From IMG/VR virus record IMGVR_UViG_3300047483_000537, positions 32,600 through 96,599 of that record: DNA of 64,000 bases. One strand, given 5' to 3'. Origin of the DNA: a virus. The notes beneath the pieces were generated by a model, which worked only from the letters and a program-made list of their open reading frames with translations, ran no database searches and had not been told where the DNA came from. Shown one piece after another: positions 1 to 64,000 of the stretch (its first letter is position 1; every line of letters begins with the position of its first letter). Made by a program: the position numbers and the translations under genes.

Positions 1-215
1 GTATTACAATCCCACACTCTGTTGGAGTCATTGATTCCGATTATCGTGGAAATTTAAAAGTTTTGCTAAAAAATATTTCGGAAGATCCTTACCTTGTTCA
101 GGAAGGTGACCGAATCGCACAGCTAGTCATTCAACCAGTCCAGCTTGTGGACTTTGTAGATAGTTGGAATGACACAAAACGTGGTACTGGTGGATTCGGT
201 TCCACTGGACAATAA
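1..215 (+). CDS. dut: dUTPase, C-terminal part (truncated by window edge)
   Basis: Hand translation from nt 3: ITIPHSVGVIDSDYRGNLKV...GDRIAQLVI...RGTGGFGSTGQ*, the trimeric dUTPase motifs 3-5. Confidence 0.95.
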   Translation, partial: ITIPHSVGVIDSDYRGNLKVLLKNISEDPYLVQEGDRIAQLVIQPVQLVDFVDSWNDTKRGTGGFGSTGQ

Positions 216-231
216 ATAAGAAAGATCATTA

Positions 232-2199
232 ATGACAGCAGTTTCAACACGAGCACAAGTAATTACACGTCGTACGTACAATCGCCCTACATCAGACGAC
301 GGAAAACAATTTGAAACATGGGAAGAAACGGTAGCCCGCGTTATTGACCACCAACAGTGGTTATGGGAACGAGCAGTCGGACGCGACTTAAATGACGTAG
401 AATACGCAGAACTTTACGATCTTGAGCAACTGATGCTAGATCGCAAAGTTTTAATGAGCGGTCGCACACTTTGGCTTGGTGGAACTAATGTTGCCAAAAC
501 CCGTGAAGCATCCCAATTTAATTGCTCGTTTACACACGTTGAAACAATCTATGACGTAGTTGACGTCCTATGGCTGTTATTACAAGGTTGTGGTGTTGGC
601 TTTAAGCCAATTGTTGGAACACTAAATGGTTTCTCAAAACCGATCAAAAATATTCGTGTAGTACGTAGTACTCGCACTGAAAAGGGCGGAAATGAGTATA
701 ACACAGAAACATTTGATGAAGAAACAAAAGTCTGGACTATCCAGGTTGGAGACAGTGCAGAAGCTTGGGCAAAATCTATTGGAAAGTTGCTTGCGGGTAA
801 GTATCCTGCTGATACTTTGGTACTTGATTTTAGCCAGCTACGACCAGCAGGTGAAAGGTTAAAAGGTTATGGATGGATTAGCTCTGGAGATTCGGCAATT
901 AGTACTGCTTATACTGCTATCGCCAATATACTTAATGGGCGTGCTGATAGCTTGCTTACTCGCATGGACATTCTTGACATTGTTAATCATCTGGGTACCA
1001 TTCTATCTAGTCGCCGCAGTGCTGAAATCGCACTATTCGACTACGACCAACCGGAATGGGAAGAATTTGCCGTAGCCAAAAAAGATTGGTGGCTACATAA
1101 CAATGCACACCGTACACAATCCAATAACAGCTTGGTATTTAAAAAGAAACCACTAAAATCTGACCTAGAACGTATCTTTGGTATGATGGTTGAGGCGGGC
1201 GGAAGTGAGCCAGGATTTATCAATGAAGTTGAAGCATTACGTCGCGCTCCATGGTTCAAAGGTGCAAACCCTTGCGTGGAAATCTTACTTGGTAACAAAG
1301 CTTTTTGTAATCTTACCGAGACCGATATTGCTAAGTTCAAAGGGGACACAGCTGGTTTACATAACGCAATTAGACTTGCAGCCCGTGCAAACTATCGTCA
1401 AACCTGCGTTAACTTGCAAGACGGAATTCTTCAAGAATCTTGGCATCTCAACAACTATTTCTTGCGTCTTTGCGGAGTTGGCTTAACTGGTATTGCTATG
1501 CGTCCAGATATGGGTGCTTATGATTACGAGTACTTGAAGCGTACCGCTACTGGAGCAGCTATCGGTATGAGTTTAGAACTAGGATTGCCAGCTCCTAAAA
1601 ATGTAACTTGTATCAAGCCATCAGGTACATTGTCAAAAATCATGGATACCACAGAAGGTGTTCACAAACCTCTAGGAAAGTACATTTTCAATAATGTTCA
1701 ATTTAGCAAGCATGACCCGGTGGTTGAAAAACTACGTGAAGCGGGTTACCGTGTTATTAATCATCCTGTTGATGATTCTGGAGTGCTTGTTACGTTTCCG
1801 GTAATGTGGGACGGAGTTCCGTTTGACAAAGTAGATGGTAAAGAAGTTAACATTGAATCAGCAGTTGTACAGCTTGAGCGCTATAAATTGCTACAAACAT
1901 CCTGGAACCAGCAGAATACTTCGGTAACTATTAGTTACGATCCAAGTGAAGTACCTGCAATTATTGATTGGTTGCTAGACAACTGGGATTGTTATGTTGG
2001 TGTGAGTTTTATTTACCGCACAGACCCAACCAAGACTGCCAAAGACTTGGGTTATCTATACCTTCCACAAGAAGTTGTAACCGAGCAAGACTACAAAGAG
2101 TATGTGCAAGAACTAAGTTTAGTAGACTTGAACAATACCAATAGTTTTGATGAAATCACAGACGCAGAGTGTGCCACAGGTGCATGCCCTATTAAATAA
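232..2199 (+). CDS. nrdJ: class II (adenosylcobalamin-dependent) ribonucleotide reductase
   Basis: FNCSF, ANPCVEI (N-C-E catalytic loop), CIKPSGTLS, C-terminal CATGACPIK; 655 aa; no beta-subunit gene adjacent. Confidence 0.9.
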   Translation: MTAVSTRAQVITRRTYNRPTSDDGKQFETWEETVARVIDHQQWLWERAVGRDLNDVEYAELYDLEQLMLDRKVLMSGRTLWLGGTNVAKTREASQFNCSFTHVETIYDVVDVLWLLLQGCGVGFKPIVGTLNGFSKPIKNIRVVRSTRTEKGGNEYNTETFDEETKVWTIQVGDSAEAWAKSIGKLLAGKYPADTLVLDFSQLRPAGERLKGYGWISSGDSAISTAYTAIANILNGRADSLLTRMDILDIVNHLGTILSSRRSAEIALFDYDQPEWEEFAVAKKDWWLHNNAHRTQSNNSLVFKKKPLKSDLERIFGMMVEAGGSEPGFINEVEALRRAPWFKGANPCVEILLGNKAFCNLTETDIAKFKGDTAGLHNAIRLAARANYRQTCVNLQDGILQESWHLNNYFLRLCGVGLTGIAMRPDMGAYDYEYLKRTATGAAIGMSLELGLPAPKNVTCIKPSGTLSKIMDTTEGVHKPLGKYIFNNVQFSKHDPVVEKLREAGYRVINHPVDDSGVLVTFPVMWDGVPFDKVDGKEVNIESAVVQLERYKLLQTSWNQQNTSVTISYDPSEVPAIIDWLLDNWDCYVGVSFIYRTDPTKTAKDLGYLYLPQEVVTEQDYKEYVQELSLVDLNNTNSFDEITDAECATGACPIK

Positions 2200-2212
2200 C
2201 CTTAAATAAAAT

Positions 2213-2398
2213 ATGAACGATCTAAAATTCAACCTATCCGATCTAACTCTTGACGAAGTAAATGCTATTTTAGCAGGCTTACAAGAATTGCCAGGTAAAA
2301 TTTGCAATCCAGTATCACAAAAGATTCGCCAACAGGCCGAAGCTCAGATACCAAAGCAAGAACCTTCAATGCAAGACTTAGCTCAACCAGCTGAGTAA
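2213..2398 (+). CDS. hypothetical protein
   Basis: 61-aa ORF between nrdJ and the terminator. Confidence 0.7.
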   Translation: MNDLKFNLSDLTLDEVNAILAGLQELPGKICNPVSQKIRQQAEAQIPKQEPSMQDLAQPAE

Positions 2399-2408
2399 TT
2401 AGCCAAAC

Positions 2409-2444
2409 AAAAAGCCCCTGTATAGCAATATACAGGGGCTTTTT
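2409..2444. terminator. bidirectional intrinsic terminator
   Basis: AAAAAGCCCCTGTATA-GCAA-TATACAGGGGCTTTTT between convergent operons. Confidence 0.9.
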
Positions 2445-2446
2445 GT

Positions 2447-3085
2447 TTACAGCGGTGTATCTTCTGTGCTATCTTCGTCATCAACGTTTTCGTAATCTAC
2501 AACGTCTTCTGGTGCTAGTTCGCTGAATACTAAAACTAATATATCACGATATGGTTGTTCTACAAGATGTAAATCTAACAAATAAGTATCTAAATGATTG
2601 TTTCGTAACAACTGAGCATGGTACATAAACTGACCAAAAGCATCCAGTGATTCTGAAATATTTTCGTTAGCATAATTTTCTAAAGTTTGTGCTGCAGCTT
2701 GCAGCATTACCTTGGGTACTTGAGATTTTGTAACTGTTAGCAATCTAATTGCTTTGGCTTCACGTGCTCGCATAATCTGGTTGCGTTTTGCAGTACTCCA
2801 AGAGTAACCACCGTCACCACCCCATAAGTCCCAAGCTACTCTGCCTTTACTTGGAAAACCTTCTTCACCACTGCGAAAACCAGTTGCTTGTTTGTCTGGC
2901 TCGTGTCGGCTAAAAAAGCTGTACATTCGTAATACAACGCTTTCTGATAGTGGCTCACGGTCTTTTAGTTGATTAGCACGAGCCAAACCAACAAGCGTAC
3001 CGCCAGGCTGACCTTCGTCTTTCCACTTTAAAGCACGTTTGGCAGCACTTGCCATGCCCGTTGTTGGTTTGTATGTTTTTGCCAT
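2447..3085 (-). CDS. phage protein of unknown function
   Basis: 212-aa ORF with GGTLVGLARANQL, RMYSFFSRHE and PSKGRVAWDLWGGD blocks, recalled from other phage proteins. Confidence 0.6.
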   Translation of the reverse strand: MAKTYKPTTGMASAAKRALKWKDEGQPGGTLVGLARANQLKDREPLSESVVLRMYSFFSRHEPDKQATGFRSGEEGFPSKGRVAWDLWGGDGGYSWSTAKRNQIMRAREAKAIRLLTVTKSQVPKVMLQAAAQTLENYANENISESLDAFGQFMYHAQLLRNNHLDTYLLDLHLVEQPYRDILVLVFSELAPEDVVDYENVDDEDSTEDTPL

Positions 3086-3094
3086 ACTAGTCCT

Positions 3095-3853
3095 TTAATT
3101 ATTATAAGCTAAAATAACTTGCTTACACATTTGTGATCTAACAATATCTTCATCACGAAAACTAACGACACTAACTCCTTCAATATGTTGTAAACGCTTT
3201 ACAGCGTCCATAAGACCTGAATCTGAAATGTCTGTTTGTTTTGGATCTCCTGATAGGATTACTTTACAGTTTTTTCCGATGCGTGATAAGAGCATCTTGA
3301 ATTCTGTTTTGGTTAAGTTTTGGGCTTCGTCTACAAGAATAATACAATTCTCAAAACTAGCTCCACGCATAAACCCCAGCGGTTTAGGATCAATATCTTT
3401 AGCCCTCAAGGAATATTCATAAAAACCTTTGCCAAGTGCTTTAGTAAACACTTGGTCAAAAGGTTGTAGATATGGTGCATATTTCTCGTCCAGCTCTCCT
3501 GGCAAGAATCCCATACCGCGTCCTGTTTCTACGTTAGGACGTGTTAGAATAATTTTATTTACACGTTTGTAATACAGTTCTGCTGCAGCGTAACTAGCAG
3601 CTATATATGTTTTACCTGTACCGGCGCTGCCTATGCCAAAGATAATATCTGAATCTTCGATTGCATTTAGGTACTCGCTTTGAATGAAGTTTAGTGGCTG
3701 AACTTCTTTAAACGTATAATTACGTTGAGGTATTGGTTCTGCAAACCCTTCCTCGTGCTCTTTACGCAGCCTGGCTTTTTCCTCATTAGATATGTGGTTG
3801 CCGGACTTTTTACTTGGAAATGTGCGATGTGTTTTACCACTATTTCTTGCCAT
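3095..3853 (-). CDS. phoH: PhoH-like ATPase
   Basis: GSAGTGKT Walker A, GFLPG, FMRGASF, LVDEAQN, SGDPKQTD. Confidence 0.95.
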   Translation of the reverse strand: MARNSGKTHRTFPSKKSGNHISNEEKARLRKEHEEGFAEPIPQRNYTFKEVQPLNFIQSEYLNAIEDSDIIFGIGSAGTGKTYIAASYAAAELYYKRVNKIILTRPNVETGRGMGFLPGELDEKYAPYLQPFDQVFTKALGKGFYEYSLRAKDIDPKPLGFMRGASFENCIILVDEAQNLTKTEFKMLLSRIGKNCKVILSGDPKQTDISDSGLMDAVKRLQHIEGVSVVSFRDEDIVRSQMCKQVILAYNN

Positions 3854-3931
3854 GAACTTCCTTATTTTTGGATAGACGTTGAAGTGAATATTAAATTATA
3901 CCACCTCAACACCTTGTGGTCAATATAAAAT

Positions 3932-4117
3932 TTACTTAGCCTGTTTGTCCGGTACTTTAGTACCTTCTAACTTCTTGTGTACTTTGACGTCTTTACAAAC
4001 TTCCTTGACTTTTTTAGTTTTAGGATCGGTTTGCTCTACACAAACTTTCTTTGTTTCCGCAGCAAAAATGCTGGCGCCAAAGCAAGTTAATGCTACTGCT
4101 AAAATTATTGATTTCAT
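3932..4117 (-). CDS. small exported protein
   Basis: Signal-peptide-like N-terminus, two further Cys, Lys-rich mature part. Confidence 0.65.
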   Translation of the reverse strand: MKSIILAVALTCFGASIFAAETKKVCVEQTDPKTKKVKEVCKDVKVHKKLEGTKVPDKQAK

Positions 4118-4573
4118 TTAAATCTCCGGTTGAGGTGCTGGTTGAGGTGCTGGCTTACCATTAATCATACGAACTTCCATTACTGCGGTACCGTTAAACC
4201 CTGCTGTAGTAGATAGTCCTGGTGAAAAAGTAGGCTCCTGTCTGGGAGGTACATAGCTGGTTTTTGCAGCTGCTGCGGCGTTATCTTGTGCTTGCTTCAT
4301 TAATGCGATTGAAGCATCAACTTCTTCTTTACTGCCGCCTGCCAACATAATTCCCGATAACGTGCCTGTTAAAAATGTAGCAATTGGTACAATTAGTTCA
4401 AAAAACTTTTGATCAATAGGACTAATAGCATTTAGTGGTTGTGTTACAAAGATTAGGCTGTAAAGCACAACAAAAACAATTCCTGTTAGTGTAAGTGCCA
4501 AGCACACACCAATAAAGAATTTAAGACGAGCCATCAATTGCTCGTCTGTGTATAAGATAACATTATTTTGCAC
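4118..4573 (-). CDS. two-TM membrane protein
   Basis: Two hydrophobic segments (FFIGVCLALTLTGIVFVVLYSLIF; LIVPIATFLTGTLSGIML). Confidence 0.65.
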   Translation of the reverse strand: MQNNVILYTDEQLMARLKFFIGVCLALTLTGIVFVVLYSLIFVTQPLNAISPIDQKFFELIVPIATFLTGTLSGIMLAGGSKEEVDASIALMKQAQDNAAAAAKTSYVPPRQEPTFSPGLSTTAGFNGTAVMEVRMINGKPAPQPAPQPEI

Positions 4574-4832
4574 AAGTAACTCCTGTGGTTGGTGTGGGTG
4601 TGGCTGCCGCTGGCGTTGCCTGAGGGTCTATACGTGGGTCTCGTTGACCTTTAAAAACGTGGTCTGGGCATGTGCGAGTTACATCACAGATAGGTCGCTT
4701 GCACTGAGGTGTATCCCAGTTTTCTGGATTTTGACATGGGTAACGAAAACGATCTCCACCAAAAAATGCAAGTGCAACTGGTAGTATTAATAATACTCCT
4801 AGCCACTTAAATAGTTTTAAATCTACATTCAT
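4563..4832 (-). CDS. membrane-anchored Cys-rich protein
   Basis: N-terminal TM segment, then RYPCQNPENWDTPQCKRPICDVTRTCP. Confidence 0.65.
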   Translation of the reverse strand: MNVDLKLFKWLGVLLILPVALAFFGGDRFRYPCQNPENWDTPQCKRPICDVTRTCPDHVFKGQRDPRIDPQATPAAATPTPTTGVTCAK

Positions 4833-4833
4833 A

Positions 4834-5397
4834 TTATTTTCCTGCTAGTGGATTGTCGATTGCTTTTTGAATCTTATCATCAACACTTTTATTTAAGCGT
4901 TCTAGTTTTGTTTCTAAATCGCGCTTTAATTTGTCCATGTCATCTCTGTTACGATCTAAACTATTACGCAAGTCTTTTTGAGCTGTTTTTAAATCTTGAT
5001 CAGTTTCTCGCTGAGCCTGCTTAACGCTTCGCTCTATTTGTTCGGTTACGCTCTCATTACGACGTAGATCAGTTTTAAGATCATTTTTTATATCGCGAGT
5101 ATAGTCACTGGTTTTTTGCGAGTTTTCTTCAATAACAGCTAACCGCTTGTCAAATTCACTAAGATCTGGAGCCGAGTATTCGGCAATCTTTTTCTTCATG
5201 CTCTGGTAGTCTTTGTAAACTTCAAAAGCACCGTATAGTCCGCCCAATGTAGAGCTAACAATTGTAAAAGCTACCATTAATTTAGCAGGAGTAAATTCAT
5301 ATCCGCCAATACTAATAACGGTATCTTTACTAGCATATTTTTTAGCGGCTGCTTCTAGTTCAGCAACTTTTTTGTCTATATTTTTATCATCAGACAT
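4834..5397 (-). CDS. membrane-anchored coiled-coil protein
   Basis: One TM segment followed by a long charged heptad-rich region. Confidence 0.7.
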   Translation of the reverse strand: MSDDKNIDKKVAELEAAAKKYASKDTVISIGGYEFTPAKLMVAFTIVSSTLGGLYGAFEVYKDYQSMKKKIAEYSAPDLSEFDKRLAVIEENSQKTSDYTRDIKNDLKTDLRRNESVTEQIERSVKQAQRETDQDLKTAQKDLRNSLDRNRDDMDKLKRDLETKLERLNKSVDDKIQKAIDNPLAGK

Positions 5398-5405
5398 TAT
5401 ACCTC

Positions 5406-5816
5406 CTATTTGTTCTCAAATTTTAAATTTTTGAGATTTTCCAGCTCTCGCTCTAGTTTTTGAATTTCTATACGTTTTTTTCGCAGTTCCAACTGGTAAA
5501 GCTCATTACAATCTAGTCGATCTTTTGGAGCTCCTATTGGTATAGTAATTCTTCCGTAAACACCGACATTTCTGCTCGGATCATTTGTAGCAGTACTAAC
5601 AATAGTAGTATCTCTATTTATAACACCTACTACGCCAAACTCAACGTTAGTACTAGAACCTATAGCCATTGAGCAGTCAAGACCATTGGCACGAAAGCTA
5701 TCGGATTGATAACTACTGTACGAACCTGGTAGTGCTAAATTTAGTGAACCTGTTTGAGCATTTACTATTGAAGTTCCTAACAAGCAAATAAATAAGAGGT
5801 ACTTGTTAATATTCAT
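5406..5816 (-). CDS. exported protein with C-terminal coiled coil
   Basis: Signal peptide ending VNA, beta-rich middle, Cys pair, helical tail. Confidence 0.65.
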   Translation of the reverse strand: MNINKYLLFICLLGTSIVNAQTGSLNLALPGSYSSYQSDSFRANGLDCSMAIGSSTNVEFGVVGVINRDTTIVSTATNDPSRNVGVYGRITIPIGAPKDRLDCNELYQLELRKKRIEIQKLERELENLKNLKFENK

Positions 5817-6202
5817 GGTTTAACTTTTGAACAAATTTTACTAGCTATAAGGCTCTGTCTAGTGTTATTTCGAAACAGTCTAGATTCTGTACATATATAC
5901 ACCACACGTTTAACATCTTGAGTTTTAACATATATATCTATATTTTTAGTCTCAAGATATTCTACACGTAAAATCTTGCTATCGGAACTAGCAAAAGTTA
6001 CAGGCCGCCAATCTTCATCAAATACACCAAGCTCATAGTAAGAAACCTCTTGTCGCTTGTTAAATAGTTCCATTTTTGTTTGCATTACTCCGTCTATAAA
6101 TGACGTCTCAAACTTAGGATAAGTAGGAGTGAACTGGTGAGCAGAAACCTGCCCACCAAATAAAAATAGTACAAACACTAATAAAGTGTAGTAAAAACGC
6201 AT
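5813..6202 (-). CDS. exported protein, possible pilus-chaperone (PapD-N)-like Ig fold
   Basis: Signal peptide ending VSA; alternating beta-strand pattern (FTPTYP...MELFN...YELGVFD...IDIYV...YICT); fold assignment by eye. Confidence 0.45.
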   Translation of the reverse strand: MRFYYTLLVFVLFLFGGQVSAHQFTPTYPKFETSFIDGVMQTKMELFNKRQEVSYYELGVFDEDWRPVTFASSDSKILRVEYLETKNIDIYVKTQDVKRVVYICTESRLFRNNTRQSLIASKICSKVKP

Positions 6203-6206
6203 TATA

Positions 6207-6704
6207 TTACAGAGCTATACACTCCGCTAACACTACAGCTCGATACTCTCCTGCAGGGAAAGATTTATCGTAGCCGTATTCTGCTTTTGATGTTGCGGCA
6301 AACCAAACAGTACCTGGTACAGTTAAATTGATTTCGGTAATATTATTATATACGCGCTTGTTAGTGGTATAGGCTGACATAGCTGGATCTGTAACACGGC
6401 TTACAGTAACGGCACCTGCCCAATTTACAACATCCGTTAATCCTGGACTTGAAGTAAATGCATTTGGCGTTGTTATTGTTGCTTTGTAGTATCCTGCTTG
6501 AACTACGTCATAGCGAATAACAGCTGGAGCACCACCGTCTACGGCGGCCGTGCTTAAGACATTTGGTGTAGGGTTACCATAAATACCTACTGTATCTGTG
6601 TTAATAACACATTTAGAAGATACAACTCCACGGATTGGCACTTCGGCTGAATTTACGCCGAATGAGATAGCTAGTGCCATTGCTAATAGTATCGATTTAA
6701 TCAT
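6207..6704 (-). CDS. exported fimbrial/pilin-subunit-like protein
   Basis: Likely start MIKSILL; signal peptide; N-terminal VPIRGVVSSKCVI and C-terminal PAGEYRAVVLAEC resemble chaperone-usher pilin termini. Confidence 0.5.
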   Translation of the reverse strand: MIKSILLAMALAISFGVNSAEVPIRGVVSSKCVINTDTVGIYGNPTPNVLSTAAVDGGAPAVIRYDVVQAGYYKATITTPNAFTSSPGLTDVVNWAGAVTVSRVTDPAMSAYTTNKRVYNNITEINLTVPGTVWFAATSKAEYGYDKSFPAGEYRAVVLAECIAL

Positions 6705-7551
6705 TTCTTGGTCCTCTGAGATTATATTGTGACTCAACCATTGTATTATGCAACTGCTGCTGGCTTAGATTTAGTCTTTGACTATTTCGGCTGTCGGGCA
6801 GAACTTTGTCCCTATACTTTATGGTTTCTTGATAAACACCACCAGGTAAAGCTACTGTGTATAGTTTAAAATCTGGTATATTATTTAGTGCTTCAAGTGC
6901 AGCGGCTTGAGCAGCTGCTTGTGCAGTTATCAAAGAGTTGCTGCTCTTATTGTCTTTAAGCTTCTTTTCTTTCGGCTCAGTTAATCCGAAACGACGATTT
7001 GTTTCTAGGGCTTCTTCACTATCATAGCTGTACTTAGCAAATTGTGGCAATGTGTCAGAGTTTAGTTCTGGTAATTTTGTTTGCGGTAATTTATAGTTTG
7101 GACAACTTGTGTCAGTAACGGGCTCTAATTTACAAGTATCATACCTATACCCATAGCTTACAAAAGGGTCTGTGACACTGCCTTGTCCTTGAACAGTGAT
7201 TTCTCCACGACCCCAGCTTGTAACCGGAATATTATCAACTGGTACTATTTTTGTTATAGTATTTCCAGGCCTTGCTGTCCAATCGTCCACACTACGAAAA
7301 ACATATCCGTTGCCATTTGTATGAAGGTTTTGTATACTAACCACCATTGGATCTTCTGTATTTTTAACAGTAGTATATCGGTAATTAACACTGTTTACTG
7401 TTAACCCTGTGTACTGTGGAAGTACTTTGGTCATAGTCCACGATAAACCAAAAGCGGCGGCATTTGAAGTTTTATCAGTAATAGTTTCAGAGTAAGAGTA
7501 GCAAGAGCAGAACCATAAGGCCACCACCACCAAGTAGTGTTTTAGTTTCAT
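6697..7551 (-). CDS. exported protein
   Basis: Signal-peptide-like N-terminus, beta-rich domain, Cys pair, helical C-terminus. Confidence 0.65.
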   Translation of the reverse strand: MKLKHYLVVVALWFCSCYSYSETITDKTSNAAAFGLSWTMTKVLPQYTGLTVNSVNYRYTTVKNTEDPMVVSIQNLHTNGNGYVFRSVDDWTARPGNTITKIVPVDNIPVTSWGRGEITVQGQGSVTDPFVSYGYRYDTCKLEPVTDTSCPNYKLPQTKLPELNSDTLPQFAKYSYDSEEALETNRRFGLTEPKEKKLKDNKSSNSLITAQAAAQAAALEALNNIPDFKLYTVALPGGVYQETIKYRDKVLPDSRNSQRLNLSQQQLHNTMVESQYNLRGPRND

Positions 7552-8032
7552 TGCTTATACCTCCACTGTTTGTTTTGGTACTTGGCTGTAGGCCTTCATT
7601 AGCCTTCCAAGCAGCACGTGCTTCCGAACCAATCGACCCGTCAAATGGACAAGGGGTACCTGCCATCATCATAGCATCAAACACTCGTCTGTCTTGGCAT
7701 AGCGTGCTTACCGCAGCTACTTTCATACCCATGTCATAAAGTGTTTTTGATAATTTTAGTCGTTCACAATTAAGGTCCACTACTGTAGCACCAGCACTAA
7801 TACCCAGGATTTGAGTTTGTACAGCACCGGCTACACCAACAGTACACAAGTCACTATTGGCTGTATTAATAGTAGGACTAATAGCGGATGCTGGTGGTGA
7901 TTTAATAGTGCTGTTACTATCGGATTTAGTAGTAACAGTGCTATTGGTATTTACTACTGCATCTTGAGCTAATACTCCACTTGCAAATAGTACTAGAAGT
8001 AGTATTGCTACAAAATATTTAAGTTGAAGCAA
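7487..8032 (-). CDS. exported Cys-rich protein with C-terminal membrane anchor
   Basis: Signal peptide ending VLA, four Cys, C-terminal GGGGLMVLLLLLLL. Confidence 0.65.
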   Translation of the reverse strand: MLQLKYFVAILLLVLFASGVLAQDAVVNTNSTVTTKSDSNSTIKSPPASAISPTINTANSDLCTVGVAGAVQTQILGISAGATVVDLNCERLKLSKTLYDMGMKVAAVSTLCQDRRVFDAMMMAGTPCPFDGSIGSEARAAWKANEGLQPSTKTNSGGISNETKTLLGGGGLMVLLLLLLL

Positions 8033-8033
8033 C

Positions 8034-8660
8034 TTATCCTCCTAGTACATGCAATGCATGTTCGTAGTGTTTTTTCCGATCTTCTAGGCCGATAGTGCCG
8101 CCATTAATGCGCTTAGTTAGCATTAGAATATCACCAGCATCTGCCCATTGATTTAGTTTATTGGTTTCCCAAAACCAGCAGGCTGATTGTGCTGCACCTT
8201 CAAATGTTTCCAAGTATTCTGCAGCTTCTTCTACACTAATACCTAGTGAGGCTGCAAACCAAGTGTAGTTATCCTTGCCAGTTAACTGAATTAGGCCTTT
8301 ACCTGCAAAACGCCAGCCATCACCGGATTCTGGAGGTCCGTTGCCCATGCGATTAGCATATACTAAGTTGGCAATTGCTTGTTGCTTGTTGGGCATTGTG
8401 GCATATTTCTGTGCCATTTCATCCGTGGGAAAATACTTGGGAAATATTTTTCGTAGCGTGACTGCTTTGTAGTTTAGATTTTCACGTAGCGCAGTAAAGT
8501 TTCCGGATTCGTGAGCACACTGTGCTACAAAAGCAGCAATACGACGCGGAGTGTTAATCTCGTAGTCTGGCAGTAATTGAGCTAACGCCTGATGCCACTG
8601 TTTGACATAAGGGTTTTTAGGGATCAATTGTTGCAATTGAGATAATGTTAGTTCTGTCAC
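8034..8660 (-). CDS. endolysin, glycoside hydrolase family 19
   Basis: AQCAHESGNF, ENLNY, YANRMGNG, GDGWRFAGKGLIQLTGKDNY, TKRINGG. Confidence 0.92.
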   Translation of the reverse strand: MTELTLSQLQQLIPKNPYVKQWHQALAQLLPDYEINTPRRIAAFVAQCAHESGNFTALRENLNYKAVTLRKIFPKYFPTDEMAQKYATMPNKQQAIANLVYANRMGNGPPESGDGWRFAGKGLIQLTGKDNYTWFAASLGISVEEAAEYLETFEGAAQSACWFWETNKLNQWADAGDILMLTKRINGGTIGLEDRKKHYEHALHVLGG

Positions 8661-8923
8661 TTTAGTCCCTTATGGATAAGTTGTTGTTGTTGATACCACT
8701 GCTGCCAGGCTTCTAATTTAACTACACACTGATAGTATTGTGTATAGTTACGATTAATAATTTGAGCTACTTGACTCAACGTAGGGTTTTCTGCAAGAGC
8801 TTCAAGTTCTGGGCAAGGTTGCTGGCTTTGCAGACCTGGGGGCTCCGGCCACTTCTGGGTAACGGGTACAACTGTGGAGCACCCAGTTAAAAATAGTGTT
8901 AATACTAGCAGTGCAATTTTCAT
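8657..8923 (-). CDS. o-spanin (Rz1-like lipoprotein)
   Basis: Lipobox LTGC, Pro-rich, next to the endolysin. Confidence 0.8.
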   Translation of the reverse strand: MKIALLVLTLFLTGCSTVVPVTQKWPEPPGLQSQQPCPELEALAENPTLSQVAQIINRNYTQYYQCVVKLEAWQQWYQQQQLIHKGLK

Positions 8924-9339
8924 TTAGGTGCCTTTGCTGCTAAGTTATGCGCTGTAACAAACTCAACAGGTATCTGACAGCCTGAGTCGTGTTTTGTTAT
9001 TTCGCGGGTAATATATTCAACTGTGGCTTCACCACGTTGTTTTATAATCTGAGTTTTAGTAACTACACGCTCTTTTATAACTTCATTTACTTGTTGTGAC
9101 TTTGCTTCTGCAACTTCAACTTTATGTTGCAAATCTTTGGCGGCTTGTTTCCATACACCATTAGCATATAACAGTCCAATTATAAAAATTATTACGCATG
9201 CCAGTATACCACTAACAATTTTGACAGGCAGTTGATATGTTTTTATAGGAACCAAATGCGATAAAAAATATCCGGAAAATCCAGCTATTAATAACAACCC
9301 CCACAACCAATGTGGAAAAATTTCTAAAATCCAAAACAT
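8920..9339 (-). CDS. i-spanin (Rz-like)
   Basis: N-terminal TM segments, coiled coil, C-terminal Cys; overlaps the o-spanin start. Confidence 0.75.
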   Translation of the reverse strand: MFWILEIFPHWLWGLLLIAGFSGYFLSHLVPIKTYQLPVKIVSGILACVIIFIIGLLYANGVWKQAAKDLQHKVEVAEAKSQQVNEVIKERVVTKTQIIKQRGEATVEYITREITKHDSGCQIPVEFVTAHNLAAKAPK

Positions 9340-9362
9340 TTATTTTGCCTTTGTAAATTTAA

Positions 9363-10121
9363 TTACGATTTTATTAATCGTATTACCCTCCAACTTACAT
9401 CCAGCTCCCACCATTTTTCACCAAAATTGGGTCTGCCAGGAAACCGGTGATGATTATTATGCCAGCCTTCGCCCCACGAGAAAAAAGCCAATAAAGGATT
9501 ATTTCTACTATCGTCGGAGGTTGCATATCGTTGCATACCGTAAGTGTGTCCAAAAAAGTTAGCTGCAGCGCTGCCTAAAAAAACAAATGCCACTGGTACA
9601 AAGTGTCCAAAGATTACGCCGTTGAGTCCAAATAGCGCATACAAAGCCAGCACCCACACAATATGCAATGCTAAAAAATACTTGTGTAGTATGCGATAAA
9701 ACGGATCACGAAGCATTCTAAATACGGTTTTGCTGCGCGTTTTTTCGGAAGTTTTATAATTAAGCATCCACATATTTAGCGCACCGTTTTTAGGCGAATG
9801 AGGATCGCGGCTAGTATCAGAAAACTTATGATGATTGATGTGTTCAGCAACCCAGGAAATTGCACTACCAGTACCTGCCAAATGACCAAAAAACGCAAAC
9901 ACGCGCTCTTTCCAAATAGACATTTTAAAACTATTGTGGGTAAGGTACCTGTGAAAAGTTACTGCAATACCTAAACATCCATATAAAAAGTAAAGCGCTA
10001 CTGCAAGTGCCCAATGTGCTGCAGAGCCTCCTTGGTACAAAGCGTACGCAAGCATTGCAGTAGAGATCGCCCCAACAATCCTAAACTTTACAGGGGTCAT
10101 TGTAAAAAATGAATTAATCAT
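9363..10121 (-). CDS. membrane fatty-acid desaturase (delta-9-like)
   Basis: Three His boxes HRYLTH, HINHH and GEGWHNNHH, plus DPHSP and TM segments. Confidence 0.93.
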   Translation of the reverse strand: MINSFFTMTPVKFRIVGAISTAMLAYALYQGGSAAHWALAVALYFLYGCLGIAVTFHRYLTHNSFKMSIWKERVFAFFGHLAGTGSAISWVAEHINHHKFSDTSRDPHSPKNGALNMWMLNYKTSEKTRSKTVFRMLRDPFYRILHKYFLALHIVWVLALYALFGLNGVIFGHFVPVAFVFLGSAAANFFGHTYGMQRYATSDDSRNNPLLAFFSWGEGWHNNHHRFPGRPNFGEKWWELDVSWRVIRLIKS

Positions 10122-10801
10122 TTGGTTCTCTTTATAAGATGATCTCGAATCATATCTCTGGCTTGGGCTTTTGTTTCTGGAGTTTTGATATTTAACTTTT
10201 TTACTGCTGCTTGTCGACGAGCTAACTTTTCCTTGAACACAGCATCTACAACTGTCCAGACCATAGTGCGATTTTTACCATAAGGCGTATCTGCACTGTC
10301 TCCACGCTGTAAGTATTCAGAAAAGTTCATGGTCTGTGGAACTTTGTAGCAAACACCATTGTTTTGATTTTTGCAAGTTTCACAGATTGTGGTATGTGGT
10401 TTTACATAAAACCGCCAGTTAGCCTTGCGAAAGCCATGCATAAACAGTGTAGTAGTACCAAGGCTTACACCGGTAAGTCTGTGAGTCTGTTTGTAACTTA
10501 AACGCGCAAAGTTCCACTTTTTTGTAGTACGTTGTTCCGTATAGTTAATACTTTCGGTATACTCACCTTGAAGTAGTAAACTAACACTATTCCAAGGATG
10601 GCTATGCTCGTCTTCACCATCAGGTTCTGAACTTTTAAAAATATGTATATAAGCGTTTGGTAAGTAGTCTAACCATCTTGGATTATCCATGCGATCGCGG
10701 TATAAAAGATAGTATCTATGCCAGTAAACTTTCCCATAGGCATCAACAAGTGCCTCATGCCTGCCAAGTTTTTCAAGCAGCATTAATAAAAATTTAAGCA
10801 T
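10118..10801 (-). CDS. cupin-like metal-binding protein
   Basis: HIF...EHSHPWNSVSLLLQGEYTE...THRL pattern; CETC motif. Confidence 0.55.
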   Translation of the reverse strand: MLKFLLMLLEKLGRHEALVDAYGKVYWHRYYLLYRDRMDNPRWLDYLPNAYIHIFKSSEPDGEDEHSHPWNSVSLLLQGEYTESINYTEQRTTKKWNFARLSYKQTHRLTGVSLGTTTLFMHGFRKANWRFYVKPHTTICETCKNQNNGVCYKVPQTMNFSEYLQRGDSADTPYGKNRTMVWTVVDAVFKEKLARRQAAVKKLNIKTPETKAQARDMIRDHLIKRTK

Positions 10802-10803
10802 AT

Positions 10804-11310
10804 TTATTCTAAAAACGCAAAACCATATACATTGTTAAAAGCAACAATTTCAATAGCAGAATTACTGGTTTGTAAGCAACCTGGAGTGGTCACTGCTTGA
10901 CCATTTACTGTGGCAGTACCGTCACATAAAAACAGTTTGCTGCCAACTGGAAAGGATTGTGAAGCTCCGGCAGCTATATTAATAGGCAGTACATTTGGCA
11001 ACTGTTTTTGATTAAAAACATAGTTAATACACCACCACTGTGTATTTCCTACTGCAGTAAATTTAAACTGCCCTTGTCTGATAGGGTTTAAGTTTTGACT
11101 GAACGTACCTGGCGGTCTATCAAGAACAGGCAAGTTATCTGTTATAGCTTCACCTATTAATAATCCTTTAGTGTATAAAGTAATATTAGCTGCTTCTGTA
11201 CGAGAACCAGTTTTGCTTGTTGTAACAAGAAATGAATACCCATCCAGACACTCTGCTTTATGCACTTTCCAATCAAATGCTTTGTAAACGGTGTATACAA
11301 TATTAGACAT
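10804..11310 (-). CDS. hypothetical protein
   Basis: 168-aa ORF tightly coupled to its neighbours. Confidence 0.7.
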   Translation of the reverse strand: MSNIVYTVYKAFDWKVHKAECLDGYSFLVTTSKTGSRTEAANITLYTKGLLIGEAITDNLPVLDRPPGTFSQNLNPIRQGQFKFTAVGNTQWWCINYVFNQKQLPNVLPINIAAGASQSFPVGSKLFLCDGTATVNGQAVTTPGCLQTSNSAIEIVAFNNVYGFAFLE

Positions 11311-11612
11311 TACACGTCCGTTATAGTAAGATTAATTACACTAGAAGAATCATCTGGTTGAACAACTGCTGGAACTACTGTTGCAGCAACTGTGCCTGTT
11401 ATGCCTATACTAGGTACGACTACCGGCTGTGAAAGCTCTTGCCAGTAAGCGACGGGAGCATACATCTGGATAACTGCTTCAAGAGTTTCTCCTTCGTATG
11501 GCAACCTTGTTCCAATATGCATAGTTGGATGTCCCGTGGCAGAGTATACAACCTCCATGCAACGGGCTGTTGGATCGACTGAAATAATTTCGTATGTGTA
11601 TTCAATGCTCAT
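11310..11612 (-). CDS. hypothetical tail-fibre-associated protein
   Basis: Start MSIEYTYEI overlaps the adhesin stop (ATGA). Confidence 0.65.
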   Translation of the reverse strand: MSIEYTYEIISVDPTARCMEVVYSATGHPTMHIGTRLPYEGETLEAVIQMYAPVAYWQELSQPVVVPSIGITGTVAATVVPAVVQPDDSSSVINLTITDV

Positions 11613-12547
11613 GCAATTGCTCCTAAGCGTGTTCCTGTGGCAAGCCACGTAATGTTTGCGTTACCAGCTACGGCAGCACCTGCACCACCGCCACTGCCTC
11701 CAGCTGTTACTGGATAGCTTGGTCCAGCACCACTTGCACCAGCCGAGCCAGCTGCACCCCAACCGCCGCCAGCTCCACCAGCACCACCTTGATACTGAGA
11801 GTTAGGTGCAGCACCAGATTGGCCACCACTACCAGCTGCAGTAGTTGTTCCAGAGCCGCCTGCGGTAGCTGATCTAGATTGTGATCCATATGAGTTACCA
11901 GCAGGACCGCCTGTGGAACCAGTGCTGCCGCTGCGGCCACCGCCACCACCACCACCGCCCCAGCCGAATGAGGCCGGATTGTTTTTGTCACCAAGTTCGT
12001 AAACTTGGCCACCACCACCGCCACCGCCACCACCACCACCTATTGTTCCGTTGTTTCGTATTGCAACAGCCACAGAAGCAATCAATGCACGTCCACCAGT
12101 TGCACCGGCACCACCAACAGAACCTTGTGTCATACCTGCAGCACCGTTGCCGCCGAAACCACCCATACCAACGATAAATCCGTTGTTTACAAGTTCTACA
12201 CCATTAGGAAACGATCCGTTAATGGTCAGAGCTGTAGTTCCAGTATTACTACTACTAATATAAACACCACTGTTTATAGTAGCAACAACCTTAGTAGACT
12301 GATTCCAGCCAGCATTTACTGCTAGTGTACGCAGGTTTGCCGCAGTTTGATTAGCGGATATAGTAAATGCAAATTGGTTGACTTTGCCATAACCACTTTG
12401 CATTGAAATAGTGGTTGTAGGGTTTGAGACTCCCAAAAACAAAACACGAACCGCTGGATCGTTCATGCTGATTGCAGCAGTAGCAGAACGCCCCAGTTCA
12501 ACGTTGACCTGAGACAGCGAAATTGCACCGGATGCTGGTAATGCCAT
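11609..12547 (-). CDS. glycine-rich tail-fibre tip adhesin (T-even gp38-like)
   Basis: Poly-Gly blocks (IGGGGGGGGGGG, WGGGGGGGG), C-terminal ITWLATGTRLGAIA; follows the long fibre gene. Confidence 0.75.
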   Translation of the reverse strand: MALPASGAISLSQVNVELGRSATAAISMNDPAVRVLFLGVSNPTTTISMQSGYGKVNQFAFTISANQTAANLRTLAVNAGWNQSTKVVATINSGVYISSSNTGTTALTINGSFPNGVELVNNGFIVGMGGFGGNGAAGMTQGSVGGAGATGGRALIASVAVAIRNNGTIGGGGGGGGGGGQVYELGDKNNPASFGWGGGGGGGGRSGSTGSTGGPAGNSYGSQSRSATAGGSGTTTAAGSGGQSGAAPNSQYQGGAGGAGGGWGAAGSAGASGAGPSYPVTAGGSGGGAGAAVAGNANITWLATGTRLGAIA

Positions 12548-12570
12548 ATATAAATCCTTATAGCTTAAAT

Positions 12571-12593
12571 AAAAGCGGCACTAGGCCGCTTTT
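12571..12593. terminator. intrinsic terminator
   Basis: AAAAGCGGC-ACTAG-GCCGCTTTT. Confidence 0.8.
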
Positions 12594-12597
12594 GTAA

Positions 12598-12993
12598 TTA
12601 GGCTGCGGGAGCCTCTGGTGCTGCGGGCACTTCTGCAACCGGTGCCCAAGGCATTGTGGTTGAGGTTAGTGCAGCTTTGGCTACTTCACGATCAAGTACC
12701 AGCTGAATATGTGCTTTGATACCTGGAATACGTGTTTCGTGAGCTTCAATCCACGCAATTACTTGCGCTTCTGTTAAACTAGCTAGTGGCACAAATCCCT
12801 CCGATTGAGGGTCGGGTACTGTGGTAGACTGAGGCAGTTCAAATGTTTGATCTGCTTCTGTACCTTTCATAGTCCACTCTACTTGTTTAACCGCATTTTC
12901 AATGCCGTTAATGGTAGCTGTACGTAAACCAGTTACTTTGATTGTGAATGTTGCAGTAAAATCACTTGGTTGTGGTGCTGCTTCGATTGTCAT
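12598..12993 (-). CDS. probable tail-fibre assembly protein
   Basis: Position after the fibre gene; FVPLASLTEAQVIAWI and terminal MPW pattern. Confidence 0.55.
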   Translation of the reverse strand: MTIEAAPQPSDFTATFTIKVTGLRTATINGIENAVKQVEWTMKGTEADQTFELPQSTTVPDPQSEGFVPLASLTEAQVIAWIEAHETRIPGIKAHIQLVLDREVAKAALTSTTMPWAPVAEVPAAPEAPAA

Positions 12994-12995
12994 GT

Positions 12996-15900
12996 TTATT
13001 CCTTGTTTAGGAGTTGTTCAATAAGTGATTCTAAGCGCTCAATACGAGCACGAAGTTCAACGTTGTCTTTGGCTAGCTCTACGGCTGAGGCGAGTGCTGC
13101 ATTACCATACGAAACGGATAATGTCTGCATGTCATCTTTGGCAGTCATAATTGCTTGTGGAAGCAATTGTTGAAATGACTGTGCACTAACACCAACTTGT
13201 GTACTATCTTCCTCATCTAAGCGATCATAAATACCAACTTTGACTTTGGCTAAACGAGCCACATAGTTCTCTGGCATTGAACGCCAGTTGGTTTTTAAAC
13301 GCTCATCTGAATATGCAGTAATGTTTCCTGATGCAACAATCGAATTAGATATAGCACATTTGAAAACGCCGTTGTTGATGACAAGCAAACCGTGGTCGGT
13401 TAAGTTACCAGCAGCACCGCCAGCGTTGGGATGTGACCACGCCAAGCCATATAAACTACCCGTTGTTGTACCATCTGCAGGCAACTTGTAACTGTCACCC
13501 ATGGCAAACACGCCTTGATAACGTGTAGATGCATAAGCACCAACAATACCACAACCATAGTTGTCATCAATATAGAAGTTACCATTAGCACGGTTAGACC
13601 TGCCAGACAGCGCTACATAACAAGCAGCATGGTAGTTGTCGTTGTAGTAGCCGCGCAAAGACCAATAACCGCTGGCATCTGAACTCCACGTTGTCTGAAC
13701 GTTGTAACCACTATCATCTTCGTTGCGATACAGCTTGGTGACGCCCGGGCGGTTTCCACTAGTACGTGCAGTTGCATAGCTTGTGTAGTTACCTGCGTGC
13801 AACATTACGCTGTTATTTACGTACCAGTCTTGGTTTGTATAAAACGCCTTGTCGGAATAAACGTGCGTCCAACTACTATTCTGAGCACCAAAATTAACCC
13901 AACCATAAGCGGTGGTAATCCGGAGCCCAGTGCCATCACCTTGACTTAGTTTTAAGTTGCTATTGGCTAGTTGCAGACTATTATTTATTACTACATCTGA
14001 ACCACCAGCATGACCACCAATAGTCATCAATAACGCTTCGCCGCCGTCGCCATTACCGTCGTTGTTAGCGTCAGTGGTTGGTGAGTTGTTGTAGAAGCGG
14101 ATACCAGAATAAGCAGCACCAATACGAATACCAGTGTGGTATCCAATAATCAAGTCAGAGTAGTGTGGATGTGACCAACCACCGTTGGCATAGTCCTTGC
14201 CCATTGAATAATGGCTAGAGCCAAAACTATGTCCGCCACCACCAGAAAGAAAGTTAGTTCTAAGATCACCAACTGTTCCGCCGCTTAAGGGTAGAGCATA
14301 TGAGCTGTAGTTACCTGCGTGTAATACTAAGTGTGAACTATCAGTTGCATAAAAGTTACCGTCAGCGTATACACTAACAACACCGCTAGTAGACGAGAAG
14401 CCAAATCTGTAATCACCACCATTAAACTGGTACCCGTGGTAACCAGCACCACCAGCCCAAGAGTTGTTGGTAATAGTATGACCTGAACCTCCCAGATTAA
14501 GGTTGATACTCCAAGTACCTGAAGCCCCACCACCTGTTAATGTGGGTGCCCAAGTATTGTAGTTATGATCAGTTAATATGCGTTTCCATGACATCCAAGA
14601 ACCAGCATCACCATTACGGCTACGGATCGAAAATTCGTGGCCACTATATTGACCATTGATCTGCATATCATAACCGCCAGCTGGCGCACTAAATAATGGG
14701 CCAGTCCATGGCGCATTATTAGAGTATGTAAACGATGAACGTAACCAACTACCGCCTAAGAAAGTATTCGCATCTGCTCCTGGCGAACCTGGCCAACCTG
14801 TATAAGGGATTTGAACGTAATTGCTCCAATTACTTGCAGTCAATAAGCTCAGCTGATTAATAACATGAGACTTTGACGACTTGCGTGACCACCCATCACC
14901 ATTGCTGGTGATAAAAGAGTTGATTGTGGGGTTTTCGGTTTCGCCGGTGCTAAAGTTAACATGGTTGGCATAGATATATCCATTACCATCGCGCTGAACA
15001 ATGTGACTGCCAGTGACACCACTAGACCATGTTGGGAAATAACTAGTGTAGTTGTTTGCAGTTAAAACTTCCGACCAACCGTTCCAAACCCCTGTACTAC
15101 TGCGCGATCTAATCGCCATTCTATTGGTAGGGTCTGTGTCCACCCAAATTTGAGCACCATAAACAGACGTGGTATTAGCCCACGACATACCAATAATATG
15201 TCCATCATTACCGCTTGGACCTGTTGCCAGAGTATGTATTAAGGAGTTTCCTGTGCCTGGCATTGCTGTAGCAGCATCACCACTAACAACAGTTGCAGCA
15301 TTTGGGCTATATAGGTTTGTTGTAGCTGTAGCAGCAACTGACCCTGCAGAACCAGTAATATTAATAGGCCAAGTGCCTGAAGCATTGCCCCCGGTTAGGG
15401 TTGGTGAATAGCTGTTATAATTACCGGCATGTAGAACTTGATTGCCTGCTTGCTGAAGTGCAACTAATGAATTAACTACACTACCTATGGATAATGCTTT
15501 AGTATTGCCTGAAACAAAACTAAAAGTACCACCACTACTGCCGCTTGACTGAAATTGAATATTTGTTGCAGAAACTGCTGGAGTAGCGGTTCCGTCGGTA
15601 TCATAACCAGCGCGAACCCATAAAGACTGTGTACCTGTAGATGTATTTATACGTAAACCAGTTGCAGCTCCAGTAGCAATGGTTAACTCGCCAGTTAATG
15701 TTCCGCCACTTAGTGGTAAATAACTGTGAGTATGGGATGCAGGTGGATATGTATAACTATCTTTGTTCCCTGCATGAATCAAAGCACGCTGGGCTGTGCC
15801 ATCATAAAAAGACCCACCACCATAGATATATGTGCTACCTGTGCCTTTGATATAAGTACCAAGACCGCTAGTGGCGTTGTAACCAACAGTATCTGACTGA

Positions 15901-16853
15901 CCAGCAAAGTTAATTACCGATCCAGTATTAATACTTAGGTTACCTGTTAATGTACCACCACTTAATGGAAGCGCATAACTGCTGATATTACTTGCGTGAA
16001 GTACAATACTGTTGTTAACACGTACATTCCACGAAACGTCATCAGAGCGGAAGTTAAAATACGCAGCATCTGAGGTTGTGTTAACGTATTCTAAAATTGA
16101 TGTTGAAATATTTGGGTTGTGAAATACAACACCAGATTTATTGGTAGCACCGCCTGCTCCGGCTACAATTTCCAAGTAACCGTCATGTGCTGCAATTACC
16201 GCATTAGGAGCACCTGCTGGAGATCCACCAACGGTAAGTGCACGACCGCCTACGTTAACAATTGTTCTACCTGTTAGTGTACCGCCGCTTAAGGGCAAGT
16301 AGTCGTGCGTGTGCGAAGTAGAGGCAGCGTAGCTACCAACGTTACCTGCATGAACCGCTACATTGCCGTTAATAAGTAAGTTCTGAGGAGCATTTGTATA
16401 GTTATAGTGAAATAACTCAAGGTTCTCAGTTGCAGAGTTGTGATAAAGTTCCCATGCACCGTCTAAATAAACACTACTTGAGACGCTAAGATTAGACGTA
16501 TTAACTTGCTCAGTTTGAGTACTATAAGCAGTAAGAATATTGAATGGTAAACTTACGTCGCCAGTTAAACTACCGCCAGCTAGGGGTAAATAACTTGTAG
16601 TGTTACTTAGTGGGGTAAAGCCCAAAGCACCTGTGACGTCACCAGAGCTTAGTGTAACCGCACCGGTACGAGTGTTAAAGCTAGCCACTCCTGCTGCGCT
16701 GCCACCTATTTCAACAACAGCATCTGTACCATTGTTTCTTTTTAAAAACAGCTTGCCATCAAAGGTGTTGATGGCAAGCTCGCCTAAGGCAAGGTCACTG
16801 GTTGTGGGTACACGACCAGTTACATTGCTGCGCTTTATTTTTATTTCTGCCAT
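12996..16853 (-). CDS. long tail fibre with C-terminal intramolecular chaperone (peptidase S74-like)
   Basis: N-terminal LALGELAINTFDGKLF, repeated YLPLSGGTLTG and VLHAGNY, YSDERLK cleavage motif, terminal coiled coil. Confidence 0.88.
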   Translation of the reverse strand: MAEIKIKRSNVTGRVPTTSDLALGELAINTFDGKLFLKRNNGTDAVVEIGGSAAGVASFNTRTGAVTLSSGDVTGALGFTPLSNTTSYLPLAGGSLTGDVSLPFNILTAYSTQTEQVNTSNLSVSSSVYLDGAWELYHNSATENLELFHYNYTNAPQNLLINGNVAVHAGNVGSYAASTSHTHDYLPLSGGTLTGRTIVNVGGRALTVGGSPAGAPNAVIAAHDGYLEIVAGAGGATNKSGVVFHNPNISTSILEYVNTTSDAAYFNFRSDDVSWNVRVNNSIVLHASNISSYALPLSGGTLTGNLSINTGSVINFAGQSDTVGYNATSGLGTYIKGTGSTYIYGGGSFYDGTAQRALIHAGNKDSYTYPPASHTHSYLPLSGGTLTGELTIATGAATGLRINTSTGTQSLWVRAGYDTDGTATPAVSATNIQFQSSGSSGGTFSFVSGNTKALSIGSVVNSLVALQQAGNQVLHAGNYNSYSPTLTGGNASGTWPINITGSAGSVAATATTNLYSPNAATVVSGDAATAMPGTGNSLIHTLATGPSGNDGHIIGMSWANTTSVYGAQIWVDTDPTNRMAIRSRSSTGVWNGWSEVLTANNYTSYFPTWSSGVTGSHIVQRDGNGYIYANHVNFSTGETENPTINSFITSNGDGWSRKSSKSHVINQLSLLTASNWSNYVQIPYTGWPGSPGADANTFLGGSWLRSSFTYSNNAPWTGPLFSAPAGGYDMQINGQYSGHEFSIRSRNGDAGSWMSWKRILTDHNYNTWAPTLTGGGASGTWSINLNLGGSGHTITNNSWAGGAGYHGYQFNGGDYRFGFSSTSGVVSVYADGNFYATDSSHLVLHAGNYSSYALPLSGGTVGDLRTNFLSGGGGHSFGSSHYSMGKDYANGGWSHPHYSDLIIGYHTGIRIGAAYSGIRFYNNSPTTDANNDGNGDGGEALLMTIGGHAGGSDVVINNSLQLANSNLKLSQGDGTGLRITTAYGWVNFGAQNSSWTHVYSDKAFYTNQDWYVNNSVMLHAGNYTSYATARTSGNRPGVTKLYRNEDDSGYNVQTTWSSDASGYWSLRGYYNDNYHAACYVALSGRSNRANGNFYIDDNYGCGIVGAYASTRYQGVFAMGDSYKLPADGTTTGSLYGLAWSHPNAGGAAGNLTDHGLLVINNGVFKCAISNSIVASGNITAYSDERLKTNWRSMPENYVARLAKVKVGIYDRLDEEDSTQVGVSAQSFQQLLPQAIMTAKDDMQTLSVSYGNAALASAVELAKDNVELRARIERLESLIEQLLNKE

Positions 16854-16891
16854 ATGGCTACCTTTCGTGCTTATATAAGCAGGTGTCTATA

Positions 16892-18214
16892 TTAGTAAGT
16901 TCCGCCGTCTACTGCTGTAATTGATACTAAACCATTAACAACTGAAAAATTAGTGTTTACAAAACTTGCTAAACCTTTTACAATACTTGTTGCAATAGGT
17001 ATTGCGGTACTACCTGCTGCGGTAATTAAACCTTTTGCATTGACTGTGAAATTAGGTACAGTTACTGAGTCACCAAAACTTCCAACATTGCTGTTAACTG
17101 TTGCAAGAGTACCTACACCAGTTACGTTTGCACTACCGTCTAAACTAGCGGAAGTGTAGCTAATATCTCCAGTAATTGCAACGGTACGGCCAGTAGCCCA
17201 CTTAGTAGCTGTAGCAGCATTACCATTTAACGCACCATGTACTGTAGATACCACTAAGTCTTTGTTAAAGTTCCAACGGTCGTTAGCGCTTGTGTATGTT
17301 AAAGTTGCCCCTGCTCCAGCAACAGTTAAACCAGCACCTTCGGCAGCGGCAGCGTTAGCTGCATCTTTTGCTAGTGTAATATTAATATCTGCTACTGCAA
17401 CGGCTGTTGAGTTGACTGTTGTTGTAGTACCTTGTACTGTTAAGTTACCTGTGATAACAGCGTTACCGTCAACACTAATATTTGCGGCAGTAATGTCATC
17501 AGAAGTTAAGGTTCCGTTTACTGTAACATTGTTAAAAGTTACGTTGTCTGTTGTACCAACCGCTTGACCGATAGCAAAACTAACTTGATTATTTGTAACT
17601 GTGGTAGCAACACCAATACCACCGGCAAATGTTAGCGTATCTGTTCCAAGTGCAACAGCATCACTGCCTGTTCCACCAGCAATATTCAAGCTAGTTGAAA
17701 TAGAGGCTGTTGTAACGCCAGTCACTAAGCCTTTGGCATTTACAGTTACCACAGGGATTTGTGTTGTACTACCAAAAGTACCTACGTTGCTGTTAACTGT
17801 AGCCAATGTAATTGCTGTACTTAAATTCTGAGTACCATCAACACCGGTAAAAGTAGCAGTCGCATCACCAGTTAGTGCTAAACTACGTGCATTTAGCCAT
17901 GCAGTAGCTGTTGAAGCATTACCAGTTACATCGCCGGTAATATCTAAGAAAACGCTGCCTGCATTGTCTCGACGAACAATAGTATTAGCAGTATTTAAAT
18001 TTGTAGCTGCGTCAACTAAATCAGTATAACGCTTACCACCAATTACAACGTGATTAACTGCATTACCTGCAGTCTCGGTTCCCATACCAATGTATAAACG
18101 GTCGCCTCCGTTGGATCCGTTGTCAGCAAGTGCCGTATAAGCTAACTCACCAGCACCTAATACAGCTGGGTTACCACTAACCTCACTGCGCTTAATTCTT
18201 AAAATAGAAGCCAT
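16892..18214 (-). CDS. tail fibre / proximal fibre protein
   Basis: LGAGELAY N-terminus, duplicated LATVNSNVG...TVNAKGL repeats, Thr/Gly/Ala-rich. Confidence 0.75.
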   Translation of the reverse strand: MASILRIKRSEVSGNPAVLGAGELAYTALADNGSNGGDRLYIGMGTETAGNAVNHVVIGGKRYTDLVDAATNLNTANTIVRRDNAGSVFLDITGDVTGNASTATAWLNARSLALTGDATATFTGVDGTQNLSTAITLATVNSNVGTFGSTTQIPVVTVNAKGLVTGVTTASISTSLNIAGGTGSDAVALGTDTLTFAGGIGVATTVTNNQVSFAIGQAVGTTDNVTFNNVTVNGTLTSDDITAANISVDGNAVITGNLTVQGTTTTVNSTAVAVADINITLAKDAANAAAAEGAGLTVAGAGATLTYTSANDRWNFNKDLVVSTVHGALNGNAATATKWATGRTVAITGDISYTSASLDGSANVTGVGTLATVNSNVGSFGDSVTVPNFTVNAKGLITAAGSTAIPIATSIVKGLASFVNTNFSVVNGLVSITAVDGGTY

Positions 18215-18225
18215 GTTCTTTTCCT

Positions 18226-18462
18226 TTAAAATTGTCCTGACTCAACAATTTGTTGGTCTAAGAGTGTGGTTGCGGTCCATTTTTGTGTTTGATTATTGTA
18301 TACTAATAAGGACCCTTGACCTAGCTGAGCTAGATCTATATCTTGTAATTGTGCGAAGCTAGACGCACCTCTTGGGCCCAGTAGCCCAGTTACAACTGTT
18401 TGAGGACGTGAATCTTCAACAACAACTGTTTGACCTTGCTCAGTTACTACTACTCTGGTCAT
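18226..18462 (-). CDS. small virion protein
   Basis: 78-aa ORF in the tail module with LLVYNNQTQKW. Confidence 0.55.
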   Translation of the reverse strand: MTRVVVTEQGQTVVVEDSRPQTVVTGLLGPRGASSFAQLQDIDLAQLGQGSLLVYNNQTQKWTATTLLDQQIVESGQF

Positions 18463-19355
18463 CTTGTAACCTCCTGAACCAGTGTTAAGTTACCTGTTAA
18501 GAACGGAACAACTAAGCCTCCGGCTTCATAGAGTTCTAAGCTGTAAACAGCTGTTGCAAAATCAAAAGTTTGAGTAACTGCTGCAGGAATTGTAATAGTT
18601 ATAGAATTTAACTCTAAGTCTATGATAATATGACCACCTGGACCGCTAGTAGTGGAGTATATAACATCTTCGCTGTCAGAAGTCTCCCGTATCTGCATAC
18701 GAGCACTATAACTAATTAAAGGCACTGGCTGATTGTACTCAACAACGCCACCATTTGTATAAGCAGTATATTGAAGACTATTTACTTGGTTGATTTCAAT
18801 CTTGTTTGCTGCTGCAGCTTGTGCTGCGGCAACAGTTGCCTGATTAGCTGTAACTGCATTTTGCCAGGTCGTATAGGAATTATTTAAATTGTGCAATGTC
18901 GGCGCAAAGTTACTTGGCACTGGAGGGCTTATTTGTTGGCCACTTGACATTATTAGCTGATAAGTTGCTACTGGTGTTAAGTTTACCCAAGGTCTGATTG
19001 TTGGGGCGACAATTTGAGCATCTTGAATTTTCATTTCGTTCCAAATGTCAAGTTGCCCAAGATAAATCTCTTCTAGTTCTTGCACATCTATAAGTGTTGG
19101 TGCAACAGCACTATAAGCTGTAGACAAATAATATGTTTCACCTACATTATTAAGCTCTTTCATACCGCCAGCACCTACTACTCTAAACCTCCAACCTAAT
19201 GGAAGGTTGTGGTTTACTGTGGTACTTATAACACAAGGAGCGCTTTTTTGAATAGCCTGAATTGGAACATAAACTTTTGTTTCTGATTCCCAACGATAGC
19301 TTTCTTGAAACGTACTGCCTTGGTAAATTTTATAATTTATTTTAGCTGGTTGCAT
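18459..19355 (-). CDS. virion structural protein
   Basis: Likely start MQPAKINYKIYQGSTF; C-terminal YSARMQIR...AVYSLEL...GNLTLVQEVTR. Confidence 0.6.
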   Translation of the reverse strand: MQPAKINYKIYQGSTFQESYRWESETKVYVPIQAIQKSAPCVISTTVNHNLPLGWRFRVVGAGGMKELNNVGETYYLSTAYSAVAPTLIDVQELEEIYLGQLDIWNEMKIQDAQIVAPTIRPWVNLTPVATYQLIMSSGQQISPPVPSNFAPTLHNLNNSYTTWQNAVTANQATVAAAQAAAANKIEINQVNSLQYTAYTNGGVVEYNQPVPLISYSARMQIRETSDSEDVIYSTTSGPGGHIIIDLELNSITITIPAAVTQTFDFATAVYSLELYEAGGLVVPFLTGNLTLVQEVTR

Positions 19356-19356
19356 T

Positions 19357-19698
19357 TTAACCACCTCTCTTTGTGGCAGATAGCTGCTTGAACTTTACTA
19401 CTTCTTGAGTTAAGGCCGCTACTTCAGTTCGTAGATGTTGGTTTTCTACAGTTAATTTTTGTAGTTCACTATTTAATGCTATTACTTCTGAATGTAGCCT
19501 ACCCAATTCAATGCTAAGCTTTGTATTTTGCTGACTCATACGCTCCAATTCTGTATGCATGAGCGTTATAATACTAGTCTCTGCTTCGGTACTTCGCCAA
19601 TTTTTTAATATTTTTTGCGCACCTATAAAAACAGCCATTACTGCGATTGCAATTAGGCTAATAGCTTGTAGGCTTTGCTCAAAACTAGATTCTAACAT
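19357..19698 (-). CDS. single-TM coiled-coil protein (holin candidate)
   Basis: One TM segment then a coiled coil; has its own upstream promoter. Confidence 0.4.
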   Translation of the reverse strand: MLESSFEQSLQAISLIAIAVMAVFIGAQKILKNWRSTEAETSIITLMHTELERMSQQNTKLSIELGRLHSEVIALNSELQKLTVENQHLRTEVAALTQEVVKFKQLSATKRGG

Positions 19699-19823
19699 AA
19701 ACTAATTCTCCCCGTTTTATAGTGGATATAAACTACTTAGCCACTAACTTTATTTAACTGATTGTAATATAGCGCAATCCCTATTTGAACTTAAAAGTTG
19801 GGAGACTACAGACATTTTGGTAT

Positions 19824-19852
19824 ATTATAGCACAAGGGCATAGTAAAGTCAA
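19824..19852 (-). promoter_or_regulatory. sigma70-type late promoter
   Basis: TTGACT-N17-TATAAT on the - strand. Confidence 0.75.
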
Positions 19853-19892
19853 CACAAAAAAATACCCACCTTTTATGGCGGGTATTTAATTT

Positions 19893-20606
19893 TTAAAACT
19901 CTTCTAAATCAACTGAACTAGTATACCTGGTGTATTGTGCGTAGCTAATCCCATTTAAATTAGTTAACTTACCATATATACTATACATTTGCTCTCGACT
20001 TTTGTCTACATCTTCGGGAAATGCTGACACAAAAACGCAGCCAAGCTTTCCTGTGTTTTTTAATATGTTAAAAAACTCATACTTGTCTGTATCCGTTAAA
20101 TACTCAAGCGCAAATTGTAGTGTTTTGTTACGAGGTCCTGGCGTGGTATACAGATCTCCACTCTGTAGTCGTTCTGAGATACTAGTATCCGCATATCCAG
20201 CAGTAATTCCAAAAGGAATATTATGTTGAGGACTCCAATAGTTTCCGACAATAAATCTACTAACTTTTACACTTGTGCTAAAAGTTACAGTAAAGTTTGT
20301 CTGATTACTTAGTCCAGTTAGATACGCTACCACATACTTACCTCCACCATAAGCATTTTGTAAGTTTACACTAGAGCTTACAGTGGTCTCTATTACTGGT
20401 GCGAATCCAGCAACTGTCATTGTTATAGCAGAAGTATGTTCTGGTAAATAAGCTACTACTGCTACACTTCCTGAAACCGGTACAGTAGTTAAGGTAAAAC
20501 TTGTACCTGTAGAAGTCTGCGATTTGTAGTCGTTAGTAGTTGGGTGTGCAGCTGAACCAGATACCTGTGTCAACTTGTTGCTATAAACTATCCTTAAATG
20601 TGCCAT
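19893..20606 (-). CDS. tail protein (distal-tail-like)
   Basis: Position in the tail module; 237 aa, beta-rich. Confidence 0.55.
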   Translation of the reverse strand: MAHLRIVYSNKLTQVSGSAAHPTTNDYKSQTSTGTSFTLTTVPVSGSVAVVAYLPEHTSAITMTVAGFAPVIETTVSSSVNLQNAYGGGKYVVAYLTGLSNQTNFTVTFSTSVKVSRFIVGNYWSPQHNIPFGITAGYADTSISERLQSGDLYTTPGPRNKTLQFALEYLTDTDKYEFFNILKNTGKLGCVFVSAFPEDVDKSREQMYSIYGKLTNLNGISYAQYTRYTSSVDLEEF

Positions 20607-20615
20607 TGTACTCCT

Positions 20616-22469
20616 TTATACACTAATACTGATAAACTTGTTGGCAAAATCTATTCTAAATAATCCGTCAGTACTAGTTATATTTAGTCCGACATTAATA
20701 GTGCCTGCGTTGATTTGGTTTGCTTCTACGCTATTAATATATGTACTATTAAGTTTCTGTGTAGTACTTAATATTACGCTACCATCAGTGGCCCTAACCT
20801 CTAGGCCGTTAGAGTTTATTTTTGCTGCAGTTACAGACCCTGTTACCAATAAGTTGCCATCAATTACAGTACCTGGAGTTACCCACTGTTGCGTGCTTGC
20901 ATTATAAGTAATAGTATATACGTAAGTTGTGCCGTTAGTGAATGTAACTGTATCACCTTCTATAGGTGTAGTAGGTATACTACCAGAAGTTGCTGCAGCA
21001 ATCAGTTGATTAGCTCTAACTGCATAGCTTGCAGCTCCTGCTGAATTTGGGGACAAAGTGTAAGTATTGACATATATAGAGCTATTAGAAAATAACTGTC
21101 GACTGCCTCTAGTACCGTTAGTACCGTTAGTACCGTTAGTGCCATTAGTGCCATTAGTGCCATTAGTACCATTAGTACCTGGAGTGCCTTGATCGCCTTT
21201 TTGTGCTAGTACTTTAGCTGTACTCCACTCAGTATTAGCTATAGTATCTGTAGTACTAGAGCTGGCAGCTGTAGCTTGTACTACCCAAATTACCGTTCCA
21301 TTACTAGCGTCAGGTATTGTTTGAGTCCAGCCACTAGGTATAGTTCCACTCAATACTGTTGTGGAAAAAGTATAAGTACTACTACCTGCAGTACTTAATG
21401 TTGGTGCTGTACTAGAATTATTATTGCGAGCATATAAAAATACACTTGCTGTGTTAATACCGTCAGTACCGTTAGTACCGTTAGTACCGTTAGTACCATT
21501 ACTACCGTTAGTACCATTACTACCGTTTTGTACTAACAATACTGGGCTAGCCCATTCTGTTGCAGCAATACTATCTGTTCCAGTAGTAGAACTAGCAGTA
21601 GCTATTGTAACGTACAAAGGATTACTTCCACTAGGAATACTTTTTGACCAGCTATTAGCTAAAGTAGCTGTTGTGATAACATTAGTAGAAAAACTATAGT
21701 CTACAGCGCCAGGGTTATCTGTGGGTGCTGCAGCAGATCGTTTATATGCATATACCAAAGCTGTACTAGATCCAGCACCTCCTGGAGTGCCGTCTATACC
21801 GTCTTGCGCAAAAAGTACCGGAGCTGACCATAAGGTATTAGAAAATTGATAGCTAAGCCCTATACCTGCGGCTAAAACTTGTGTAGTCCATAAGTATTTA
21901 CCAGCAGTTGACGAAGGTATATTTTGAGACCATCCGCTAGGCTGTCCAACTACTTGCGCAGAGTTGAAAGTATACGTGGAGTCGCCTGTAGTAGGTAATT
22001 CTGGTGCTTGGTTACTAGAGGTTCTTCTATATAGCACAACTTGAACGCTATTTATAGCATCTATACCATCTAAACCTTCTCGCAGAACTGGTATTGAAAG
22101 TATTGCTTCGCTTTGATTTACCCCAATATTACTAGTAGTTTCTGATACAATTACTTTATATTGTACGACCGTACCGGTACCCAAAGCTGTTAAAAAAGCA
22201 CTGTCTAGGTTTAATACTAAAGGATTAGTTGTGCTTGTAATATTTGTAAAACTACTCGTATTACCGAATCTATAACTCCAGGAATATGCAGGAGTTATAT
22301 ACCCTACAACATTGGCTGAAATAGTTATAGATGCAGGGGTAGGTACTAAAGCTTCTTTAGGTACTATAAGTGAAGTTGCTGCTCCGGAATCTAATGTAAC
22401 ACTAGCTCCAGTTATCCTACTAGAAGATGCAAATAGTAGTTCGTTTCTATCGTTTAATAGTTGTGCCAT
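20616..22469 (-). CDS. tail protein with collagen-like G-T-N repeats
   Basis: Three related Y.R...P...W...IP...W modules separated by (GTN)n tracts. Confidence 0.7.
   Translation of the reverse strand: MAQLLNDRNELLFASSSRITGASVTLDSGAATSLIVPKEALVPTPASITISANVVGYITPAYSWSYRFGNTSSFTNITSTTNPLVLNLDSAFLTALGTGTVVQYKVIVSETTSNIGVNQSEAILSIPVLREGLDGIDAINSVQVVLYRRTSSNQAPELPTTGDSTYTFNSAQVVGQPSGWSQNIPSSTAGKYLWTTQVLAAGIGLSYQFSNTLWSAPVLFAQDGIDGTPGGAGSSTALVYAYKRSAAAPTDNPGAVDYSFSTNVITTATLANSWSKSIPSGSNPLYVTIATASSTTGTDSIAATEWASPVLLVQNGSNGTNGSNGTNGTNGTNGTDGINTASVFLYARNNNSSTAPTLSTAGSSTYTFSTTVLSGTIPSGWTQTIPDASNGTVIWVVQATAASSSTTDTIANTEWSTAKVLAQKGDQGTPGTNGTNGTNGTNGTNGTNGTNGTRGSRQLFSNSSIYVNTYTLSPNSAGAASYAVRANQLIAAATSGSIPTTPIEGDTVTFTNGTTYVYTITYNASTQQWVTPGTVIDGNLLVTGSVTAAKINSNGLEVRATDGSVILSTTQKLNSTYINSVEANQINAGTINVGLNITSTDGLFRIDFANKFISISV
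21112..21179. repeat. 9-nt tandem repeat encoding (GTN)n
   Basis: GTACCGTTA and GTGCCATTA units. Confidence 0.9.
21466..21527. repeat. 9-nt tandem repeat encoding (G-T/S-N)n
   Basis: GTACCGTTA, GTACCATTA and CTACCGTTA units. Confidence 0.9.
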
Positions 22470-24016
22470 TAAATTAATACCCCAATCTCAATATTACCAC
22501 GTAGCCAATTAGGTTTAGCAGACACTACTAAACCAACACTTCCTGAATTTAGCCCAAATCTAGTGGTAGTTAGTGTAACAGCATCCCCAACTTGAACATT
22601 TAAAAATTTTGCGGTACATACCATTCTATATATTCTTCGTTGTGTTTTAAATAGCTGTAGTTTTTTTAATGCTACAGCATCTGCTTGCGTTTTATCAATA
22701 AGATAAGTAGATTCTAGTGTCGGTTCTACAGTAATTTCGTATGCTATTTTTGAAGCAGCATCCTTGCTTGTACTCTCTAACCATTCTGTTGAATAGAGCA
22801 CTTTATGCTGTTCAGGTATTCCGGTTAATAAGTTGTTTTGAACTGTCCAATTTTTAGCATAACCTAGTTTAACTGCTGCTATAACCGGTAGTTTTTCTAC
22901 TAATTGTAAAGAATTTAGTAGCATGTCACTATCTTGAATGTTTATATTTGCTGAAACAGGGATTTTTAAATCTACTAGTTTAACTTTCCCTGTTCGGGTC
23001 GTAGATACGATTAACCCGCTACTTTTCGCTATTTCTTGGCAAATACTTAAAACATTTTGTCTGTCAGAAATATATACGCCAACAGCTTCTGTACCCAAGT
23101 TTTGAAAACTTGTGTTATCTAATTCTGTATATTCTAATTGCTCACCGTAAAACTTTAAAAGAGTGGCAATAGTATTACTAACAGTATTTGTATATATATC
23201 TACGGCTGTAGAGTTTTGTATATTTACAGTACGTTTTACACCTTGAACAGAACATGTTATTGCGCCGACAGGTGCGCGCAACAACCTAAAACTCCCGGGA
23301 GGTATTACTACTGTACCAGAAATTTCGAAAGGCACAGGTACACCGTTATCACGCACTTCTATAATCTGCTCAACTGCCTCAGCATTTACCATGTACTCTA
23401 ATAAGGTAGGGTCTGTTAGTAAGGGAGTAATATTATGTACTTCTCCAAATACTAATGGCTTTAAATTATTACGAAACTGATTAACGGTAGTAGTTTCGGA
23501 CACTATAGTGCCTTGAAAATAATTTCCTAATAAATCTTCGCTTACAGAAGTATTGAGCTTCTGTAGTTTATCTCGTATTTTTATATTTAACTCGGATCTA
23601 CTCTTGGAATCAATATCTGCAACTACTCCATCAAAAATTAATTCAAAGTCCAATAGTGTATTTGATACTCCTGTGGCAGGTAGTGAGCCTATATAAATTT
23701 TTATAGGTTTGTTTACCCAGACATTGTCCAGCCAACTATCGTACTGTCCGGAGGAGTTCGCTATTTCAATGTCCCCAAAACTAATAGCAGCTGAGTAGTT
23801 GGTAGATATTGACTCTTCTAGCGTTATTGTACCTTTAATTACTGGTAGGTACTCTATACCGTCTACTGTTACTGCATGCGTTGATAGGTATTTAGTAGTT
23901 AGTACTCCGCCTACAAGCACTTGTACTTGCACAATAGCTATTCTAACTGTATTAGGTGTTTCTAACCAAGTCTGATAATTATTCATCATACTCCTTTCAT
24001 TATTCTTAAAAACCAA
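22469..24016 (-). CDS. tail tip / hub protein
   Basis: Directly downstream of the tape measure; KPLVFGEVHNITP, VRDNGVPV. Confidence 0.65.
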   Translation of the reverse strand: MVFKNNERSMMNNYQTWLETPNTVRIAIVQVQVLVGGVLTTKYLSTHAVTVDGIEYLPVIKGTITLEESISTNYSAAISFGDIEIANSSGQYDSWLDNVWVNKPIKIYIGSLPATGVSNTLLDFELIFDGVVADIDSKSRSELNIKIRDKLQKLNTSVSEDLLGNYFQGTIVSETTTVNQFRNNLKPLVFGEVHNITPLLTDPTLLEYMVNAEAVEQIIEVRDNGVPVPFEISGTVVIPPGSFRLLRAPVGAITCSVQGVKRTVNIQNSTAVDIYTNTVSNTIATLLKFYGEQLEYTELDNTSFQNLGTEAVGVYISDRQNVLSICQEIAKSSGLIVSTTRTGKVKLVDLKIPVSANINIQDSDMLLNSLQLVEKLPVIAAVKLGYAKNWTVQNNLLTGIPEQHKVLYSTEWLESTSKDAASKIAYEITVEPTLESTYLIDKTQADAVALKKLQLFKTQRRIYRMVCTAKFLNVQVGDAVTLTTTRFGLNSGSVGLVVSAKPNWLRGNIEIGVLI

Positions 24017-24064
24017 TGTACTAAGATTCTTAAGAATAAGGCCTCTTTCGAAGCCTTATCTATC

Positions 24065-27000
24065 TTACTTAATTTCAGATTTTGAACGATTAATCCAAAC
24101 AGCTTCTCCGTTAGTATCTACTACTGCAGATACTACTTCCTGAGAGGCTTTCTGATTTGCGTCATAGTTACTTAATATTAAGTCACCAGTCTGCTGTTTT
24201 TGCTCTTTGCGTAATTGTGCTAATTCTTGTTTTACTTGTCGCAGTTCTTGAACTACCTGACCCATGTTACTATTTGCACTTGCTTGAGGTGTAAACATAC
24301 CACGAGTCTGATCTGCTGGATAAACCATACCTGGATAAGTAAAGTCAACAAGTTCAGGACCTAATTCACCAACTAATGTTAGCCCGCTTGCGCGTCCTCC
24401 ACGAGCTTTTTGAGGTACTCCAGCAATAATAGCTATATTACTATTAATTTCTTCTAATAAAGTAGTTTGAATACTTAAGTTAGTTAATTGAAGCTCAGCC
24501 ACACTAGCACTGGCACTGGCACTTATAGTAGCATCATCTAATTTAGTTAACACACTGTTAAAATCAGAAGTATAAGCCTCACTACTAGCAAAATAAGTTC
24601 TTGAAGCTTCTAAGAAACTTTGTGCAGAACTTGTTACTTTGCTCATAGCAACAGTATCACCAGCCACAGCTTGCGCGTAGATATCCTCAAACTGAGATCT
24701 TGCTTGAGCATATTTTTGCTCTGGCGTTAGAGTTGAACTAGCTCCAAGTAGTAAGGATTCCTTAAAATCTTTGATTTGCTGTATAAAGTCACGGAAACCT
24801 TGTGCAGCATCTTCTAAAGCTTGGCTCTGATCTTCGACAGCACTGATAACAGTACTGAAACCTGGTGCTAGATCCATTAGACTTTGGTAAGTACTAATAC
24901 CGGACAAAGTAGTTAAATCCAAGCTTTTTACAAGGGCTACAAACTCCGCTTTAGTATCTACACTAGCATAACCTAATTGAGCTAGTCTAGTTACGACTGC
25001 TTTTTGAACAGGTGCTACGCGCTCTGCTTCTGTTAAAAAGTTTTCAGCAAAGTATCTGCTTTGATCTAAAAACTCTTCTAGCCCACCGGCTGCTTCTGCT
25101 AAAGCTTCTGTTACTCCATATAGTGTTGTTAAGTCAACTGTTAAACCTAGATTTTTTACGGCTTGATTTATCTTTTCATTGGTATCAACTACACGAATTA
25201 CGGTTTCTAACATACCTTCGCCAAATTCCGCAAACTTTTCAAAGTTTCTGAATATGGCGAGACTTGCGTCATCTAGTATAGTGCCTATAATTGCACTTAA
25301 CTCTTGCTGGAATTCTTCGCCTTTTAGACCGCGTAAACTTGCGAACTCTTTGCCTACATTTAAATTATTAAGAACACTAGTTACAACATTTTCATCTATA
25401 CCTGCTTTTGAACCAACTTCAATAAATAGTTTGGTAGCGTTACCAAATATATCTTTAAAGAAGCTACTTGTAGCATCGTCAACCTCTTGGCGTTTAGTTT
25501 CAACCCAAGTACTTGTTTTACCGTACCAAGTTTTCTTTGAAACAGTTACTTGCTCAAAAAAGTCAATAACTGCCTTATTAGTATCACTAGCGAGCTGTCC
25601 GAACGTGCCTTCGATAATTAAACCACTATCAGTAATATTACGAGTAGTTTTACTACCAAAAACACCAGTTCCAAGCAATCCGCCCCCACTTTGTGTTCCA
25701 GTTACTGTACCAAACATACTGCCGCTACGCAGGCCTTCAATAGAGTATAAACCTTTAGCAGTTTTATTAATACCGGAATCAATACTTGTTAGCAAAGCTA
25801 CCATTTTATTGTCGTAACTTAAGCCATCAACACTAGTTTCACGAATTAATTCTAAGCTATTAGCAATCGACTCAGACTTAGCTTCAGTATCACCAAATAC
25901 TCCGCGACGAACCTGTATTTTTGCACCTTCACTATTCCAACCCATTGCAGTACCTTGGGTTTCTTGGCGCTGTTCTGAACTAGGTACAAATCCGCCCTTA
26001 GCCCCACCTTTACCAAACATAGCAAACATAGCAGCTACTAAAGCTGTTGCAACTGCAGGTCCGGCAATAGGCCCTAATTGACCAATAGTTTTACCGTATA
26101 TTTCTGCTGCATAAGCAGGTAATCTGCCAATAGTACCTGCAAAAGTTAAACTAGTATCTGCCGCTTCTGCCCCTGCTTTAGCTGCTGTTCCAGTAGCTAA
26201 ACTACCTAATTTTACAGCCAACTCTTTTGCATCCATAGCTAATTTAGTTATGTGCATTACTTTTTCAATACCATTAAGTATCTTATAAGCAGCTGTTTTT
26301 TCTTTGAACAGTTTTTTAGCAGAATTAACAGTTTTTATATCATCTGCTAGCTCTTGTTTAGCATTTAGTTTCTTGGTTTTTGCTAGATTTTCTTCTGCAG
26401 CGCTGACTGCGTCGTAGTCCATGGTTTCCCATGCTTTATCAACACTTGCCTGTGCTGCCTTTTCAGACTTAGCACGTTTATCTGCGTTAATAGCTACTTC
26501 AGTCATTGTTGTAGCAACGTCGCCAAGCGCAGATGCTATACGCACTGAACTTTCTGCCGCACCCTCAAAGGCACCTTTTAGGCTGTTAGAAAAATCATTT
26601 GCTGTAGTAAGTAATTGATTATATCGTTCTTGCTCTGCATTAGTTTCGCGAGTAATACCCAGAATCTGCAATAATACATCTAATGTAGCTTTTGCTTTTT
26701 TGGTGCTATTATCATAAGTATCTTGAATTTTTGTGCGTTCAGCGGTTAATTCCTTTTGTGCAGTTAGTTCGGCCTCTGTATACTGTACGGCAGAATCAAA
26801 TCCCTGCGCTTCCTTATCAAATTGTGCAATACGCGCATCGCGAGTAGCATTAAGCTCTTCTTCTTTACGCTTAATTTCCTCTATAGCTGTTTTTTGCGTG
26901 TTTTGTGCAACCACAGACTCCTTGGCAAACTCAAGCTGAGCTTTCTTTTCTGCTAGAACGCTTTTTTCTCGTAAAATATATTCGGCGGACAGCAAACCTG

Positions 27001-30000
27001 TGGCTGCTTGAACGTCCAATAATTTTTCACTAGTATCTAATTGCTGGGCCTTTGCTTCTAGTGTTCTTGTATCTGCTGTAAACTGATCGTTTATAGCTTT
27101 TACAGTAGACTTATTAGCAGCATTAATTAGTTCTAGTCTGTTCTTTAGACCTTGTGTAACAATAGATCCGGCATAAGCGGCCTCATTTGCTTCTCTAACC
27201 TGCTCTACACTTGCGATTTCTTTGTCTATATCTGCAAGCTTATTCTTGCTATCTTTGTCTTTTGTACTAACAGCTTTTTTAGACTCTTTAAAACGTTCTA
27301 TCTGCACTTCGGCAGCTAGGGCGCTCTTTTGGTAATTAAACTGCGCAATACGCGCATCTAGCGCTTGTTTTTCTAAGATAGCAGCGGTGTTAGTTTCTGA
27401 ATTTAAAGTCTTACTTACTGCTAAACGTTCTTGGTCAACTTTTAGTGCATCCAGTGTAAGCTGTAGATTCTCTCCACGTTTCTTGAAGTCTAATTGTATT
27501 AAACTATCACTTGTACTAACGTCAATTGCCTTAAATTGAGCATTAATATTTGCCAACTGTGCTCCACTTGCTTCCAAACTTTGGGCTAAGTTAAGCATGT
27601 CATTAGTAACTCCAGGTACTCCTTTGGTTATTTGTGTAACCAAGTCTGCATACATACCTTTTTGTGAACCACCTTTTTGTGCTGATTGAACCTGTTCTTT
27701 GCGCTTGTCTAAGGCGAACTGTCTGGTTGCAATCTCTTTTCCTGCTGCGTCTGCTGCGCTGCCCTTTAAGTCCATATTCTGCTTGTCACGATCTAAAGAG
27801 CTTTGCTCTAGTGCAATAGTATTAGCTTCGGTGGCAAGTATTGCAGCTCGTTGAACTTTTATTTGCTGAGCCTGTACGCTTAACATAAGCTTTTCGGCTT
27901 GTGCTCGCATTTTAATTCCGGTTTCAGTTCCTGATAGTACTGTAGCTACTGCGTTAGTAACAGTAACACCGGCTTTAGCCCACTCAGTAGATAGTTTGCT
28001 GGATACTATATCAGCACCTGTTTTAAAAACAGCTAGCTGTGCTTGGCTAACAAGCGTACTTGCATTATCTATTTGTGCACGCATGTCTAGCTGAACTTGT
28101 ACTTTTACATCGCGATTTGCTTTTAATGCAGCAATCTGTGCATTAACGTTTCGCAATGCCTGTCCAGCACTTATATTTGAAGCAGTAGCAAGTTTTGTTA
28201 GGGCAATTTGACTATTTGCAGTATCTTGCAGTTTAGAAATTTCTACGTCAATATCTGCAATAGATTTAGCTACATAGTTTAGACTATCTATGTCTCGACT
28301 AATATCTTGCAATGCAACAACTAGGCCAGTTGGGGCGTCTACATCACGAATACGTTCTGCTAAAGTTCTAATTGCTTGCAGTTTCTGTTCAGGATCTTTG
28401 AGTGCTTGGTCTAACTTAAAGAAAGCATCTACTAAACTTTGGCCATATTCGGTGGTAGGATCTTTTTGTATAAAGTTTGTTCTAAACTTTGTTAAAGCGT
28501 CTTTGGCTTTGTCAAAAGCAGCTACAACTTCGGTACCACGAGATGCACTAACTTGCATTTCGTAGCCCATTGTTTTAATGCTTGCGCTAATAAGGTCTAA
28601 GGCACGACGGCGTTCGCCTGAGCTCATTGCATCCAAAGCATCGTTAACAGCATCTACTGAACTTAAATCTTCAACTTTTAAAATATCTTGAATAGTTTTA
28701 GCAGCGGCTTTACCAGCACTAGTAGATTGATCGATTGTTTTGAATACGCGAGCTAAACCTTGCGACACTTTGTCTGATAGTTCTGACTCTACATCACCAT
28801 CCCATAGTTTTGTTACCCAATTAACAAAACGGTCGCTACCACCCATTTTATCAAGCTCTTTATAAGCGCTTTCAAATCCTTTGCGAATCTGCGAAGTTAA
28901 GTCTGCTATGGCTGTTGCTTTAGCAGCTATTGATTTAGGGTCAAATTGTTCTAATATAGATTTCTTATTGATAGCATCAATTGTATCAGATAAGTTTTTA
29001 GTAGAATCTTTGATTGCTGTTAGTGCTGTTGAAGTAGCTGCGGACTCTTCTTGGGTTTTAGACATCCAAGAAATAAGTGCTCCACCTGCGGCTACAACTA
29101 AACCAATTACTTGCAACCAAGGAGCAAATGCGTTAATAGCTGTACCAAGTGCAGCTGTCATACCAACAGCTGCATTTTTAGCCAAGTTTAAACTACGACT
29201 AAATAAGCCTAGGCCTTTTGTAGTTGTTGTTAGTGTAGTACCAGTCTTTTGACCGGACTCGTCCAATAAGTCCATTGTGGTAACTATACCATCTTTGGAA
29301 GCAGAAAACTCTTTTACAGCTTCGCGCATACCCGCCATAAACCCACGAGTACTAGAAGTATAAGCTATCTGACTACTAGCGGAACGCTGACGCGAAGCAT
29401 TGACCTCATCGTGGTATACTTTTTCATTTTGACCAATTGTAGTCCACAGAGGGTGTTGTTCGGTTAGAATAATATTGCGATCTTTTTGCGCTTTATTATA
29501 TTCTTCTTCTACCTTTTTATAAGCAGAAATGTCAACTGCAATCTGTTTGTATACTTCCGATACTTTTGTTTGTTTCTTAGCTAAATTTTCCAGATAAGCA
29601 ATATTCTCTGGAGTAATATCCACAGGGTCTAGCTGAGATATTCTTAGAGCTTCTTTATCGTACTTGGCTAACTTTTTAGCATTTGTTGCTTTTAAGTCTA
29701 CTAGCTTTTTACTACTGGCTTCGAACTTAGCAAACTCTGCTTCTGCGGCATCATCTAATGCCTGAATTCTCATTGCCATTTCGGCGCCAAGAGAAGTTTT
29801 AACGTCCTGTAGTTTCTTTTGTGAAACTGCCTTGGATTCTTCAGCAGCTTTAGCTAAACCAGCTCGAAAGTCTGAAATAGCTGGGATTGCTTGTTTTACT
29901 AGTGTGGCGGCGATACCGCTTAATACAACGGCTAAAGCTGTCGGACTAGCGGACAATAGGTTAACCAGTGGGGTTAGTCCTTTGTTAACTAACTCAAGAG

Positions 30001-30874
30001 TATCCTGAGCTAAGTTTGAAATAGTGGCAGCTAGTTTTGTATATGGATTAGTGTCAAGATCGATAGCCCCAAACTTCTTTTCAGCTTGATCTAGTACAGC
30101 ATTTGCAAATGCCTGACGTTTTTCAAAGTCAGTAACAGCACTAGCAGCTTTTCCTGTTGATTCTGCATACTTTTTAACCACGTCATCAACGCGTACAAAA
30201 ATACCCAATTCATCTAGTAATTCAGGCTCTAGTTTAGTAATACCGCGGCTGATACGACTAACAGCATCACTCATGTTAACACCAAGAGCCTGTGAAGCTT
30301 TTAGTGCAGCTTGACCCATTCGCAAAATATTTTCGCTACTCATACCACTAGAGCTTGCCTTGGCTGTTGCTTCCATGGCTTCACGTAAGCTAATAGCCCC
30401 ACCTGTTGTGTTAGCTAGTTGTTTACTTAAGCTTCCCAGAGCTGTTCCGCTTGCAGCACCTAATTGGTCTAATCCGCGTACCATGTTACTAGTATCCATA
30501 GCACCGCTTAATGCTCGAAATGCTGCACCTACAGCGAATACGTTAGCAGCGTATGTAGCATACAATCTAACAATACCGCCTAAACCTTGCGCTTGATTTG
30601 CGAAATCACGGGCACTAGCACCGGTTGTGCCTGCACTGCCACGAGCACGGCCATAGTCTTCTCCACTCATTAGTCCCTGAACACCGCTAGGCGCACCTTT
30701 TGCGTATACAGCGCGCGAGCCTGGAGTACCGCCTGCAGGCTTACTTGCGGTTTCTGCAGCTTTCTGAGCCCTATTAGCTGCCGATTCTATTTCTTGAAAG
30801 TTTTTTACAACTTTCTTGGCTGTGCCGTTATCACTAACGTTTACGCCAATATTTACAGTATTTTGTGTGGCCAT
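24065..30874 (-). CDS. tape measure protein
   Basis: 2269 aa, Ala-rich and helical; N-terminal ARDFANQAQGLGGIVRLYA...KLEPELLDELGI resembles T5 pb2; follows the chaperones. Confidence 0.92.
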   Translation of the reverse strand: MATQNTVNIGVNVSDNGTAKKVVKNFQEIESAANRAQKAAETASKPAGGTPGSRAVYAKGAPSGVQGLMSGEDYGRARGSAGTTGASARDFANQAQGLGGIVRLYATYAANVFAVGAAFRALSGAMDTSNMVRGLDQLGAASGTALGSLSKQLANTTGGAISLREAMEATAKASSSGMSSENILRMGQAALKASQALGVNMSDAVSRISRGITKLEPELLDELGIFVRVDDVVKKYAESTGKAASAVTDFEKRQAFANAVLDQAEKKFGAIDLDTNPYTKLAATISNLAQDTLELVNKGLTPLVNLLSASPTALAVVLSGIAATLVKQAIPAISDFRAGLAKAAEESKAVSQKKLQDVKTSLGAEMAMRIQALDDAAEAEFAKFEASSKKLVDLKATNAKKLAKYDKEALRISQLDPVDITPENIAYLENLAKKQTKVSEVYKQIAVDISAYKKVEEEYNKAQKDRNIILTEQHPLWTTIGQNEKVYHDEVNASRQRSASSQIAYTSSTRGFMAGMREAVKEFSASKDGIVTTMDLLDESGQKTGTTLTTTTKGLGLFSRSLNLAKNAAVGMTAALGTAINAFAPWLQVIGLVVAAGGALISWMSKTQEESAATSTALTAIKDSTKNLSDTIDAINKKSILEQFDPKSIAAKATAIADLTSQIRKGFESAYKELDKMGGSDRFVNWVTKLWDGDVESELSDKVSQGLARVFKTIDQSTSAGKAAAKTIQDILKVEDLSSVDAVNDALDAMSSGERRRALDLISASIKTMGYEMQVSASRGTEVVAAFDKAKDALTKFRTNFIQKDPTTEYGQSLVDAFFKLDQALKDPEQKLQAIRTLAERIRDVDAPTGLVVALQDISRDIDSLNYVAKSIADIDVEISKLQDTANSQIALTKLATASNISAGQALRNVNAQIAALKANRDVKVQVQLDMRAQIDNASTLVSQAQLAVFKTGADIVSSKLSTEWAKAGVTVTNAVATVLSGTETGIKMRAQAEKLMLSVQAQQIKVQRAAILATEANTIALEQSSLDRDKQNMDLKGSAADAAGKEIATRQFALDKRKEQVQSAQKGGSQKGMYADLVTQITKGVPGVTNDMLNLAQSLEASGAQLANINAQFKAIDVSTSDSLIQLDFKKRGENLQLTLDALKVDQERLAVSKTLNSETNTAAILEKQALDARIAQFNYQKSALAAEVQIERFKESKKAVSTKDKDSKNKLADIDKEIASVEQVREANEAAYAGSIVTQGLKNRLELINAANKSTVKAINDQFTADTRTLEAKAQQLDTSEKLLDVQAATGLLSAEYILREKSVLAEKKAQLEFAKESVVAQNTQKTAIEEIKRKEEELNATRDARIAQFDKEAQGFDSAVQYTEAELTAQKELTAERTKIQDTYDNSTKKAKATLDVLLQILGITRETNAEQERYNQLLTTANDFSNSLKGAFEGAAESSVRIASALGDVATTMTEVAINADKRAKSEKAAQASVDKAWETMDYDAVSAAEENLAKTKKLNAKQELADDIKTVNSAKKLFKEKTAAYKILNGIEKVMHITKLAMDAKELAVKLGSLATGTAAKAGAEAADTSLTFAGTIGRLPAYAAEIYGKTIGQLGPIAGPAVATALVAAMFAMFGKGGAKGGFVPSSEQRQETQGTAMGWNSEGAKIQVRRGVFGDTEAKSESIANSLELIRETSVDGLSYDNKMVALLTSIDSGINKTAKGLYSIEGLRSGSMFGTVTGTQSGGGLLGTGVFGSKTTRNITDSGLIIEGTFGQLASDTNKAVIDFFEQVTVSKKTWYGKTSTWVETKRQEVDDATSSFFKDIFGNATKLFIEVGSKAGIDENVVTSVLNNLNVGKEFASLRGLKGEEFQQELSAIIGTILDDASLAIFRNFEKFAEFGEGMLETVIRVVDTNEKINQAVKNLGLTVDLTTLYGVTEALAEAAGGLEEFLDQSRYFAENFLTEAERVAPVQKAVVTRLAQLGYASVDTKAEFVALVKSLDLTTLSGISTYQSLMDLAPGFSTVISAVEDQSQALEDAAQGFRDFIQQIKDFKESLLLGASSTLTPEQKYAQARSQFEDIYAQAVAGDTVAMSKVTSSAQSFLEASRTYFASSEAYTSDFNSVLTKLDDATISASASASVAELQLTNLSIQTTLLEEINSNIAIIAGVPQKARGGRASGLTLVGELGPELVDFTYPGMVYPADQTRGMFTPQASANSNMGQVVQELRQVKQELAQLRKEQKQQTGDLILSNYDANQKASQEVVSAVVDTNGEAVWINRSKSEIK

Positions 30875-30941
30875 CTGTTCTCCTAATAGCTAAACACGGT
30901 CCTCAGCTTTAAAATTAAAACAGGGATTTATAGTTTACACG

Positions 30942-30970
30942 ATTATATCACACAGGCACAGATTTGTCAA
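30942..30970 (-). promoter_or_regulatory. sigma70-type promoter for the tape-measure unit
   Basis: TTGACA-N17-TATAAT on the - strand. Confidence 0.8.
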
Positions 30971-31007
30971 ACCGAAATTTTTTAGCTACAAAAAAGCCCA
31001 CAGCATA

Positions 31008-31328
31008 TTACTGCTGTGGGCTATTTGCTTTGATTTTTTGCTGTATTATTTTCTGTCGCACACTGTCCATGTGCTGTAAGAAATCAAGTGCCAGTAGTAT
31101 TTCTTCGTGATCTGTTATAGTATATACATTAAATAAGTTAAAGACTATGGCATAGTCTTTGCCCATATAACCGCCACCCATCGAATCCCAGCAATCAGGC
31201 AGTATTCCGTATATAACAAAACACTGCTGCACCAAGTTTGGAAAGTCTCCAAGCTCTATGGGGATTTCTTCTTCGATAGGTTCTTGGTTTAGGGCCTCAC
31301 ACATTTCAAAATAAGCATCCTTGCTCAT
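31008..31328 (-). CDS. tail assembly chaperone, C-terminal frameshift segment (gpT-like)
   Basis: In frame with the -1 frame that is open from the slippery site at 31397-31403. Confidence 0.8.
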   Translation of the reverse strand: MSKDAYFEMCEALNQEPIEEEIPIELGDFPNLVQQCFVIYGILPDCWDSMGGGYMGKDYAIVFNLFNVYTITDHEEILLALDFLQHMDSVRQKIIQQKIKANSPQQ

Positions 31329-31378
31329 ATGAATATCTAAGTTTTGATAGTATCTACGTAACTGATCTTTTATTACTG

Positions 31379-31786
31379 TTACTTGTTCGCTGAAAAGTTT
31401 CCCAGGTCTGTTACCTGTTCACTAATAAACGAGTCAAAGTTTGAGGAATTCTTCATTAAGTAAAGAGCATTTTCTTCTGAATACTCTAATTCAGCATCCG
31501 AATCTTGTCCCGATAAATCAACCGGAGCTAGTTGTTCAAGATACTTTAATTTTAATCCGGTCCAGCCTTTTACTGCGCTTTTAACATAAAGTTCTAAGAA
31601 CAGCTCGTCGTTTAATTCTTCGATTGGTTGACGATTTTTAAAGCTGGTTTTAGTTGACTTTTTGCGAATTGTTTGTAGCGTTTCGCGAGACAAAAAAGCA
31701 ATCTGAATCTTGAATTCAGGCATCCCTGGATACTCTACTTCAAGGGCTTTTGATGGAACAAGCAGATTTTTTAAGGAAAGTGACAT
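31379..31786 (-). CDS. tail assembly chaperone (gpG-like)
   Basis: Between tail tube and tape measure; VKGWTGLK; slippery heptamer near the 3' end. Confidence 0.85.
   Translation of the reverse strand: MSLSLKNLLVPSKALEVEYPGMPEFKIQIAFLSRETLQTIRKKSTKTSFKNRQPIEELNDELFLELYVKSAVKGWTGLKLKYLEQLAPVDLSGQDSDAELEYSEENALYLMKNSSNFDSFISEQVTDLGNFSANK
31397..31403 (-). other. -1 programmed ribosomal frameshift site GGGAAAC
   Basis: G GGA AAC; the -1 frame reads KLFSEQVTVIKDQLRRYYQNLDIHMSKDAY without a stop into ORF 31008-31328. Confidence 0.85.
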
Positions 31787-31863
31787 ATGTAATATTTTTT
31801 ATAGTTCAGGTAAGAAAAAAGCGGTACCGGGGATCAGCCGGTACCTTGAAAACTACTTGCTAA

Positions 31864-33000
31864 TTAAGCAGCGTTAGTAGTGTAGTAACGAACTTCAAGT
31901 TCGTTAGCAGAACCAATTTCAAACGCTCCGCTAGCAGAGCCTTGAGCTGTGAAGTTAATTGTTGTAGAAATAACTTGTTCAGTTGCAACAGTTGGAATTG
32001 TTAATACTGCAGCCGGCATTTCGAACTCAACACGAGTAGCATTTGCAGCACCACCAACTTCTAGTTGTACAGAGAATGCTGGGTCTACGTCTGTTGTGCT
32101 ACCTGCTAACATATCTGCTAACAAGCCAGCACTGTTAGTACTACCTGCACGTAAGTAGCAATTTAAGCTACCTGAAATAGCACGAGTACCTGTAAAGTAT
32201 GTGAATGGACGGTTAACAACACCTAGGTTAGCTGGTGTTAAGTAAGTTAGGTTGTTGGCAATTGTTAAGTTACCGCCTGTGATAGCTACGTTGTAAGTAG
32301 TACCTGTACCGTCGATCTCTTTCTTTAGGGTTAGAGTGCTCAACTTGTTGGCAATAAACGGAGCAGTAGTATTTTTACCTTTAGCAGTTCCAGTTAGTCC
32401 ACCACCAAATGTTACTGTTGCGCCTGTGGTAGCTGTTAGACCTGCGATTTGGCGCAAGATAGCACCTTTACCAGCCCAAGCAACCATAGCAATAGCATCT
32501 AGGCCAAAATCAACTGTTGCTGAATCAAGAGCACAGTTGTCGATAATGTAGCTAACGCCGTCAATAACAATGATTAGACCAAATTTTTGTAATTGGTGAC
32601 TGTTAGAATTACCAGCAACTAGAGTAGCGGCACTAGTACCTTCTGCCCAAGCTGCATTTGTACCACCAATAGGGTCTGTGGCAAACAGTGCGTTCCATAG
32701 TACTGATTCTTCACAAGTGATATTTACGCCACCGTCGGCAGGACGCATGTATGTGCTCATGGAGAAATCAACTGGTTCTAGTGCAGTATTAAAACTACGC
32801 TGACCACGAACAGGTGCTGCACCTGCTTCTGTTAGAGTAACTGTTTCAGCAGTTGTATTTTGACTAAAACTAAATCCATCCAGAACCTGGATTTCACGAG
32901 TATTAGTTGCATCGAAGCCTGAACCGGCTACTACACCTGTTTCCGCATTTACGTTAGTCGTGAAAAATACGCGACTATTACGAATTAAATTAAATGACAT
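31864..33000 (-). CDS. major tail tube protein
   Basis: NLIRNSRVF, EIQVLDGFSFSQ, FTGTRAISGSL resemble T5 pb6; position in the tail module. Confidence 0.85.
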   Translation of the reverse strand: MSFNLIRNSRVFFTTNVNAETGVVAGSGFDATNTREIQVLDGFSFSQNTTAETVTLTEAGAAPVRGQRSFNTALEPVDFSMSTYMRPADGGVNITCEESVLWNALFATDPIGGTNAAWAEGTSAATLVAGNSNSHQLQKFGLIIVIDGVSYIIDNCALDSATVDFGLDAIAMVAWAGKGAILRQIAGLTATTGATVTFGGGLTGTAKGKNTTAPFIANKLSTLTLKKEIDGTGTTYNVAITGGNLTIANNLTYLTPANLGVVNRPFTYFTGTRAISGSLNCYLRAGSTNSAGLLADMLAGSTTDVDPAFSVQLEVGGAANATRVEFEMPAAVLTIPTVATEQVISTTINFTAQGSASGAFEIGSANELEVRYYTTNAA

Positions 33001-33078
33001 ATTTCATTTCCTTTTTAGTTTGGCATCTAGGTGCACTAACTAGACATTTATCTGTTGTTGGCACTTTGATGCAGAATC

Positions 33079-33516
33079 TTACATAATCTGGTATCGGACC
33101 TGTAAGTTAATTTCTCCGACCGCATAAGGGGCTAATAGCCCTTCATCAGTTGTTATAGACTGAATTAAGATTTCGGTGGTCTCGTAGCTTTTTTCTGTGT
33201 CGTAGATTAATGAACGGTTGTTGTCTATGCAATGTTCAATATCTTCTAACAGATTTTCTAGCTCTAGCTGAGCTTCTTCGCCTTTGCAGTATACTTTTAC
33301 GCAAACGCCAAGGTATCCCCAAGCAAAAGCGCCTGGCAAATATTCTCGCTGCTCGCTTCCAGGAGTCAAGTAAACACTTGGAAAGTCTTCTACTTCGTCC
33401 CAGAATTTTAGTTTAGCATAAGCGTTGTTAAACAAGTTAACTTGGTAAGGGGCACTACCATCTATTAGTTTTAACTTTTCGGTTAGTGCCTTAATAATGC
33501 TTGTTCTGCGACTCAT
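33079..33516 (-). CDS. tail terminator protein
   Basis: KFWDEVEDFPSV, ITTDEGLLAPY; T5-like gene order. Confidence 0.8.
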   Translation of the reverse strand: MSRRTSIIKALTEKLKLIDGSAPYQVNLFNNAYAKLKFWDEVEDFPSVYLTPGSEQREYLPGAFAWGYLGVCVKVYCKGEEAQLELENLLEDIEHCIDNNRSLIYDTEKSYETTEILIQSITTDEGLLAPYAVGEINLQVRYQIM

Positions 33517-35066
33517 ATGGCAACTGCCCTCATTCTATTAATTGCTTGTTGTGCGGCAATTTCGCGAATTGATTTGCTTATCAACAATTTAGGGTCACGC
33601 GATTTAGGACTAGATTGTTTACCACCATCACTAAAAGTTGCATAAGGGTTCTTCATATAAGAGTAAAAAGCAGTGATCATACCTGCACGAGATTCGCTCA
33701 TATGCTCTACTTTTGCTGAGCTAGCAAACCTACCCGTACGATAATTCAATAAACTCTTGGAATTACCGTCACCCATATTAGCGCTAATTACATCTTGTAA
33801 CTGGCTATTAATAAGGTTCTGTAAACTAATTAAGCTGGTAACAGCTCGACTATTTATAGTCTTTCCTGATAAAGAAGGAGTTACTCCACCTTTGGAAGGT
33901 TTGGATAACTGAGTCTTTACTTTTGTTTTTGTAACCGTGGTTTTTTGGTCTATAGTAGTATTACTACTATAATCTTTGATCGGCTTCTTTCGAAGAGTGT
34001 TTAGTAAGGTTTCTTCTAAATATTTTATTGCTGACTTGGAAGTCTCTAGTTCAGCTAACAATCCTGGATTGTCACGAATTGTTTTTGTAAGACCTCGTCC
34101 TATACTAAAAGCTCGTTCAAGACGTGCTTTATATAAGTTATCTTCTTGTGTTTCTGGTACGCCTACAGCTAGTCCGTGTTCTATTAGTAACTCAAATACT
34201 AGCTTAGAGCTAGAGAATTTTTTACGAACCTTTACGCGAGTAGCCGCTTGACCGGTTTCTTTGCTAAACTTTAGCTGTAGCTTTTCGAAACTTTTAATAT
34301 CGTTTGGTAAAGTTACCAAAGCCTGTATAAGTCTTGGGCTATTTTGGCCTCGCATGACTTTTCGTTCAGTTTCACTTACAACGTCTACTTCTACGTGTCC
34401 TATGTTTTGTAGCTTTGCAAAGTTTTCATTTACAAATGCCAACATACGTGACTTTTCTGAACTATCAGCGCTAGCTTCTGATTTTACTAAACCACCAAAC
34501 ATACCACCAACAGCAGCTACCGGAGCTGAATCTTGTAGGTCTTTGGATTTAGCAACTAGGGCTGCTAGTTGTTTTTTGAATACTGCGCCAAAGTTAAGAG
34601 TAGTAAACTTTGGTAGAATTAGCATAACAGACTTATTCTTTTTAGTAACATTAGTTACTATCATTGTTCTGCTAAAATTATCTGTGATAGTTTTCTTAAC
34701 AGAGCCTATGTCTGCATTACTTAGAGTAGTTAGTAAAGTATTTAACTCAGCTTGATCTATACGCACATATCTACTGTTACTACCATAATCATTAATTGTA
34801 GCGACATAAGCTTTATCTAGTAACTTAATTATTATATCTGAAACATCTCTGGTTTGAGATACTGCTAGTGCTAACTCTTGAATATACGGTTTACTCTTTG
34901 CAAGAATTCGTTCCCGTATTAGGCCTATTTCTAGCCACAACACAAAAGGTGTATTAGCATCTATATAGTCACGAAAGTCCGTGTTTTGTTTAGACAAATA
35001 GTCTTGTATGTTACTGTGATCTTCTTTTACTAGCTTACGCACCCATGTAGGTGTATAAAATGACAT
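33513..35066 (-). CDS. tail completion / neck protein with long N-terminal region
   Basis: C-terminal LNYRTGRFASS...YMKNPYATF...RDPKLLISKSIREIA; gene order. Confidence 0.6.
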   Translation of the reverse strand: MSFYTPTWVRKLVKEDHSNIQDYLSKQNTDFRDYIDANTPFVLWLEIGLIRERILAKSKPYIQELALAVSQTRDVSDIIIKLLDKAYVATINDYGSNSRYVRIDQAELNTLLTTLSNADIGSVKKTITDNFSRTMIVTNVTKKNKSVMLILPKFTTLNFGAVFKKQLAALVAKSKDLQDSAPVAAVGGMFGGLVKSEASADSSEKSRMLAFVNENFAKLQNIGHVEVDVVSETERKVMRGQNSPRLIQALVTLPNDIKSFEKLQLKFSKETGQAATRVKVRKKFSSSKLVFELLIEHGLAVGVPETQEDNLYKARLERAFSIGRGLTKTIRDNPGLLAELETSKSAIKYLEETLLNTLRKKPIKDYSSNTTIDQKTTVTKTKVKTQLSKPSKGGVTPSLSGKTINSRAVTSLISLQNLINSQLQDVISANMGDGNSKSLLNYRTGRFASSAKVEHMSESRAGMITAFYSYMKNPYATFSDGGKQSSPKSRDPKLLISKSIREIAAQQAINRMRAVAI

Positions 35067-35632
35067 TACGTATAGTCCGCCACATATAAATCTAGTACGC
35101 GCTTGATATGTGCGGGGAAATTAGTGTTCATGATATATTCTAGTTGAACACTACCGCCCCCACCAGGAGTACGATTGTTGTGTACTGAGCCATCGTTTTT
35201 GCGATAATAAGTAACCAAGTCCATTACGGCTAGTTTTAAATCTTCCGGTACTGCTTCGTAACCTGCAAAATAAGTGACCTTGTATCCATTTACATAAGGC
35301 TTGAATCCTTGTGGATTAATAGCAACTACGTAGTCGCCACTTGTTGCCCAATCTGTGAACTTTGTTAGCTTAGTATAAGTTTGACCATAATCTAAGCTTT
35401 GCTGAACAGATATTACATTTGTAACTGGAGTTTCTTTTAGTAGTAAACTTCCAAAACCTCCGTCAAATACCTCAGTGCGTGCTTCGTCGTAATAGTCTAC
35501 AAACGTACGGCGGCAGTAGCTTTTCACTAACTGCGATACTTTGGGAATAATTATGTCGATTTCTGCATCTTGATTTGTGCTGGAGATATTGGCATATGCT
35601 TTGTATTCTGCACGTGTAGTTAGATTTGCCAT
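35066..35632 (-). CDS. head completion / head-tail adaptor
   Basis: YKVTYFAGYEAVPEDLKLA, FPAHIKRVLDLY; downstream of the capsid gene. Confidence 0.8.
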   Translation of the reverse strand: MANLTTRAEYKAYANISSTNQDAEIDIIIPKVSQLVKSYCRRTFVDYYDEARTEVFDGGFGSLLLKETPVTNVISVQQSLDYGQTYTKLTKFTDWATSGDYVVAINPQGFKPYVNGYKVTYFAGYEAVPEDLKLAVMDLVTYYRKNDGSVHNNRTPGGGGSVQLEYIMNTNFPAHIKRVLDLYVADYT

Positions 35633-35645
35633 TAATATACCTCAT

Positions 35646-35704
35646 TTGTTTTATAAGTGCACCTAATGCACTTATAAAACAAGACCCCGAAGGATCTTGT
35701 TTAT
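35646..35704. terminator. overlapping hairpins after the capsid gene
   Basis: TTGTTTTATAAGTGCA-CCTAA-TGCACTTATAAAACAA perfect 16-bp stem plus an overlapping second hairpin. Confidence 0.65.
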
Positions 35705-35716
35705 AGTTTTAAACTA

Positions 35717-37645
35717 TTAAGCTACGTAACGTAGAGCTGAAACGCCAGCACCTAGGTTAGTTGTAACTTGAGTCATACCAGTACGTAGACTTGCAACCAT
35801 AACTTTACGTTGTGTTTCAACTAAGTCTTGTGTATCGATACGTAGACCGCGTTGGTTACCAACGATGAAGTTACCTGGGTTCAAGCAGATAGCACCAGCT
35901 GCACCAGCAGCCTTGTCTTCGAATTCAGCACTTACGATAACTGGAGTGTTACCAACTGCACCGATTTGACCAGTTAATAGAGTGGCTTGGTTACCAACTT
36001 TGTCAACTGTTAGGAAGCTTGCGTCTTCTAGTAGGTCGTAGTAGTTTTCTGTGCTTACGATGTAAACTAGTTCGCTTGGGTCTAGACCCCAGGCACCTAG
36101 GTCACGACGTAGTTGCTGTAGTTTAGCAACAGTCATTTTAGCTGCATCAGAGATGTCTAGAGTAACGGCGCTAACTGCGTCATAACCAACTAGACCTTTA
36201 ACTGGGTCGGAACCAGTACCTGCACCACGTAGCATAGCGCGATCAACAGCGCGAGCAACACGACGGATCATAGCGTCACGAACGATTGGAGCTAATGCGA
36301 TTAAGCTGTCTTCGTCTTCTTCATAAGCCATGTATTCGTTTGTAGCTACTTTGTACGCATTTAGAGTAATTTCTTTTAATGCGTGTGTATCTGTGTTACC
36401 AGCAGAAGCAGTTGTACCGAACGCTGTGTTAGCCATCCATGTAGCAACACCAGCTTCTGGGTTTACAGGAATAGTCATAACGTTAGTTTGCATCGCGATG
36501 TTGCGTAGGTTAGGAGCAACAACTAAACGACGGCGAACTTCAGATTCCATGTTTGTGGAAACTTCTAGCTCCCATGTAGCGCTTGGTAGGTGTGCGCCGT
36601 ACTTTTCAACCATTTCACGGCCAAATTTAGTACCTTCGATACCTTTACCAACCATCTTGGCTAGGATAACTGCTTTTTCTTTGTCTGCATAAGACATTTC
36701 ACCGGCTTTGCCGTCTGTGAATTGCATACGTGACTTAGTGATAGCTTCTAGCTCTTTTGATTTTTCAGCAATAGCGGCTTCTAGACCAGCTAGAGCGGAC
36801 TTGCTTGATTCTGCTTGTGCTTCTAGGCGCTTCTCAATATCAGCTAATAGGGCTTCTGCACCAGTAGTTGAAGGAGTAGCTAGAGCAACTGCGGCTTTAA
36901 CTTTAGCGTCGAATTCAGCGTCTGCAGCGGCTTTAGCAGCCTTTTCAGCAGCAGCTTTTTCTTGAGCAGCTAATAGAGATTTTGTGGCTTCTTGAGCAGC
37001 AGCATTAGCGGCGTCGGCCAACATTTTTTGTAATTGTTCTGGAGTCATTTCCAATTCCTTAATAGTTTCGCTGTTTGCTTCGCTGGAGGCTTCTAGCCCA
37101 TTAGCTGAGTCGCTTTTGCTTGCAAACTGCATTTTGAAAGATTTAAATTCTTCGGCCGTGTCAAACGCCTTAGAAAGACTAAATAGTGTATTTTGATTAG
37201 CTGGCACAGACACAACAGAAATTTCGTGTAGTTCCAGTTCTTTTACAACAAACAGCTCTAAGGCTGAATTATATTCCGCATCAACGATACGGAAACCAAT
37301 GCTAAAGGCGGTTAGCACGCCGTCTTTTACAAGATTGAAAACATCCTCAGCAGCAGCAGAGATACGGGCTTTTACATATAGGCCTTTTTCATCTACTTTA
37401 TGCTCAGTCATTCTACCAACAGGTTCACTGTGCTGATGGTATGCAAGAATTACCGGATTTTTCAAGTAATTTTTAATACCAGCTTCCCACACGCTTGCAG
37501 GAACAATGTCACCATGTCTGTCGACGTCATTGGTTGAAGCGTAACCTTCGATGATTACGCTATCAATTTTTCCGTCAGCAGTAGGTAGAGGTTCACTCTT
37601 AGTAAAAGAACTGTTTAAAAACAGAACTTTATTTTTATCTACCAT
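35717..37645 (-). CDS. prohead protease fused to scaffold and HK97-fold major capsid protein
   Basis: N-terminal IEGYAST, DRHGD, YHQH, FSIGF, EISVVSVPAN protease motifs; Ala-rich linker; capsid C-terminal domain. Confidence 0.9.
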   Translation of the reverse strand: MVDKNKVLFLNSSFTKSEPLPTADGKIDSVIIEGYASTNDVDRHGDIVPASVWEAGIKNYLKNPVILAYHQHSEPVGRMTEHKVDEKGLYVKARISAAAEDVFNLVKDGVLTAFSIGFRIVDAEYNSALELFVVKELELHEISVVSVPANQNTLFSLSKAFDTAEEFKSFKMQFASKSDSANGLEASSEANSETIKELEMTPEQLQKMLADAANAAAQEATKSLLAAQEKAAAEKAAKAAADAEFDAKVKAAVALATPSTTGAEALLADIEKRLEAQAESSKSALAGLEAAIAEKSKELEAITKSRMQFTDGKAGEMSYADKEKAVILAKMVGKGIEGTKFGREMVEKYGAHLPSATWELEVSTNMESEVRRRLVVAPNLRNIAMQTNVMTIPVNPEAGVATWMANTAFGTTASAGNTDTHALKEITLNAYKVATNEYMAYEEDEDSLIALAPIVRDAMIRRVARAVDRAMLRGAGTGSDPVKGLVGYDAVSAVTLDISDAAKMTVAKLQQLRRDLGAWGLDPSELVYIVSTENYYDLLEDASFLTVDKVGNQATLLTGQIGAVGNTPVIVSAEFEDKAAGAAGAICLNPGNFIVGNQRGLRIDTQDLVETQRKVMVASLRTGMTQVTTNLGAGVSALRYVA

Positions 37646-37660
37646 AATACCCCTTTGTGA

Positions 37661-38845
37661 TTATTCCTTAGCAGAGGCGGGACGTCCTCCAGTACTAGGA
37701 TTTGCTGCCGATCCAGCTATGTTAGCTGGAATTCGTAAGTCATCGTTACCAGCTTTGCTTTCATAACGTAGCTCTGTTCGAGCCTCGTTGGGGCTGATAA
37801 TCCCTGCATTTACCAGTGTTGAGTGGTAAGCTGCAATGTCTTTTAATTCAGGCTGTAGCGCACTCACAGAACTTGTGATAGCTTCTACATCGTATCCGAA
37901 GTAACGTTCAACAGCACTAATAAACTTACGATTAATTGGAAGAACAGTCTCCAAATAGAATAAACGTAAGTTAGGTGAGATGTTGGCGTTATTTCCGCCT
38001 TCTAACAAAATAGGTGGTACACCTATAGCTGTCATGATCTTTTCGCCATGAGTTTTGATTGAAACATCAAAATCCATGTCTTTGAAATTTGTTTGTGCTA
38101 GTGTATGTGGCTTTAATCCTGAATCCAGGATAACTGGACGCTTAGCACCTAGCTTGGTGTTGTATTTTTGTAACCAATACTGAATTGTTTTTTCCTTGGC
38201 TATCTGGCTCAAGGTATTTTCAGTTGTTAGTACTAAACCAAAGATAGCTCCGTTGTCAAAGAACGCTTCTTGAAATTGTTGCATAGAATATAAGATATTC
38301 ATGCTGCGTTCTGCTGGCTGCAGTCTTGATGCACCACGATAAATTGAGTCTGAACTCAAATCGCGGAAATAAAACACTTCGTCTTCTTTAAAATCCACCG
38401 CTCCGTTGTAGCGAAAGCCGCGAATAAATGTTTTTGAGTCTGTTAGGATTTCTACATTGGAGGCTGGTAGGTGATACATAAAAATACCATCAAAATGCAC
38501 AAAGGCATTACCTTCCAAAATAAAATCCGTAAAGAGTGCAGTACGAAAGTCCTGTGCGCTCTGGTACGGATTAGGGCGGAAGTTAAGTAATGTGTTCAAT
38601 GTCTTTTGACGAACACCTACAACAACTCCGTCATGTACCTTGTCTTTGATATCGTAATCAAGACTGCTACATGCGCTAGCCAATAGGTTAACAGGTCTGT
38701 TAACAGATTCTAGCTTTTTAAATGCCTGAAGGTAAGCAAGTTTGGCTTCTGTGCCAACTTGAGACCCTTCGGCTTCTGCAATTCGGGTTTGTGCCGGATT
38801 CAACTTTTCTCGTATGTTGTTCCAACCTTTTGCGATCCAGTTCAT
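37661..38845 (-). CDS. portal protein
   Basis: LLNFRPNPYQS, EGNAF, FFDNGA, GVPPILL, GIISPNEAR. Confidence 0.93.
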   Translation of the reverse strand: MNWIAKGWNNIREKLNPAQTRIAEAEGSQVGTEAKLAYLQAFKKLESVNRPVNLLASACSSLDYDIKDKVHDGVVVGVRQKTLNTLLNFRPNPYQSAQDFRTALFTDFILEGNAFVHFDGIFMYHLPASNVEILTDSKTFIRGFRYNGAVDFKEDEVFYFRDLSSDSIYRGASRLQPAERSMNILYSMQQFQEAFFDNGAIFGLVLTTENTLSQIAKEKTIQYWLQKYNTKLGAKRPVILDSGLKPHTLAQTNFKDMDFDVSIKTHGEKIMTAIGVPPILLEGGNNANISPNLRLFYLETVLPINRKFISAVERYFGYDVEAITSSVSALQPELKDIAAYHSTLVNAGIISPNEARTELRYESKAGNDDLRIPANIAGSAANPSTGGRPASAKE

Positions 38846-38853
38846 GGTTTTCC

Positions 38854-39285
38854 CTATATAAATCTCGCGAAAAATGAACTGTGGTTAGAGTGTGCAACAA
38901 ACTTATCACCTGAAACGTGCTTCTCACGCTGTAATTCAATCCAACGTTGCTGCTTAGGTTCGGAACCTGGTTGTGGAGCTTTCCCGTAAATGGAATGAAG
39001 TGCTACATGATGGGGATTACATAGGGTGTAAACCTTTTCATACAGCTCTATTTTATGCTCTGCAATAAATTCGTCACGAACAGCTAAAATGCCTTCGTCA
39101 GTTGATATGTCGTAACCTTTTCTATCAGCCCACGTCTCTAAGAGTATTGTGATTGAATGTAAATGGTGTAGTTCTAAGTCTTTTTCTGAATCACAGATAA
39201 AGCACATAGACTTTTTTTCGTATGCTGCCTTAGCACGGTCTCGTACCCATTTAACTGGGATACGTTTGTTTGTATTCTTGGCCAT
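38854..39285 (-). CDS. HNH endonuclease, T5-type nicking enzyme
   Basis: KWVRD...CFIC...LELHH...TLCNPHH..LHSIYG; lies between portal and terminase as in T5. Confidence 0.75.
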   Translation of the reverse strand: MAKNTNKRIPVKWVRDRAKAAYEKKSMCFICDSEKDLELHHLHSITILLETWADRKGYDISTDEGILAVRDEFIAEHKIELYEKVYTLCNPHHVALHSIYGKAPQPGSEPKQQRWIELQREKHVSGDKFVAHSNHSSFFARFI

Positions 39286-39314
39286 TTTTAGTTGGACCTT
39301 TTGTGATTACTAGT

Positions 39315-39343
39315 ATTATACAGCGTATGCATAAAAATGTCAA
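39315..39343 (-). promoter_or_regulatory. sigma70-type late promoter
   Basis: TTGACA-N17-TATAAT on the - strand. Confidence 0.8.
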
Positions 39344-39439
39344 TACCAGAATTTTTGTTGCAGTTCTGGCAAACGAACTTGAATTGCAAACGCAAATAGT
39401 GTATAATAGAATTATAAAGCAATTTACAGTATCACGCAA

Positions 39440-40726
39440 TTATAGCGTATAAGTATAAAGTGCATAGCGGATTGCATCGGCCATGTGAGAGTAGTCGTCA
39501 TGTTTTGGACGTTCTTTTTGTAGACCTTCTTTGTTATCCCAGCGGTACTGGTCAAACACAGCTAGTGCATGAGTGCAGTGTGGTGCTACTTTTAAGCGAT
39601 TTTGAGCTACCAGGGTTTGTACATAGGCAATACCAGGTAACACATCTTTTTTGGCCTTTGTGCTAGCAAGATCGTAGATGTATGCCAGGTCTGATGCAAA
39701 CTGTGCTGCAGCCGAGTCAATAAAAATGGTTTCTACACCCCAACGCGCACACAGTTCACGAAACGACTCTGCGTGTTCGGCAGTGGTAGCTTCATTTTTT
39801 AAATACTCGTCAACAATCCAAAACACATCACTGACAGCGTCATAAATAATTACCACAAATGCTGTGAAATCACGATAGCCAGGGTCACAGCCAGCAATAG
39901 CTTCGCCAGTTAACCCCATCGGAGGTTCGCAAACATCGGTTTCAGCCAGCGAGTAAATCTGACCCTCAAACACTGTAAACGATGCCAAGTATTCTTGTTC
40001 AAACTCAGCACGCGACATTGACTTGCGAGCTTCGCTAACATCCGACTCAGCCATGCGAGTGTTTTCGGAATAGTCAGCTTGTAAACTAACCCACTCAGGA
40101 AAGTTGGAATCAAAACCACGATTCCAAAATTGGCTAAACCAGTTGTTGCGACCACGCGGTGTGGAGATAAAAATTGCCTTGGAGTTAGGCTTGTCTAGTG
40201 TAGGACGTAGCGCAACGTTAAACGCGGCTTCGCCATCCGAACCAAGTGCAGCCTCGTCAAAGATGATTAAGTCATACGATCTACCAACGCACGAGTCCAC
40301 AGTTGATAAACTACCCATGCGAATAGTCGACCCATTGGATAATTCAATGATCTTGTCTTTTAGGTTATCACGCGATACTTCTAAGTCAAAGTGCTTGATC
40401 AGTTTGCGTTGCAGTTCAAAACTAATACCCGATAGGTTATAGTTTGGCGACATGATTAAAACATTGCAGCCGGGGACTAAACTGACAAGTTGACCAACCA
40501 CGTTGGCTATGTAGGTTTTGCCCAGTCTGCGTGCAAGTGCAGCGCAAACAAAACGGTACTTGGGATCGTTAACGGCGTTGATTAGTGCGATTTGGGGTCG
40601 GTTGATGGTTTCGTAGATACCTAAGAGCTTTAAGTAGTTGGTAATCGGCAGTTTGATAAATCGCGAATCCGCTGGGAACTCCTCGATCACATCACAGTTA
40701 ACGTCTGGACGAGAGATAGTTAGCAT
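39440..40726 (-). CDS. terL: terminase large subunit
   Basis: ARRLGKT Walker A, LIIFDEAA Walker B, ISTPRG, GCDPG, SHMADAIRY. Confidence 0.95.
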   Translation of the reverse strand: MLTISRPDVNCDVIEEFPADSRFIKLPITNYLKLLGIYETINRPQIALINAVNDPKYRFVCAALARRLGKTYIANVVGQLVSLVPGCNVLIMSPNYNLSGISFELQRKLIKHFDLEVSRDNLKDKIIELSNGSTIRMGSLSTVDSCVGRSYDLIIFDEAALGSDGEAAFNVALRPTLDKPNSKAIFISTPRGRNNWFSQFWNRGFDSNFPEWVSLQADYSENTRMAESDVSEARKSMSRAEFEQEYLASFTVFEGQIYSLAETDVCEPPMGLTGEAIAGCDPGYRDFTAFVVIIYDAVSDVFWIVDEYLKNEATTAEHAESFRELCARWGVETIFIDSAAAQFASDLAYIYDLASTKAKKDVLPGIAYVQTLVAQNRLKVAPHCTHALAVFDQYRWDNKEGLQKERPKHDDYSHMADAIRYALYTYTL

Positions 40727-41193
40727 TACTGTACATCCCCACTAATCAAGCGCGATATTAAATGTGAATACTTTGAGCCATCATCATTGATTTGCACATT
40801 GACTTGTTTGGTGGGCGCAGTTCCAGCACGCAATTTCTCCAATTGAATTTCACGGTCTAATAAATCCATTGACATTTTATGCGATATTTGTAATAACTCA
40901 GCAATGTCTTTGGTCGAGCCCGTTTGCGATTCATGCAGCTCTTGAAACTTTTGCTTGATTAGTGCGTCCATGGCCGCGCGCATTTCAAAACGGTTGTTGA
41001 AGCCCATATCCATAAACACATGGTCAACGTATGCACGCACTTCACGGCGTGATAAAATTTCGGTGACCAGTGTGGGTGGCAGGTCCAATTCATCGGCCAC
41101 ACGTTTTGCATCTTGTAGTTGCAAGTAGCAATTGGCTACTTCTAGGGCTTCTGGGGCAATTTGTACGGTTTCTGCAGGTAGGTGTTGTTGCAT
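40726..41193 (-). CDS. terS: terminase small subunit
   Basis: IAPEALEVANCYL, STKDIAELLQISHKM resemble T5 TerS; abuts terL; likely start MQQHLP. Confidence 0.8.
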   Translation of the reverse strand: MQQHLPAETVQIAPEALEVANCYLQLQDAKRVADELDLPPTLVTEILSRREVRAYVDHVFMDMGFNNRFEMRAAMDALIKQKFQELHESQTGSTKDIAELLQISHKMSMDLLDREIQLEKLRAGTAPTKQVNVQINDDGSKYSHLISRLISGDVQ

Positions 41194-41549
41194 AGTTTGA
41201 GTCCTTTGGGGCAATTATAACATGGGTGGGTGTTGGCGGTCAAGTGTGATAATTTTGTGGAGGTTTGCAGGGTTGGGGGTTGATTCGGGGCGGATGTGGG
41301 CGATTGTGGACGATTTGGGCAATTTAGGGTCACGTTGTGTGTTGGCACCGTGGGTGTTTTGGGATTTTTATTGTGTAGGCCGCGTGTGTGTGGGTGCCAT
41401 GGCGTGTGTGAAAACAAAGGTCTACTAACCGCCCCTGGTCTGTGAACCAAAGTATTCATAGGGTAAACACCTAGAAAATAATCTATCAAATGCTTGCACG
41501 ACTAAAAAATCCTGATATAATAGATACATCGCAACAAGGAAACGATAAC

Positions 41550-41645
41550 ATGAAAAAGATTAAAGAATTTTTGGACTTGGCACTCTGCATGGGTTGCATT
41601 GTCTTGCCTTTTGTGTTATACTTTGCTTTTGTGATGAAGCCTTGA
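41550..41645 (+). CDS. 31-aa membrane peptide (not in the ORF track)
   Basis: AAGGA SD, then MKKIKEFLDLALCMGCIVLPFVLYFAFVMKP*; first ORF after a TTGCAC/TATAAT promoter. Confidence 0.6.
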   Translation: MKKIKEFLDLALCMGCIVLPFVLYFAFVMKP

Positions 41646-41679
41646 TTTTCCCTTTCCCTTAACTTTTTAGGATTTTAAA

Positions 41680-42003
41680 ATGACTGCAAAAACTGTAAAC
41701 TATACCGCTGAACAAACTGCCAAGATGGTAGCCGACTATGAGGCTGGCGTAACTGTAGAACAAATGGCTACAGAATTGGGTAAGACTGTTCGTTCTATTG
41801 TTGCCAAGCTCTCGCGTGAGAAGGTATACAAGGCTAAGACTTACGTTAGCAAAACTGGTGAGGCTGTAATTAAAAAAGATACAGTTGCCGACTACATTGG
41901 TGAGGCTTTGGGCTTGGCTGAGGCTGATACAGAATCGCTAACCAAAGCTAACAAAAATGCTTTGAAGGCTATTGCTGATTTCATCAAGGCTGAAAAGACC
42001 TGA
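41680..42003 (+). CDS. T5 A2-like DNA-binding protein, paralogue 1
   Basis: NYT.EQT..MVADY.AG...LGKTVRSIVAKLSRE.VYKAK...ESLTKANK; HTH-like. Confidence 0.65.
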   Translation: MTAKTVNYTAEQTAKMVADYEAGVTVEQMATELGKTVRSIVAKLSREKVYKAKTYVSKTGEAVIKKDTVADYIGEALGLAEADTESLTKANKNALKAIADFIKAEKT

Positions 42004-42054
42004 TAGACTGTAGGGGCTTTATGCCCCTACTCTTTTCTGTGCTATAATACACCT

Positions 42055-42186
42055 ATGAACACAAACACTTACATTGTATACAATATGTCGGGCGCATACT
42101 ATGATGCACTCATGAACTCATGCCCATCATGGGTTTGGACAGACCAAGAATTTGAAGATTATTTTGCAATGATGACAGGGGCATAA
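42055..42186 (+). CDS. 43-aa hypothetical protein (not in the ORF track)
   Basis: MNTNTYIVYNMSGAYYDALMNSCPSWVWTDQEFEDYFAMMTGA*; ATG 6 nt after TATAAT; stop abuts the next ATG. Confidence 0.55.
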   Translation: MNTNTYIVYNMSGAYYDALMNSCPSWVWTDQEFEDYFAMMTGA

Positions 42187-42187
42187 T

Positions 42188-42517
42188 ATGTTTAATTTAT
42201 ACGATTATATTAAATACTTGAAATTAAAGCGGCCCGTTAATTTGCGGATTATAACCCGTAAAAATAAATGGGCAGATGCCGAATATGAGGCAGAATATTC
42301 AGATAATGGCCGACTGCTTGAACATTGCATTACTGTATACTATAAGAATAATACTCGTGATTTGGATGTATTAATCGCTCATGAATTAATCCATGCTTGG
42401 CAAGAAGAAAATAAAGCACAAGAAACACACGGGCCAGCGTTTATTAAATATGCCCGCAAAATGGAAAAACATTTCGGCTTAAAAGAAATTTATATTCCAG
42501 ATGTTGACTTAGAATGA
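42188..42517 (+). CDS. SprT-like zinc metalloprotease domain protein
   Basis: IAHELIHAWQ...HGPAF. Confidence 0.75.
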   Translation: MFNLYDYIKYLKLKRPVNLRIITRKNKWADAEYEAEYSDNGRLLEHCITVYYKNNTRDLDVLIAHELIHAWQEENKAQETHGPAFIKYARKMEKHFGLKEIYIPDVDLE

Positions 42518-42601
42518 ATACCTTTGGTTGCAAACAAAAATGAATACTTTTGTTTGCAATTTGGGGCGCCAATTATATCACATATAATTGGGGCGTGTCA
42601 A
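42515..42601 (-). repeat. pre-early intergenic element, copy A
   Basis: Tandem GAATAC(C/T)TT(T/G)GTTTGCAA-like boxes, GCGCC, and - strand TTGACA-N18-TATAAT. Confidence 0.8.
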
Positions 42602-42726
42602 GGGTTTTGCGATTAATTTTTTCAATCGGGGCGATAGCGAAAATCAATCAAAATATTTGCTGTAGGCGTGGACAATCGGGGAAAATCGTGTATAATTGAC
42701 ACATCAACACAGAACAGAGGTTCAAA

Positions 42727-43203
42727 ATGGCTAAGATTACAAAAGTTTCAATTTACGACATGGATGGCACAATCGTTTGCAGTTTGCACAGATACCGCAC
42801 AATCGTTGACGATAATGGCGAACGCATTGATTTGGATTATTGGAGAGAAAACGAATATCGCGCAATGGATGATTCATTATTGCCATTGGCTGAACAATAT
42901 CGTAAAGATTTGAAGGATGAAAATACTTTTGTTATTATTGCAACTGCCCGTGTTTTGCGTGATGCTGATAATAAATTTATTCGTGATATTCTCGGTGAGC
43001 CTGATTATATTATCTCACGCATGGATGGAGATACTACTTCAGGCGGTAAATTAAAAATCGCTGGATTAACTAAGTTTTTTAATCTCAAGCCATTTCAAAA
43101 TGCTGAATTTACATTTTATGAGGATAATACTACATATTTAAAAGCGGTTTGTGACAGATTCAATATCCGTGGGGTTTATGTCCCAAGCAAGCAAGGACAC
43201 TAA
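42727..43203 (+). CDS. HAD-superfamily phosphatase
   Basis: IYDMDGT, IATAR, FYEDN. Confidence 0.8.
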   Translation: MAKITKVSIYDMDGTIVCSLHRYRTIVDDNGERIDLDYWRENEYRAMDDSLLPLAEQYRKDLKDENTFVIIATARVLRDADNKFIRDILGEPDYIISRMDGDTTSGGKLKIAGLTKFFNLKPFQNAEFTFYEDNTTYLKAVCDRFNIRGVYVPSKQGH

Positions 43204-43253
43204 TATATAATCCCTTCGGGGATTATAATATCAAATTAATCTGGAGAATATAA

Positions 43254-43571
43254 ATGCAACCATCACACGTTCTTGATTTTGTTGATTTTAAAATTGCACA
43301 ATATCAGCCCCGATATAATGCCAGTAAATCTAAATTTGATTCTATGCTGGAAATATATAAATCAGCATCGTGGTTTAGAAAATTTGTAACAGATAATCCA
43401 TGTGATTCAAATTGGGAATATTGGTGGGTTGGTTCTTGGATTGATGAATTAAATGAAATTCGCCGTGAAGCTGAATATAAAAACAAAATGGATTATATGA
43501 GAATGGATATTCCAGAAACTTGGCATAAACATTTTTATAAATGGGCACAAGATAATAGTATCCCATTTTAA
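43254..43571 (+). CDS. hypothetical protein
   Basis: GGAG SD, 105 aa. Confidence 0.7.
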   Translation: MQPSHVLDFVDFKIAQYQPRYNASKSKFDSMLEIYKSASWFRKFVTDNPCDSNWEYWWVGSWIDELNEIRREAEYKNKMDYMRMDIPETWHKHFYKWAQDNSIPF

Positions 43572-43655
43572 TACTTCAGTTTGCAAACCAAAAATGAATA
43601 CTTTGGTTTGCAAGTTTGCGCCAAAATTATATCATATAATTTTGGCCCGTGTCAA
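43570..43655 (-). repeat. pre-early intergenic element, copy B
   Basis: Same architecture as copy A. Confidence 0.8.
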
Positions 43656-43745
43656 TAGGGTAAACCCCTAATTTGCGTAAATACAACAAAAATAAATTTT
43701 TAAAAATTTTGTGCGTGTGGCGTGTTTTTCGTGTATAATTTCAGC

Positions 43746-44126
43746 ATGGACAAAAAAGCACTTTTAACCCTCATTCAGCGTGAAACTGTAATGATTTGGG
43801 ATTCACTTTGCGAAATTTATACACCTTTGGTTCACTACAATGAGCCAAAACTAGAACTTAACCCTTACACTTGGCGCACTGCGGGTTGCTGTTTTCAAGA
43901 AGAAAACCGCATACAATTGGGTTACAAATTTTTCAAAGCGAAAACAGAATACTTCAATTATATGATTGATATAATACTTCCGCATGAAATAATTCATCAA
44001 GCCGATTGGAATTTATTTGGCGTATCAGAAAAAAATTGTGGTCATGGTGAAAATTGGCAAAAAATCATGGTACAATATGGGCTTAAGGCTGATCCCTTTC
44101 ACTCAATGGAGATTTCTAGAAAATGA
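43746..44126 (+). CDS. SprT-like zinc metalloprotease
   Basis: RTAG...ILPHEIIH...HGENWQKIM; likely start MDKKALL. Confidence 0.8.
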   Translation: MDKKALLTLIQRETVMIWDSLCEIYTPLVHYNEPKLELNPYTWRTAGCCFQEENRIQLGYKFFKAKTEYFNYMIDIILPHEIIHQADWNLFGVSEKNCGHGENWQKIMVQYGLKADPFHSMEISRK

Positions 44127-44338
44127 TTACTTTTGTTTCTTGGTTTGGTACTGTAGCAAGTATTTTGGGTTCGTTTGCAGTTGCAACCAAAATGTTTCAA
44201 ATTGGTTATGTTTTGTTTACTTTTGGTTCTTTGGCTTGGCTTTGGGTTGCGTTTGTCAAACGCGACAAGGCTTTGGGCGTTTTGAATGGCACTTTTTTTG
44301 TTGCCAACTTGTTGGGAATTTACAACAACTTTTTTTAA
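44123..44338 (+). CDS. small membrane protein
   Basis: Three short hydrophobic segments; ATGA overlap with the upstream gene. Confidence 0.65.
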   Translation: MITFVSWFGTVASILGSFAVATKMFQIGYVLFTFGSLAWLWVAFVKRDKALGVLNGTFFVANLLGIYNNFF

Positions 44339-44403
44339 AAATTTGTTGCACAATCCCGAAAACCTGATATAATAGAATCTTCAACAACACGGAAACCCCG
44401 AAA

Positions 44404-45102
44404 ATGGCTAAAAAACAATTCTTCGCTATCTTGGACACTGAAACCACAATCGAAAATACTGTGGCCGATTTTGCCATTATTATCGTTGACCGTCAAGGCA
44501 AAATTCATAATCAATGCGCTGTTTTGATTAATGGCCATTATAATAATTTTGAATTGTTTCACGATAAAAAAGCCAACGATATTTGGGGTTATTCTGGTTT
44601 GGAAAAACGCAAAGCCAATTATGTCAAAATGCTTGATAATGGCACACGTATGCTTGCATCAGTTAATGCGGTTAATAAATGGATTAATCAAGCCATTGGT
44701 AAATATGACCCTATTTTGACTGCATATAATCTGGCTTTTGATTTGGATAAATGTCAAAATACTGATATTGATTTGTCGGGTTTCTCTAATAAATTTTGCC
44801 TTTGGCAAGCGGCTATTGGCAATATCTGCAATAAAAAACAATATCGTCAATTTGTCCTTGATAATCATTTGTTTAATAAGCCTACAGTTAATCACAATAT
44901 GACATTTTCAACAACTGCCGAATCAGTTTGCGGGTTTATTGATGGTGAATTTAAAATCGAGCCTCATACTGCCCTTGAGGATGCACGCGATTTTGAATTG
45001 CCTATTTTGCAAGCCATTGTAAATAAGCGTGACTGGCGCGAGAAAATGACCCCATATAATTGGAAACAATTTCAAGTTAAAGATCACTTTAAAGCGGCTT
45101 AA
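44404..45102 (+). CDS. DEDDh 3'-5' exonuclease
   Basis: LDTET, AYNLAFD, HTALEDA. Confidence 0.85.
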   Translation: MAKKQFFAILDTETTIENTVADFAIIIVDRQGKIHNQCAVLINGHYNNFELFHDKKANDIWGYSGLEKRKANYVKMLDNGTRMLASVNAVNKWINQAIGKYDPILTAYNLAFDLDKCQNTDIDLSGFSNKFCLWQAAIGNICNKKQYRQFVLDNHLFNKPTVNHNMTFSTTAESVCGFIDGEFKIEPHTALEDARDFELPILQAIVNKRDWREKMTPYNWKQFQVKDHFKAA

Positions 45103-45229
45103 TATAGGGGGCGATTATGAAAGGATTATATATAATCGCCCTCTGTTTGCATTTACTGGAAGATAAACGGCTTGATTCTAAAATAGATATTAAGCCATTT
45201 AATATTCAAACTCAAACGGAGATTATATA

Positions 45230-45478
45230 ATGGAATTAATTGGATGGATTGGCGGGATTTTATTGGCATTTTGCGGATTACCTCAGGCAATAGAATCTTA
45301 TAAAACAAAAAATTCAGATGGATTAACTTGGGGGTTTTTGATTATGTGGGGCGTTGGAGAATTATTTACAATTGTTTATATTATCCCAAAATGGCATTGG
45401 CCACTCATATTTAATTATACTGCCAACATTATATTTATTTCGATTATCACATATTATAAGATTAAGCCAAAAAGATAA
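45230..45478 (+). CDS. PQ-loop (SemiSWEET-like) membrane protein
   Basis: IGWIGG...LPQAIESYKTKNSDGL; three TM segments, 82 aa. Confidence 0.8.
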   Translation: MELIGWIGGILLAFCGLPQAIESYKTKNSDGLTWGFLIMWGVGELFTIVYIIPKWHWPLIFNYTANIIFISIITYYKIKPKR

Positions 45479-45517
45479 TAAAAACCCTTCGGGGTTTTTA
45501 TTTTGGCCAAAATAAAA

Positions 45518-45605
45518 TGTAATACTTTTGTTTTCAAATAAAATTGAAAACAAAAGTATTACTTTCGGGGCGCCAATTATACTAGTATAATTGAGCCCGT
45601 GTCAA
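45518..45605 (-). repeat. pre-early intergenic element, copy C
   Basis: GTAATACTTTTGTTT / AAACAAAAGTATTAC inverted repeat, GCGCC, TTGACA-N18-TATAAT on the - strand. Confidence 0.8.
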
Positions 45606-45800
45606 GCTTTTTTTCATAGGTGTTTTCCCCTATGTTGTATTTTGGGCACACTTGAAATTTTTTGGCTTTTGGGTGTATAATAGAGGCTTAGCAGGCGAAA
45701 AAGGAAAAGCGATAATAACCCCACAAATTCTAGGGGCTTGCAAGATTCCAAAAACCTGCTATAATAGAGGCTTCAACACACAACACAAAGGAAATTTAAA

Positions 45801-46127
45801 ATGACTGCAAAAACTGTAAACTACACCCCCGAGCAAACCACCAAAATGGTGGCCGATTATTTGGCTGGCGCTACTGCCGAAACAATCGCCGAAAATTTGG
45901 GCAAAACTGTCCGTTCGGTTGTGGCTAAATTGTCACGCGAAGGCGTTTATAAGGCTAAAACTTATGTTTCAAAAACTGGCGCTCCAGTTGTGAAAAAAGA
46001 TGCTCACGCCGATGCAATCGGCGCAATTCTCAAATTGTCAGAAAATGAAATCGAATCTCTGACAAAAGCCAATAAAACGGCACTGGAAAAAATCTTTTCC
46101 GCTTTGGCTAATTCAAAGCCAATTTAA
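45801..46127 (+). CDS. T5 A2-like protein, paralogue 2
   Basis: Same MTAKTVNYT start and motif set as 41680-42003. Confidence 0.7.
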   Translation: MTAKTVNYTPEQTTKMVADYLAGATAETIAENLGKTVRSVVAKLSREGVYKAKTYVSKTGAPVVKKDAHADAIGAILKLSENEIESLTKANKTALEKIFSALANSKPI

Positions 46128-46171
46128 ATAATGGGGCTTTGCCCCATTTAACCCGATTAACTGGAGATAAT

Positions 46172-46423
46172 ATGCTTTTCAATTTGCCCTCATTTGCTGA
46201 TAAACCCGTGGTATTAACTTTCCTGCAACTGGGAATTAATCCACAAGATTATAATGGATTAACATTTGACAAAATCCGTCCAGAATATATTAATATTGCG
46301 GCTGATTATTTGCTAGATATTACTGGCGATTATGATTATGAGTTATTCCAGCATTATGAATGGGAAATTGATTATGTTCAGCGATTAATTAAAATCCCCA
46401 GATCCGCATTTGTTCCTGATTAA
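46172..46423 (+). CDS. hypothetical protein
   Basis: GGAG SD before MLFNLP. Confidence 0.65.
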   Translation: MLFNLPSFADKPVVLTFLQLGINPQDYNGLTFDKIRPEYINIAADYLLDITGDYDYELFQHYEWEIDYVQRLIKIPRSAFVPD

Positions 46424-46470
46424 TTTTAAAACCCCGAGATAATCGGGGTTTTATTTTGCCCAAAATTTTT

Positions 46471-46560
46471 GTAATACTTTTGTTTGCAAACCAAATTAGA
46501 AACAAAAGTATTACTTTTTGCTGCGCCAAAATTATACCATAATTTTGCGGCCCGTGTCAA
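46471..46560 (-). repeat. pre-early intergenic element, copy D
   Basis: Same architecture as copy C. Confidence 0.8.
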
Positions 46561-47049
46561 GATATTTTACAATTTTTTACAATTGCGTTGTTTTTTCACA
46601 ACATGAATACTTTGGTAGCACTTTTTCAGCCTGCATGAAAAATGAGTACTTTAGTACTACAGCAGCTTCGCTGCGCCAGTGGAAAACCTTCAAGTGCAAA
46701 ATCTTGATGGTTCCTGCGCCAGTGCGCGGTCAAGTGCAAATTCTTGCATGTGTGCGCTGCGCCAATATTATACAGTGCCAAAGCAATATGTGTCAAGAGA
46801 AAATTTTTTTATTTGAAGCGCGATCCCAAGTTTTGTATAATATTTATATTGATTGAAAGGAATGGACGATGACAGACAGCGAATTTTTCCGCCAAATTCA
46901 AGAGGACTGGTTCCACGAATTTGCTGGCGCAGAACTATCCGAAATCTTCGTGTGTACCAACCCACACATCGAAAATTTTGAATTTGACGATGTTCCCTTT
47001 TAACAGTATAATAATATCTTTAACAGCGCAGAAACCAACCAAAGGACAT

Positions 47050-47361
47050 ATGATGACTGAAGCTACCAAAACCAACTACACCCCAGAACAAACCGCTGAA
47101 CTCGTGCAAGGCTACCAAGCTGGCGAGACCGTGGAAGTTCTGGCCACCCGCATGGGCAAAACTGTTCGCTCAGTGGTTGCCAAACTCTCACGCGAAGGCG
47201 TGTACGTGGCAAAAACCAAAGCTACCGGCGTGGCACGCGTCAAGAAAGCTGATCTGGTTGACCAACTTGCACACAAGTGCGGTGTGGCTCCAGAAGTGTT
47301 TGAGTCGCTGGAAAAAGCCAACCACGATGTGCTGGAGGCACTTGTGGCACGCTTGCAGTGA
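47050..47361 (+). CDS. T5 A2-like protein, paralogue 3
   Basis: AAGGA SD; NYTPEQT...GKTVRSVVAKLSREGVY...ESLEKAN. Confidence 0.7.
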   Translation: MMTEATKTNYTPEQTAELVQGYQAGETVEVLATRMGKTVRSVVAKLSREGVYVAKTKATGVARVKKADLVDQLAHKCGVAPEVFESLEKANHDVLEALVARLQ

Positions 47362-47391
47362 TTGCCATGCCTGAGGGTCAAGAAATATTGG

Positions 47392-47420
47392 CTTGATCTT
47401 CAGGGTTAATCACTGTATAA
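47392..47420 (+). promoter_or_regulatory. sigma70-type promoter
   Basis: TTGATC-N17-TATAAT with extended TG; no ORF downstream. Confidence 0.75.
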
Positions 47421-47428
47421 TATATACT

Positions 47429-47558
47429 TAGACAGTCGGGAAAGGCTTTAAAAATGACAAAATCTTTGTCGAGCCTGTTTAGCGACAGCAGCCCACCTCA
47501 CTAACCAGCAATTAGATTGCAACTATCTGTGTGCTAGCCTGTTCGCAACGACTGTTTA
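47429..47558 (+). ncRNA. putative ~130-nt structured small RNA
   Basis: Begins near the predicted TSS; ends pair (TAGACAGTCG/CGACTGTTTA); internal AGGCTT-GACAAA/TTTGTC-GAGCCT hairpin. Confidence 0.55.
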
Positions 47559-47565
47559 TTTTCTC

Positions 47566-47594
47566 TTGATTTAGTTACCGTTTTACTGTATAAT
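47566..47594 (+). promoter_or_regulatory. sigma70-type promoter upstream of the ribozyme
   Basis: TTGATT-N17-TATAAT with extended TG. Confidence 0.75.
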
Positions 47595-47746
47595 TATTAT
47601 ATTGGGTGACAGCGGTGCAAAAGCAGCGTCTTAATTGTGGGAAATTACCAACCGAGCCACAGCCCCAACGAATTCGGTGTTATGCGACCAATTTGCGAAT
47701 TGGATAACAACTTAATTGCGACCGAAGCTAGTCGCAGCCAACTTAA

Positions 47747-47846
47747 CCCTCTGATGAGCTGATGCAAGTTCAGCGAAACTCTAAACCTCAGTGCCAGTTT
47801 GCAGACACCTTCCCAATTGTCTCGCTGGCGCAGTTTAGGGTCAGGG
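47747..47846 (+). ncRNA. type I hammerhead ribozyme
   Basis: Stem I CCCT/AGGG; core CTGATGA; stem II GCTGA/TCAGC; GAAA; stem III CTCTAAAC/GTTTAGGG extended by GTGCCAGT/GCTGGCGC and AGACA/TGTCT; GUC triplet with cleavage after C47842. Confidence 0.92.
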
Positions 47847-48440
47847 CGAAAACCAGGAGCTAGTCTCCTGAAATGAGTAGTCTTAGTGAGCTCTCAACAC
47901 TATACCCGAGTCGCCTTATCCTGTACCGGCGTAAAATGGTCTTAATATCTAGGTTGGTAGCCTATATCTACCCGAGTAATAGCAACCCGTAAGGTGGCTG
48001 GTTACCCTACCTATAAGGGCACATGTAGGTCCTGCACGTGACCCTAAACCGTAGCCGTTTTGGCCCTCGTTACTGTGGCTCGACCCTAAGTCGTAAAAAG
48101 CGGCGCTGGCAACCCCAGTGCCACAGTGGTTGATGACCCCAACAATCTGTCCAGGTCGTGACATAAAACATCCAGGGCTGTGGAGCCGAACCCATACCAC
48201 GAGTGATACTCGAACCTCATCAGTGCAGGCGTTGGAAGCGTAGCACACAAAGTCTCACCTAATGTGGAACGCAGTCGCCAACTCAACCAAGTTGGGCAGT
48301 CTAGTACGATTTAGGGTCAAGCAGTAAGTGCAAGTGGTTCTTGCCGGTTTAGTCTTGAACAGAGCAACTAAAAACTTGTTAGTACCTGGACGCAGGCATA
48401 GTTCACGAGCCCCCAAGATTAGCTGTCTTAGGGGCTTTTG
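47843..48440 (+). ncRNA. putative large (~600 nt) structured RNA, family unassigned
   Basis: No credible ORF, GC-richer than flanks, about ten hairpins, long-range helix 48039-48053/48305-48319, bounded by the ribozyme cut site and a terminator. Confidence 0.7.
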
Positions 48441-48444
48441 TTTT
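48408..48444 (+). terminator. intrinsic terminator
   Basis: AGCCCCCAAGAT-TAGCT-GTCTTAGGGGCT-TTTGTTTT. Confidence 0.8.
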
Positions 48445-48535
48445 GCTTATTCTGCGCCATTATACCAGTGCAAAACCTTTGTTGTCAAGTGTGTTTTCCG
48501 CAACTTGACCCTAAATTAACGCAAACAGCACACGC

Positions 48536-48572
48536 AAAAAAGCCCCCATTAACGCAAATTAATGGGGGCTTT
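48536..48572 (-). terminator. intrinsic terminator of the - strand early block
   Basis: AAAAAAGCCCCCATTAA-CGCAAA-TTAATGGGGGCTTT. Confidence 0.85.
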
Positions 48573-48601
48573 GTGCTATTTGAGTAAATTAACCGCGATT
48601 A

Positions 48602-48925
48602 TCACGATTTAGGGTCAGATTGGGTAGCTTTTTCTAAGGCACGTTCAATCATAACTAACACAGTCTTGTTGACTTTCTCCAGCGACTCCAACAACTCTAA
48701 GTTAGCGTCTAGGAGTGTGGCAATGCGTTCAATATGCTCGGCTTTTTTCACCGGAATTTCACCACGCTTGTTTAAGTAGGATTTTTTCTGGTAGACTCCA
48801 AGGCTCGATAGCTTGGCAATTATGCTACGCTCTGGCACTTCGAGCTGAGCACTTAATTCCAGCACCGAAACGCCGGAGTTGTAATCTTGGACCATACGGT
48901 CACAAATTTCTTTGGTGTATCTCAT
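48602..48925 (-). CDS. divergent A2-like protein, paralogue 4
   Basis: YT..MVQDYNSG...ERSIIAKLSSLGVY...GEIPVKK...ESLEKVNK. Confidence 0.65.
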   Translation of the reverse strand: MRYTKEICDRMVQDYNSGVSVLELSAQLEVPERSIIAKLSSLGVYQKKSYLNKRGEIPVKKAEHIERIATLLDANLELLESLEKVNKTVLVMIERALEKATQSDPKS

Positions 48926-48935
48926 TTGGCCTCCA

Positions 48936-49157
48936 TCACAGCCAAGGTAAGTCTGGACGATCGCGAGACTCTGTGCGTCTGCGTAGACGATCTAAATCGG
49001 ATTTATGAATAACTGGAGATAACTTTTTTAAGTCCTCAGTTACTAAGTTGTATTCTAGCCGTTGTAGGCAGTACTCTAAGTGTTTAGTTTCTGCTAAACT
49101 TTTCTTGTATACTGCATATAAGTCTATGTATTTATCTACAGTATTTACAGTAACCAT
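48936..49157 (-). CDS. hypothetical protein
   Basis: 73-aa ORF coupled to its neighbours. Confidence 0.55.
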   Translation of the reverse strand: MVTVNTVDKYIDLYAVYKKSLAETKHLEYCLQRLEYNLVTEDLKKLSPVIHKSDLDRLRRRTESRDRPDLPWL

Positions 49158-49963
49158 GGTAGGTCAGCCTCCATACTTGTAGAGTTAGATAAAGGTGCTT
49201 TCTCTTGTTTGAATACTTTGGATGTAACCAAAGGTTCTGGCATACCGTCCCAATCATTGGGATCTAGAATCATGTATTCTGTTCTAATACTAGGATGTGC
49301 TACCCATATTTGTGTAAGCATGGTACCTACTAATTTTGGCGCATATTGTAGTGCTGTACCCCGCATACCTCGCAAACACCAAGCACTTGTGGGGTTAAGA
49401 TATGAGCCAGCTTTTGGGCCGCTTTTTACTAACAAACCTTGGTGCTGAAGCTCAAGTAGTTGTTCCGACCCTAAACCGTAGCGAAGTGCGTGATCTTCTA
49501 GTTCATTAGTATCACTAGTAATATCTGGCTGCCAAAACATTGCTTCACGCAAATTTTTGTCCACCAGTGGAGTTGTTGCATCAATATCCCACTGGGTATA
49601 CTTAACACCCTGAAACTTCTTTGGTCCCATTAGGATTAATGGAACTAGGGCGCTATAGCTGGCAAACTCTGGATTAATCTGTGATTTAACTAAACTGCCG
49701 CGCTTTAGGCTAGTGCAGACCTTCCACAAACCCATGTGCCATGGTGTGGTAATGTTGGTTTTGGCTGTGGCATTTGCATCTACCCGACCATCCTTCCACA
49801 CTAAAGTCCAGTTGCCATAATGTGCTGCAATTTGTGGTAACATCCACGAATTATAAGCAGTAATACAATGTGCTTTTGCTAAGTCTTCGCATTGTGATGC
49901 ATTTAGCTTTGCGTATTCCTCAAAAGGAAATTCTTTTATATCATTTGAACGTAATCTAAACAT
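49145..49963 (-). CDS. hypothetical protein
   Basis: 272-aa ORF with no recognised motif. Confidence 0.75.
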   Translation of the reverse strand: MFRLRSNDIKEFPFEEYAKLNASQCEDLAKAHCITAYNSWMLPQIAAHYGNWTLVWKDGRVDANATAKTNITTPWHMGLWKVCTSLKRGSLVKSQINPEFASYSALVPLILMGPKKFQGVKYTQWDIDATTPLVDKNLREAMFWQPDITSDTNELEDHALRYGLGSEQLLELQHQGLLVKSGPKAGSYLNPTSAWCLRGMRGTALQYAPKLVGTMLTQIWVAHPSIRTEYMILDPNDWDGMPEPLVTSKVFKQEKAPLSNSTSMEADLPWLL

Positions 49964-50370
49964 AATTTTCTGAAATGTTAAAAACCAGCTTCACAGTAGC
50001 TAGCGGCACTGACCCCCAAGCGGCGAGATCCCAAGGTGGGACAATTTGCTTTGTGGATTTTAATTCAATAAATTTGTGAGTATTTTAAATATAGCTTTTA
50101 AAACACAAAAAACAATACCCCCAATTTGAGCAAGCGACCAAACTAGATAATGTTCAACAATTGCATAAACTGTATAAGATTAATGTCTGGGTCCCCTCTC
50201 CCGTGACCTCCTTCTCCCCACACTAATCAATACAATTTACATTGTTGAACATTCTAGTTTGTATATCCTTTGTAATATAACTAAATTATAGCACACTTTT
50301 TACATAAATACAAGGTGTAGATTTTAGTTAGCTTATGGAAATCGCTTTCAAACCAGAAACTTTCTGACAT

Positions 50371-50622
50371 TTAGCCCTTTAAAAGTGCTAGTGACTTGTT
50401 TTGAATATTGCTTTTGCTTAGGGTCAGGTCGAAGTATTGCTGACTTTCAAGAACTGCGAGAATTGCAAGAAAATCTTCCAATTCTTGTATTAATTCTTGT
50501 TTGTTGGTGGTTGTGCGATCTGGGTGTGAATTATTTTCACCAAAGCGGTTGATTTTGCTTACCGCTTGAATTACCTCGGCCGCTTCTTCTTGCAGTTTGC
50601 AGATCAAATATTGTGTGTTCAT
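50371..50622 (-). CDS. MazG-like nucleotide pyrophosphohydrolase
   Basis: KLQEEAAEVIQAVSK...ELIQELEDFLA. Confidence 0.65.
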   Translation of the reverse strand: MNTQYLICKLQEEAAEVIQAVSKINRFGENNSHPDRTTTNKQELIQELEDFLAILAVLESQQYFDLTLSKSNIQNKSLALLKG

Positions 50623-50705
50623 AGATTAATTATACTAGATTTTATAAGTGTTTTCGAGTCAGAATTTTTGTTCTAAAATTTCTGTTTGATGCGTTCATGG
50701 TGTTG

Positions 50706-50966
50706 CTAGTCAAAAGCATGCACCACAAAATAGCCTCCAGCTGTGGTAAGCTGAGTGGAGGTTACATAGTTATAACGGTCACTGACTCGTTCGCCTGTGA
50801 TGGCAACATAGACTTCGTATTCGCTAGGCTCTGCGTCAAAGTCTGTGTGTTCTAGGAACCAACCCATGAGCTTTGAGTCTTGGTAGTCCAAATGTACTAG
50901 CTTTAGTGTGCCAGAATGTTTAAAGGCGTTCATGCCTGGGTGCAACATATACTTAAGTGTTCTCAC
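50706..50966 (-). CDS. hypothetical protein
   Basis: Probable GTG start after GGAG; ends FVVHAFD. Confidence 0.55.
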   Translation of the reverse strand: MRTLKYMLHPGMNAFKHSGTLKLVHLDYQDSKLMGWFLEHTDFDAEPSEYEVYVAITGERVSDRYNYVTSTQLTTAGGYFVVHAFD

Positions 50967-51180
50967 TTTTTTGCTCCCATAATTTGCCACGGATACCACA
51001 GTTTGTGAACCAACCACGTTGTTTTCGCTCATCACTACAGCTGCTTCCATATGCCTCAGCTGTATTAGCAAGTGCCCAGTAGTCATTGGCGTTAACAATG
51101 GGATGTACACATCTGAGTGCTCCATAGTCCTTTTCACGTGATCGTGAGTGTTGGCACTCTTTGCAGAATTTAACTTGCAT
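50953..51180 (-). CDS. small Cys-rich protein
   Basis: CKECQH...C..P...C...CG..GKLW. Confidence 0.6.
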   Translation of the reverse strand: MQVKFCKECQHSRSREKDYGALRCVHPIVNANDYWALANTAEAYGSSCSDERKQRGWFTNCGIRGKLWEQKSENT

Positions 51181-51493
51181 CTACTAGCTCCAAGAAGCGG
51201 TATAATGTCATGGTTGTAGGGTCATAGCTGGTACCATCAACGATAAACTCCATGTTTTGTGTACCATGCTCAGTTTCATACATCCACCACATCAGCCATT
51301 CGAATAAGGTGTCGCCAAGTAGTTCGGCGACAAGTTCTGTGTAAGCACCTTCAATGGGCTCTGCTAGTCCAAAAACTTGATTGTCCGACCCTAAGGCTGC
51401 AAGTGCTGTGTTAAGCATGCTCTCTCCAGCTCGTTGCTGAATATTGGCCATGCAGTAGTTGTAAGCGATTTGGTGTGTGGTTTTAATTGTCAC
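51170..51493 (-). CDS. hypothetical protein
   Basis: 107-aa ORF overlapping its neighbours. Confidence 0.65.
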   Translation of the reverse strand: MTIKTTHQIAYNYCMANIQQRAGESMLNTALAALGSDNQVFGLAEPIEGAYTELVAELLGDTLFEWLMWWMYETEHGTQNMEFIVDGTSYDPTTMTLYRFLELVDAS

Positions 51494-51791
51494 GGATATA
51501 TCTTTCTAGTTGTTGGCGATCCAGCCAGCTATGTGCAACTGGAATACGTCCAAATAGTTCATAATTGGTTAGTGCTTGAGTCTTTTCGACTTTGGCAGGT
51601 TTAGGCGCTCCGGTACTTGAGATAACCCAGACCTGATTGCCTGGTTCGACGAAAAATCCATCTGCGGTCACACCCACAGCACGAGTGTTGAGTACGGCTT
51701 CTGCAAACTGTTCCAGTTCGGATCGCTGCACTGGTCCGATCTGTGACCACTCTAAGAGCCTGGGTGGTAGTAGGTTTTTGATATTGGTCAT
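51483..51791 (-). CDS. hypothetical protein
   Basis: 102-aa ORF with GAGG SD. Confidence 0.65.
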   Translation of the reverse strand: MTNIKNLLPPRLLEWSQIGPVQRSELEQFAEAVLNTRAVGVTADGFFVEPGNQVWVISSTGAPKPAKVEKTQALTNYELFGRIPVAHSWLDRQQLERYIRDN

Positions 51792-51881
51792 TTTTTTAAT
51801 TCCTCTGCACGACGATCAACATCCTTGAGATGTGCGTCCAGTTTTTTGAGCAGCTGTTCACGTTCACGGCCTTGCAGCTTA

Positions 51882-52091
51882 TTAGCCGCACTCAGCATCG
51901 AAAAGGCGTCGCTGTTCTTGGCAAGTACATGGTGTTTGTAGTTTACATAGTTCTGCATAATAATCCTTTAGGTCTTGAACGGTGGCATCACACCACTCAC
52001 ACTCTGGGTCACCATAAGGTCCACGCCAGGTATATAGTCGTTGTAAGATCAGCTTGCCACGCCAGTTTGTGCGAAATCGGTAGTGTTTCAT
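51882..52091 (-). CDS. hypothetical protein
   Basis: 69 aa, ATGA overlap with the upstream gene. Confidence 0.6.
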   Translation of the reverse strand: MKHYRFRTNWRGKLILQRLYTWRGPYGDPECEWCDATVQDLKDYYAELCKLQTPCTCQEQRRLFDAECG

Positions 52092-52588
52092 TGTGTGCTT
52101 TTAAATTGTTGGTCTAGCCAAGGCTTGCATAGCTCCCAGGTTTTGTACTGGTGTGCAATTCCGCCTGCAGCAGTCCACTGATCACAGTTAACTGCACGAT
52201 CGTCGATTAGTATATCGCCTGGTGTGCAGCGCTGTTGCTTGTCTTCCGAATAAGGGCCGATAAACACTGGAATACCAGGAAAGTAGTACTGTGCCCATAG
52301 GACTTTGTCATATGCAGCAAAGGGCAAGTCATTGTTGTGTGGCAGTGCAGTTAAAAAGTAAAGACCCTCAATCTTAGCAGATCGGTATAATTCAAGGCAG
52401 TAGGCAACCAAGTCCTCAGCACCTGCTTTGAGTTCTAAGTCGCGAAACATACGCTGTGCAGATTTAAGTCGCCGCCAGGTTTGTTCTGGCAACCATGCTC
52501 CGTCGTTGAGTTCTGGACTACGCAAGTAGCTAACAGCAAAAGCTCGCCAGTCAGCTACTACTTCGTCCATGTCTAAGTATAGTTTCAT
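52088..52588 (-). CDS. 5'(3')-deoxyribonucleotidase-like HAD protein
   Basis: MKLYLDMDEVVADW, FLTA, K..W, ILIDDR..NC..W..AGG. Confidence 0.8.
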   Translation of the reverse strand: MKLYLDMDEVVADWRAFAVSYLRSPELNDGAWLPEQTWRRLKSAQRMFRDLELKAGAEDLVAYCLELYRSAKIEGLYFLTALPHNNDLPFAAYDKVLWAQYYFPGIPVFIGPYSEDKQQRCTPGDILIDDRAVNCDQWTAAGGIAHQYKTWELCKPWLDQQFKSTQ

Positions 52589-52589
52589 G

Positions 52590-52880
52590 TTAGCTCCAAG
52601 TTCGGTGGGCTTCAGCAACCCACTCACACCCATCATACTCCATAACCGTCCAGTCAACATCATCTGGAATTGTGACAATTTTCAATCGGGCATATGTGCC
52701 ACCAGCTCGCTCACCTAGTGCTTTGACTGTGGCCAGCAGTCGTGGACAGTCTCTGGGAATGTCAGAATCATACTCACTGGGTTCTGCTCCTTGTTCGCGA
52801 CAAAAGCCACGGTACATTTCCATGGCTGCTTCGCTGAGGCCAAATCCGCCGTGTCGTGCATTGATTACAATTTGTGTCAT
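52590..52880 (-). CDS. phage hypothetical protein
   Basis: IVIN..HGGFGLS...LKIVTIPDDVDW.V.EYDG.EWVAE.HRTW. Confidence 0.7.
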   Translation of the reverse strand: MTQIVINARHGGFGLSEAAMEMYRGFCREQGAEPSEYDSDIPRDCPRLLATVKALGERAGGTYARLKIVTIPDDVDWTVMEYDGCEWVAEAHRTWS

Positions 52881-53131
52881 ACAGTTTCCAGTCTGGTTGA
52901 ATGTGTGTCGATAACATCGTCACTGGGGTTGTCCAGTGGATGCAAGTATTTAGCTTGTGCAGCAAACATACTGCGAAAACTACCATTAACTGTGGTGATG
53001 ACTTCTGGTGTGATCTTCCACACATCATCAAACAGGTTACTTTCAGCTGTAACAATCTTGCCGTTGCAGTCGGCTCCCAGTGCTCCGTGCGGAACACCAC
53101 GAATCATACAAAGTGTGTTTGGTTTGATCAT
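52877..53131 (-). CDS. hypothetical protein
   Basis: GGAG SD before MIKPNTLC. Confidence 0.6.
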   Translation of the reverse strand: MIKPNTLCMIRGVPHGALGADCNGKIVTAESNLFDDVWKITPEVITTVNGSFRSMFAAQAKYLHPLDNPSDDVIDTHSTRLETV

Positions 53132-53172
53132 TTTTTCTCCAATTAAGCATATATTATACCCCAAAAAGCAAA

Positions 53173-53204
53173 AAGCCACAAGTGCAAGATAACACTTGTG
53201 GCTT
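53173..53204. terminator. intrinsic terminator
   Basis: AAGCCACAAGTG-CAAGATAA-CACTTGTGGCTT flanked by A and T tracts. Confidence 0.75.
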
Positions 53205-53227
53205 ATTTTTGTTGCGTAAAAACAACA

Positions 53228-53446
53228 TTAGTTAAACAGTTTGTTTAGTTTTTGCTCCGTCCAAGGTATGGCGATTTTACCTAGGACAAGCCAACCAAAG
53301 CTACAGTAAACAATGGCGTCTAACCAATTTCTGGGAATTACCCATTCTGTTAGCAGAATCCAAAGTGCAATTACTAGCAGCATTGCCCAAAACTGAAACC
53401 GGTTTACATAAGCGTAAATACAAAATTCATGCCAAAACTGTTTCAT
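53228..53446 (-). CDS. small membrane protein
   Basis: Two hydrophobic segments. Confidence 0.6.
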   Translation of the reverse strand: MKQFWHEFCIYAYVNRFQFWAMLLVIALWILLTEWVIPRNWLDAIVYCSFGWLVLGKIAIPWTEQKLNKLFN

Positions 53447-53643
53447 GGACGTTCCTTGGGAAATGGCCAGTTGGGGTTGACGTCAGGAGTGTCTCCCACA
53501 CAATCACAGCTGCGGCCTTGATTGCAGTCGCCGGTACAGCCGTTGTTGCAACAGTTAATATCTAAGTGCTGGTGTGTAAACCATACCAACACACCAATAA
53601 TAGTTGCAAATGAAATAAACATTGCAATGTAGATAAGTGTCAT
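53443..53643 (-). CDS. membrane-anchored Cys-rich peptide
   Basis: MTLIYIAM TM segment, then CCNNGCTGDCNQGRSCDC. Confidence 0.6.
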   Translation of the reverse strand: MTLIYIAMFISFATIIGVLVWFTHQHLDINCCNNGCTGDCNQGRSCDCVGDTPDVNPNWPFPKERP

Positions 53644-53644
53644 A

Positions 53645-54331
53645 TTAATCCCACAAATTTTCGTAGTATTTGCCAAATAGTCGGAAGCCGTTGGTGATAC
53701 GTGCTTGTTCAACAGCCATGCCTTCGTAGTCACACTTGTAAGTGTCATTGGGGCCACTAACCATGTGGTACAGTGTAGGCTTACCGGCATCATCCCAAGC
53801 ACAAGGCTCGGTTTTAAAGTCGATAGTACCACTACGATATTTTTCTTGCCAGCTGTCGTCACACTTGCAGGAAAACGCAAAGATCATTTCATCTAGTACC
53901 CAATCCCAACGCTTGAAGTGATTGGCGTCTGTGTCCCACTCAGATTCCTTGGCAGGAGCTGAGGTGCTCTTGAGATGTTCTGGAACGTCACAGTCATCTA
54001 CGTGTGGTGCTCCATGTTTGGTAGCTTGCAATTGACGCAGCATGGGCAGTGCAATAAGTGCTAGAGTATGGTCCATGCCCCAAGTATCCCAACGATCAAT
54101 TTTTACATACACTTGGCGCTGCTTCTTAGACTCAATCCACTGACACACTCGGGTTAGCCAAGTATCCGAACCATCCTTGCGCTCAGCAAGCCAAGTGCCA
54201 AAGTCATGAACCCAGTCAGGTTTGGATTCCATGTTGTATTTGTCTTTAACTGGTTTGACCCAAAAGCAGAGTAGGTCAGCAATTTGATAAGGGCCCCACC
54301 AAGTGGTGTATTTGCCGATTTTTACTTTCAT
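53645..54331 (-). CDS. phage hypothetical protein
   Basis: 228 aa; WDTWGMDHTLA...RWDWVLDEMIFAF...GFRLFGKYYENLWD. Confidence 0.75.
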   Translation of the reverse strand: MKVKIGKYTTWWGPYQIADLLCFWVKPVKDKYNMESKPDWVHDFGTWLAERKDGSDTWLTRVCQWIESKKQRQVYVKIDRWDTWGMDHTLALIALPMLRQLQATKHGAPHVDDCDVPEHLKSTSAPAKESEWDTDANHFKRWDWVLDEMIFAFSCKCDDSWQEKYRSGTIDFKTEPCAWDDAGKPTLYHMVSGPNDTYKCDYEGMAVEQARITNGFRLFGKYYENLWD

Positions 54332-54648
54332 GGAAATAACCTCAATTGTTGGTAGACATAACAGTGCAAGTTTTCACGAGCACGATCAAATACTTCGCAT
54401 GGCTCAACCATTTCAGGCTCACAGCCTTCAACCGCACAAGCGTATTGCAGCAAGGTGTAGTCAATGTCCAACCACATGGCTTCAGCTCCGGCTTTGTAAG
54501 CCTCAAACATCCAGTAGTCACGATTGTCAGAATTGGCAGGATTGCCATAGCCGTAGACTTGTGCACGATTTGAACCCAGTTCAGGATACTGTTCTTCAAA
54601 AAACCAGCGATTAAACTCACGCTTTAAGTTAAATTTTTCACGTTGCAT
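54328..54648 (-). CDS. hypothetical protein
   Basis: 106 aa, translationally coupled. Confidence 0.65.
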   Translation of the reverse strand: MQREKFNLKREFNRWFFEEQYPELGSNRAQVYGYGNPANSDNRDYWMFEAYKAGAEAMWLDIDYTLLQYACAVEGCEPEMVEPCEVFDRARENLHCYVYQQLRLFP

Positions 54649-54854
54649 TAATAAGGTCCTTGGTGATTGTCACAAGCAGCAGTGATTTCTGTGTAGAAGT
54701 CCGCCAGAACTTTGAGCGCATCTTTGTCATCGCCGTGTTTATAGGCATTACGAATTGCATTACGAAAGTCATCTAGCAAATTGTGGTACTGCTGGGCATT
54801 AAGATACATACGAGCCTCATCAGCGTCAGCACATTGAATTTTAAGTTCTAGCAT
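54648..54854 (-). CDS. hypothetical protein
   Basis: 68 aa, translationally coupled. Confidence 0.6.
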   Translation of the reverse strand: MLELKIQCADADEARMYLNAQQYHNLLDDFRNAIRNAYKHGDDKDALKVLADFYTEITAACDNHQGPY

Positions 54855-55035
54855 ATTTGTTTAATTGTTTGAGTGTTGAGAGGTCGGTAACCGGTTGGTA
54901 ATTAGACTTTGCCATTGGCACAATACAGTGCTTGAAAGCACGTGCTACTAGCTCGCCACACGGCAAGCAAGTGTGTTTGCCCAATGCCCAACGGCGTGGG
55001 TTTACGTCATCTGAACATTTTACGCAAAAATACAT
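54841..55035 (-). CDS. DksA/TraR-type C4 zinc-finger protein
   Basis: MYFCVKCSDDVNPRRWALGKHTCLPC; GGAG SD and its own upstream promoter. Confidence 0.55.
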   Translation of the reverse strand: MYFCVKCSDDVNPRRWALGKHTCLPCGELVARAFKHCIVPMAKSNYQPVTDLSTLKQLNKYART

Positions 55036-55093
55036 TGTTGAAGTCTCCGAAATATGAATTATTATATCACTATGGGCCGGAGACTTCAAATCT

Positions 55094-55462
55094 TTATTTT
55101 CGCATTGCACGAACTAAGGTTTCAGTTAGGCTACGAATGGCTTTCTCATAACTTTGAACACGTTGACGCTGACCTGGCAACCATTCAGGTTTTAGTGTAA
55201 GAGCCAGTTCTTCATCCGTGGTAACTAGCACAGGTTTAGTGGTGCCATCTCGCCAACGAAGTCGTTCACAGTAGATGGTTACTGTTTTTAGGCTTGGAAC
55301 CATCATGGGCTCTGACCATGGTTCTTTGGCTATGTTAATTTTAACTGGATCTTGTACCGCTACACGTATAGCTCCTTGACGCTCTAGCTGCTCTAGCAGC
55401 CAAACAGGTAAATCTAATACCGTAATAGGTTCAAAATCTTTAGTGTAGAGTACAACATTCAT
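55094..55462 (-). CDS. hypothetical protein
   Basis: Likely start MNVVLYT. Confidence 0.65.
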   Translation of the reverse strand: MNVVLYTKDFEPITVLDLPVWLLEQLERQGAIRVAVQDPVKINIAKEPWSEPMMVPSLKTVTIYCERLRWRDGTTKPVLVTTDEELALTLKPEWLPGQRQRVQSYEKAIRSLTETLVRAMRK

Positions 55463-55463
55463 A

Positions 55464-56390
55464 TTACCACTGAGCCTCATTGGGAATTAGTTTGCGGTGT
55501 TGAATCCAGCCGCGAAGGTTACCTGACCACAAGTCTGAATTAGCACTTACATGAGTAACACCAAGTTCCCAAGTTTCTGGCTCAAAACGGCACATTGTAG
55601 CGGTATCCATTGGAGTGGCCTGATGTTCAACAGGACTTGCGTGTGCAGGTTCTGATTCAATCAGTTGTTGGTAGATTTTCTGAGCCTTTTCCAGTGTATC
55701 ATCGTTCTTACGGTACGACACTTGAGCACAACAGCTAGCGCTGATAACACGGGCTTCGTCTGCGGTGATATCATCACCTTTGTTATCACTATATAACAAC
55801 TCATTATTAATAATGCTACGATAAGTATTGACATAAGGTACATGCCATTCTCCTGGGTGCAATAGTTGTGGAGCGCTAGCATCATATGCTTCACGCATTT
55901 TGCGTGCTAATTCAGCAATTTCAGGCTGTGCGTCTGCATGGTCGCGCAACCAAAAGTAGTTAGCCCACTCAGTTCCCGAAATAACCGTTTTCATAGTCAT
56001 CCAAGGCTCAGTAACACGGTTGGCAATTTGCTTGTGCAATCCAACACGATCACTCATTGCCCAAGCCCAGTGCAGTGCATCTTGCATAGCACGTTGCCAC
56101 ATAAACTTAACGTCTGCTAAGTCATTGGTAACCAGTTCTTCTTTGGCTTGCATACCTGGTTGATTTTTACCCCAGTATACAGGGCCAGCAGGTGCTGCTT
56201 TGATTTGCTCATGCATAGCCTTGACTGGAATAGCACGAGAACTCGCCGAGTTCTTTGACAACATACGATGTGTATTAAGTTCTGCTAGGATAAAGCGCGG
56301 ATACTCAATTTCCATAGTAGTCATGCGAGTGCCTTCTGGACTAACTGAGTCAGCAAGGATTCGGGCAGTAATGTGGTCTTTAAAATTCAT
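55464..56390 (-). CDS. thyX: FAD-dependent thymidylate synthase
   Basis: RFILAELNTHRMLSKNSASSRAIP, LRDHADAQPEI, HASPVEHQA. Confidence 0.85.
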   Translation of the reverse strand: MNFKDHITARILADSVSPEGTRMTTMEIEYPRFILAELNTHRMLSKNSASSRAIPVKAMHEQIKAAPAGPVYWGKNQPGMQAKEELVTNDLADVKFMWQRAMQDALHWAWAMSDRVGLHKQIANRVTEPWMTMKTVISGTEWANYFWLRDHADAQPEIAELARKMREAYDASAPQLLHPGEWHVPYVNTYRSIINNELLYSDNKGDDITADEARVISASCCAQVSYRKNDDTLEKAQKIYQQLIESEPAHASPVEHQATPMDTATMCRFEPETWELGVTHVSANSDLWSGNLRGWIQHRKLIPNEAQW

Positions 56391-56393
56391 AAA

Positions 56394-56561
56394 TTATCTA
56401 AAACAAAAAGATTCAAGGTAAGCTTTAACTTTGGCTTCTGGTACGTCACATGGACATTGCATATCAAAGCCTTTATTAGGTGTAGTCCACCACTTGGTAA
56501 TCAATTCAGGATTACCAAGCAGTGAAAGTAGTAGCGCATTAAGGTAGTCTGTGGGGCTCAT
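56394..56561 (-). CDS. 55-aa protein resembling the Xre/MbcA/ParS antitoxin C-terminal domain (not in the ORF track)
   Basis: MSPTDYLNALLLSLLGNPELITKWWTTPNKGFDMQCPCDVPEAKVKAYLESFCFR*; ATGA overlap with the upstream gene. Confidence 0.5.
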   Translation of the reverse strand: MSPTDYLNALLLSLLGNPELITKWWTTPNKGFDMQCPCDVPEAKVKAYLESFCFR

Positions 56562-57313
56562 ACTTCAATCACCTTGTGTGCATCAAATCCAACACCATCG
56601 TTCATAGCGTTGTAGTAACCATGAGGATTAGCAACCACACGAGTATCACCAAGAAGAATATCGGTTGCATCGTGCGTATGGCCAAACAGCCAAGTAGTAT
56701 CAGACATAGTGCTGATATACTCACCCAAGTTATTAGCAAAATAGTCATTGATTAAGTCCGGGCCACGAAAACGTGGTGCAATGCACTCACGTGCTGGTAA
56801 AAAGTGTGTGACAACCACAACTTTGTTGTCGCCACGCTGTTCATACTGATCTTGAATATAACCAAGATGTTGGTAGTAAGTTTTAGCGCAACGATTAACA
56901 TCAAAGTCGCGAATCTGGCGGAAGTCGTTGATTCCACGCTTGGCTGCTGACTGCGAAAACGGATTGTCTCCAAAGTTAGTCCACAGTGTACCACCAACAA
57001 ACTTAACGTCTTTGATTGTAACAGTGCCTGGGTTCAAGAAGTGCACGTTGTCGTATGCAAAGCACTTGTTTTCCATTTTAGCATTGAACTCGTCAAAACC
57101 AGTACCATAGTATTCATGATTGCCTGGCACGTAAATGATTTCAGGAAATCCTTGGTCTAGGAAGTGTTTGATAACGTCCATAGTGTTGGTGCTGCCTGAA
57201 GCAATGTCGCCAGCGAGCACAAGCACGTCTTCACCACGATATTCACTCATAGCATGAGTTTTATATGGTAGTCGAAATTCTGTGTGTAGGTCGGATAAGA
57301 GTCTGATCTTCAT
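56558..57313 (-). CDS. calcineurin-like metallophosphoesterase
   Basis: SDLH, AGDI, PGNHEYY, VVTH, FGHTH. Confidence 0.92.
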   Translation of the reverse strand: MKIRLLSDLHTEFRLPYKTHAMSEYRGEDVLVLAGDIASGSTNTMDVIKHFLDQGFPEIIYVPGNHEYYGTGFDEFNAKMENKCFAYDNVHFLNPGTVTIKDVKFVGGTLWTNFGDNPFSQSAAKRGINDFRQIRDFDVNRCAKTYYQHLGYIQDQYEQRGDNKVVVVTHFLPARECIAPRFRGPDLINDYFANNLGEYISTMSDTTWLFGHTHDATDILLGDTRVVANPHGYYNAMNDGVGFDAHKVIEV

Positions 57314-57358
57314 AATTTTTTCCTTAAGCCTATATTATAACAGAATAGACTGGGAGAT

Positions 57359-57844
57359 TCAACTGTAAAAAATATGGTTTCCAATTACGGCCACCACACG
57401 TTTTTTACGATTCCAACGCGGATCTACTTGTTTGGTATGAAAGTATAGTGCACGAAAGTTTGGTAAGTGTATTGAGCGCGTTAGTACAGCTGCTGCCAGG
57501 TCTACAGATGCTTCCCAGGCTTTGCGATCTCGTATTCTTCGTGAGTTATCTAGTGTCCAAGAAAATTGTTTGTGTGCATATACTACTCCACAAACAGTTT
57601 TATTGAAAGCACCGCTAGCTACACGATTGATAGTGACTTGCGCAACTGCCAGCTGACCCTCAAGCGATTCACCTCGGGCTTCGTAATATATGTTCTTGGC
57701 CAGGCAAAATATCTCGGCTTTGGGAACCTGTGAGATTGGTATTGGTTTCACACGCAGGGTTCCAAGGCGGTCTTGGCCAAGGTTGCCCAGGCCAAGGCTT
57801 GTAAGCAGGGCTAGGGCTGCTATTCCGAGCTTTAATGTCTTCAT
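57359..57844 (-). CDS. SleB-like cell wall hydrolase
   Basis: CLAKNIYYEARGE, AVAQVTINRV, QFSW, IGNHIFY; signal peptide. Confidence 0.9.
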   Translation of the reverse strand: MKTLKLGIAALALLTSLGLGNLGQDRLGTLRVKPIPISQVPKAEIFCLAKNIYYEARGESLEGQLAVAQVTINRVASGAFNKTVCGVVYAHKQFSWTLDNSRRIRDRKAWEASVDLAAAVLTRSIHLPNFRALYFHTKQVDPRWNRKKRVVAVIGNHIFYS

Positions 57845-57903
57845 TTAAGATCTCCATTAGTGTATCGAAGCTTTGCTGCTCTAGATGCGTGCCTTGATTA
57901 TTA

Positions 57904-58209
57904 TCAAGTTTCTCCGCTAGGTGCTGGAGCAGTACTAGAATTTCGAAGCGTTTCGTATTGTTGTGTAAGTTCATTTAACTGACTCTGTAAATTAATACTG
58001 ACCTCATGTGCTTGTTGCACAGCCTGTGATAGCTGCGCAATAACATCGGCAGCCTTAATCATTAAGTTATTGGGTGGTCTATTGACCTGATAAGGATTGT
58101 TTTCCCCATCTTGCATGGTGTAACTATCTCCGTGCCGTAAACGCTGTACAAGCCAATTAATATCCATAATTTCTGTTAAATTTATAGTCGAAGTTACATT
58201 ATAGCCCAA
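57904..58209 (-). CDS. hypothetical coiled-coil protein
   Basis: 101-aa ORF; true start probably MDINWL. Confidence 0.55.
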   Translation of the reverse strand: MGYNVTSTINLTEIMDINWLVQRLRHGDSYTMQDGENNPYQVNRPPNNLMIKAADVIAQLSQAVQQAHEVSINLQSQLNELTQQYETLRNSSTAPAPSGET

Positions 58210-58550
58210 ACGGCTTTGTGTGGCAAGTCAAAATTTATATGATCTGCGCCAAAGCACAAAAAATTTTAGTGTTGACGGTGTGTTACTTGAGTGATATAAT
58301 AAATAATCGAATATTATAGGTGTTTTTATGACATTTAGCGAATACATTACACGTCATGCTTACTACTCGTACTTAGAGTATTGCAGACAGAACTATTTAA
58401 AACCTGAAGTAGACATTGATGTAAATAAGCCAAAGCTATGTGCTTTGGTAAAATCTCCTGTTGACAAGTCTGGTTAAATCGCTTATAATGAATATTCGCC
58501 GACCATATAAACCTGGGCCAAGTCAAATTGCCCGATACAAAGCCAACACA

Positions 58551-59015
58551 ATGCCTAAAACAGAAGACTTCACAGCAACTCAAGAACATCAAACAGTATT
58601 TGGGGAATTTCCAACTCAAGCAGACCGGGACTGTATTGTAGATACAGCTACAATACCTACAGAAACCCTTGCTGCAATCCAAAAACAGTTTGGCACAGCA
58701 CTAAAGTTTGATGGCGACAAACTGCCACTACACTTGCTGAGCACAGAAGCCATGAACCAAACAGCAGCTGTGCTGAAGTTTGGTGCACAAAAATACGCAG
58801 AACACAACTGGCGCAAGGGCTTTGCCTGGAGCCGACCCTTAAGCGCAGCAATGCGTCATATTACAGCATTTAATGATGGTGAAGATCGTGACCCTGAATC
58901 AGGCCTATCACACTTGGCTCACGCAGCCTGCTGTATTATGTTCCTTTTAGAATTTGAGAAAACCCACCCCAACCTAGATGACCGATATAAACAACCTGTA
59001 CAAACGCCTAACTAA
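58551..59015 (+). CDS. dATP/dGTP diphosphohydrolase-domain protein (DUF5664-like)
   Basis: KFDGDK, GAQKYAEHNWRKG, AMRHI, DPESGLSHLAHAACC. Confidence 0.85.
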   Translation: MPKTEDFTATQEHQTVFGEFPTQADRDCIVDTATIPTETLAAIQKQFGTALKFDGDKLPLHLLSTEAMNQTAAVLKFGAQKYAEHNWRKGFAWSRPLSAAMRHITAFNDGEDRDPESGLSHLAHAACCIMFLLEFEKTHPNLDDRYKQPVQTPN

Positions 59016-59211
59016 AAGGCTGACCGGAACCCGTAAAACCCTCACAGAAGCTTGCCAAGATGCAGGTATTGATATTGAAGACATTGATGACTACTTGCTA
59101 GAAGAATATTGTAAAGAGTGCTCACACTGTGGTATTTGGGGCAGTGACCATAAAACTGATCGGGATTACTTTCCGGTATGCCGAATATGCTTTGGCTTAG
59201 TAGGCCGATAA
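58978..59211 (+). CDS. small zinc-binding protein
   Basis: CSHCGIW...CRIC. Confidence 0.6.
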   Translation: MTDINNLYKRLTKRLTGTRKTLTEACQDAGIDIEDIDDYLLEEYCKECSHCGIWGSDHKTDRDYFPVCRICFGLVGR

Positions 59212-59255
59212 ATTTATATTTGATCGTGTGAGTTAGTTTTGTTATAATTGTGGCT

Positions 59256-60293
59256 ATGACATATTTTAATCAAAACATTCAGCGCATTGGCTTTGCTTGT
59301 AAAATTCAAACAGAGCATGACAAAGCACATCCCGACTTGAATACCAAGTCCACAACCATCAGCTATCTTGCTCGTCAGACCGAAGATAATGTGCGTGCTA
59401 AGCTGTGGGATTTGCTTAACCACAATTTAAGCACCTTTTATCGTCAGCTCAAGTATGTAGCTAATCTGCCAGCACATCAGCGTATGTTTCGCATTACTTC
59501 GGACTTACTGCCAGCATATACTCATGAAGATTATATGCCGTTTTACTTTCAAAGCGACGTAGTTGCCAAGATTGAATACTACCTATCAATGTGCGGCGAG
59601 TTTGCACGTGCCAACGATATTCGTCTTAGCTTCCACCCAGGCCAATTTTGCGTGCTTGCGTCAGAGAATCCTGGTGTTGTAGAGAATTCGATCACAGAGT
59701 TCGAGTATCACTGCGATCTTATTCGTTATATGGGTTACGGCAAGCAGTTTCAAGACTTCAAGTGCAATGTGCACGTTGGCGGCAAACTAGGTCCCGCAGG
59801 TATCAAAGCTGCTATGCGTCGTTTGTCTCCCGAAGCACGCAACTGTTTAACAATCGAAAATGCCGAGTTTACTTGGGGTCTTGATGCTAGCCTTGAGCTG
59901 GTCGACACCTGTGCACTTGTCTTAGACATTCACCACCACTGGATTAACTCAGGAGAATACATTGAACCTACTGATGAACGTTTTAAGCGTGTTTGCGACA
60001 GCTGGCGCGGTGTGCGTCCTGTTATACATTATAGCGTCAGCCGTGAAGACTGCTTGGTTGAACACGACCCAACTACTAGACCAGATCTCAAGCAACTAAA
60101 GTCCATGGGTTTTACCAGTGCTAAGCTTCGTGCTCACAGCGACTACTACTGGAATCAAGCAGTAAATAACTGGGCCTTGACATTTAGTCCCGTTGCCGAT
60201 ATAATGTGTGAATCAAAACAAAAAAACTTGGCAAGCACACCACTTGCAAAGCAATGCCTTATTCAAACAGTTACCTTAATTCAAACAAAATGA
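59256..60293 (+). CDS. uvsE: UV-damage endonuclease
   Basis: IGFAC, FRITSDLLP, RLSFHPGQF, NVHVG, IENAE, LDIHHH, AHSD, DIMCESK. Confidence 0.92.
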   Translation: MTYFNQNIQRIGFACKIQTEHDKAHPDLNTKSTTISYLARQTEDNVRAKLWDLLNHNLSTFYRQLKYVANLPAHQRMFRITSDLLPAYTHEDYMPFYFQSDVVAKIEYYLSMCGEFARANDIRLSFHPGQFCVLASENPGVVENSITEFEYHCDLIRYMGYGKQFQDFKCNVHVGGKLGPAGIKAAMRRLSPEARNCLTIENAEFTWGLDASLELVDTCALVLDIHHHWINSGEYIEPTDERFKRVCDSWRGVRPVIHYSVSREDCLVEHDPTTRPDLKQLKSMGFTSAKLRAHSDYYWNQAVNNWALTFSPVADIMCESKQKNLASTPLAKQCLIQTVTLIQTK

Positions 60294-60736
60294 CTACACA
60301 ACAACCATTTGCCGCAGGTACAAAAAATGACTCTATCTTTAAAACCAATGCTCCGTATGCCAACCAGTATCAAGGTAGCGGTCCTCGCTGGCTTTTTGTG
60401 TGCAGTGCTGGCCTCTTGCGAAGCCCAACCGGTGCCGCTCTTGCTATCCAACGCGGTATCAACGCTCGCAGTTGTGGCTCAAACTTTAACTATGCGTTGA
60501 TTCCTTGTAGTGCCAACTTGATTAACTGGGCACAAAAAATTGTGTTTGTTAATCGTGAAAACTTGTGGCAATTGGAAGATAACTTTTTAGGTCACAAAGA
60601 TTTGTTGGAACAAATTGAACAAAAGCAAATCGTCCTAGACATTCCCGACAATTACGAGTACATGGAACGTGGTTTGGTACTTCACTTTGAAACCGAACTG
60701 TTTGACGTATACAGCCCAGTAACCAAAACAATGTAA
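60290..60736 (+). CDS. low-molecular-weight protein-tyrosine-phosphatase-like protein
   Basis: LFVCSAGLLRSPT (CX5R), LDIPDNYEYM. Confidence 0.8.
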   Translation: MTTQQPFAAGTKNDSIFKTNAPYANQYQGSGPRWLFVCSAGLLRSPTGAALAIQRGINARSCGSNFNYALIPCSANLINWAQKIVFVNRENLWQLEDNFLGHKDLLEQIEQKQIVLDIPDNYEYMERGLVLHFETELFDVYSPVTKTM

Positions 60737-60742
60737 CAATAA

Positions 60743-60818
60743 CCGTCTGTGGTCTAACGGATAAGACAAGGGTCTTCTACACCCTGAGATGTGGGTTCGA
60801 TTCCTGCCAGACGGGCCA
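60743..60818 (+). tRNA. tRNA-Arg(TCT)
   Basis: Acceptor CCGTCTG/CAGACGG, anticodon arm AGGGT-CTTCTAC-ACCCT, TTCGA T-loop, encoded CCA. Confidence 0.92.
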
Positions 60819-60878
60819 AATTTCAAACTTGAACATTTGTTTAAATCAGCTTATAATATAGGCTGATTTGGAGAAATT

Positions 60879-61091
60879 ATGAATAAAGTTCTTTTAGACC
60901 TGCTTAAACAATCAACTGTGACCAAGTATCGTGGCATGGGTGAGATTGATGAACTTGACCAAAAGAAGTTCGCTGAACTAATCGTTCGCGAAGCTGCCAG
61001 TCTAGTTGCTAGTGCACAGATTACAAAAGACGGACATACTTGGCGATCCGCTGACTATGTTGTCCTAGAGCATTTTGGAGTTGACAAATGA
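60879..61091 (+). CDS. hypothetical protein
   Basis: Promoter and GGAG SD; KFAELIVRE...HFGV. Confidence 0.7.
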   Translation: MNKVLLDLLKQSTVTKYRGMGEIDELDQKKFAELIVREAASLVASAQITKDGHTWRSADYVVLEHFGVDK

Positions 61092-61420
61092 GTAGTTACA
61101 CACCAGACGTTTGGGTCGTCTTAGAATTTGACGCACCGCAACTTGAAAAACCAATGCGTAAAGTCTTTGCGGGCTGGTACGGTGGTTACACCGGAAGCAA
61201 TAGTTGGAAACTTAATTCGGGCATTACTGAAGTACGCATTGACGACCAAGGCCACTATGAGTTTGATGGCTATAGTGGTAGTACTTACTACTGCCACTTC
61301 AATAACTACCATATGAGCAGCTTAATGCAAGGAGTTCTAGCCAATTGGTTAAAAGAAGCCGATCTGCGCGGCGATACAACAATCAGAATTTTGAGTATTG
61401 ACGAGATTGTTAAAACTTGA
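61088..61420 (+). CDS. phage hypothetical protein
   Basis: YTPD.WVV...KVFAGWYGGY.GS.SWKLNSGI...GYSGSTY.C. Confidence 0.75.
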   Translation: MSSYTPDVWVVLEFDAPQLEKPMRKVFAGWYGGYTGSNSWKLNSGITEVRIDDQGHYEFDGYSGSTYYCHFNNYHMSSLMQGVLANWLKEADLRGDTTIRILSIDEIVKT

Positions 61421-61447
61421 TATAATATAGGCTGATTTGGAGATATT

Positions 61448-61648
61448 ATGGCAGGCTATTCACGCGACTTTTTAATTGACGCTTTTATGTCACGATACAT
61501 TTGTTGCACTCTTATTACTATAGAGCAACTTGTAAATCTTGAGCAAATGGCAAACGATCTTTATGATCGAGTTGGTCGCGATAGTTTCCGTACATATGCC
61601 AGCTTAGATGCTGAAGCACTCAGAGTCTATAAAAATAGTGTTGACTGA
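61448..61648 (+). CDS. hypothetical protein
   Basis: Same leader sequence as the 60879 gene. Confidence 0.65.
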   Translation: MAGYSRDFLIDAFMSRYICCTLITIEQLVNLEQMANDLYDRVGRDSFRTYASLDAEALRVYKNSVD

Positions 61649-61669
61649 TTGTGGTCTTTGTTGTATAAT
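61641..61669 (+). promoter_or_regulatory. promoter of the tRNA/ncRNA cluster
   Basis: TTGACT-N17-TATAAT. Confidence 0.8.
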
Positions 61670-61923
61670 TAGTTCTTTAAATAATATAATTGCCCGTTTG
61701 CATCACTGACTTGCTCCCTAATGAGTTATATGCTTCGTAAAATGCGATTACCAAGGTAGTTGGTGGTAGTTGTGGTTATCAAACTTGAGGACTGTCGTCC
61801 AATAGTAGCAAGACTATATGAGCCACTTAGGGGTGGCACTCATATAAAAGCACATACTGTTCCGCCCTCTAGTTGGGGAGATAGCGACTAGCGTTGATGG
61901 ACTGTTTAAGTGTGCTTTTATAT

Positions 61924-62091
61924 GGGTCGGTAGCTTAACTTGGTTAAAGCGCAAATCCGGACTACAAACCCTTCACCTAGTAGCCTCTCCTCTGCCGCAA
62001 GCACGAAGGTAACGGTGGGCTGAATTCGAATATACGCTTATGGGATTGTAGAATTTTAGAGAAGCAGGTTCAAGCCCTGCCTGACCCACCA
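61924..62091 (+). ncRNA. 168-nt tRNA-like RNA with a large insertion in place of the anticodon arm
   Basis: Acceptor GGGTCGG/CTGACCC-A-CCA, D arm GCTT/AAGC, T arm GCAGG-TTCAAGC-CCTGC; about 110 nt between D and T arms including stem CTACAAACCC/GGGATTGTAG. Confidence 0.75.
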
Positions 62092-62353
62092 TATTTTAGT
62101 GCTTTCCAGCGGAATACTAGAGAAAGTTTTGTCGCCACTGTGCTTTGGCGCGACAATCGTATCGTCTAGTCTATGCGTGGACATGAGCTTGCGGAATCCA
62201 CAGATAACCGCAAACTGAAAGTACTAAAATATGGCTTGAAAAATTCTTACTTGTTTTTGTATTGCAAAACAGGTATAATAGTTATTCTGATCTTGCTTCC
62301 ACCGACAGATCACTATATCGGGGAGATTTCGCACTATTCTAAAAAGTGTAGTT

Positions 62354-62427
62354 CTCGGTGTAGTGAAATGGCATCACCCGACGTTTGGGGCGTTGAAGCG
62401 CAAGTTCGATTCTTGCCACCGAGACCA
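62354..62427 (+). tRNA. tRNA-Pro(TGG)
   Basis: CTCGGTG/CACCGAG, CGACG-TTTGGGG-CGTTG, CCA. Confidence 0.9.
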
Positions 62428-62608
62428 TATTGTTGTGGCCTTTGCTAGATTCCGGTTCAGTCGCGGAGCTTTACAAGAAGAATTGGCCTTGCTTTCTAGA
62501 TAAGCATTGCCTATACCTTGAGCTTAGTAAATAGCAAGAAGTAATTGATCTATGTAAAACTAAGCCGATGCCTTAGCGGGTGTGGTAGTAAACAAAGGTT
62601 ACAACAAT

Positions 62609-62782
62609 ATGGAAATTAAAAGCGTATCTAAAACACTTGGCTTATATTATGGCCGTGTAAAAGAAACAGTCTATACTACAAAAATTGACGAAAACAACAA
62701 AGAGTTTGTTCAACAAGTAGTATATTTACGATCAGGCAAGCTAGAACCACTAAAAGGTTCTAGTGTAGATACAAAAGTATAA
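62609..62782 (+). CDS. hypothetical protein
   Basis: MEIKSVSK...KGSSVDTKV, 57 aa, between RNA modules. Confidence 0.5.
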   Translation: MEIKSVSKTLGLYYGRVKETVYTTKIDENNKEFVQQVVYLRSGKLEPLKGSSVDTKV

Positions 62783-62783
62783 C

Positions 62784-62867
62784 GCGCAAGTGGTGGAATG
62801 GTATACACGCTGGTCTTAGAAGCCAGTGCCGAAAGGATTGAGAGTTCGAGTCTCTCTTTGCGCACCA
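62784..62867 (+). tRNA. tRNA-Leu(TAG)
   Basis: GCGCAAG/TTTGCGC, CTGGT-CTTAGAA-GCCAG, long variable arm, CCA. Confidence 0.93.
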
Positions 62868-62873
62868 CATTTT

Positions 62874-62949
62874 GGGGTCTTAGCTCAGCTGGGAGAGCGG
62901 CTGCTTTGCAAGCAGTAGGTCAACGGTTCGAACCCGTTATTCTCCACCA
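62874..62949 (+). tRNA. tRNA-Ala(TGC)
   Basis: G3:U70 pair, GCTGC-TTTGCAA-GCAGT, CCA; acceptor pairs 5 and 6 are mismatched. Confidence 0.85.
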
Positions 62950-62964
62950 ATTTTAAATATTATT

Positions 62965-63087
62965 ATGAAAACACGAAAACCCAGGAACCACGTCCAACTA
63001 GCGCTGATGAAGCGTGGCGGCAGTGGTTCACATCAAAAAAGCCACAAGCAGCTTCGTGGCCAATGGAAGCGCAACCTGGACGTATAA
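62965..63087 (+). CDS. 40-aa basic peptide, possibly ArfA-like (not in the ORF track)
   Basis: MKTRKPRNHVQLALMKRGGSGSHQKSHKQLRGQWKRNLDV*; stop codon lies inside tRNA-Lys. Confidence 0.55.
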   Translation: MKTRKPRNHVQLALMKRGGSGSHQKSHKQLRGQWKRNLDV

Positions 63088-63152
63088 CTTAACGGCTAAA
63101 GTAGTGGGCTTTTAACCTACAAATCAGAGTTCGATTCTCTGTGCGTCTACCA
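63078..63152 (+). tRNA. tRNA-Lys(TTT)
   Basis: GGACGTA/TGCGTCT, GTGGG-CTTTTAA-CCTAC, CAGAG-TTCGATT-CTCTG, CCA. Confidence 0.88.
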
Positions 63153-63407
63153 TATTTGAACACATTGGCAAGTTGGCGTTCAACCACTTGAAATCATTAC
63201 CTGCGCAGGCAACACGTTTAGGCAACGAGGTACACGTTGCAAAAGTGGAAGCTAGTGTGTTCAAATATGGTATTATATACAAATACTCTGTGTAGCTACA
63301 GTGGAACCCCGATAGCTTGCTAAAGTCGACTAAGCAAGAACCGGCCATGAAGAGTGAGGGCTACTACAGATTCAAGCACTGAACAGAGTATTTCTATATG
63401 TTATTAC

Positions 63408-63499
63408 GGCCCTATAGTTTAATGGTAAAACGGCGGATTTATATCCCGTAAGCAACAGATAATTGGTTCATCTGGGTTCGAATCCCGGTGGGGCTACCA
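63408..63499 (+). tRNA. tRNA-Ile(TAT) with long variable arm
   Basis: GGCCCTA/TGGGGCT, loop TTTATAT (anticodon TAT), 22-nt variable region, CTGGG-TTCGAAT-CCCGG, CCA. Confidence 0.75.
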
Positions 63500-63504
63500 A
63501 AAAT

Positions 63505-63876
63505 ATGAATACAAAACAAAAAGGCAACGCTGGTATAGGTGCCGCAATAGCATATTTTACTAGACAAGGTCACAATGTGCTAATACCTTTGACAGATAGT
63601 CAAGAGTATGACTTAGTGGTAGATATTGACGGCTTTTTAAATAAAGTACAGGTAAAATATACTGCACAAAAAGCACCTTCTGGTAGCTATCTAATAGCTT
63701 TAAGAAGTATTAGTGGTAGCAGTAGGCAAGAGTACAAAACGGTACAAAATACTGATATAGACTATCTTTTCTGCCTAACTGAGTTAGGTGATACATATCT
63801 AGTACCTATATTGGAACTAAATCATGCTTCAACAATGACAATTAATACTGCTTTTAAAGATAAGTATAAAGTATAA
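63505..63876 (+). CDS. free-standing PD-(D/E)XK homing-type endonuclease
   Basis: TKQKG..G...GHNVLIP...YDLVVD...KVQVK...IDY; resembles group I intron-associated PD-(D/E)XK nucleases; sits between tRNA genes. Confidence 0.75.
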   Translation: MNTKQKGNAGIGAAIAYFTRQGHNVLIPLTDSQEYDLVVDIDGFLNKVQVKYTAQKAPSGSYLIALRSISGSSRQEYKTVQNTDIDYLFCLTELGDTYLVPILELNHASTMTINTAFKDKYKV

Positions 63877-63885
63877 AGTATAACT

Positions 63886-63975
63886 GGAACAATCCCATAA
63901 TGGTATTGGAGCTGATTGCTAATCAGTCGCTCGGCGTAATCCGGGTTCGGGGTTCAAGTCCCCGTTGTTCCGCCA
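63886..63975 (+). tRNA. tRNA-Ser(GCT)
   Basis: GGAACAA/TTGTTCC-G-CCA, GCTGA-TTGCTAA-TCAGT, long variable arm. Confidence 0.92.
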
Positions 63976-64000
63976 AATTATGCAGCAGGTAGTGTAATGG

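Follow-up and report, generated by a model that had tools for sequence, protein, structure and literature searches.

A conserved phage gene whose stop codon lies inside tRNA-Lys: a candidate for trans-translation-linked non-stop expression in a family of small basic proteins

The tRNA array of a tailed phage includes a 40-codon open reading frame whose stop codon lies inside the tRNA-Lys gene that follows it, and comparison with its relatives establishes that this frame is a real gene under protein-level selection. Its product belongs to a family of small, very basic proteins, about 30–100 aa in length, that has no prior name. A signature in gene architecture, the placing of the stop codon where it can be cut off from the transcript, singles out this one uncharacterised family and takes three forms, in which the stop codon lies past the 5' end of a tRNA, past a terminator within the frame, or under a long hairpin. 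The family occurs both in Betaproteobacteria and in phages with a tmRNA of their own. We give a probability of about 0.5 to the reading that non-stop expression is a selected design, linked to trans-translation, and that the product would have a ribosome-directed function. Selection on the coding frame, the recurrence of stop codons inside tRNA genes, the stop-less design of relatives and the tmRNA encoded by the phage all speak for this reading; against it stand the absence of any likeness to ArfA, BrfA or ArfT in sequence or fold, the ordinary stop codons of 18 of 48 phage contigs, the co-occurrence of the family with ArfB in 14 of 34 genomes, and the fact that a ribosome could finish the frame on unprocessed precursors.

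The window, by which we mean the whole 64,000-nucleotide stretch of DNA that was analysed, makes up the final 64 kb of a viral contig in IMG/VR that is 96.6 kb long. The virus is an HK97-type tailed phage that encodes a large terminase, a portal protein and a protease/capsid fusion. From 60.7 kb to the contig end the + strand carries an array in which seven tRNAs are accompanied by three small ORFs and several unusual tRNA-like RNAs, and the array resumes at the opposite end of the contig, to give 22 tRNAs in total. The features around the 40-codon ORF are listed in Table 1.

Table 1. Features at and upstream of the 40-codon ORF (positions in the window)
Feature	Position	Strand	Basis and remarks
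Nearest 5' sigma-70-like promoter	61641..61669	+	Consensus scan, 11/12 matches; pattern match only
tRNA-Ala(UGC)	62874..62949	+	ARAGORN; Rfam 56.9 bits; 3' end 15 nt 5' of ATG
A/U-rich leader, 15 nt	62950..62964	+	Sequence; no Shine-Dalgarno sequence
40-codon ORF, small basic protein	62965..63087	+	ORF list; ATG 62965, TAA 63085-63087
Possible mRNA hairpin within ORF	63040..63061	+	Pattern scan; ends 16 nt 5' of RNase P site
Predicted RNase P site (U-1 / G+1)	63077..63078	+	Position inferred from tRNA 5' end
tRNA-Lys(UUU), encoded CCA	63078..63152	+	ARAGORN tRNA-Lys(ttt); Rfam RF00005 61.1 bits, E 5e-12

The placing of the TAA within tRNA-Lys, from which the original prediction set out, is confirmed by the ORF list, ARAGORN and Rfam, where the score of the tRNA compares with a gathering score of 29. 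Given the first nucleotide of the tRNA, the TAA of the ORF occupies tRNA positions 8–10 and the RNase P site falls inside codon 38. Codons 1–37 thus lie 5' of the tRNA, codon 38 straddles its 5' end, and codons 39 and 40 lie within it together with the stop, an overlap of 10 nt. If RNase P cleaves here, the mRNA would end 2 nt past codon 37 and be left without a stop codon. It had also been pointed out that the ATG is not preceded by a Shine-Dalgarno sequence, and this too is correct. Most homologues have an AAGGA or GGAG Shine-Dalgarno sequence 5–10 nt 5' of the start and several have a private TATAAT promoter, but the window copy has neither. The tRNA-Ala gene is found 9–16 nt 5' of the ATG in many relatives, and its processing would define the 5' end of the peptide mRNA. 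A consensus scan found no promoter-like site between tRNA-Ala and the ORF, and the nearest candidate upstream is the likely start of a polycistronic transcript that would span the tRNAs and ORFs. The possible hairpin within the ORF may shield the new mRNA 3' end, the stem being one that the pattern scan gives on the opposite strand. Codons 27–31 are nearly invariant at their third positions across 20 sequences, some of them homologues of about 50% identity, and RNAalifold gave a weak consensus for the ORF region (-6.3 kcal/mol) with no convincing covariation.

A stop codon inside a tRNA gene is by itself within chance. U8-A9-R10 supplies almost any tRNA with a stop codon in one of its frames, and these 2.5 kb contain 47 ORFs of at least 20 aa. 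Conservation lifts the observation beyond chance, because the frame is under purifying selection and the junction recurs in relatives. A comparison of 17 distinct copies without gaps gives a pN/pS of 0.22 for the frame of the ORF and of 0.76 and 1.54 for its two alternatives, and the variable columns divide 12/11/26 among the first, second and third codon positions. A word-indexed search recovered 19 homologous proteins with 73–90% identity, mostly of exactly 40 aa, and 40 loci with 49–95% identity were located by scanning IMG/VR; altogether 47 other viral contigs carry homologues (48 with the window), and 27 of these others have the same tRNA-Lys junction, with peptide identity down to about 50%. 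The motifs, the frame and the length are kept at about 35–50% identity in both phages and bacteria, and a profile search of 1.8 billion cluster representatives returned 77 clusters at E<=1e-3. The abundance of short ORFs in the neighbourhood, and the absence of any Pfam, NCBIfam or PHROG match, are what would be expected if the frame were no gene at all, and had either arisen by chance between tRNAs or belonged to a conserved RNA element. Given the frame-specific selection, the number of clusters and the kept motifs, that explanation is hardly credible, and we have set it aside.

The stop codon falls inside a tRNA in 30 of the 48 phage contigs, the window counted, and does so at three types of junction. 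In 28 contigs it occupies positions 8–10 of tRNA-Lys, and these include L037, L038 and L040, in which the peptide is only about 50% identical; in one (L079) a TGA occupies positions 1–3 of tRNA-Lys, and in one (L100) a TAA occupies positions 5–7 of tRNA-Ala. The remaining 18 contigs have a stop of their own outside the tRNA, which lies 1 nt 5' of tRNA-Lys in four, 6 nt 5' of a tRNA-like RNA with a 32-nt D-loop insert in six (L031–L036), and 24 and 45 nt 5' of a tRNA in two; the last six have no tRNA nearby. The C-terminus in L031–L036 is the retained 5' stub of an old tRNA-Lys. The expectation that the arrangement would be kept in relatives is thus borne out for the majority, and homologues that end before the tRNA or are unlinked to one are a minority (four at 1 nt, six at 6 nt and eight further away or unlinked); the stop-in-tRNA layout is therefore common and not obligatory. 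Conservation of the peptide ends at codon 36, so that the product of an RNase P-cut message would hold every conserved residue. From residue 38 on the tRNA governs the sequence: codon 38 reads N-U(-1)-G(+1) and so can encode only Leu or Met, and residues 39 and 40 are dictated by the acceptor stem.

Such close interlocking of frame and tRNA also invites the view that the ORF acts in cis, as a leader whose Lys codons gauge the supply of Lys-tRNA and control the folding or RNase P processing of tRNA-Lys, the peptide itself being functionless. The ORF is indeed Lys-rich (8 of its 40 codons) and overlaps the acceptor stem of tRNA-Lys(UUU), its synonymous sites are conserved near the 3' end, and the 10-nt overlap implies that the tRNA could not be folded while a ribosome occupied the last part of the ORF. 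We nevertheless consider this very improbable, since conservation is strong at residues other than Lys (N8, G21 and H23 are invariant in 71 sequences), pN/pS is low, and there are homologues without a nearby tRNA and one that is fused to tRNA-Ala.

The core of the family consists of K-P-R-N, a short hydrophobic helix, an R, a G-x-G-x-H loop, K-x-x-K-x-x-R and a basic tail, and R31 is invariant in the 71 aligned sequences as are the three residues named above. The window peptide has these core motifs, as KPRNHV, LAL, KR, GSGSH and K-S-H-K-Q-L-R-G, and is thus a member. No family in Pfam, NCBIfam or PHROGs matches the window peptide, none in Pfam or NCBIfam matches any of the 71 members, and public records label the proteins hypothetical. 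Searches of the phage GenBank collection by megablast, blastn and tblastn gave only tRNA matches, and the ESM Atlas gave hypothetical proteins only, apart from a single lead, DUF7230, which was rejected when it failed to match the family loci in five genomes. A scan of species-representative genomes located 33 chromosomal loci, all but two of them in genomes labelled Betaproteobacteria; the carriers include Oxalobacteraceae (Herminiimonas, Herbaspirillum and Janthinobacterium), Rhodocyclaceae, Uliginosibacterium, Chitinimonas, Andreprevotia, Jeongeupia and uncultured 'Neisseria', and the two remaining loci are in a Moraxellaceae MAG and a MAG labelled only 'bacterium'. In an even sample of the GTDB order Burkholderiales the family is present in 34 of 201 genomes. 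As the chromosomal relatives are nearly all betaproteobacterial, the host of the phage is probably a betaproteobacterium.

The chromosomal genes have no tRNA neighbours, and it is here that the other two forms of the signature are found. An intrinsic terminator, comprising a GC hairpin and a T-rich run of no more than 7 T, lies inside the ORF and 6–99 nt before the stop in 10 genomes (L042/L107, L043, L044/L108, L045, L046, L049, L054, L055/L112, L058/L114 and L111), and at least five unrelated hairpin sequences are represented. Translation of the terminators accounts for the recurrent C-terminal motifs of these proteins (G-G-F-F and P-P-F-L, for example), and the similarity among homologues stops exactly there. 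In three others (L047, L048 and L050) a perfect hairpin of 13–20 bp spans the stop codon, in which it resembles the hairpin cut by RNase III in E. coli arfA. A rho-independent terminator inside the frame is thus a property of chromosomal members and not of the phage copy, which has the tRNA instead. Ordinary ends are found in L052, L072, L056, L110 and L115, and in all 18 Oxalobacteraceae copies, each of which carries an N-terminal extension and sits downstream of hslU. The presence of terminators inside the frames of bacterial relatives makes the family look built for stop-less mRNAs.

The strongest rival to a selected non-stop design is plain compaction, in which an ordinary small basic protein, perhaps a nucleic-acid-binding or ribosome-associated accessory factor, is encoded in a compacted, tRNA-punctuated array. 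The UAA of the tRNA would have been borrowed because U8-A9-R10 provides a free stop, the peptide would be translated in full from unprocessed precursors, and any non-stop fraction would be waste without regulatory meaning. Tight packing is certainly a general habit of this array, for a conserved neighbouring ORF of 57 codons (62609-62782) also abuts a tRNA, its stop lying 1 nt 5' of tRNA-Leu both in the window and in 11 of 11 relatives, and a PD-(D/E)XK endonuclease gene is wedged between tRNA-Ile and tRNA-Ser. The ordinary stops in phage contigs and in many chromosomal copies, and the failure to find homology to known rescue factors, point the same way. Compaction leaves unexplained, however, the terminators and hairpins that sever the stop in 13 genomes, far from tRNAs and with at least five unrelated hairpins, the three independent types of stop-in-tRNA junction within one family, and the association with phage tmRNA and with rtcB. 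We therefore regard it as rather unlikely. The proposal that tRNA processing removes the stop in a circuit linked to trans-translation draws its comparative support from the 30 stops in tRNA, the chromosomal terminators and hairpins, and the phage tmRNA.

The original prediction was prompted by a resemblance to ArfA, and this has not survived as homology. The Pfam ArfA model (PF03889), which found E. coli ArfA in control genomes, had no match at E<=10 in the window peptide, the 71 family members or the six-frame translation of the phage genome. When the 71-sequence family alignment was compared by hhalign with an alignment of 12 ArfA sequences drawn from model loci and a protein search (including those of Neisseria, Eikenella and Pseudomonas-like organisms), the probability was 0.2% over 7 aligned columns. 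We conclude that the likeness is one of composition and layout and not of descent. Like ArfA, the family members are short, strongly basic proteins that have a hydrophobic segment at the N-terminus, a basic motif rich in Gly and Ser, and a tail of basic residues, and control by trans-translation would be expected for the family as for ArfA. Mature ArfA, however, has 52–55 aa as against about 37 for the phage product, and its KGKGS motif and PLFR segment are absent from the family, which has R-x-G-[AS]-G-x-H-x-K-x-x-K-x-x-R, a different motif of a composition like that of the ArfA KGKGS and basic tail. The arfA gene loses its stop through an RNase III hairpin or an internal terminator (PMC8012679), and the family would likewise lose it, at a tRNA 5' end, a terminator or a long hairpin; the truncating enzyme proposed for the phage gene, RNase P, is not that of ArfA. 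The ArfA of Neisseria has the same translated-terminator tail as the chromosomal family members.

A closer parallel in layout is offered by BrfA (Bacillus subtilis YqkK), whose gene has a terminator inside the coding region and whose product receives an SsrA tag and builds up only if trans-translation fails (PMC6881298); this is the layout of the ten chromosomal members with internal terminators. BrfA is similar also in that its N-terminal part is helical and its C-terminal part carries positive charge, but it occurs in Bacillus and the family in Betaproteobacteria and their phages, and no similarity to BrfA emerged from an all-PDB profile search, the library for which should include the BrfA-ribosome entries. 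ArfT of Francisella tularensis is likewise 40 aa long and has a basic Gly-Ser motif, KKGGSTNKK, to be compared with KRGGSGSH in the window peptide, and it is reported not to be regulated via a non-stop mRNA (PMC6299226). No KGG-repeat or ArfT-like profile was among the Pfam matches of the 71 members at E<=10, and the resemblance to ArfT, and to the relatives with KGG repeats put forward by Burroughs and Aravind, is compositional only. The packing of ORFs against tRNAs recalls the mitochondrial tRNA-punctuation model, in which ORFs are packed in this way. RNase P, whose cuts fall at the 5' ends of tRNAs, is known to split co-transcripts of an mRNA and a tRNA such as E. coli secG-leuU (PMC7049720), and there, as proposed here, the mRNA 3' end is set by RNase P at a downstream tRNA; the stop of secG, however, lies upstream of the cut, and that of the phage ORF would be removed by it. 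Our literature searches turned up no bacterial or phage precedent for a stop inside a tRNA used in this manner, or for a non-stop mRNA made by RNase P, and no named betaproteobacterial rescue factor. The phage gene would thus follow a known regulatory logic, that of arfA and brfA, by a new route to the non-stop mRNA.

Structure prediction, which had been suggested as a way of substantiating the ArfA resemblance, did not do so. The AlphaFold2 model of the window peptide (pLDDT 84) has predicted helices at residues 9–17 and 27–39 joined by a Gly loop, and Foldseek found no match to it in the PDB. A profile search of PDB chains (E<=10) matched no rescue factor. Its sole match was the 8-mer KRGGSGSH, which is identical to a segment of SERBP1 as resolved on a ribosome (8vvt chain w) and is not significant at E 0.71. 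SERBP1 is a ribosome hibernation factor, and this bears on a further alternative, namely that the peptide binds ribosomes under trans-translation control and has a job other than rescue, such as plugging the empty mRNA channel in a hibernation-like manner or antagonising the tmRNA-SmpB or rescue factors of the host. The non-stop gene design would fit equally well, and two helices with a Gly loop, as modelled, would suit a protein of this kind. The 8-mer is within chance, however; chromosomal copies in free-living bacteria argue otherwise than a purely anti-host role, and the only small proteins characterised with such a gene design, ArfA and BrfA, are both rescue factors. This alternative is in our view improbable.

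Under the preferred reading, in which non-stop expression is selected, the array would be transcribed from an upstream promoter such as that at 61641-61669, and processing of tRNA-Ala would free the A/U-rich leader. RNase P would then cut at the 5' end of tRNA-Lys to yield a peptide mRNA without a stop, and ribosomes would run to its 3' end and stall with a 37-residue peptidyl-tRNA that holds all of the conserved residues. Trans-translation, by either the host tmRNA or the permuted tmRNA of the phage, would tag the peptide for degradation; free peptide would therefore build up only once trans-translation is saturated, or where precursors are translated ahead of cleavage. As a ribosome on the last codons would exclude folded tRNA-Lys, translation and tRNA maturation would compete on each transcript. 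By analogy with ArfA and BrfA, the most likely role of the peptide is to bind ribosomes whose mRNA channel is vacant and to aid their release or recycling. The steps beyond the gene architecture, namely cleavage, tagging, ribosome binding and rescue, are those that we infer.

Ribosome rescue is essential in bacteria. More tentatively, and with rather less confidence than in the non-stop design as such, we suggest that these proteins may form a new family of ribosome-rescue factors after ArfA, ArfB, BrfA and ArfT, used by Betaproteobacteria without ArfA or ArfB and acquired by phages that carry tRNAs and tmRNA; the level of the factor would then report the load of non-stop complexes relative to the capacity of host and phage tmRNA together. 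It has been argued that further small rescue factors probably exist and are not findable by sequence similarity (PMC8012679). If the suggestion is true, the family would be a new rescue-type factor, the phage gene would be the first case in which RNase P makes a regulatory non-stop mRNA, and the locus would afford a view of translation quality control in large phages. A general search strategy also follows, in which conserved small ORFs are sought whose stop lies past a terminator or inside a tRNA.

The distribution of known rescue factors leaves room for such a back-up. ArfA was absent from all five of the family-carrying genomes tested, and ArfB also from four of them; Uliginosibacterium sp. 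H1 (L047) and a Herminiimonas strain are candidate carriers without either factor. In the 201-genome sample ArfA occurs in three genomes, none with the family, and is too rare for a test of complementarity; ArfB is present in 14 of the 34 genomes with the family and in 100 of the 167 without it, a weak negative association (Fisher p = 0.057, uncorrected for phylogeny). A survey of 1000 Betaproteobacteria recorded arfB in 709, arfA in 37 and rqcH in none, so that about 29% are without arfB, nearly all are without arfA and none has RQC (PMC11633108). On some chromosomes the family gene lies close to rtcB: it is 14–68 nt 3' of rtcB, the RNA repair ligase gene, in L055, L111 and L113, and rtcB is near it in L052 and L072. 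This recalls prfH, which pairs with rtcB in an operon. The family differs in having no RF domain, and only part of it is linked to rtcB. At least one account describes PrfH as a release-factor homologue in ribosome and RNA repair (PMC12829566).

The phage itself was searched for SmpB, release-factor (RF-domain) and RtcB genes, and none was found. It does encode a permuted, two-piece tmRNA (genome positions 9489-9754; Rfam RF04321, 115.6 bits) with a tag that according to ARAGORN ends in ALAA; the tmRNA gene is on the strand of the ORF and within its tRNA island. The same RNA occurs in five of five relatives about 100 kb in size and in a phage of 163 kb whose homologue of the ORF is distant; a jumbo phage with the gene lacks it. 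The phage also has a TROVE/Ro60-like gene.

The peptide gene is not the only small coding sequence fitted between tRNAs in this array. A 57-codon ORF is present in the window and at 11 related loci, with 49-60% identity across the latter, and in the window and in all 11 relatives its TAA lies 1 nt short of the 5' end of tRNA-Leu. It is, besides the peptide gene, a second tRNA-punctuated small gene; no family match was found for it. Coordinates of this and the other features discussed here are listed in the table.

Features in the tRNA array, in related loci and in the whole phage contig (G000:C1, own coordinates)
Feature	Position	Strand	Remarks
TTGACA-N17-TATAAT promoter-like site	window 60177-60205	+	12/12 consensus matches
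TTGACA-N17-TATAAT promoter-like site	window 61398-61426	+	11/12 consensus matches
TTGACA-N17-TATAAT promoter-like site	window 61641-61669	+	11/12 consensus matches
tRNA-shaped RNA, 165 nt	window 61924-62088	+	Rfam tRNA model, 35.6 bits
57-codon ORF	window 62609-62782	+	between tRNA-Pro and tRNA-Leu
Candidate 8-bp bulged hairpin	window 63040-63061	+	could be formed by codons 27-31 of peptide gene
tRNA-Ile(UAU), 92 nt	window 63408-63499	+	long extra arm
PD-(D/E)XK endonuclease	window 63505-63876	+	Pfam PDDEXK_5, E 3e-22
Odd tRNA-like RNA	L031:3115-3212		anticodon loop reads GAU; Rfam 39.9 bits
TROVE/Ro60-like domain	G000:C1:6707-6964 (outside window)		27.4 bits, above cut-off
Permuted two-piece tmRNA (L120)	G000:C1:9489-9754 (outside window)		Rfam RF04321, 115.6 bits

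Within the peptide gene, synonymous sites of codons 27-31 are nearly invariant among 20 sequences, homologues of about 50% identity included, and the candidate hairpin that these codons could form ends 16 nt upstream of the predicted RNase P site. In the viral contig L029 (3095-3160) a 6-bp hairpin holds the peptide's TAG in its loop and is directly followed by a perfect 14-bp stem upstream of tRNA-Ser, an arrangement that may be another variant of the processing site. In six further viral contigs (L031-L036) the peptide gene is followed by an odd tRNA-like RNA whose D-loop carries a 32-nt insert; in its oddity this RNA is comparable to tRNA-Ile(UAU) of the window, whose extra arm and length are unusual among Ile tRNAs. 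The 165-nt RNA matches the full length of the Rfam tRNA model, with a large insertion.

Three near-perfect promoter-like sites lie upstream of the array on the + strand. The PD-(D/E)XK endonuclease gene, flanked tightly by tRNA-Ile on one side and tRNA-Ser on the other, may encode a mobile or homing-type nuclease. Elsewhere in the contig, the phage has a permuted tmRNA encoding the tag ANDQVYALAA. Five relatives with genomes of about 100 kb and one 163-kb phage carry this tmRNA too; a search of the phage for an SmpB gene found none. The TROVE/Ro60-like domain is part of a 453-aa open frame inside the tRNA/tmRNA island, which suggests a theme of RNA quality control.

Among chromosomal members of the peptide's family (small basic proteins), two neighbourhoods stand out. 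All 18 from Oxalobacteraceae (L051, L053, L057, L059-L071, L073 and L074) are extended at the N-terminus, end at an ordinary stop and sit, with conserved synteny, directly 3' of a gene for an AAA_2 ATPase of about 450 aa, which we take to be hslU. In Chitinimonas, Andreprevotia, Jeongeupia and relatives (L052, L055, L072, L111 and L113), rtcB, encoding the RNA 3'-phosphate ligase, is upstream of the family gene, with a remnant in L058; no RtcB gene was found in the phage. The gap from rtcB to the family gene is just 14-68 nt in three genomes, and at L055 and L111 the small ORF contains an intrinsic terminator.
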